Assembly (NCBI GenBank): GCA_033442325.1
Contig: JAWQFM010000001.1
Coordinates: 820,853-863,389, forward strand
Direction: 5' to 3'
Source of the DNA: Salpingoeca rosetta
Taxonomy: Eukaryota > Protista > Choanoflagellata
DNA: 42,537 nt
Notes under the pieces: model-generated
The model's input: the letters and a program-made list of their open reading frames with translations, nothing else
Database searches by the model: none
What the model was told of the DNA's origin: nothing
Translations under genes and position numbers: made by a program
In this document: piece by piece, positions 1-42,537 of the stretch
Numbering within the stretch: position 1 is the stretch's first letter
How the letters are laid out: each line of letters starts with the position of its first letter

Positions 1-32
1 ATTTTTCCCCCCCCCCCCCCCCTTGTGTGCAG

Positions 33-3000
33 CCTGCGCAGTAGTGCCTCCACTCCAATCCTGAAAGCTTCTGCAGCAGCCAAGGTACGCAGACGCGTGT
101 TAGCCTGGAGTTATATTCACGCATTCTCGTGTGAAGCGCTCGTACGAAGCGCTTCGAACCACCTTGCATGCCCTTCTGCGCGCTTGCATTCCTCCCCCCC
201 CCAAAAAAAAACAAATCACATGCGATGTGTTGCATCCACTCACCATGCCTGCCCTCTGCCCTCTGCTTGCTGTCTACAGATGCCTGCAACCGCCTCCCGA
301 CCGCAGTCCGCGCGACGTAGGGACAGCCTGCAGCTTGGCTCAGATACGAGCATGCAGACACGCACGTCCAAGTTCGACTTTCAGCCGCCGCCAGTCAGCC
401 CGGCTTCCAAGCGCACCGTGCGGCGTCCTCACGACAATCTTCGCCCAGCGGGCGCCCTGAGCCGCAACACCACATCCTCCGAGTATGGCAGTGCAAGCAG
501 CACGGCGCCAACCAGCCCAGCAGCCTCTGCTCCCCAGCAGCAGCCAAGCACCCGCCCCCGCATCACCCGTGTGCAATCTGGACGCAAGAATTCTGCGTCG
601 CCGCTCAAGAAGCCGAGCAGCACCAGCGCAGAACCGCTACTGCCTGCAAGCACCAAGCAACAGCAGCAGCAACAGCCGCAATCCCGCCGCCCAAAGGTCA
701 AGCGCGTGCCCATCAACCGCGACTCAGCGTCGCGCAAATCCTCCCAGTCACGCCCACGTGACAACCTTCGTTTTGAGGGGGAGCGCGAGCGCGAGACAGA
801 GTCGTCGCAGTACCGTGCGCCGGTGAGCGGTGAGCGGCAGGGGCCTGTTCGCCACCGTGACAGCCTGGTGTTTGATGGGCAGGACGAGCCTGCGACGACT
901 GTGATGCGGTCTGACTTTGGCGCCAAGGGCACGAGCGAGCGTGCGACGCCATCACGTGCACGTGACAACCTTCGTTTTGAGGGGGAGCGCGAGCGTGAGA
1001 CGGAATCGTCGCAGTACCGTGCGCCGGTGGGCGGTGAGCGGCAGGGGCCTGTTCGCCACCGTGACAGCCTGGTGTTTGATGGGCAGGACGAGCCTGCGAC
1101 GACTGTGATGCGGTCTGACTTTGGCGCCAAGGGCACGAGCGAGCGTGCGACGCCATCACGTGCACGTGACAACCTTCGTTTTGAGGGGGAGCGCGAGCGC
1201 GAGACGGAATCGTCGCAGTACCGTGCGCCGGTGGGCGGTGAGCGGCAGGGGCCTGTTCGCCACCGTGACAGCCTGGTGTTTGATGGGCAGGACGAGCCTG
1301 CGACGACTGTGATGCGGTCTGACTTTGGCGCCAAGGGCACGAGCGAGCGTGCGACGCCATCACGTGCACGTGACAGCCTTCGTTTTGAGGGGGAGCGCGA
1401 GCGTGAGACGGAATCGTCGCAGTACCAGTGGCCACCATCGCTCACAGAGCGGTTGAACGACCTTGAGCTTGAACCCGTGGTGCCCATGTCGTCCACACCT
1501 TCCAAGCCCGTCGAGGTCTCGTTTGCCGCCGTGAGCGCTCCAGCCGCTGCCCCTGCACAGGCGCAGGAGGTTGAAGAGCAGCCACCTGTGGTGGAACCGG
1601 CAAAGCCCATCGCTGTCGCTGATGACGCGCCACTGATTGCAGAGCTCAGATCGCCAATCAACCCAGTTGACTCGCTCGCCTTCAGAGGAGAAAGATTGAA
1701 CGAAAGCACGACAGTGACGACGTTTACGGCGCCCGTCGGAGCAGAGCGTCCGAAGAGCGCGCGGCGTGCGGACACGCTGAGGGGCGCGGGAGGGTGAGCT
1801 TGAGCGGAGCACGACGACCAAAGAGACGTTTGTTGGCGTGAGCGGGGAGCGCCCTGCGGCGTACGGGGACGTTGATCACCTTGTGCCTGAGGCAGGTGCG
1901 CGCGTTGAGGGGGCGAGCACGACGGTGACGACGTTTACGGCGCCCGTCGGAGCAGAGCGTCCGAAGAGCGCGCGGCGTGCGGACACGCTGACGGGCGGGG
2001 AGGGTGAGCTTGAGCGGAGCACGACGACGAAGGAGACGTTTGTTGGTGTGAGCGGGGAGCGCCCTGCGGCGTACGGGGACGTTGACCACCTTGTGCCTGA
2101 GGAAGGTGCGCGCGTTGAGGGGGCGAGCACGACGGTGACGACGTTTACGGCGCCCGTCGGAGCAGAGCGTCCGAAGAGCGCGCGGCGTGCGGACACGCTG
2201 AGGGGCGGGGAGGGTGAGCTTGAGCGGAGCACGACGACGAAGGAGACGTTTGTTGGCGTGAGCGGGGAGCGCCCTGCGGCGTACGGGGACGTTGATCACC
2301 TTGTGCCTGAGGAAGGTGCGCGCGTTGAGGGGGCGAGCACGACGGTGACGACGTTTACGGCGCCCGTTCGGAGCAGAGCGTCCGAAGAGCGCGCGGCGTG
2401 CGGACACGCTGAGGTGGCGGGGAGGATGAGCTTGAGCGGAGCTCGACGACGAAGGAGACGTTTGTTGGCGTGAGCGGGGAGCGCCCTGCGGCGTACGGGG
2501 ACGTTGACCACCTTGTGCCTGAGGAAGGTGCGCGCGTTGAGGGGGCGAGCACGACGGTGACGACGTTTACGGCGCCCGTCGGAGCAGAGCGTCCGAAGAG
2601 CGCGCGGCGTGCGGACACGCTGAGGGGCGGGGAGGGTGAGCTTGAGCGGAGCCCGACGACGAAGGAGACGTTTGTTGGCGTGAGCGGGGAGCGTCCTGCC
2701 GGCGTACGGGGACGTTGATCACCTTGTCCCTAAGGCAGGTGCGGCGCGTTGAGGGGGCGAGCACGACGGTGACGACGTTTACGGCGCCCGTCGGAGCAGA
2801 GCGTCCGAAGAGCGCGCGGCGTGCGGACACGCTGACGGGCGGGGAGGGTGAGCTTGAGCGGAGCACGACGACGAAGGAGACGTTTGTTGGTGTGAGCGGG
2901 GAGCGCCCTGCGGCGTACGGGGACGTTGACCACCTTGTGCCTGAGGAAGGTGCGCGCGTTGAGGGGGCGAGCACGACGGTGACGACGTTTACGGCGCCCG

Positions 3001-6000
3001 TCGGAGCAGAGCGTCCGAAGAGCGCGCGGCGTGCGGACACGCTGAGGGGCGGGGAGGGTGAGCTTGAGCGGAGCACGTCGACGAAGGAGACGTTTGTTGG
3101 CGTGAGCGGGGAGCGCCCTGCGGCGTACGGGGACGTTGATCACCTTGTGCCTGAGGAAGGTGCGCGCGTTGAGGGGGCGAGCACGACGGTGACGACGTTT
3201 ACGGCGCCCGTCGGAGCAGAGCGTCCGAAGAGCGCGCGGCGTGCGGACACGCTGAGGGGCGGGGAGGGTGAGCTTGAGCGGAGCACGACGACGAAGGAGA
3301 CGTTTGTTGGCGTGAGCGGGGAGCGCCCTGCGGCGTACGGGGACGTTGATCACCTTGTGCCTGAGGAAGGTGCGCGCGTTGAGGGGGCGAGCACGACGGT
3401 GACGACGTTTACGGCGCCCGTCGGAGCAGAGCGTCCGAAGAGCGCGCGGCGTGCGGACACGCTGAGGGGCGGGGAGGGTGAGCTTGAGCGGAGCACGACG
3501 ACGAAGGAGACGTTTGTTGGCGTGAGCGGGGAGCGTCCTGCGGCGTACGGGGACGTTGATCACCTTGTGCCTGAGGAAGGTGCGCGCGTTGAGGGGGCGA
3601 GCACGACGGTGACGACGTTTACGGCGCCCGTCGGAGCAGAGCGTCCGAAGAGCGCGCGGCGTGCGGACACGCTGAGGGGCGGGGAGGGTGAGCTTGAGCG
3701 GAGCACGACGACGAAGGAGACGTTTGTTGGTGTGAGCGGGGAGCGCCCTGCGGCGTACGGGGACGTTGACCACCTTGTGCCTGAGGAAGGTGCGCGCGTT
3801 GAGGGGGCGAGCACGACGGTGACGACGTTTACGGCGCCCGTCGGAGCAGAGCGTCCGAAGAGCGCGCGGCGTGCGGACACGCTGAGGGGCGGGGAGGGTG
3901 AGCTTGAGCGGAGCACGACGACGAAGGAGACGTTTGTTGGCGTGAGCGGGGAGCGCCCTGCGGCGTACGGGGACGTTGATCACCTTGTGCCTGAGGAAGG
4001 TGCGCGCGTTGAGGGGGCGAGCACGACAGTGACGACGTTTACGGCGCCCGTCGGAGCAGAGCGTCCGAAGAGCGCGCGGCGTGCGGACACGCTGAGGGGC
4101 GGGGAGGGTGAGCTTGAGCGGAGCACGACGACGAAGGAGACGTTTGTTGGCGTGAGCGGGGAGCGCCCTGCGGCGTACGGGGACGTTGACCACCTTGTGC
4201 CTGAGGAAGGTGCGCGCGTTGAGGGGGCGAGCACGACGGTGACGACGTTTACGGCGCCCGTCGGAGCAGAGCGTCCGAAGAGCGCTCGGCGTGCGGACAC
4301 GCTGAGGGGCGGGGAGGGTGAGCTTGAGCGGAGCACGACGACGAAGGAGACGTTTGTTGGCGTGAGCGGGGAGCGCCCTGCGGCGTACGGGGACGTTGAC
4401 CACCTTGTGCCTGAGGAAGGTGCGCGCGTTGAGGGGGCGAGCACGACGGTGACGACGTTTACGGCGCCCGTCGGAGCAGAGCGTCCGAAGAGCGCGCGGC
4501 GTGCGGACACGCTGAGGGGCGGGGAGGGTGAGCTTGAGCGGAGCACGACGACGAAGGAGACGTTTGTTGGCGTGAGCGGGGAGCGCCCTGCGGCGTACGG
4601 GGACGTTGATCACCTTGTGCCTGAGGAAGGTGCGCGCGTTGAGGGGGCGAGCACGACGGTGACGACGTTTACGGCGCCCGTCGGAGCAGAGCGTCCGAAG
4701 AGCGCGCGGCGTGCGGACACGCTGAGGGGCGGGGAGGGTGAGCTTGAGCGGAGCACGACGACGAAGGAGACGTTTGTTGGTGTGAGCGGGGAGCGTCCTG
4801 CGGCGTACGGGGACGTTGATCACCTTGTGCCTGAGGCAGGTGCGCGCGTTGAGGGGGCGAGCACGACGGTGACGACGTTTACGGCGCCCGTCGGAGCAGA
4901 GCGTCCGAAGAGCGCGCGGCGTGCGGACACGCTGACGGGCGGGGAGGGTGAGCTTGAGCGGAGCACGACGACGAAGGAGACGTTTGTTGGTGTGAGCGGG
5001 GAGCGCCCTGCGGCGTACGGGGTACGTTGACCACCTTGTGCCTGAGGAAGGTGCGCGCGTTGAGGGGGCGAGCACGACGGTGACGACGTTTACGGCGCCC
5101 GTCGGAGCAGAGCGTCCGAAGAGCGCGCGGCGTGCGGACACGCTGAGGGGCGGGGAGGGTGAGCTTGAGCGGAGCACGACGACGAAGGAGACGTTTGTTG
5201 GCGTGAGCGGGGAGCGCCCTGCGGCGTACGGGGACGTTGATCACCTTGTGCCTGAGGAAGGTGCGCGCGTTGAGGGGGCGAGCACGACGGTGACGACGTT
5301 TACGGCGCCCGTCGGAGCAGAGCGTCCGAAGAGCGCGCGGCGTGCGGACACGCTGAGGGGCGGGGAGGGTGAGCTTGAGCGGAGCACGACGACGAAGGAG
5401 ACGTTTGTTGGCGTGAGCGGGGAGCGCCCTGCGGCGTACGGGGACGTTGATCACCTTGTGCCTGAGGAAGGTGCGCGCGTTGAGGGGGCGAGCACGACGG
5501 TGACGACGTTTACGGCGCCCGTCGGAGCAGAGCGTCCGAAGAGCGCGCGGCGTGCGGACACGCTGAGGGGCGGGGAGGGTGAGCTTGAGCGGAGCACGAC
5601 GACGAAGGAGACGTTTGTTGGCGTGAGCGGGGAGCGCCCTGCGGCGTACGGGGACGTTGATCACCTTGTGCCTGAGGAAGGTGCGCGCGTTGAGGGGGCG
5701 AGCACGACGGTGACGACGTTTACGGCGCCCGTCGGAGCAGAGCGTCCGAAGAGCGCGCGGCGTGCGGACACGCTGAGGGGCGGGGAGGGTGAGCTTGAGC
5801 GGAGCACGACGACGAAGGAGACGTTTGTTGGCGTGAGCGGGGAGCGTCCTGCGGCGTACGGGGACGTTGATCACCTTGTGCCTGAGGAAGGTGCGCGCGT
5901 TGAGGGGGCGAGCACGACGGTGACGACGTTTACGGCGCCCGTCGGAGCAGAGCGTCCGAAGAGCGCGCGGCGTGCGGACACGCTGAGGGGCGGGGAGGGT

Positions 6001-6999
6001 GAGCTTGAGCGGAGCACGACGACCAAGGAGACGTTTGTTGGCGTGAGCGGGGAGCGCCCTGCGGCGTACGGGGACGTTGACCACCTTGTGCCTGAGGAAG
6101 GTGCGCGCGTTGAGGGGGCGAGCACGACGGTGACGACGTTTACGGCGCCCGTCGGAGCAGAGCGTCCGAAGAGCGCGCGGCGTGCGGACACGCTGAGGGG
6201 CGGGGAGGGTGAGCTTGAGCGGAGCACGACGACGAAGGAGACGTTTGTTGGCGTGAGCGGGGAGCGCCCTGCGGCGTACGGGGACGTTGACCACCTTGTG
6301 CCTGAGGAAGGTGCGCGCGTTGAGGGGGCGAGCACGACGGTGACGACGTTTACGGCGCCCGTCGGAGCAGAGCGTCCGAAGAGCGCGCGGCGTGCGGACA
6401 CGCTGAGGGGCGGGGAGGGTGAGCTTGAGCGGAGCACGACGACGAAGGAGACGTTTGTTGGTGTGAGCGGGGAGCGCCCTGCGGCGTACGGGGACGTTGA
6501 TCACCTTGTGCCTGAGGAAGGTGCGCGCGTTGAGGGGGCGAGCACGACGGTGACGACGTTTACGGCGCCCGTCGGAGCAGAGCGTCCGAAGAGCGCGCGG
6601 CGTGCGGACACGCTGAGGGGCGGGGAGGGTGAGCTTGAGCGGAGCACGACGACGAAGGAGACGTTTGTTGGCGTGAGCGGGGAGCGCCCTGCGGCGTACG
6701 GGGACGTTGACCACCTTGTGCCTGAGGAAGGTGCGCGCGTTGAGGGGGCGAGCACGACGGTGACGACGTTTACGGCGCCCGTCGGAGCAGAGCGTCCGAA
6801 GAGCGCGCGGCGTGCGGACACGCTGAGGGGCGGGGAGGGTGAGCTTGAGCGGAGCACGACGACCAAGACCGCTTACCGCACGTTTGTGTTTGTCCGCGAA
6901 CACGCATCGACGCATAAAGTGTCCGTAACCGAGTCAAAGGCCTGCGACACGGCCGAGTATGTGGACCTCAAACCCATCAACTTCGAACTCGCCGCGTGA
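33..6999 (+). CDS. Giant tandem-repeat protein, putative SAXO/STOP (Mn-motif)-like microtubule-binding protein; 5' partial, with frameshifts in the assembly
   Basis: Small exon ~33-84 (cag|...aag|gtacgc), intron to tctacag|280, then one long reading path through ORFs 25..1797, 1838..2473, 2470..2718, 2715..5030 and 5038..6999, joined by single-base insertions. Units follow ERP/Q-x5-7-D-x-L-x2-EG-x4-6-(S/T)T-x4-(F/Y). Stop TGA at 6997-6999. Confidence 0.75.
757..1425 (+). repeat. 204-bp coding tandem repeat (68 aa = 2 x 34 aa), ~3.3 copies
   Basis: cgtgacaacc/cgtgacagcc-ttcg recurs at 757, 961, 1165 and 1369. Unit: RDNLRFEGERERETESSQYRAPVGGERQGPVRHRDSLVFDGQDEPATTVMRSDFGAKGTSERATPSRA. Confidence 0.95.
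1705..6867 (+). repeat. 210-bp coding tandem repeat (70 aa = 2 x 35 aa), ~24.5 near-identical copies
   Basis: Unit STTVTTFTAPVGAERPKSARRADTLRGGEGELERSTTTKETFVGVSGERPAAYGDVDHLVPEEGARVEGA, repeated with a 210-nt period. Confidence 0.97.
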
Positions 7000-7512
7000 T
7001 TGTGGCAGTTGGCAGTTTACATGTTCTCGATGTGGCTGCTCATTGGTTTTTTGTTGCCTGAATTGCCTGTCTACCTTTCTTGCCTTGCCTTCCTTCCTTG
7101 CCTGCTTCTTGTGCCATCTTTTTGCGTTATTTCTTCTTACATGCTGGTGTTGACCAGCCAAGATGATGTTCGTGTTGCTTGTTGTTTGGGTGTAGCCTTC
7201 TTGCTTGCATCCGCCCATCAGCTCACCACTGCAAATCACCGTGGACGTCATGGCATGTGATGGCATGTCCCACGGCTTTGTGTTTCCTCTTGCGGTGCGT
7301 AGTTTGTGCCCAATTGCGTTCTCTTCACTCATCTTCTTGAAGTTGATCGTTTGTTGCTGATGAATGTGTTTGGTTTCACTTTGAATGAACGGGCGACACG
7401 ATGACAGCATGTGACAACTCCGCTTCCACACACAGCGCACCTTTCAACTACCACACAAACAACAGAGCGCACCACAATGCACGCTGGCACGACGAAGCAA
7501 GAAAGATGATAC

Positions 7513-8283
7513 TCATTCCTGGAAGTATTTGTCCTTGAGGGACACAAGTTTGAGGTGTTGTTGCGACACACTGGACTTGAGATCCTGTGCCGCGCACAGT
7601 GCATTCTTTGTGCGCTCCACTGTGTTGCGCAAATCAGCGATGGTGGTCTGCAACTGCGCCTTGTGTTGTTCAACCTGTTAAAGGGGGTGCATGCATGTCA
7701 GCGTATGTCAATGTGTACATGTGCGTGGAGAGGGCGGGATGCATGCGTCATTGTGATCAGAGTGCACGCAAAGAATTGCGTTAAGAAGCACAACGTACAG
7801 CGTCTGCGAGCTTCTGCTGTGTTTCGCTCAGGTCGAGCTGGATGCTGTCCTTTGCGTCGCGCGCGCGGGACGACGCAGTCACCTTGAGTTTCTCTTGCGC
7901 ATGGGCCGCAAACTGTTGTCTGAACAGTCGCTCCTGTTCAGACAAGGCATGTGCACATGTACGTGGGCGTGCGCGATGGATGAGAGATCAGAGGAACGCA
8001 GACAGCCAAGCAGGTGCTTGATGCATCGCAGTGCAAGGCACGCGTCTGACCTTTGCCGCCGTTGTGAAGCTCATGTACTCATATGCATACGTCGCCGTGT
8101 ACACGAAGATGCAGCCACCAATCAGATTCCGGATCATCGGCCTGTCATACAACGACAACAGCGCGACGATGAAACGGCGACATAACGATAACACAAAACG
8201 TTTAGCTTCGAGCCACCATCAATCAGCAGTTCACAGATACAACAGGTATGCTCTCAGACAGACAGGCAGGTAGACAAACATGG

Positions 8284-8377
<94 letters not shown>

Positions 8378-8555
8378 CACGCACCTGCGGACGAGGCGGT
8401 ATGCGTATGGGAGGCTTGCAGCAACCATCAGACCGTACGGCGTGTGCGTTGTGATGTCCCAGCAAATGTATGCCACGTCAAATGCAAAGCGTGACAGCCT
8501 GCCTGTGAGTCTCCTTGGCTGGCTGGGAGCAGAATCCTGGTCGTCCGCGAAACAA

Positions 8556-8654
<99 letters not shown>

Positions 8655-9077
8655 ACAACACAGAAACCAGTGAGCTTGGAAGGCAAGGTCGTGTGTTGTT
8701 CGCTTATGGCGATGACAACAGCATGGCTGTCAAGAGCATGTGGCGCAAGGGTACCAACATGCACTACAACTCACCAGCGCCTGCGCGTCGTCCTCAACAC
8801 GCGCTTCAGCTCTGTTGGCTGCCGTCCGGATCGGGGATCGTTCACGAACATGAGCGAAAGTACCAGTGATGAGTTCGAAAAAGAGCGCAAGTACATGGTT
8901 GGATAGGGTGGGGCACACAAACAGCCAAGACTAGGTTACACGCAGACACAGACACGGAGAGATAGAAAGAGACAAAGATGTTTACATCAAAAAAAAAAAA
9001 AAGAGAAAGAGAGATGGAGCAATAGACAGATAGACAGACACAAACACAGACACAACACAACTATACAGACATAGCAC

Positions 9078-9116
<39 letters not shown>

Positions 9117-9403
9117 CACACAGCGCAGGCGGAGCACCTTGTGAGCGGAAGGCGCGCTTGTAGCTGAGAGAGAAGCGGCTGAAGAGATCAGAGGTGAACG
9201 TTTCCAGTGTCAGTCGCACGGCATCAGGCACAAATGCACCGAGGGACTGCCATCCCCAGCTGAAGTGAAACGCAAGGTCCTCGCTGCCACCATCAAGCGC
9301 ACATGAGCAGTCCAGAAGTGAGCAAGTTTGCCGGTGGAGGGGATGTGTGAGTGGGATGAGGGTGTGTGTGTGAGTGGGATGAGGGTGTGTGTGTGTGTGT
9401 GGC

Positions 9404-9462
<59 letters not shown>

Positions 9463-10274
9463 GGGAGTGGAGGGGTGAGGGAGGGTGAAATGGGCCGGGG
9501 AAGATGCACTTGTGCGCGCATGGGCGCGCATGGGCGCACATGCGCGTGTGGGATGTATTGCGGAAACGAGCAAGCAGGAGAGAGCATCGCCGCCAAATGG
9601 CGAGGAGGGGTTGGCGACGCACTGAAAGTTTTCTGGCAAGTGTGTGCAGTCGAGAGTCATGTTGCTTCGGAAAGCCATCTGCACCTGCAAGGAGACAAGC
9701 AGCAACACACGTGCCCCGCGGCAACAAGGGTGGTGGTGCTGTTGTGAGAACAAGGGCGTGGCAAGTGCCATCAGGGCAAGGCACCACATCGCCAAAGAAG
9801 GGGACGAACACCAGCGAAATGCGGACGTGTGTACGCACGTAGCGCTCGGGCGAGGAGTTTTCCGGCAACAGCTCCTTGAAAAGCGCAGTGATGTCCTGGT
9901 GGTGATGGCGGTGGTGGTGGCGGTGGTGGCGGTGAGAAGGAAGATCGGTGGCAATGGAAGGGTTGGATGATAATAGAGAGATGGGAAAAGGAGGGTGACA
10001 GCAACGCAGGGGCAATGAATGGCCGGGGGTGGGGGGTGAGAAAGATGTGGAAGTGAAGGCAGTGACTAGTAACGATGTCACAGATGAGAAAGCAGAGCGT
10101 TGGTACGAACCGTAAACGCCTTTGAGTAGAGTTGCTGGACATGGGGGGCACACGAGTCATTCAACTCAACCTGCAAAGTAAAATGTTGGCACAAGCAAGG
10201 CACGCAGTGAGGCACGCGATGAAGTATGTGGCGAGGCATGTGGTGAAGCAAGCTGCATCGGGTAGACAGGGCGT

Positions 10275-10357
<83 letters not shown>

Positions 10358-11411
10358 GACCTGCAGTTGTGATTCGACGTGTGTGCTGAGCTCCTGCTTC
10401 TCCAACTCGATGCTCTCCTCGTCCTCAAAGTCCGACAGTGACATGAAGTCGTCCACAATGCTGCGACGCGCAGCCATCATCATCGCGGACGGTATGTGTG
10501 TGTGTGTGTGTGCGTGCGTGCGCGCATGTGTGTGAGGGGATATGTGTGTGTGTGTGTATGTGTGTGTGAGAATGTGCGCATGAGCGGGAATTGGAATGGG
10601 AAAAGAAAGGTGCGACAAGTGTCTGTCCTTGCACCCCATCCCCCACAGCTCACCTTTGGAGACGCTGTGACAATATCTCTGTCATCTTCGTGTGCATGTA
10701 TCGCTGAACCTTGTCCGGAACAGTGTGGGCGATGCTTGCTGCGCGCTCCACAATGTCGGGGAGCCTGTAGCATTGTGAAGGGATATGAGCGTGTGTCTCT
10801 GTGGAACCACGCATGCAACGAATAGCACCTCGCAAAACGGAGCCTTGAACAGCCATGACACCACACCACAATGACATGAAATGCCACGACATAAAAATGA
10901 CATGAGACCACAGTGACATGACATATCATTGCACGCGCGGGCGTACTTTGCCTGGATTTTGTTGAGTTTGTCGACTGCGGATTTGAGTTTGGCGTTTCGC
11001 CGCTCGAGATGGCCATCAAGCGCTTCAACGACCGTACGCATCACGCCCTCACACTCCCGCACAACCTGATGCAAGGTGGCGGTGTTGGTGACGTGGAGGG
11101 AGGGTTTGGTGAGAGAGAGAGAGAGTGTGTGTGTGTGTGTGTGCGTGAGTGAGTGAGTGAGTGGATGGATAAGTAATCATAGCACAAGACGCTGTGCCCG
11201 CGCACTGCACCTCGAGTCCCTCGACGACTTTGCTGTGGAAGCGCGTGTCAATGGCGTGGCGCGATGTGGCCAGGGCAAACTCTTCCTCAAACACAGAAAA
11301 CGCCCTGATGGCGATATATGCAAGCACGCCAAATTTGAGATGAGAATGCGGCAGCACTTGCACTCCACGAACAACATGCGCCAGACAGCAGCAAGGCACG
11401 CACACATACTT

Positions 11412-11505
<94 letters not shown>

Positions 11506-12083
11506 ACGCACGCACACACACACACAGAGCGTGCTGGCTGACCTCTGATTGTGGGATGAGGTCGAGCGTGTCGACGAGAAGGCGCTTGGCCAGCCCCAGC
11601 AGCTGCTTGCGGCTCCGATCGCACCGCTGGCCCTGAACGTCGGCAACAGTGGTGACGGCGAGGGTGAGGATGGTGGTGGCGTGTGTGTGTGCATGTGTGT
11701 ATGTGTGTGAGTGTGTGAGTGTGTGTGTGCTAACTTTGGGTGCCAGTTCCCAGCGGTTGAACAGCACAAAAACGTTTGGCTTCGAAAACTTGCGCCTGCA
11801 AGCAAGCAAAGTGAATTGAATGAGAAGTTGAAGGGGAAAACGTCAATGTCCGCAGCCTCCTCTTGCACATCCAAACTTCGCTCCCACCAACGTACAGACA
11901 CACGCACACAGACACACGCACACACAAACACCACACTTATCGCACCTGACTTGCTCAAAAAACTCTGTTGCTTCGCGGCCCAGTGCCATCTCGCCGTTCA
12001 CGACCAGCACAAACACATCTGAAGTGCAGAGGCAAAGAGGAGACAGTTCAGTCGCGGCAAAAAGGACATGTACTTTGGCATGA

Positions 12084-12124
<41 letters not shown>

Positions 12125-14104
12125 CAGACACAGACACAGACAGACACATGCGCGCACAGGGCAGCGACCTGCATCCGAGGCGGTGTGATCGATCCAGTCA
12201 TCAAACTTCTTGTTGAAGCGGAGGCCGGGTGAGTCGAGGATGACAAGGTCGTTGCGCAGCACTTCGCACGCGGACGTCGGCCAGTACAGGTCAAGCTGAG
12301 CAGAGGGACACGAGAAGGGGGAGCAGTGGTGGTGGTGTTGGGGTCAGAAGGAGACACACAGAGAGAAACGGTGGGCGCAAGGAGGGGCAGAAGCGTACAG
12401 CAGAAGACGGACAAACAAGACGGACGCAGACGCAAACGCGCACGCAGACGCAGACACAGACACAGACACAGACAGACAGACAGACAGACACACACACACA
12501 CACACAGATGTGCTGCTGCGCCACACTCACCGGATCGCTGATGTCTGCGTCGTCTTCGTCGTCGTCGCCCTCGTGCATATCCGAGAGCGCGTTTGCCAGC
12601 TCCTGCAGCTCGGGCAGTTCGTACTGCTTCCCTGTTGATGCGTCAACCAGCCGCGCTGTCGCCTCGCGCGTGGGGTGCAGGCTGCCCAGGGTGGATGGGT
12701 GAGTGAGTGAGTGAGTGAGTGAGTGAGTGAGTGAGTACGTGAGTGAGTGAGTGAGTGAGTGAGTGCGTGAGTGAGTGAGTGAGTGAGGGCGCTGGGGGTG
12801 CAGTCCAGTCATTGCGTTAGGTAGAAAGGTACGAACTTGATGAAGCGGTTTGTCGTCTGTCCAAACCCAGATGGAAGCACCTGTCAAAAGACACCACAAG
12901 ACAGTGAGGAATTCTGGAGTGAGCGCCAGCAGCACAGCAGGGCACCTTGTGCAACGACGCACGCCTGCTAACAATAGCATGGCACACCATACAGACTCAC
13001 ACAGACACACGCATACACAGACACACAGACACACGCACACACAGACACACACAATACACACAGACACACACACACGACACACACACACACACACGACACA
13101 CACACACACACAATACACACACACTTTTCAACCAACCCTGGAGCGCAGAACGGCGTTGATGGAGGTGCTCTTGCCAGCGCTGGTGAGACCGACAAAGACA
13201 ACCTTCATCGCGTCGCGTGCGACGGCCTGGTCCAGGTCTTGCGCTTTCTGCAGCGCCCCCGCCACCTGCGTCTTGAGCGAGTCTGCGTCGTGCTGGTTCT
13301 CGGGCACAATCCACTCTTGCAGACCGCGTTGCATTTGAGCAAGCACGTTCCTGGTCAGGGAGTGAGGGGGAGGGTGAAGGCGAATGGGAACAGCGTGAGC
13401 ATGCGAGCAAGCATGACGAGCACAAAGGCATGTGTGTTTGTAGGCGGGTCTACGGCTGCGTGTGCTCGTGGTTGAGGCTCTCTGTGCACGTTAACAGGGC
13501 TGCAAGTGGGCTTGCGCCTGAGAGCAGCAGGTCACAGCCCGAGCATACACCTGGTGACATACTTGATGTTGTCAAACGCGGAGCGAATGTCGGCCTTGGC
13601 TTGCGCGAAGCGCTGCACCACGCGAGCACATTCATCAATCATGTGAGCATTCAAGGCTTGGTGAAACGGGCAACCAAGAGCAAGAGCAAGAACAGCAGAT
13701 CCGCTGCTGCACCGTCATCTTGCGCCACAGCCATCACAAGCACCGCCACACGCACCACGCACATCAGCAGGGACATCAGCGCGGCCATCACATCACAAGC
13801 ACCATCGCCATCAAGTCATCACCATCACCATCAGCATCACCATCACCACTCGCATCGCGACACCTCGCCGCGCAATCCCCAGCAAGCCATTGGCACACCA
13901 AGGAGACCCTTCCAGTGCGCTTACCTCCAACCCATCCTTGGCCTTGGACGGCGAGTCTGTGATGAGGGCGGCTGGGGGTTCATCGCTGAGCGAGCGCATT
14001 GGCCCCTTCTCAGCCGTGTTGGAGTGGCCGTTCATGGACAGCGGCGTTTGTGCAGATTGGGAGCCCACAGCCTGCGGTTGCTCCCCTTGTCTGTTGTTGC
14101 TCAT
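7513..14104 (-). CDS. MFN: Mitofusin (Fzo/MFN dynamin-like GTPase), multi-exon; N-terminus uncertain (alternative start ~13642)
   Basis: Exons encode QRFAQAKADIRSAFDNI (~13600), G1 MKVVFVGLTSAGKSTSINAVL (~13150-13210), VLPSGFGQTTNRF (~12845-12880), LRNDLVILDSPG...DDWIDHTASDA (G3, ~12170-12260), DVFVLVVNGE, KPNVFVLFNRWE (G4, ~11745-11790), FEEEFA..AIDTRF, DLAFHFSWGW (~9250-9280), YAYEYMSFTTAAK (~8055-8095), ERLFRQQFAAHAQEKLK (~7885-7935) and a C-terminal coiled coil ending KDKYFQE* (stop 7513-7515). These motifs are collinear with animal MFN1/2. Confidence 0.9.
8558..8653. repeat. (CAA)n/(TTG)n microsatellite in a mitofusin intron
   Basis: Uninterrupted caa run; it gives rise to the spurious poly-Q/C/V ORFs. 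Confidence 0.9.
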
Positions 14105-14315
14105 CAGACTGGAGCGGGTCGTCAGCTCTCTTCGTCTCGTGTTGCAGCACTACCTCGCCCTCAACCGGCAACGTGGCAAGCAAGTGGCAAAGCGCTACAC
14201 AGGGGATGGAGGGCAATGACACACACAGGGTGCAAGCAGCAGCAATGGTGCGGAGATGATGGTGGCAGCAGGCAAGAAGTTGATCCACGGCTTACAACAC
14301 CATAAAGTGCACAAC

Positions 14316-14445
<130 letters not shown>

Positions 14446-14670
14446 GCAGCAGGACGCTCGCTACGTGATGTCGCGCACGCGAAAACCACCTCTCCCTAAC
14501 TACCTCTCCTGCCCATTCAACCAACGTCAAACATGTATTGTGGTTTCCAGCGATAACAGGAACGACATACGGACACACACGCACGCACAAAAAAGAAGAC
14601 ACTGCTGTTTGCCAACAGACACAAAACATTGCCACAATGCGGCCATGAAGAAGCAAAGCAACGGCCCTGG

Positions 14671-16334
14671 TCAGACAATCTCGTAGCTGGCGGGGGCAAA
14701 GGAGACCTCTGAGGAGAAGGTTGTGTCGCCGCCGCCAATGACCTCGACCGAGTTGATCTGCAGCCCTGCATACAGCTTCGACGACGCAAAGTCAACCTGA
14801 ACAGGGAAGAAGTCGTCCGTATCGCCACCATTTGTCCTGCGCAGCGTGGTGCGTGGTGTTGACATGCAATGTGGCGTGAGCACCACACAACGTCGAATAC
14901 CACCCACAATCCATCCACGGGCAACGACAGCAGAGCAGTTGGCAGCGAGCGCCACTTACGTAAACTCGATGGAGCCCTCCGGGTTCTCAGAGTCGACAAC
15001 AGGTATTCTCCACAGCAGTACACCATTGCGGCTGTGTCAAGGGTGTTGCGGATGCGCGCACATTGGTGAGGGTGAAGGTGAAAGAGAAGAAAAACAACCA
15101 GGCAACCAAACAACCAAACAACCAAACAATCAGGCAACGAAGCAACCAAACGCACCCACCCACCCACACACACACACACACACCCAGAGCAAACGCCAAC
15201 GCGCTCCCGCGGCACAGTCACCTGTCGTGGTCGTATGCGCCGTCTGCGCGGGCGACGACGGGGGCACCAGAGTGGGCCGGGAGCGGCACGGTGATGGTCA
15301 CGTCCTGCAGCTGCAGGTCGTCTGCAAGCAGCTCATAGTCAATGTTCACATCGCACGACCCGTCCGCGTTCGGGTTTGGCCAGCAGTTGACTGGGGCGTA
15401 GAAGGGGGTGAGTGGGAAGGGTGGGTGAGCGAGGCAAATCAAGATGGCGCGTGGTGAGGTTCATGCGTGTCATGTGATGATACTCCATGAGCTTGGCACC
15501 GCAACCCCAAACCACCACACTCGATGCGCGCACGTAAGCCAGTGCAGCTTACTAGAGAGCGGGATGTGTGCGTCGTCCGTGGTCTGGAAACGCCATTTGA
15601 GGACGCCGACGCCCGTGCCAACAGGGAACCCGCGCTCTTTGTCCTTCAGCCCAATCACCCCGCTGCCCCCAAATGTGCGCTTGTCAATGTTCGGATGCGT
15701 CTGGTGTTGTCGGCGGGATGAGGGGCAGCGGTGGTGAGGGGCGGCGCGTGTGCAAATGTATGTACACACACACATGTGAGTGCGTGTATGTGTGTGTATG
15801 TGTGAGTGTATGTGTGAGTGAGTGAGTGTGTATTTGTGTGCGTTCGTGGCTTGGCGAGTGAGATTTAAGCAGTCGTGCACAAGCGACACCATCCCAATGT
15901 TACGGCGCACCTGGTAGGGGATGGACTTTGGTCCCTTATCGCAGTTGATGCGGATACGCGTCACCTCCGGGTCTGACACAAACACGGTCAACGTGCCCTT
16001 CACCTGCATTGGCGGTGTTGCAGCAGGAAGAGGAAGAGGAGGAAGGGGAGGAAGAAGCAAAAAGAAGAGACACAGCGTGAGACTTGTACGAGCACGACAA
16101 CATCAGCACGAGCAAACATGCGCCAGCCGGCGTGTTGCGGAGCCGCACCTCCATGTGTTCGAGGCCGCCGTCCCTGTTGGCTTCAAGCGTAATCTTCTCA
16201 TCTGCCGCCAAGTGCACGCTGTCACCACCAGTCACAAGCACAAATCTGCGGTCAGCAAAAGCAAAACAAACATCATCCAACACACGGACACACGCACGCA
16301 CGCACACACAGACACACACACGAACACGCGCATG

Positions 16335-16365
<31 letters not shown>

Positions 16366-16820
16366 ACACACACGAACACGCGCATGCACACACACACGCA
16401 CACACACCAACCTCTCTCTGTTTGGTGTGGCAACAGGGGCAGCGGCTTGCGTCTTGGACTGAAGGGTGATGGAGACATGGCCAAACAAACGCAGTACCAA
16501 TAGAACCGCAAGAATGAGTTACACAATATGCGACAGCACACAATCAAGGTTGACAACGTTGAATCGAGCAGCAAAGCACGCAATGGGTGCACACCACAGC
16601 GGCAGCAAGCATGTGTGCACGTGTGTATACCGGTGCGATGATGTCTGCAGTGTCTGGTGCGACCTCCTCTCCCTCCTGGATGAGCGCATCAACAAAGTCC
16701 TTGCCCTTGGACTTGCCGCCAAGCTTCATGCCACGGCCGGGCCTGTACACAACGTCAAGGTGTGGTGCCGAGCACACAGACACCGAGTCAGCACGCAGGC
16801 AACACAAGGTGGGTAGATCA

Positions 16821-16852
<32 letters not shown>

Positions 16853-17100
16853 GAGCACACGGAGGGCGCACTTTTTCGCGGGGGCGGAGCGCTGTGTTGG
16901 GGTTGATGGTGCGGCGACTGACGGGGCAACAGGGGCGACATCCTGCTGCGGCATAAACGAGGCAGAGCCCATGCCTGACATGCCGGTGGAGCCAAACCCG
17001 CGGCCCCGCTCCCGCTCCTTCTGCAGCGCCTTTGCCTTGCGCTTCATAATGTCCTTCGCCTCGCGCTCTTTCGCCTGCACACACACGCGATCGTGTGTGC

Positions 17101-17193
<93 letters not shown>

Positions 17194-18587
17194 TGTGTGT
17201 GTGTGAGAGTGTGTGTGCATATGTAGATGTTTGTGTGCGTGCCAGCATAATTTCAAGGGTGCCACCGTGCAAGGCACAGCGCGTGCATACGAAGCAGCAG
17301 CAGCAGCAGCACCTTTTGGCGCATCTTGAAGATTTGCTCATCGTGCGACTCCATCTCCGTGTACGTGCGGATGCGATACAGATCCACGTTTTCTCTGCAC
17401 ACGCAGTCGGCCATGGGCGAGAAAACGGTTGGCATTGCACGAAACAGACGCTCCAATGTCAGTGTGGTTGAGGGTGAGGGTGAGGATGCGTGCGGCCAGG
17501 TAGGCGCATGAAGCAAGCCACGCACCTGTAGCCGAGGGCGATGATCTCGTCAAAGGCAAAGATGAGCTCAAAGGCATGGGCGGCGACATCCCTCTCCGTG
17601 AAGGAGCGGCAGTACTCTGGTACCTGTGTTGCCATGAGCCAATCGAGTGACAATGAGAACATGGCAGGAGCAAGACATGGTGGTGGTGGTGGTGGTCATG
17701 AGCTGATGAAAAGAGCGTATTGATGCGGTCCACATTCACACCAAGAAAAGACGTACATGTGGCACGACAGCGTGCAGCCACCACTCGTAACAACTGACCA
17801 CTTTGGCAAAGAGGCGCAGCGTCTCCAGATCCTCCAGGATGTTGCTGTTCTTTGTGGTGATGAGCACCATGTAGAGCTGTTCCATCGGCTGGTACACGTA
17901 CCGCACCGTGTCTGCACACAAAGCATGTGTGTGTGTGGGTGAGAGAGAGTGTGTGTGTTTGTTTGTCGGTTTAATTGTTTGTTTGTTTGTTTGTTTGTTT
18001 GTTTGTTTGTGTCTTTGCTTGTTGAGTCTTTGTTTGTGCACATGTGTGTGTGTGTGTGTGTGTGTGACACGGCACCCGCTTGCCCTCGTGGTCGTGGCAA
18101 CATTGACATCAGTGCAAGGAGTGCATTGCGGCGCACCGGTCTCGATGAAGGTGTGCTGGTCATCGGAGTTCATGAGCTTGGGGAAGGCTGCCAACAGACC
18201 CTCGACGCGGGACCTTGACATCTCCATGAACTGACGGGACACAACCACTGCAAGGGAAAGCACCAGCAAGCAAGCGCACATCCACACATGCACATGCCAC
18301 AGGTCAGTTGTGAGCTGCACTGGTGACGACGACGGACACTCGCCCTGCAAAACCCAGCTTTGCACAATCGCACGAACATGCATGTTCGCACCTTTGCCTG
18401 CCTTTGTGCAGACTGCGGCAGAGAGAAGCACCTGCGAGACACACAAACGGCAGGCAACCATTGGACAAGAATGTGTCAGCTTCAACAAGCGTCACAACCA
18501 CAGAGCAGGCGAGCGAGCAACAGAGCACACACCAACGCAAACAAGCGTTGCATGTCTGTGATGATGCACCTGTTGAAAACGCACCAT
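14671..18587 (-). CDS. ARCN1: Coatomer subunit delta (delta-COP, archain), multi-exon
   Basis: ATG|gtgcgt at 18587-18585. Exons encode VLLSAAVCTKAGK, VVSRQFMEMSRSRVEGLLAAFPKLMNSDDQHTFIET, VRYVYQPMEQLYMVLITTKNSNILEDLETLRLFAK, AFELIFAFDEIIALGY, YTEMESHDE, GMKLGGKSK, EKITLEANRDGGLEHME, THPNIDK, GVLKWRFQ, VNCWP..DGSCDVNIDYEL and DFFPVQVDF..YEIV* (stop 14671-14673). Confidence 0.96.
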
Positions 18588-19008
18588 TGTGTCGTGTGTG
18601 TGTGTTTGTGTGTTTGTGTGGAGAGAAAACGGGAGAGCGCGCGCGTGTGGCCTTTGCTTTTTTGCTTCTGGTGGTCACCAGCCAGCTCGCCAGCCAGACA
18701 GATCAGCTCAGTCTCTGTGCTCGTTGCTTCCTCAGCGTTGCTCTCTTGCTCTTGGCTGGTCTCGTCGTCGTCGTTGTGTATGCGCTGTTGGCTGTTTGTC
18801 GGTTCAGTCTTCTCCTGCCTGAGTTGCACTTTTCTTTATTTTGAAATGCAATTTTGGCTGAGATGGCCACACTTTATTGTAGAATTTATTCTCGTTCAAC
18901 TTGTTTTTCCCACAACCACCAACCAGCCGACAGCACAAGAGTAGTTTAGTCGCGTCTGTTTTGGTTGTTTGGGTGGTTTGCTGGATGCACCACACTCCAC
19001 ACACACCC

Positions 19009-19092
19009 TGCCACACACCCTGCCACACACGCTGCCACACACGCTGCCACACACGCTGCCACACACGCTGCCACACACGCTGCCACACACAC
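19009..19092. repeat. 12-bp tandem repeat (tgccacacacgc), ~7 copies, in the divergent intergenic region
   Basis: Directly visible; one further copy at ~19141. Confidence 0.85.
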
Positions 19093-19192
19093 TCCACACA
19101 CACTCCACACACAGAGTACACACACACTCTCCACACACCCTGCCACACACGCACACACACACACACAGACACACTGCACACCATCACCAACC

Positions 19193-19586
19193 ATGTCCTT
19201 TCCAAAGGTGAGGGCGTTGCATGATTACACGGGCCGGAGCGAGATGGAGCTGTCGTTTAAGAAAGGCGACGTGATCACCGTGCTGGAGATTCGCGATGGC
19301 GACTGGTGGGAGGGTGAGCTGGACGGCAAGGAAGGGTTTGTGCCAGCAAGATATGTGGAGCACGCACCAACATGGTTCTATCCGGCATCCGCAGAGGACG
19401 GCGGCCACGGCAAGGCAAACAGCGCAGATGCAGGGGGTGACAGCGACACCGACCATGACGACAGCGAGGATGAGGAGCGGGACGCGCCGCCCCCGCCGCC
19501 ACCGGCACCAGCCGGAACTGCCGATTCGCGACGACAGATGCCAACGCCCATGCGACACCTTCCACCCGACAGGCCCAACCTCGCCA

Positions 19587-19626
<40 letters not shown>

Positions 19627-20350
19627 ATGTTTCTGTGTGTGTGTGTGTGTGTTTCTGTGTGTGTATTTCCCTGTGTGTGCATAAATGCGTGTATTTCTGT
19701 GTACTGGATACCAGTCTCATCGTTGCTGCTGCTGCGACCGTCTTGCTTTACAGGCCGTGATGATGCATCACACGAAACACAAGCACGACGTGAGCACCTC
19801 ACACAAGGCTGGCTTGCACGAGTTCCAGCGTGCCGTGTCCAATGTCAGGAACAAGAAGGTACGTGCATGTGCGTGCATGTGCGTGCGTGTGTGTTCGTTT
19901 GGGTTGCATTTTCTGTGTTTGGTTGGCGTCGTACATGCGCACAAACGCGCAAGCCTCTAACTTCCATCCACCACCACCACCTCCTCCTCCTCCTCTGCAC
20001 CAGCCCCAAACCACTCCAAGCGAGTCTGAGCTCGCGGCTGTGCTTCGCCGTCGCAACGAAGCCACCACCCTTGCACAGGTACATGTACACGTTCGCACGT
20101 AGATTTGTGCGCATGTGTGTTCTGTGCGTGTGCGTGTGTGCGCGTACATTGTTTGTACCTGTCCCCCACCCCATGTTGTTGAGCGCATACTTTTGTGTTT
20201 GTGACCTTCACCCCGTCTCTCCTCCAACGCCATCCACTCCAACGCCATCCTTCTCACCCCTCGCTCCGTTTGCAGATGGAGGAAGCGGAAAAGGAGCGCA
20301 TGCCAGAATTGCAACGCCGCTTTTCCCAGCGGTTTCGAGACCAATCATAG
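19193..20350 (+). CDS. SH3-domain protein with a FAM107/DUF1151-like C-terminal region (~216 aa, 4 exons)
   Basis: Exons 19193-19588, 19754-19858, 20004-20078 and 20276-20350, all phase 0 with GT-AG. SH3: VRALHDYTGRSEMELSFKKGDVITVL..DGDWWEGELDGKEGFVPARYV. It is followed by an acidic/poly-Pro linker and a helical tail. Confidence 0.88.
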
Positions 20351-20608
20351 CACATGTACACACCTGTTGCGCGCCCTTTCTCGCTCGCTTGCCTGTTTCC
20401 CTGTGTTGTAAAATCACGTGTCACGCCCATCACACTTGTTTGTTTGTGTTGCATGGCGAGTTTGCCGCTTCTTGTCCACACGTGCCCATGATCACTGCTC
20501 TGTCCATAGCCACTCCCTTGTCTTGCTTCGTTTACCGCCTTTGTAGGTGTACGTGTGTACGTGTGTTGTCTGTGCTGTGTGTTGTGCGAGGCTGCGTGTG
20601 CCTTGCCG

Positions 20609-20646
<38 letters not shown>

Positions 20647-20925
20647 GCCGAAGGCGAATTGACTGACCACTAAATGATATCGACCAGCATCATGGCCGCT
20701 GACGTTCCAAATTTGTGTTTGATGTGAGACGACACGAGACATAGAAAAGGCACAAGTACACAACACAAAGCGACACGGCGCGGTCAGCTTGGAAGCGAGG
20801 GGCGGCCAACCACCGCCACCGCCGTGCACCATCAACAACAGCAACAACACGGCTTCTCAACCCCCACGTCTTCGACCACCACCACCATCACCACCGCTAC
20901 AGCACCACCTTTACCACGGTCGGCA

Positions 20926-22021
20926 TCACGGCATGCGGAGGGCGCCGTCAATGCGAATGGTCTCGCCGTTGATGAGCGGGTTGTTGATGATGTGCTCCAC
21001 CAGCATCGCGTACTCTGGCGGCGACCCCAGCCGCTGTGGGAACGGCACCTGCGAGCCAAGCTCGTTGCACACCTTCTCGCCAAGGCCGGCAAGCAGCTCC
21101 GTCTTGAAGAGGCCCGGCGCCACGGTGACGACGCGGATCTGGGAGCGGGCGAGGTCGCGGGCCATTGGCAGTGTCATGCCGACGATGGCGCCCTTTGACG
21201 CGGCGTAGGCAACCTGGCCAACCTGGCCCTCGTACGCAGCGATGCTCGCAGTGTTGATCACCACGCCGCGCGTCGCATCCGGCTCGTGCACCTGCACGCA
21301 ATGGGCGTGAGTGAGCGCGCGTGTGTGTGTGCAGTGAGTGAGTGAGTGTGTGTGTGTGTGTGTGCAGTGAGTGAGTGTGTGCAGTGAGTGAGTGAGTGAG
21401 TGTGTGTGTGTGCGCAGTGAGTGAGTGTGTGTGTGTGCAGTGAGTGAGTGAGTGTGTGTGTGTGTGTGCGCAGTGAGTGAGTGAATGAGTGCAGTGAGTG
21501 TGCAGTGAGTGAGTGAGTGAGCGAGCGAAACAGTGTGACAGTCTGCGAGTGAGTGCAATTCGTAAGTGCAATGTTAATGCGAGCAAAATCATCACAACAC
21601 TGTGAAGCGTTGGGGATACCTCGTTCTCCATCATTTGGGCAATGGCAAGGCGGTTCACGTTGAAGGTGCCTGCAAGCAAGCAAGTGTCGTAAAGAGTAGA
21701 CATGAACATGAGCAACATTGCAGCGCACGGGCGAAACTTAGCAAACAAACACACAAAAGCAGCATATCACCGCTGTACACCCAGTCGCTTGCCCGCTGTC
21801 ATTGACTGACTGACTGACTGACTGACTGACTGACTGACTGACTGACTGACTGACCGATGGTGTTGATGCGCAGAGTCTTCTCAAACGCCTCGAGTGGATG
21901 AGGCCCTTTCTTCGGGTGCCATGTCTTGATGGCAGGCGCAACTCCTGCACAAGATGGTGTTTGGGTATTGTTTGTGTGAGCGGTACTTGACCGAAAGGAC
22001 ACGTGACTGCCACGGGTTTCA

Positions 22022-22083
<62 letters not shown>

Positions 22084-22592
22084 TGCGACGCACCGGCGCA
22101 GTTGATGACGGCGTTGACAGGTGCACCAAACTCCTTCTTGGCAGCCTCAAGCAGCGAGAGGACCTGTTCGCCGTCAAAACGGGGAGTTAGTTGTTGAGCG
22201 AGACAAAGGCTGTCATGTGTGTGAGTGTGCGAATGTGTGCATGTGCATGTGCATGTGCACATGTTGTTTGCCGCAGCAGATACAGACAATACACACATAC
22301 ACACACCTGCTCCTCGGAGGTGACGTCTGTGGGCTGGAAGATGCAGTTGCTACCAAGCTTCTCACGCGCAGCACCGCCGACTTCAGCAGACACGTCCGCA
22401 ATGGCAACCTAAGAGGAAACGGGCGGGGGAAACGGGCGGGGGAAACGGGCAAAGTATGTGTTGGAGCTCCAAGAACACACACACGCACTCTTGAACCCTC
22501 TGCAAAGCACCATTGAACATGCTTGACACACATACATAACACACACACACAAACACACACACAGATACACTAACAGAAACGCACACATACAC

Positions 22593-22643
<51 letters not shown>

Positions 22644-22755
22644 GTCGTGCATGCAAACGCACCTTGGCGCCTGCACCGACGAGGCGGGAGGCCGCAGCAA
22701 AGCCCAGGCCCCTGGCACCACCAGTGATGATGGCTCGCACAGCAGAGGTGTTCAT
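20926..22755 (-). CDS. HSD17B10: 3-hydroxyacyl-CoA dehydrogenase type-2 / 17-beta-HSD10 (short-chain dehydrogenase)
   Basis: [11 protein letters not shown] (NAD-binding), [67 protein letters not shown] (YxxxK), [15 protein letters not shown] and [15 protein letters not shown]. Splice sites are canonical. Confidence 0.96.
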
Positions 22756-22882
22756 TGTGGGTTGAGGTGTGAGTGGCAGTGGCGGTGGTGGTGAAAACAG
22801 GCAGCGACAGCAAAAAAGAAATGCAGCCACAAACCAGCCAACCAACTTCCCACCTCCCTTTCGTTTTGTTGTGTTGATTGAC
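22756..22882. promoter_or_regulatory. Putative bidirectional promoter between HSD17B10 and the ELL-like gene
   Basis: Only 127 bp separate two divergent predicted ATGs (22755 on -, 22883 on +). Confidence 0.5.
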
Positions 22883-25494
<2,612 letters not shown>

Positions 25495-25948
25495 CGGAAA
25501 CGGAAAGACGTCATCAAATCAGAAACAAGAAGAAGACAACACACGAACCCTAACTTAAGCAGCGATGAAAGACTACAAGCCAAGTTGCGCGCGCACATTC
25601 CTTACACACGACTGCAAGCGGCGCACATGTTTTTGTGTGTGTGTGTAAGTGTGTGTGTGCATGGCTAACTCCTCTCTCAATAAACGAGACTACATAACCA
25701 AATGAAGGGCCACAAATCGCTAGGTTGGAAGGTTTACTGTTCTTGGGCTTGTTGAACACGAAACACATTGATGTGAATGCAACACATTTCATCCCAAACA
25801 CGCACGCTGCTCACACACATCCGCACATCCGCACCCACACATCCAATACATCACACCCACACATCCACATCCACACACATGCACGTAACACACATCAGCA
25901 CAACGTCACGTCTCCACCACCACCACCACCATCCGGTTGGCGTGGCGC

Positions 25949-26906
25949 CTAGATGAGCTTCTTCTTCTGAAAGTAGCGGCGCAGGTACCACACCTGCACG
26001 CAGCGGCCACATCCGTACCAATGACGTGGTGGTGGTGGTCGTGTAGTGTGGTGTAGGGGAATGCGATGGTGCGTGTGAGCGTTGTCTCGCATGAAGGAGC
26101 ACGGTGCAGAAAGGCTCACTGATCGTTGTGAACGGATATGCACACAGACACAGGCACAGACACGCATAGACACAGACACACATAGACACAGACACACGCA
26201 CACATACATTCACACAGCAAGCACATGTGCATGCGACGGACCTGCCAGACGCCAAAGACGACGAGGCAGCCGATGGAGATGAGGCTGAAGGTCAGCATAC
26301 GCTCGGCGGTCAGCTCTGGTTTGTCATAGGGGCGGAAGGTGGGGTGAAGTGAGGACGGGAAGCGAGCAAAGCAGATGGAGAAAGAACAAGTGTGCGCGTG
26401 TGCGTGCGTGTGTGTGTGCTACCACAGAAACAGACAGACAGATACACACAGACACAGACACAGGCACAGGCACAGACAGATGGACATACACGCATACAGA
26501 TACAAACCCACACACCGTTTGTGTCGCGGTGCTGCCTCTCGCGGTCCTTCATGATGGCAAAGGAGCGAACAATGGCCGAGCTCATGTCCTCCAGCCGCTT
26601 CAGGTTCGCCTCAATCGGCTGCAGCTTCTCTGCTTTGGCAAGCTGCGCACAGTTGGCGGGGGTGGTGGGAGACGAGGAATGAGAACCGAGCAGGGCAGTG
26701 GGGTGTCTTTGGACATTGCACCACTGAGCATCCACACACACCGCAGACAGACAGATAGCCACGCACAGACAGACAGACAGACAGACCGAGACACACACAC
26801 ACCTCCTCGTAACTGCGAGCCTCCATGCCAATCTTCACGTTCAGGCTAATGTCCACGGTGCTGTCGGCACGGTGCTCTGTAGACGTCACACAAAACGTAA
26901 ACATGG

Positions 26907-26976
<70 letters not shown>

Positions 26977-27325
26977 TACGCAAATCACGCACGAATTGTG
27001 AGCAGCAGCAAAGGGGTGATTGAGTGGTTCACGTCTCGCATGTGACCTGGCACGCGACTGCCCGATTTTGGATGTTGCGTGGGAAACGTACTGTCGTCAA
27101 GATAGGACTTGAAGCAAATCTCAAAGACGTCGTAGTCATCCGATGTGAAGGCAAACTTCCCCTTCTGTGCATCCTCCTTTCTGTACACGGGGTGACCTCG
27201 CGAATCCGTAATCTGTGGCGAGACGCATCAAGTATGTGAGTGAGTGAGTGAGTGAGTGAGTGAGTGAGTGAGTGAGTGTGAGTGAGTGAGTGTGAGTGAG
27301 TGAGTGAGTGTGAGTGAGTGTGTGT

Positions 27326-27370
<45 letters not shown>

Positions 27371-27831
27371 GCTGCGTGTTCAGGGCCAAGAAAGTGAAAG
27401 GCGCTGTACTCACGCACACCTCAAACAGCGTACCCCAAGACAAGAATTGCACCCAAACGCACACATTTACACTCGCACACACGCTATTTACACTCACACT
27501 GACACAACTCACTCACCCCACCTCCTCTTGTCCCACCACACACACAGACACACAAGACACACACAGCCACACACAGACACACACCGTTTCGCTTGTTCTC
27601 CCCCCCCCCCATGTTTCGTACCTCGAGGTTGATTTGCAGGGCTGGTGATTTGCTAACCTCATACTCCCCCACAACCAGCACATCTTTGTCCACGTCCTCT
27701 TGCAAACACTTGCGCGTGTTTGCGCCGAGTGTGAACGAGATGGCTGTTGAGTATTGTGTCAAACACAACAACACAACCACCGCACTCGCCACAACGTGGC
27801 GGAAACAGCTCTTGCTCTCCATCGCCTGCAT
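25949..27831 (-). CDS. TMED10: p24 family delta protein (TMED10/TMP21/Erv25)
   Basis: Signal peptide, GOLD domain ([29 protein letters not shown]; [34 protein letters not shown]), coiled coil ([30 protein letters not shown]), TM segment and tail [16 protein letters not shown]. Start is 27831 or 27822. Confidence 0.96.
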
Positions 27832-28275
27832 TTGTGACAGCAAGAGAGCGCGTTGTTGACATGAGAACGCAGCGAACGTGGTTGTTGTTGGTGTCAACGA
27901 ACACACGATCTTACACGTGCGTACATTTGAACGTTCATGCATTTGTTCGTTCGGGCATTCGTCGCGTGCTAATGCACACGCATGCACACACATGCACAGA
28001 CACACACAAGCATACGCATCCATACATCCATATCCGCGCTCACAGACACAAGCCAGTGCCAACAAGCAAGCAAGCACACCTCTGCTCTCTTGTTGTCTCT
28101 CCTTGCCCCTGTGGCCAACGACCAGTGGAAAATTGTAGACAAGAAAGCCAATTTTCAGCGCCTGCTGCAGCCAAATTCGAAACACAACAACAGTCGCAAC
28201 CGTCCTGTCTTTGGCCATCCACCTGCCTGCATCCTCTCCTCCTGCCACACACCTCCAGCTTGCACCCTCACTTGT

Positions 28276-29463
28276 ATGGAGTCACAGCGCCGGCGAGGGC
28301 CGCCTCAGCCCTCAATGCACCAACAACCAAGCAAGGAGGCACTCGTGTCTGCGTCAAGGCTGCTGGATTTATCTGGGGACGACGCAAGCGGAAGGAACAG
28401 CTGGCTGTTTGCGTCACAGCCACCTGGTCATGACGGTGGTCCTTCCACCCACTCACAGCACCATCACATGCGACGCGAGGCGCCTGCTTCATCCCTGGCC
28501 GCGCCAAACGAGCTCGCACTCTCCGTGCTTCGACGCCACCTCCAAGGTACAGAGCAGCAACAGCAGCAACAACGGCAACGGCAACAGCAAAGGCAACAGC
28601 AACATTGGCAACAGCACACTGAGCACAAGCAGCCGCGACAACAGACACAACACCGAAAAAAGAACGAGGCTCAGGCCCTTGCCGAGGAGATCGCAGCACA
28701 GCTTCCATCCAACGCAGATCCCAACACAACATTTGAAATTCATGAGGCACCCGCAAAGGTATTGCATGTACTCGTTTCTGCATGCGTATCCAACACACAC
28801 GCACACACACTCAGACCTACACACCTACACTACACGCACACGCACACACACGCACACACACATGCACACACACATGCACACACACACATCTACACACACA
28901 CACATGCTCACGCACACACACGCACACACACATGCACACACACATCCACACACACACACACATGCACACACACACCTCCACACCTACACGCACACTCCTA
29001 CACTCGCTCACTCACGCACACCTACACACACTCGCTCACACGCACCTACACCCACGCACACTCATTCCTGAGTGCTTGCAGGCATTGGACATTCCTGTTA
29101 CGCAGCGCGTTTTTCATGATCTCCCCAGCATACAGCAGCAACCTGAAGCGGCAAAACCAACAGAGTATGCAAAGCCAAAGAAGTATCGAAACACAAAGCC
29201 GCGCGTGCGCCAATCCTCCCAGCTGACCTGCCAGCCCATGTAAGTCAGCTCATGGCAGCGGCATTCCTTCGTCCGCAACCCCCAGTGAGCTATGTTTATG
29301 TTGCAGTTGACCACGTTGTACACTCCCGCTCGCAGCAGACACCCATGCTACATCACTGCTCCATCTCGAACATTCACATATCAATCAAAACTGCAGAGAG
29401 GACATTGATCTCAGCTTCCGATCCTTTGACCTTATTCCCCCACCGCACCGGTTCGTATTGCAC

Positions 29464-29525
<62 letters not shown>

Positions 29526-29595
29526 CGTGTGTTTGGGTTTACATGTACATGTCTGACTCAGAGTCAACGACTTTTATCGCGTCCGGAGACGCTGA
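28276..29595 (+). CDS. Hypothetical protein, possibly PPP1R35-like (centriolar); start uncertain
   Basis: Phase-consistent exons ..-28758, 29082-29239, 29397-29450 and 29562-29595 give ..EAPAK|[49 protein letters not shown]. This resembles the PPP1R35 C-terminal domain as recalled (LNVP...LFRDLVSL...F.(L/M)YR.LRRW). Confidence 0.55.
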
Positions 29596-30062
29596 AGCGA
29601 GCTGGTACTCAGTTTTCACTCCACACCTGTATTCACATCAAGCGCATGCTTGCTTGCTGCTGCACCACCATGCCGTCACTGGGGCAAACAGGACAACGGC
29701 AGCACGAGCACCACCGCCAACTGACCGGTCTTTCGAGCGCGCCACCTTTCTCAGTCGACACGGCGTCGAGTGACACCGTGCGCATATGTGTGTGTGTGTG
29801 TGTGTGCATGTGCGCCGAGTTACAAATGTGTCAACGATGTTCATCCTGCAGGACATGTACAGCTGACTACCTTCCTCTCGCCTGCCCCGTTGCTTCCCTT
29901 CCCCTCCCTTCTGGTTACCTTGTGTGTTTGTTTATTGCGACCTCTGTACAAACGTATAATCGCAAACACTGCTGTGTGTGCGTGTAAACGACGACCGACC
30001 ACGATACGACACAAACGAAATGGTGTACAGCACAACAGGACACCACCACACGTATTCACGCC

Positions 30063-30744
30063 TCACTGCGGGGCTGGAAACTTCACATCCACCCCCTGTT
30101 GTTGTTGCTGTTGCTGCTGCTGTTGTTGTTTCTCTTGGTCCTCCTTGTCGCCCAGCTCTGTGAAGTGGGCGCCCATCACCTTGAAATACTCCTTGAAGAA
30201 CCGGAGCACCTGCTCGTTTGCAGTGTTGTTGGTTGGGCAAATTCGCAACGTGAGCCACAATGTATGTATGTATGTGTGTGTGCGTATGTGTGTGTGTGTA
30301 TGTATGTATGTATGTATGTATGTATGTATGTATGTATGTATGTATGTATGTATGTATGTATGTATGTATGTATGTATGTATGTATGTATGTATGTATGTA
30401 TGTATGTATGTATGTGTGTGTGCGTGTGTGTGTGTGTGTGCGGCTAGCTGCTGTTGCGCTTACCTTGTCGTTGTTTGCGTATTTCTTCTTTGCTGCTGCA
30501 GGGTCCTTCTGAAAGTCCGACAGTGCTTCAACAAACGATGGGTCTGTCAGCGTGCAGCAGGGCCAACAAGCAGGGATGAGTTGCTCAAACCGACACCACG
30601 AACACGACCAAGAGCAAAACAATGACTCAAAACACAACACGCACACGCACACGCACGCAAGCACAAACACAAACGCAAACACAAAACCACACACACACAC
30701 ACACACGCACGCACGCAAGCACAAACACAAACGCAAACACAAAA

Positions 30745-30798
<54 letters not shown>

Positions 30799-31601
30799 AC
30801 ATGCTCTCACACACCTGACAGACACTGGAGAAGGAAAGGGTTGCTTTGAAACCGCTTGAGGAGGTCCGCGTTCAGCCACTGATCCTCTGCAACAAAACAA
30901 CACCAAGTACAGCAGGAACCGACTTGGCAGTGAGAAGAATTCAAAAGGTGGTTCACACCCTCTGCGCGTCACACCAGCTGACAAACACACAAGTGCAACG
31001 AACAAGGAGCGCCTGCTGAAATGGAAAGAAGATGACCACACGCACTTGTCCGCTCGAGAAACGGCGTCGCTTCACGAAGAGACTCTTGGACCTCAGGCAG
31101 CACGCCAACGGGCGTGTCCTTCGCCGACGCCTTGGGCCGAATCGTCTCAATCTCCTCCACCTTTTTCTTGGGTGCTGTTGTTGCCCTCTTCTGTCTGCTC
31201 TGCGCCGTCTTCTTCTTCGCTGGCTTGCTGTCGCTGCCCAGTCCGCCAGATAGGAACCCTTTGGAGAAGCCACCAAAGAAGCCGCCGCCGCCGCCGCCGC
31301 CACTGCTGCCACTTTTCGCGCTGCTCTTGCTCTTTGTTGCCTGCTTCCTCTGTGTGGTTGATGTGTTGCTGCTGGTAGTTGCCTTTGTTGGCCGTGCAGT
31401 GGCTGTGGACGACTTTGTCGCCGCATTTGTTGGCGTGCCACTGCTGCTCTTCGCGGTGTGCTTGGTGGTGGTTGTTCTTGCCGAAGACGATGAGCTCGGT
31501 GTCGTTGCAGTGGCTTGTTTCAGCTGCCGCAGCTTCCCCAGCAGCGCAAGCTCTTCCTCCATGTCCTCCAAAGGAGGTGGAAGATCGTCATCATCAGCCA
31601 T
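30063..31601 (-). CDS. Uncharacterised STI1/HOP-DP-domain protein (4 exons)
   Basis: [14 protein letters not shown]...[10 protein letters not shown]...[12 protein letters not shown]|[23 protein letters not shown]|[27 protein letters not shown]|[20 protein letters not shown] introns are phase-consistent, and the NP/DP helices are typical of STI1. Confidence 0.75.
30297..30414. repeat. (TATG)n/(CATA)n tetranucleotide microsatellite, intronic
   Basis: Directly visible. Confidence 0.9.
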
Positions 31602-31767
31602 ACTCTATGTGTGTGTGTGTGTGTGTGTGTGCGTGTGTGTGTGTGCGTGCGTGCTTCACTTTGTTGTTTGCTTCTCGCTCTTTGGCGTCGTTACGGAACG
31701 TTTAATGAAGTTATGTTATTCACAGAATTCAGCACTCACAGCAACGTTGATGACTGTGGTGGTCTTG

Positions 31768-41820
<10,053 letters not shown>

Positions 41821-42419
41821 GCCCGGTGAATATGGGGATGTGGCGGTCCGTGGGGAAGCAGGCGCACGCGACGGCGGCGCTGAGCTGTGCGCTGTGCGCT
41901 GTTGCTGTGTCTTTGCTGTGGGCTGTGTCTTGTCTTCTGACTCTGTGTATTCGCAACTGTGCTGCTGGAAATTAATTGCATAAAGTAGTCAGAAGGACTT
42001 GTGGCAACGGGGGTGCGTCTGCATTCCCGGTGGCCCACATTCGGCTGTAATTGCACCTGCAATTGGCAAATCAGCTCCTTTCCCAGTCGGCCACACCGCA
42101 AAACAACCAAAGCCCAAAGTGTCTGAGCAGACACCTCTAACTCATGTAAACCAACCAACAACCCGGCCAGACGGAGACAGAGAGAAAGAGAGAGGGAGAG
42201 AGAGAGAGAGAGAAAGTATGCGTCCGTGTGTGTGTGCGTGTGCGTGACTTAATAGGGCCCTGTTAACCGCCTGTACGAGTTTTATTTGGGTGTGACATTC
42301 CCTGCACGAGATCGTCTATATTGCTATTCGACCACATCAACAACCATGCCTCGAACTACATAGACGCTTGAATCCCTCAGACTAACACAGGATGCGACCC
42401 ACACGCGCAGGTCCCTCCT

Positions 42420-42481
42420 ATTTTTTTTCATTTTTAGGATTTTTTTTTTATTTTTAATTTGTGATGATCCGGACTCATTCC

Positions 42482-42536
<55 letters not shown>

Positions 42537-42537
42537 T
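42420..42537. other. AT-rich segment ending in a ~50-nt poly-T at the window end
   Basis: Abrupt compositional shift from the GC-rich background. Confidence 0.6.

What the first reader, a model, noticed from the sequence alone, without database searches (positions are those of the whole stretch)
280..6999. Giant protein made of ~55-60 SAXO/Mn-like 34-35-aa units: candidate microtubule-lumen filament or ruler
Seen: the 204-bp and 210-bp arrays each split into two half-units sharing one consensus. Examples are GAERPKSARRADTLRGGEGELERSTTTKETF, GERPAAYGDVDHLVPEEGARVEGASTTVTTF, GGERQGPVRHRDSLVFDGQDEPATTVMRSDF and TSERATPSRARDNLRFEGERERETESSQY. Degenerate copies occur upstream (RPQSARRRDSLQLG..TRTSKFDF; RRPHDNLRPAGALSRNTTSSEY) and at the C-terminus (STTTKTAY). 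Known: SAXO/FAM154 and MAP6/STOP proteins carry spaced (S/T)T-x4-(Y/F) Mn motifs that bind successive tubulin dimers, about a dozen in mammalian SAXO1. Inference: this >2200-aa protein is a greatly expanded member. At one unit per 8-nm dimer it could span about 0.4-0.5 um of a flagellar or cortical microtubule.
Basis: partly seen in the sequence, partly recalled or inferred. Interest (0 to 1): 0.75.

Follow-up and report, generated by a model that had tools for sequence, protein, structure and literature searches.

The report
Giant SAXO-like Mn-repeat protein, choanoflagellate
This expressed Salpingoeca rosetta gene, so far annotated only as a hypothetical protein, encodes about 56-59 tandem 33-35-residue units that are demonstrably related to the tubulin-binding Mn repeats of SAXO/MAP6 microtubule-lumen proteins, though its reading frame in the reference assembly is broken by six probably erroneous single-base insertions and microtubule binding is untested.

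Summary
The repeats are real: a 204-bp array (3.3 copies) and a 210-bp array (24.6 copies), each made of two half-units with one consensus. A profile scan finds 56 units, all in this locus. The window is Salpingoeca rosetta; the gene is PTSG_09485, a 2175-aa "hypothetical protein".

The ">2200-aa ORF" is not continuous here. Six +1 insertions (1787, 2367, 2415, 2699, 2743, 5023) shift the frame. The public model hides them with four mini-introns that RNA reads do not show. Short-read support collapses at the five sites tested, so they are probably assembly errors.

The gene is transcribed from the + strand and spliced (intron 85-279). At least one further 5' exon lies in an N run upstream.

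The SAXO reading is largely supported, indirectly. Pfam SAXO1-2 does not hit the protein. But a profile of its own units retrieves spider proteins that are SAXO1-2 positive (E to 7e-20). BLASTP to one gives 4e-9, in register over several units. That spider protein's only PDB hit is bovine SAXO1 in a sperm microtubule lumen.

It lacks the SAXO N-terminal Cys cluster, and its main array is acidic. It is best called a divergent, greatly expanded Mn-repeat protein. Lumen binding at one unit per 8 nm is inferred, not shown. An unverified scan note reports a second Mn-type array elsewhere in this genome.

The parts
33..84 (+). Upstream exon (5' UTR or coding; open in frame 1, no ATG). It is spliced to an exon that lies further upstream, in the N run before the window.
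   Evidence: an RNA contig of X18 joins 30-82 to 278-784. Five RNA reads and one contig have a loose end before 30. The sequence shows an AG acceptor at 31-32 and a GT donor at 85-86.
85..279 (+). Intron, 195 nt, GT..AG
   Evidence: joint 82>278 (cut +2) with GT..AG ends; stranded RNA depth is 0 in 95-282. Sequence.
280..486 (+). Annotated start codon (280-282, first base of the exon) followed by two degenerate Mn-like units (283-381 weak, 382-486)
   Evidence: matches at window 292-372, E 0.9, and 394-486, E 1e-6. The public model starts here.
487..714 (+). Ser/Pro/Gln-rich basic linker without units
   Evidence: Translation. The N-terminal 505 aa have pI 9.95 and 9.9% Pro.
715..1425 (+). 204-bp array: seven alternating half-units of 33 and 35 aa (types D and C)
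   Evidence: (748-1426, 3.3 copies), and (seven matches at window 733-1422). RNA depth is 5-17.
1426..1620 (+). Unique Pro/Ala/Glu-rich linker between the two arrays
   Evidence: Single-copy contigs 1397-1743 are present in RNA and DNA runs.
1621..1725 (+). Transitional unit leading into the 210-bp array
   Evidence: (window 1627-1725, E 2e-6).
1705..6867 (+). 210-bp array, 24.6 copies, equal to about 49 half-units of 35 aa (types A and B). Both types carry the [TS][TS]x4[YF] Mn signature.
   Evidence: Inter-unit substitutions are 21 synonymous against 5 non-synonymous in the repeat frame. RNA piles up at 30-130x on the clean units.
1787..1787 (+). Extra C relative to the unit consensus (frame 1 to 2). 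An in-frame stop follows at 1795-1797.
   Evidence: DNA contig depth is 0 in 1787-1880 in 3 runs. At 1837 and 1852, 4 of 5 and 5 of 6 RNA reads carry another unit's letters.
2367..2415 (+). Two extra T (2367 and 2415; frame 2 to 3 to 1)
   Evidence: In bin 2351-2444 RNA depth is 2 against 45-53 beside it, and DNA contig depth is 0. At 2443, 4 of 4 reads show the consensus letter.
2699..2743 (+). Extra C (2699) and extra G (2743) (frame 1 to 2 to 3)
   Evidence: In bins 2633-2800 RNA depth is 6 and 0 against 79 beside them, and DNA contig depth is 0.
5023..5023 (+). Extra T (frame 3 to 1); not tested with reads
6877..6999 (+). Unique 40-aa C-terminal tail and stop codon
   Evidence: RNA reads run from the last unit into this tail (loose ends at 1821 and 2242). 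A similar tail follows the last unit in an ENA fragment, P0028.

Best explanation
The locus is the expressed Salpingoeca rosetta gene PTSG_09485. It encodes one very long, intrinsically disordered protein of roughly 2200 aa.

Layout: a basic N-terminal part, then 7 units of a 33/35-aa pair, then about 49 units of a 35/35-aa pair, then a short tail. Each unit is a divergent Mn repeat of the MAP6/SAXO superfamily.

Steps that are inferred, not shown:
- The rest of the unit (the ER...R..D.L...G part) spans to the next dimer.
- The chain therefore runs along one protofilament at one unit per 8 nm, about 0.45 um in all, and stabilises flagellar or other stable microtubules.

The six single-base insertions that break the frame in the reference are most likely assembly errors. 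The four mini-introns of the public model are artefacts made to bridge them.
For: Expression and strand:
- Stranded RNA reads all have the first mate on the - strand.
- A GT..AG intron lies on the + strand.
- A spliced contig is present in a second, older RNA run.

Coding constraint:
- The repeat frame has no stops over 5.2 kb once the six insertions are allowed for.
- Inter-unit changes are 21 synonymous to 5 non-synonymous.

Insertions as errors:
- All five tested sites fall in bins where DNA contig depth is 0 in three runs and RNA depth drops 10-40 fold.
- No RNA joints appear at the model's mini-introns.
- The six insertions sum to a multiple of three, so the first and last frames agree.

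Homology:
- The unit profile A1 gives 114 hits in 1.84 billion proteins.
- These include Monosiga brevicollis MONBRDRAFT_5765 (BLASTP 1e-24) and a Hartaetosiga balthica protein.
- Four spider proteins among them score 70-122 bits on Pfam SAXO1-2, against a cut-off of 26.5.
- SAXO1-2 is the only recurrent family among 110 hits.
- BLASTP to P0012 gives 4e-9, aligned in register over several units.
- hhalign A1 vs A4 gives 97.2% probability, E 3.7e-11.
- P0012 matches only bovine SAXO1 of PDB 8OU0, E 7.4e-12.

Mechanistic precedent:
- The Mn signature is [TS][TS]x4[YF], a short helix between tubA and tubB (PMC10973386).
- The 32-aa SPM1 repeat equals one Mn, spans 8 nm and follows one protofilament (PMC8144581).
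- SAXO proteins extend along protofilaments in the lumen (bioRxiv 10.64898/2026.08.28.747525).

An AF2 model of four half-units is disordered (pLDDT 40), as expected for such chains off the lattice.
Against: - Pfam SAXO1-2 does not hit this protein at E up to 10, nor the genome in six frames.
- Direct PDB searches with the protein or its unit profiles give nothing significant. SAXO1 appears only at E 4.1. The ESM Atlas gave no usable hit.
- The link to SAXO is therefore transitive, and the units used for hhalign were chosen by the same profile.
- There is no N-terminal Cys cluster. The main array has pI 5.1 and 5.6% Pro, unlike described SAXO proteins (PMC3280300).
- Units C and D miss the strict signature by one residue.
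- No localisation, proteomic or binding data were found.
- No read directly shows the sequence without an insertion, and the insertion at 5023 was not tested.
- Copy number in a repeat this uniform may be mis-assembled.
Confidence: 0.6

Rival explanations
1. The protein descends from Mn-repeat proteins but works differently. It could be an outer-surface MAP, a centriole or basal-body component, or a disordered scaffold unrelated to the lumen. The massively amplified acidic units would then have lost, or changed, tubulin binding.
For: The main array is acidic (pI 5.1), poor in proline and lacks the Cys cluster. Pfam SAXO1-2 fails. The near-identity of the units (98%) shows recent amplification, so the length may not be finely tuned. 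No localisation data exist.
Against: The positions conserved between choanoflagellate and spider units include the TT...F/Y helix positions that contact tubulin in solved structures (PMC8144581). Synonymous changes dominate between units. Every Mn-repeat protein characterised in the papers read here is microtubule-bound.
Confidence: 0.22
2. The likeness to Mn repeats is convergence of a short, compositionally simple motif. The protein would be a lineage-specific repetitive protein of unrelated function.
For: The Mn signature is short, and its authors say single units are too short and divergent for significant profile matches (PMC10973386). The direct Pfam and PDB searches failed. Repeats inflate summed scores: spurious Baculo_LEF-10 and Ribosomal_L6 hits are seen.
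Against: About nine spaced positions over 34 residues are shared, not just TT..F. BLASTP with composition adjustment gives 4e-9, with successive units in register, including the alternation of two unit types. Eight of 110 profile hits are SAXO1-2 positive and no other family recurs.
Confidence: 0.08
3. The frameshifts are real. The gene would then make only a protein of about 505 aa ending at 1797, with the 210-bp array as untranslated or decaying sequence.
For: The insertions are in the reference assembly and were accepted by its annotators. No read was seen that directly shows the insertion-free sequence at 1787, and no indel rows were listed.
Against: There is no short-read support for the insertion-bearing stretches in three contig runs and one raw RNA run. 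The array keeps an open repeat frame and a 21:5 synonymous excess. The six insertions sum to zero net shift, and the last frame carries a conserved tail. The array is transcribed at the level of the 5' part.
Confidence: 0.1

Closest known systems
SAXO1/SAXO2 (FAM154A/B; Pfam PF05217 SAXO1-2), with bovine SAXO1 in PDB 8OU0
   Same: Repeated units end in a [TS][TS]x4[YF] motif and are spaced about 33-35 aa apart. An R/K-P-x-D motif lies upstream of each. There is significant transitive similarity through spider SAXO1-2-positive proteins.
   Different: The Pfam model does not detect it. It has about 56-59 units against about 12 (PMC3280300). The units are near-identical tandem copies. It has no N-terminal Cys cluster, and its array is acidic and not proline-rich.
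Toxoplasma gondii SPM1 (PDB 7MIZ)
   Same: Tandem, near-regular repeats, each with one Mn motif. The repeat length of 32 aa is close to 33-35 aa. In SPM1 one repeat spans one tubulin dimer (8 nm) along a single protofilament in the lumen (PMC8144581). This is the best working model for the present protein.
   Different: SPM1 has 6 repeats and conserved terminal domains. It partners thioredoxin-like MIPs in cortical microtubules.
Monosiga brevicollis MONBRDRAFT_5765 and a Hartaetosiga balthica transcript protein (uncharacterised)
   Same: These are the direct homologues. BLASTP gives 1e-24 at 39-44% identity. The Monosiga protein has the same alternation of two unit types, in a 73-aa pair repeated about 13 times.
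   Different: They are shorter (1306 and 317 aa) and have different unit lengths (36/37 aa). Nothing is known of their function.
MAP6/STOP and MAP6d1
   Same: They share the Mn module superfamily, and MAP6 is intraluminal (PMC7112752; PMC12228683).
   Different: MAP6 has only a few Mn modules plus Mc repeats and a palmitoylated Cys-rich N-terminus. No direct similarity was detected here.

Membership tests
SAXO family (Pfam PF05217 SAXO1-2) | Match to the Pfam SAXO1-2 model above its gathering score | tested here: not met
   No hit at E up to 10 for three ORF pieces. No hit in a six-frame scan of the whole genome, though that search also rang in no control genome.
SAXO family (Dacheux et al. 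2012 definition) | N-terminal cysteine cluster (motif 1) | tested here: not met
   There are 0 Cys in the first 505 aa from ATG 280. Caveat: the 5' end of the gene is not fully visible, because an upstream exon lies in an N run.
SAXO family (Dacheux et al. 2012 definition) | Repeated Mn-like motif of about 15 aa followed by an inter-repeat of about 18-20 aa | tested here: met
   Units are 33-35 aa with one motif each and are strictly periodic. The published spacing is in PMC3280300.
SAXO family (Dacheux et al. 2012 definition) | Basic pI and high proline content (11-20%) | tested here: not met
   The main array has pI 5.1 and 5.6% Pro. Only the N-terminal 505 aa are basic (pI 9.95, 9.9% Pro).
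Mn-repeat superfamily (MAP6/SAXO/SPM1/FAP363) | Minimal signature [TS]-[TS]-x4-[YF] in each unit | tested here: met
   By inspection of the translations, both unit types of the 210-bp array (about 49 units) fit exactly. Types C and D of the 204-bp array are off by one residue. The signature is from PMC10973386.
Mn-repeat superfamily (MAP6/SAXO/SPM1/FAP363) | Statistically significant sequence relationship to accepted members | tested here: met
   The relationship is transitive. Profile E is 7e-20 to 1e-11 to SAXO1-2-positive proteins. BLASTP gives 4e-9. hhalign gives 97.2%. The intermediate hits bovine SAXO1 at 7e-12. Direct searches against PDB SAXO1 are not significant (E 4.1).
Mn-repeat superfamily (MAP6/SAXO/SPM1/FAP363) | [quoted passage not shown] | not testable with these tools
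   No multimer modelling with tubulin is on hand. The single-chain AF2 model is disordered. No proteomic or localisation record was found.

The most novel reading that the evidence does not exclude
PTSG_09485 could be the building block of the unidentified 'rail-MIP'. This is the choanoflagellate-specific filament that runs along the A-tubule lumen near protofilaments A13/A1 in a subset of S. rosetta doublets (PMC9671500). More generally, it could be a luminal molecular ruler: about 56-59 near-identical units would set a domain of about 0.45 um, or tile end to end, along stable microtubules.
Probability: 0.1. Interest if true: 0.8.

Novelty: new variant of a known kind. Interest (0 to 1): 0.58.

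Why it matters
- The original SAXO study reported no orthologue in the choanoflagellate Monosiga (PMC3280300). This gene and its Monosiga and Hartaetosiga homologues show that the closest relatives of animals do have Mn-repeat proteins, in a form that current Pfam models miss.
- With about 56-59 near-identical units it is, within what I could compare, the longest and most regular Mn array. That makes it a natural test of the rule of one Mn per tubulin dimer, and a candidate for unexplained luminal densities in S. rosetta flagella.
- S. rosetta is genetically tractable, so the prediction can be tested directly.
- Practically, the reference assembly and the public model of this gene need correction: six suspect bases, four artefactual introns and a hidden 5' exon.

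Tried and rejected
Searches that gave nothing or were not sensitive enough:
- Pfam on three ORF pieces gave only spurious repeat-driven hits (Baculo_LEF-10, OB_ChsH2_C, RTX), all with no single passing stretch.
- A PF05217 six-frame scan of the genome found nothing, but its controls were silent too, so this is a weak negative.
- phmmer of the pieces and hmmsearch of unit profiles A1 and A2 against PDB gave nothing significant; SAXO1 appeared only at E 4.1.
- The ESM Atlas feature search gave no usable hit.
- AF2 on four half-units gave pLDDT 40 and was uninformative, so no fold search was run.
- A spider SAXO segment searched against the own genome matched nothing, not even this locus, so that query is insensitive.
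- PTSG_09485 was not found in the full-text paper library, nor in the held supplements of the S. rosetta RFX paper. The ciliome preprint has no held supplements, and the journal version is not held.

Steps that could not be completed:
- The upstream DNA that should hold exon 1 reads N (L001 4565-6000), so the 5' end could not be completed.
Coordinates were used instead.
All searches used uninterrupted pieces by reference, or the public model as a tool returned it.

Readings rejected: a trypanosomatid origin (my first guess) and a secreted or vane protein. The annotated start has no signal-peptide-like N-terminus and the protein has no hydrophobic segment.
Full report
**1. What is in the sequence**

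Tandem Repeats Finder reports two arrays. One has a 204-bp period at 748-1426 (3.3 copies, 98% matches). The other has a 210-bp period at 1705-6867 (24.6 copies, 98% matches), with a weaker 105-bp sub-period.

Translating the + strand shows four half-unit types:
- Two types of 35 aa in the 210-bp array (A and B).
- Types of 35 aa and 33 aa in the 204-bp array (C and D).

Aligned with the degenerate copies near the N-terminus, the transitional unit and the last unit, they share one 34-position consensus. It has ER at positions 7-8, R13, D16, L18, G23, TT at 28-29 and F/Y at 34 (alignment A1).

A six-frame scan of the whole genome with a unit profile finds 56 matches. All lie in window 292-6876.

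**2. The reading frame is broken**

The ORF is not continuous. Aligning all 25 units to their consensus locates six single-base insertions: 1787 +C, 2367 +T, 2415 +T, 2699 +C, 2743 +G and 5023 +T. They move the repeat frame 1>2>3>1>2>3>1. As assembled, frame 1 from ATG 280 stops at 1795-1797.

The protein-library search returned the public model of this very locus. It is Salpingoeca rosetta PTSG_09485 (XP_004989916.1, UniProt F2UL53), a "hypothetical protein" of 2175 aa.

Mapping that model back gives exon blocks 280-1749, 1787-2317, 2419-2709, 2748-5021 and 5050-6996. The annotators bridged every frameshift with a gap ("intron") of about 26-100 nt between blocks.

**3. Read evidence**

I laid one raw stranded RNA run, one older RNA contig set and two DNA contig sets on window 1-2800.

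(a) Transcription and splicing
- All RNA pairs have the first mate on the - strand, which in the usual stranded libraries means a + strand RNA. Depth is 2-17 over 283-1786.
- A spliced RNA contig joins about 82 to 278 with GT..AG, and RNA depth is 0 in between.
- From the sequence the intron is 85-279, and ATG 280 is the first base of the next exon.
- Reads and a contig have a common loose end before position 30. An acceptor AG lies at 31-32, so exon 33-84 is spliced to a further upstream exon.
- The genome upstream of the window reads N for 1.4 kb, so the first exon is hidden.
- The 85 nt of leader that are visible have no ATG and are open in frame 1. ATG 280 is therefore plausible, but it is not proven to be the start.

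(b) No support for the mini-introns
- None of the model's three mini-introns in this stretch appears as a joint.

(c) No short-read support at the insertion sites

| Bin | Insertions in bin | RNA depth | DNA contig depth |
|---|---|---|---|
| 1787-1880 | 1787 | 9.7, mostly reads from other units | 0 in all three contig runs |
| 2351-2444 | 2367, 2415 | 2, against 45-53 beside it | 0 in all three contig runs |
| 2633-2800 | 2699, 2743 | 6 and 0, against 79 beside them | 0 in all three contig runs |

- For comparison, single-copy flanks have depth 88-95 in run X13.
- At 2443, 4 of 4 reads show the consensus letter.
- At 1837 and 1852, 4 of 5 and 5 of 6 reads carry the letters of a different unit.

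The insertion-bearing stretches therefore have no short-read support. Holes in contig sets do not prove absence, no read directly showed the insertion-free junction, and 5023 was not tested. I put about 85% on these being assembly errors.

Internal evidence agrees:
- The six shifts cancel.
- The repeat frame has no stop over 5.2 kb.
- Substitutions among the 21 clean units are 21 synonymous to 5 non-synonymous.
- All six insertions lie in or next to three paralogous "landmark" unit pairs. This looks like stitching of an array that could not be assembled from the reads then available.
- k-mer depth in X13 (about 1500 against 95) suggests at least about 16 copies, so the copy number is approximate.

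**4. What the units are**

- No Pfam SAXO1-2 hit at E up to 10.
- None in a six-frame scan of the genome, though no control genome rang either.
- No significant PDB hit with the protein pieces or with unit profiles.
- Nothing from the ESM Atlas.

An exhaustive HMMER search of 1.84 billion proteins with the profile of this protein's own units gave 114 hits at E up to 1e-3. They include:
- The Monosiga brevicollis protein MONBRDRAFT_5765, with 27 units in 73-aa pairs. BLASTP gives 1e-24 at 39-44% identity.
- A Hartaetosiga balthica protein.
- An ENA fragment with the same C-terminal ending.
- Many uncharacterised arthropod proteins.

Four spider proteins among the hits (profile E 7e-20 to 1e-11) score 70-122 bits on Pfam SAXO1-2, against a cut-off of 26.5. 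Scanning 110 hits, SAXO1-2 is the only family found more than once, in 8 members.

Further links:
- BLASTP of the N-terminal 505 aa against spider P0012 gives E 4e-9. Successive units are in register and the two alternating unit types are matched to two alternating types in the spider protein.
- hhalign of S. rosetta units against units of the SAXO-positive spiders gives 97.2% probability, E 3.7e-11. The spider units were picked by the same profile, which is a caveat.
- P0012's only PDB match is bovine SAXO1 in entry 8OU0, the sperm tubulin-SAXO1-SPACA9 model, at E 7.4e-12.

The chain S. rosetta protein - spider SAXO-like proteins - mammalian SAXO1 is therefore statistically sound at each link.

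**5. Comparison with the family definition**

Published features:
- Dacheux et al. (PMC3280300) define SAXO proteins by four features. These are an N-terminal Cys cluster, Mn-like motifs of about 15 aa with T/S and F/Y six residues apart, inter-repeats of 18-20 aa, and high proline with a basic pI. They found no orthologue in Monosiga.
- Andersen et al. (PMC10973386) give the minimal signature [TS][TS]x4[YF], a helix of about 7 residues that binds between alpha- and beta-tubulin.

Here:
- Unit length and periodicity fit.
- Units A and B (about 49 copies) fit the signature exactly. Units C and D are off by one residue.
- There is no Cys in the first 505 aa.
- The main array is acidic (pI 5.1) with 5.6% Pro.

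I therefore file it as a divergent, greatly expanded member of the Mn-repeat superfamily, not as a SAXO1/2 orthologue.

**6. Likely mechanism (inferred)**

- In Toxoplasma SPM1 each 32-residue repeat holds one Mn motif and spans one tubulin dimer (8 nm) along a single protofilament in the lumen. The short helix sits at the intradimer interface (PMC8144581).
- SAXO proteins in sperm and spermatid microtubules behave likewise (bioRxiv 10.64898/2026.08.28.747525).
- By analogy, 56-59 units of 33-35 aa would cover about 0.45 um of one protofilament. The A/B alternation would give a 16-nm super-period.
- The isolated chain is predicted to be disordered (pLDDT 40). This fits fold-on-binding but proves nothing.
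- The acidic charge argues against binding the acidic outer surface, and so mildly favours a luminal site or a different role.

No localisation or proteomic record was found.

**7. A speculative link**

Cryo-ET of S. rosetta flagella described a filamentous "rail-MIP" of unknown identity (PMC9671500). It runs along the A-tubule lumen in 39% of repeats, enriched in doublets 5-7 and seen proximally. A giant Mn-repeat chain is a reasonable candidate component. However, a 3.5-nm filament is thicker than one extended chain, and nothing ties the two together yet.

**8. Limits**

- I did not build or search a joined or frame-corrected protein. Pieces were searched by reference.
- Another first-stage note (s1-433459) reports a second Mn-type array elsewhere in this genome. 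My profile scan did not find it, and I did not examine it.

**Verdict**

- The SAXO/Mn interpretation is largely supported at the level of homology.
- The function is unproven.

Noticed in passing
window 1750-1786, 2318-2418, 2710-2747, 5022-5049: The public gene model PTSG_09485 contains four very short 'introns' that each skip a frameshift site. None is seen as a splice joint in RNA reads over 1-2800. The reference annotation and assembly of this gene need correcting.
   Followed up: yes
L001 4565-6000 (immediately upstream of window position 1): A run of about 1.4 kb of N abuts the window start. DNA contigs of two runs continue with real sequence there, and RNA reads splice into it, so at least one 5' exon of this gene is hidden.
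   Followed up: partly
P0018 (Monosiga brevicollis MONBRDRAFT_5765): The Monosiga homologue scores 60 bits (cut-off 27) on Pfam Ribosomal_L6 with no single passing stretch. A uL6 chain also turns up weakly in PDB searches with the unit profile. This is a repeat-driven false positive that could mislead automatic annotation.
   Followed up: partly
P0002-P0006, P0010, P0011, P0013 (ant, phylloxera and beetle proteins, an unnamed JGI/IMG protein and others whose sources I did not look up): Large uncharacterised proteins of up to 3573 aa, arthropod where I looked up the source, carry dozens of 29-aa units of the type ER-x4-(R/K)P-x-DNL-x-PEG-x-F. This is a shortened relative of the same unit. The eight scanned (P0005-P0007, P0009-P0011, P0013, P0019) have no Pfam family above cut-off; P0010 scores 18 bits on SAXO1-2, below its 26.5 cut-off; P0002-P0004 were not scanned.
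   Followed up: partly
window units starting 1705/1916, 2548/2760, 4650/4860: Three pairs of adjacent units share the same variant pattern (E63A in the first unit; R26T plus two synonymous changes in the second). This points to a higher-order repeat or to assembly stitching. All six insertions lie in or beside these pairs.
   Followed up: partly
window 8293-8384 and 8551-8660: Long microsatellites, (CA)46 and (AAC)36, lie downstream of the gene. More CA-rich sequence lies upstream of the N run (L001 4430-4564).
   Followed up: no
My unit-profile scan of the genome found matches only in the present locus, so that array, if real, is a different sequence family.
   Followed up: no
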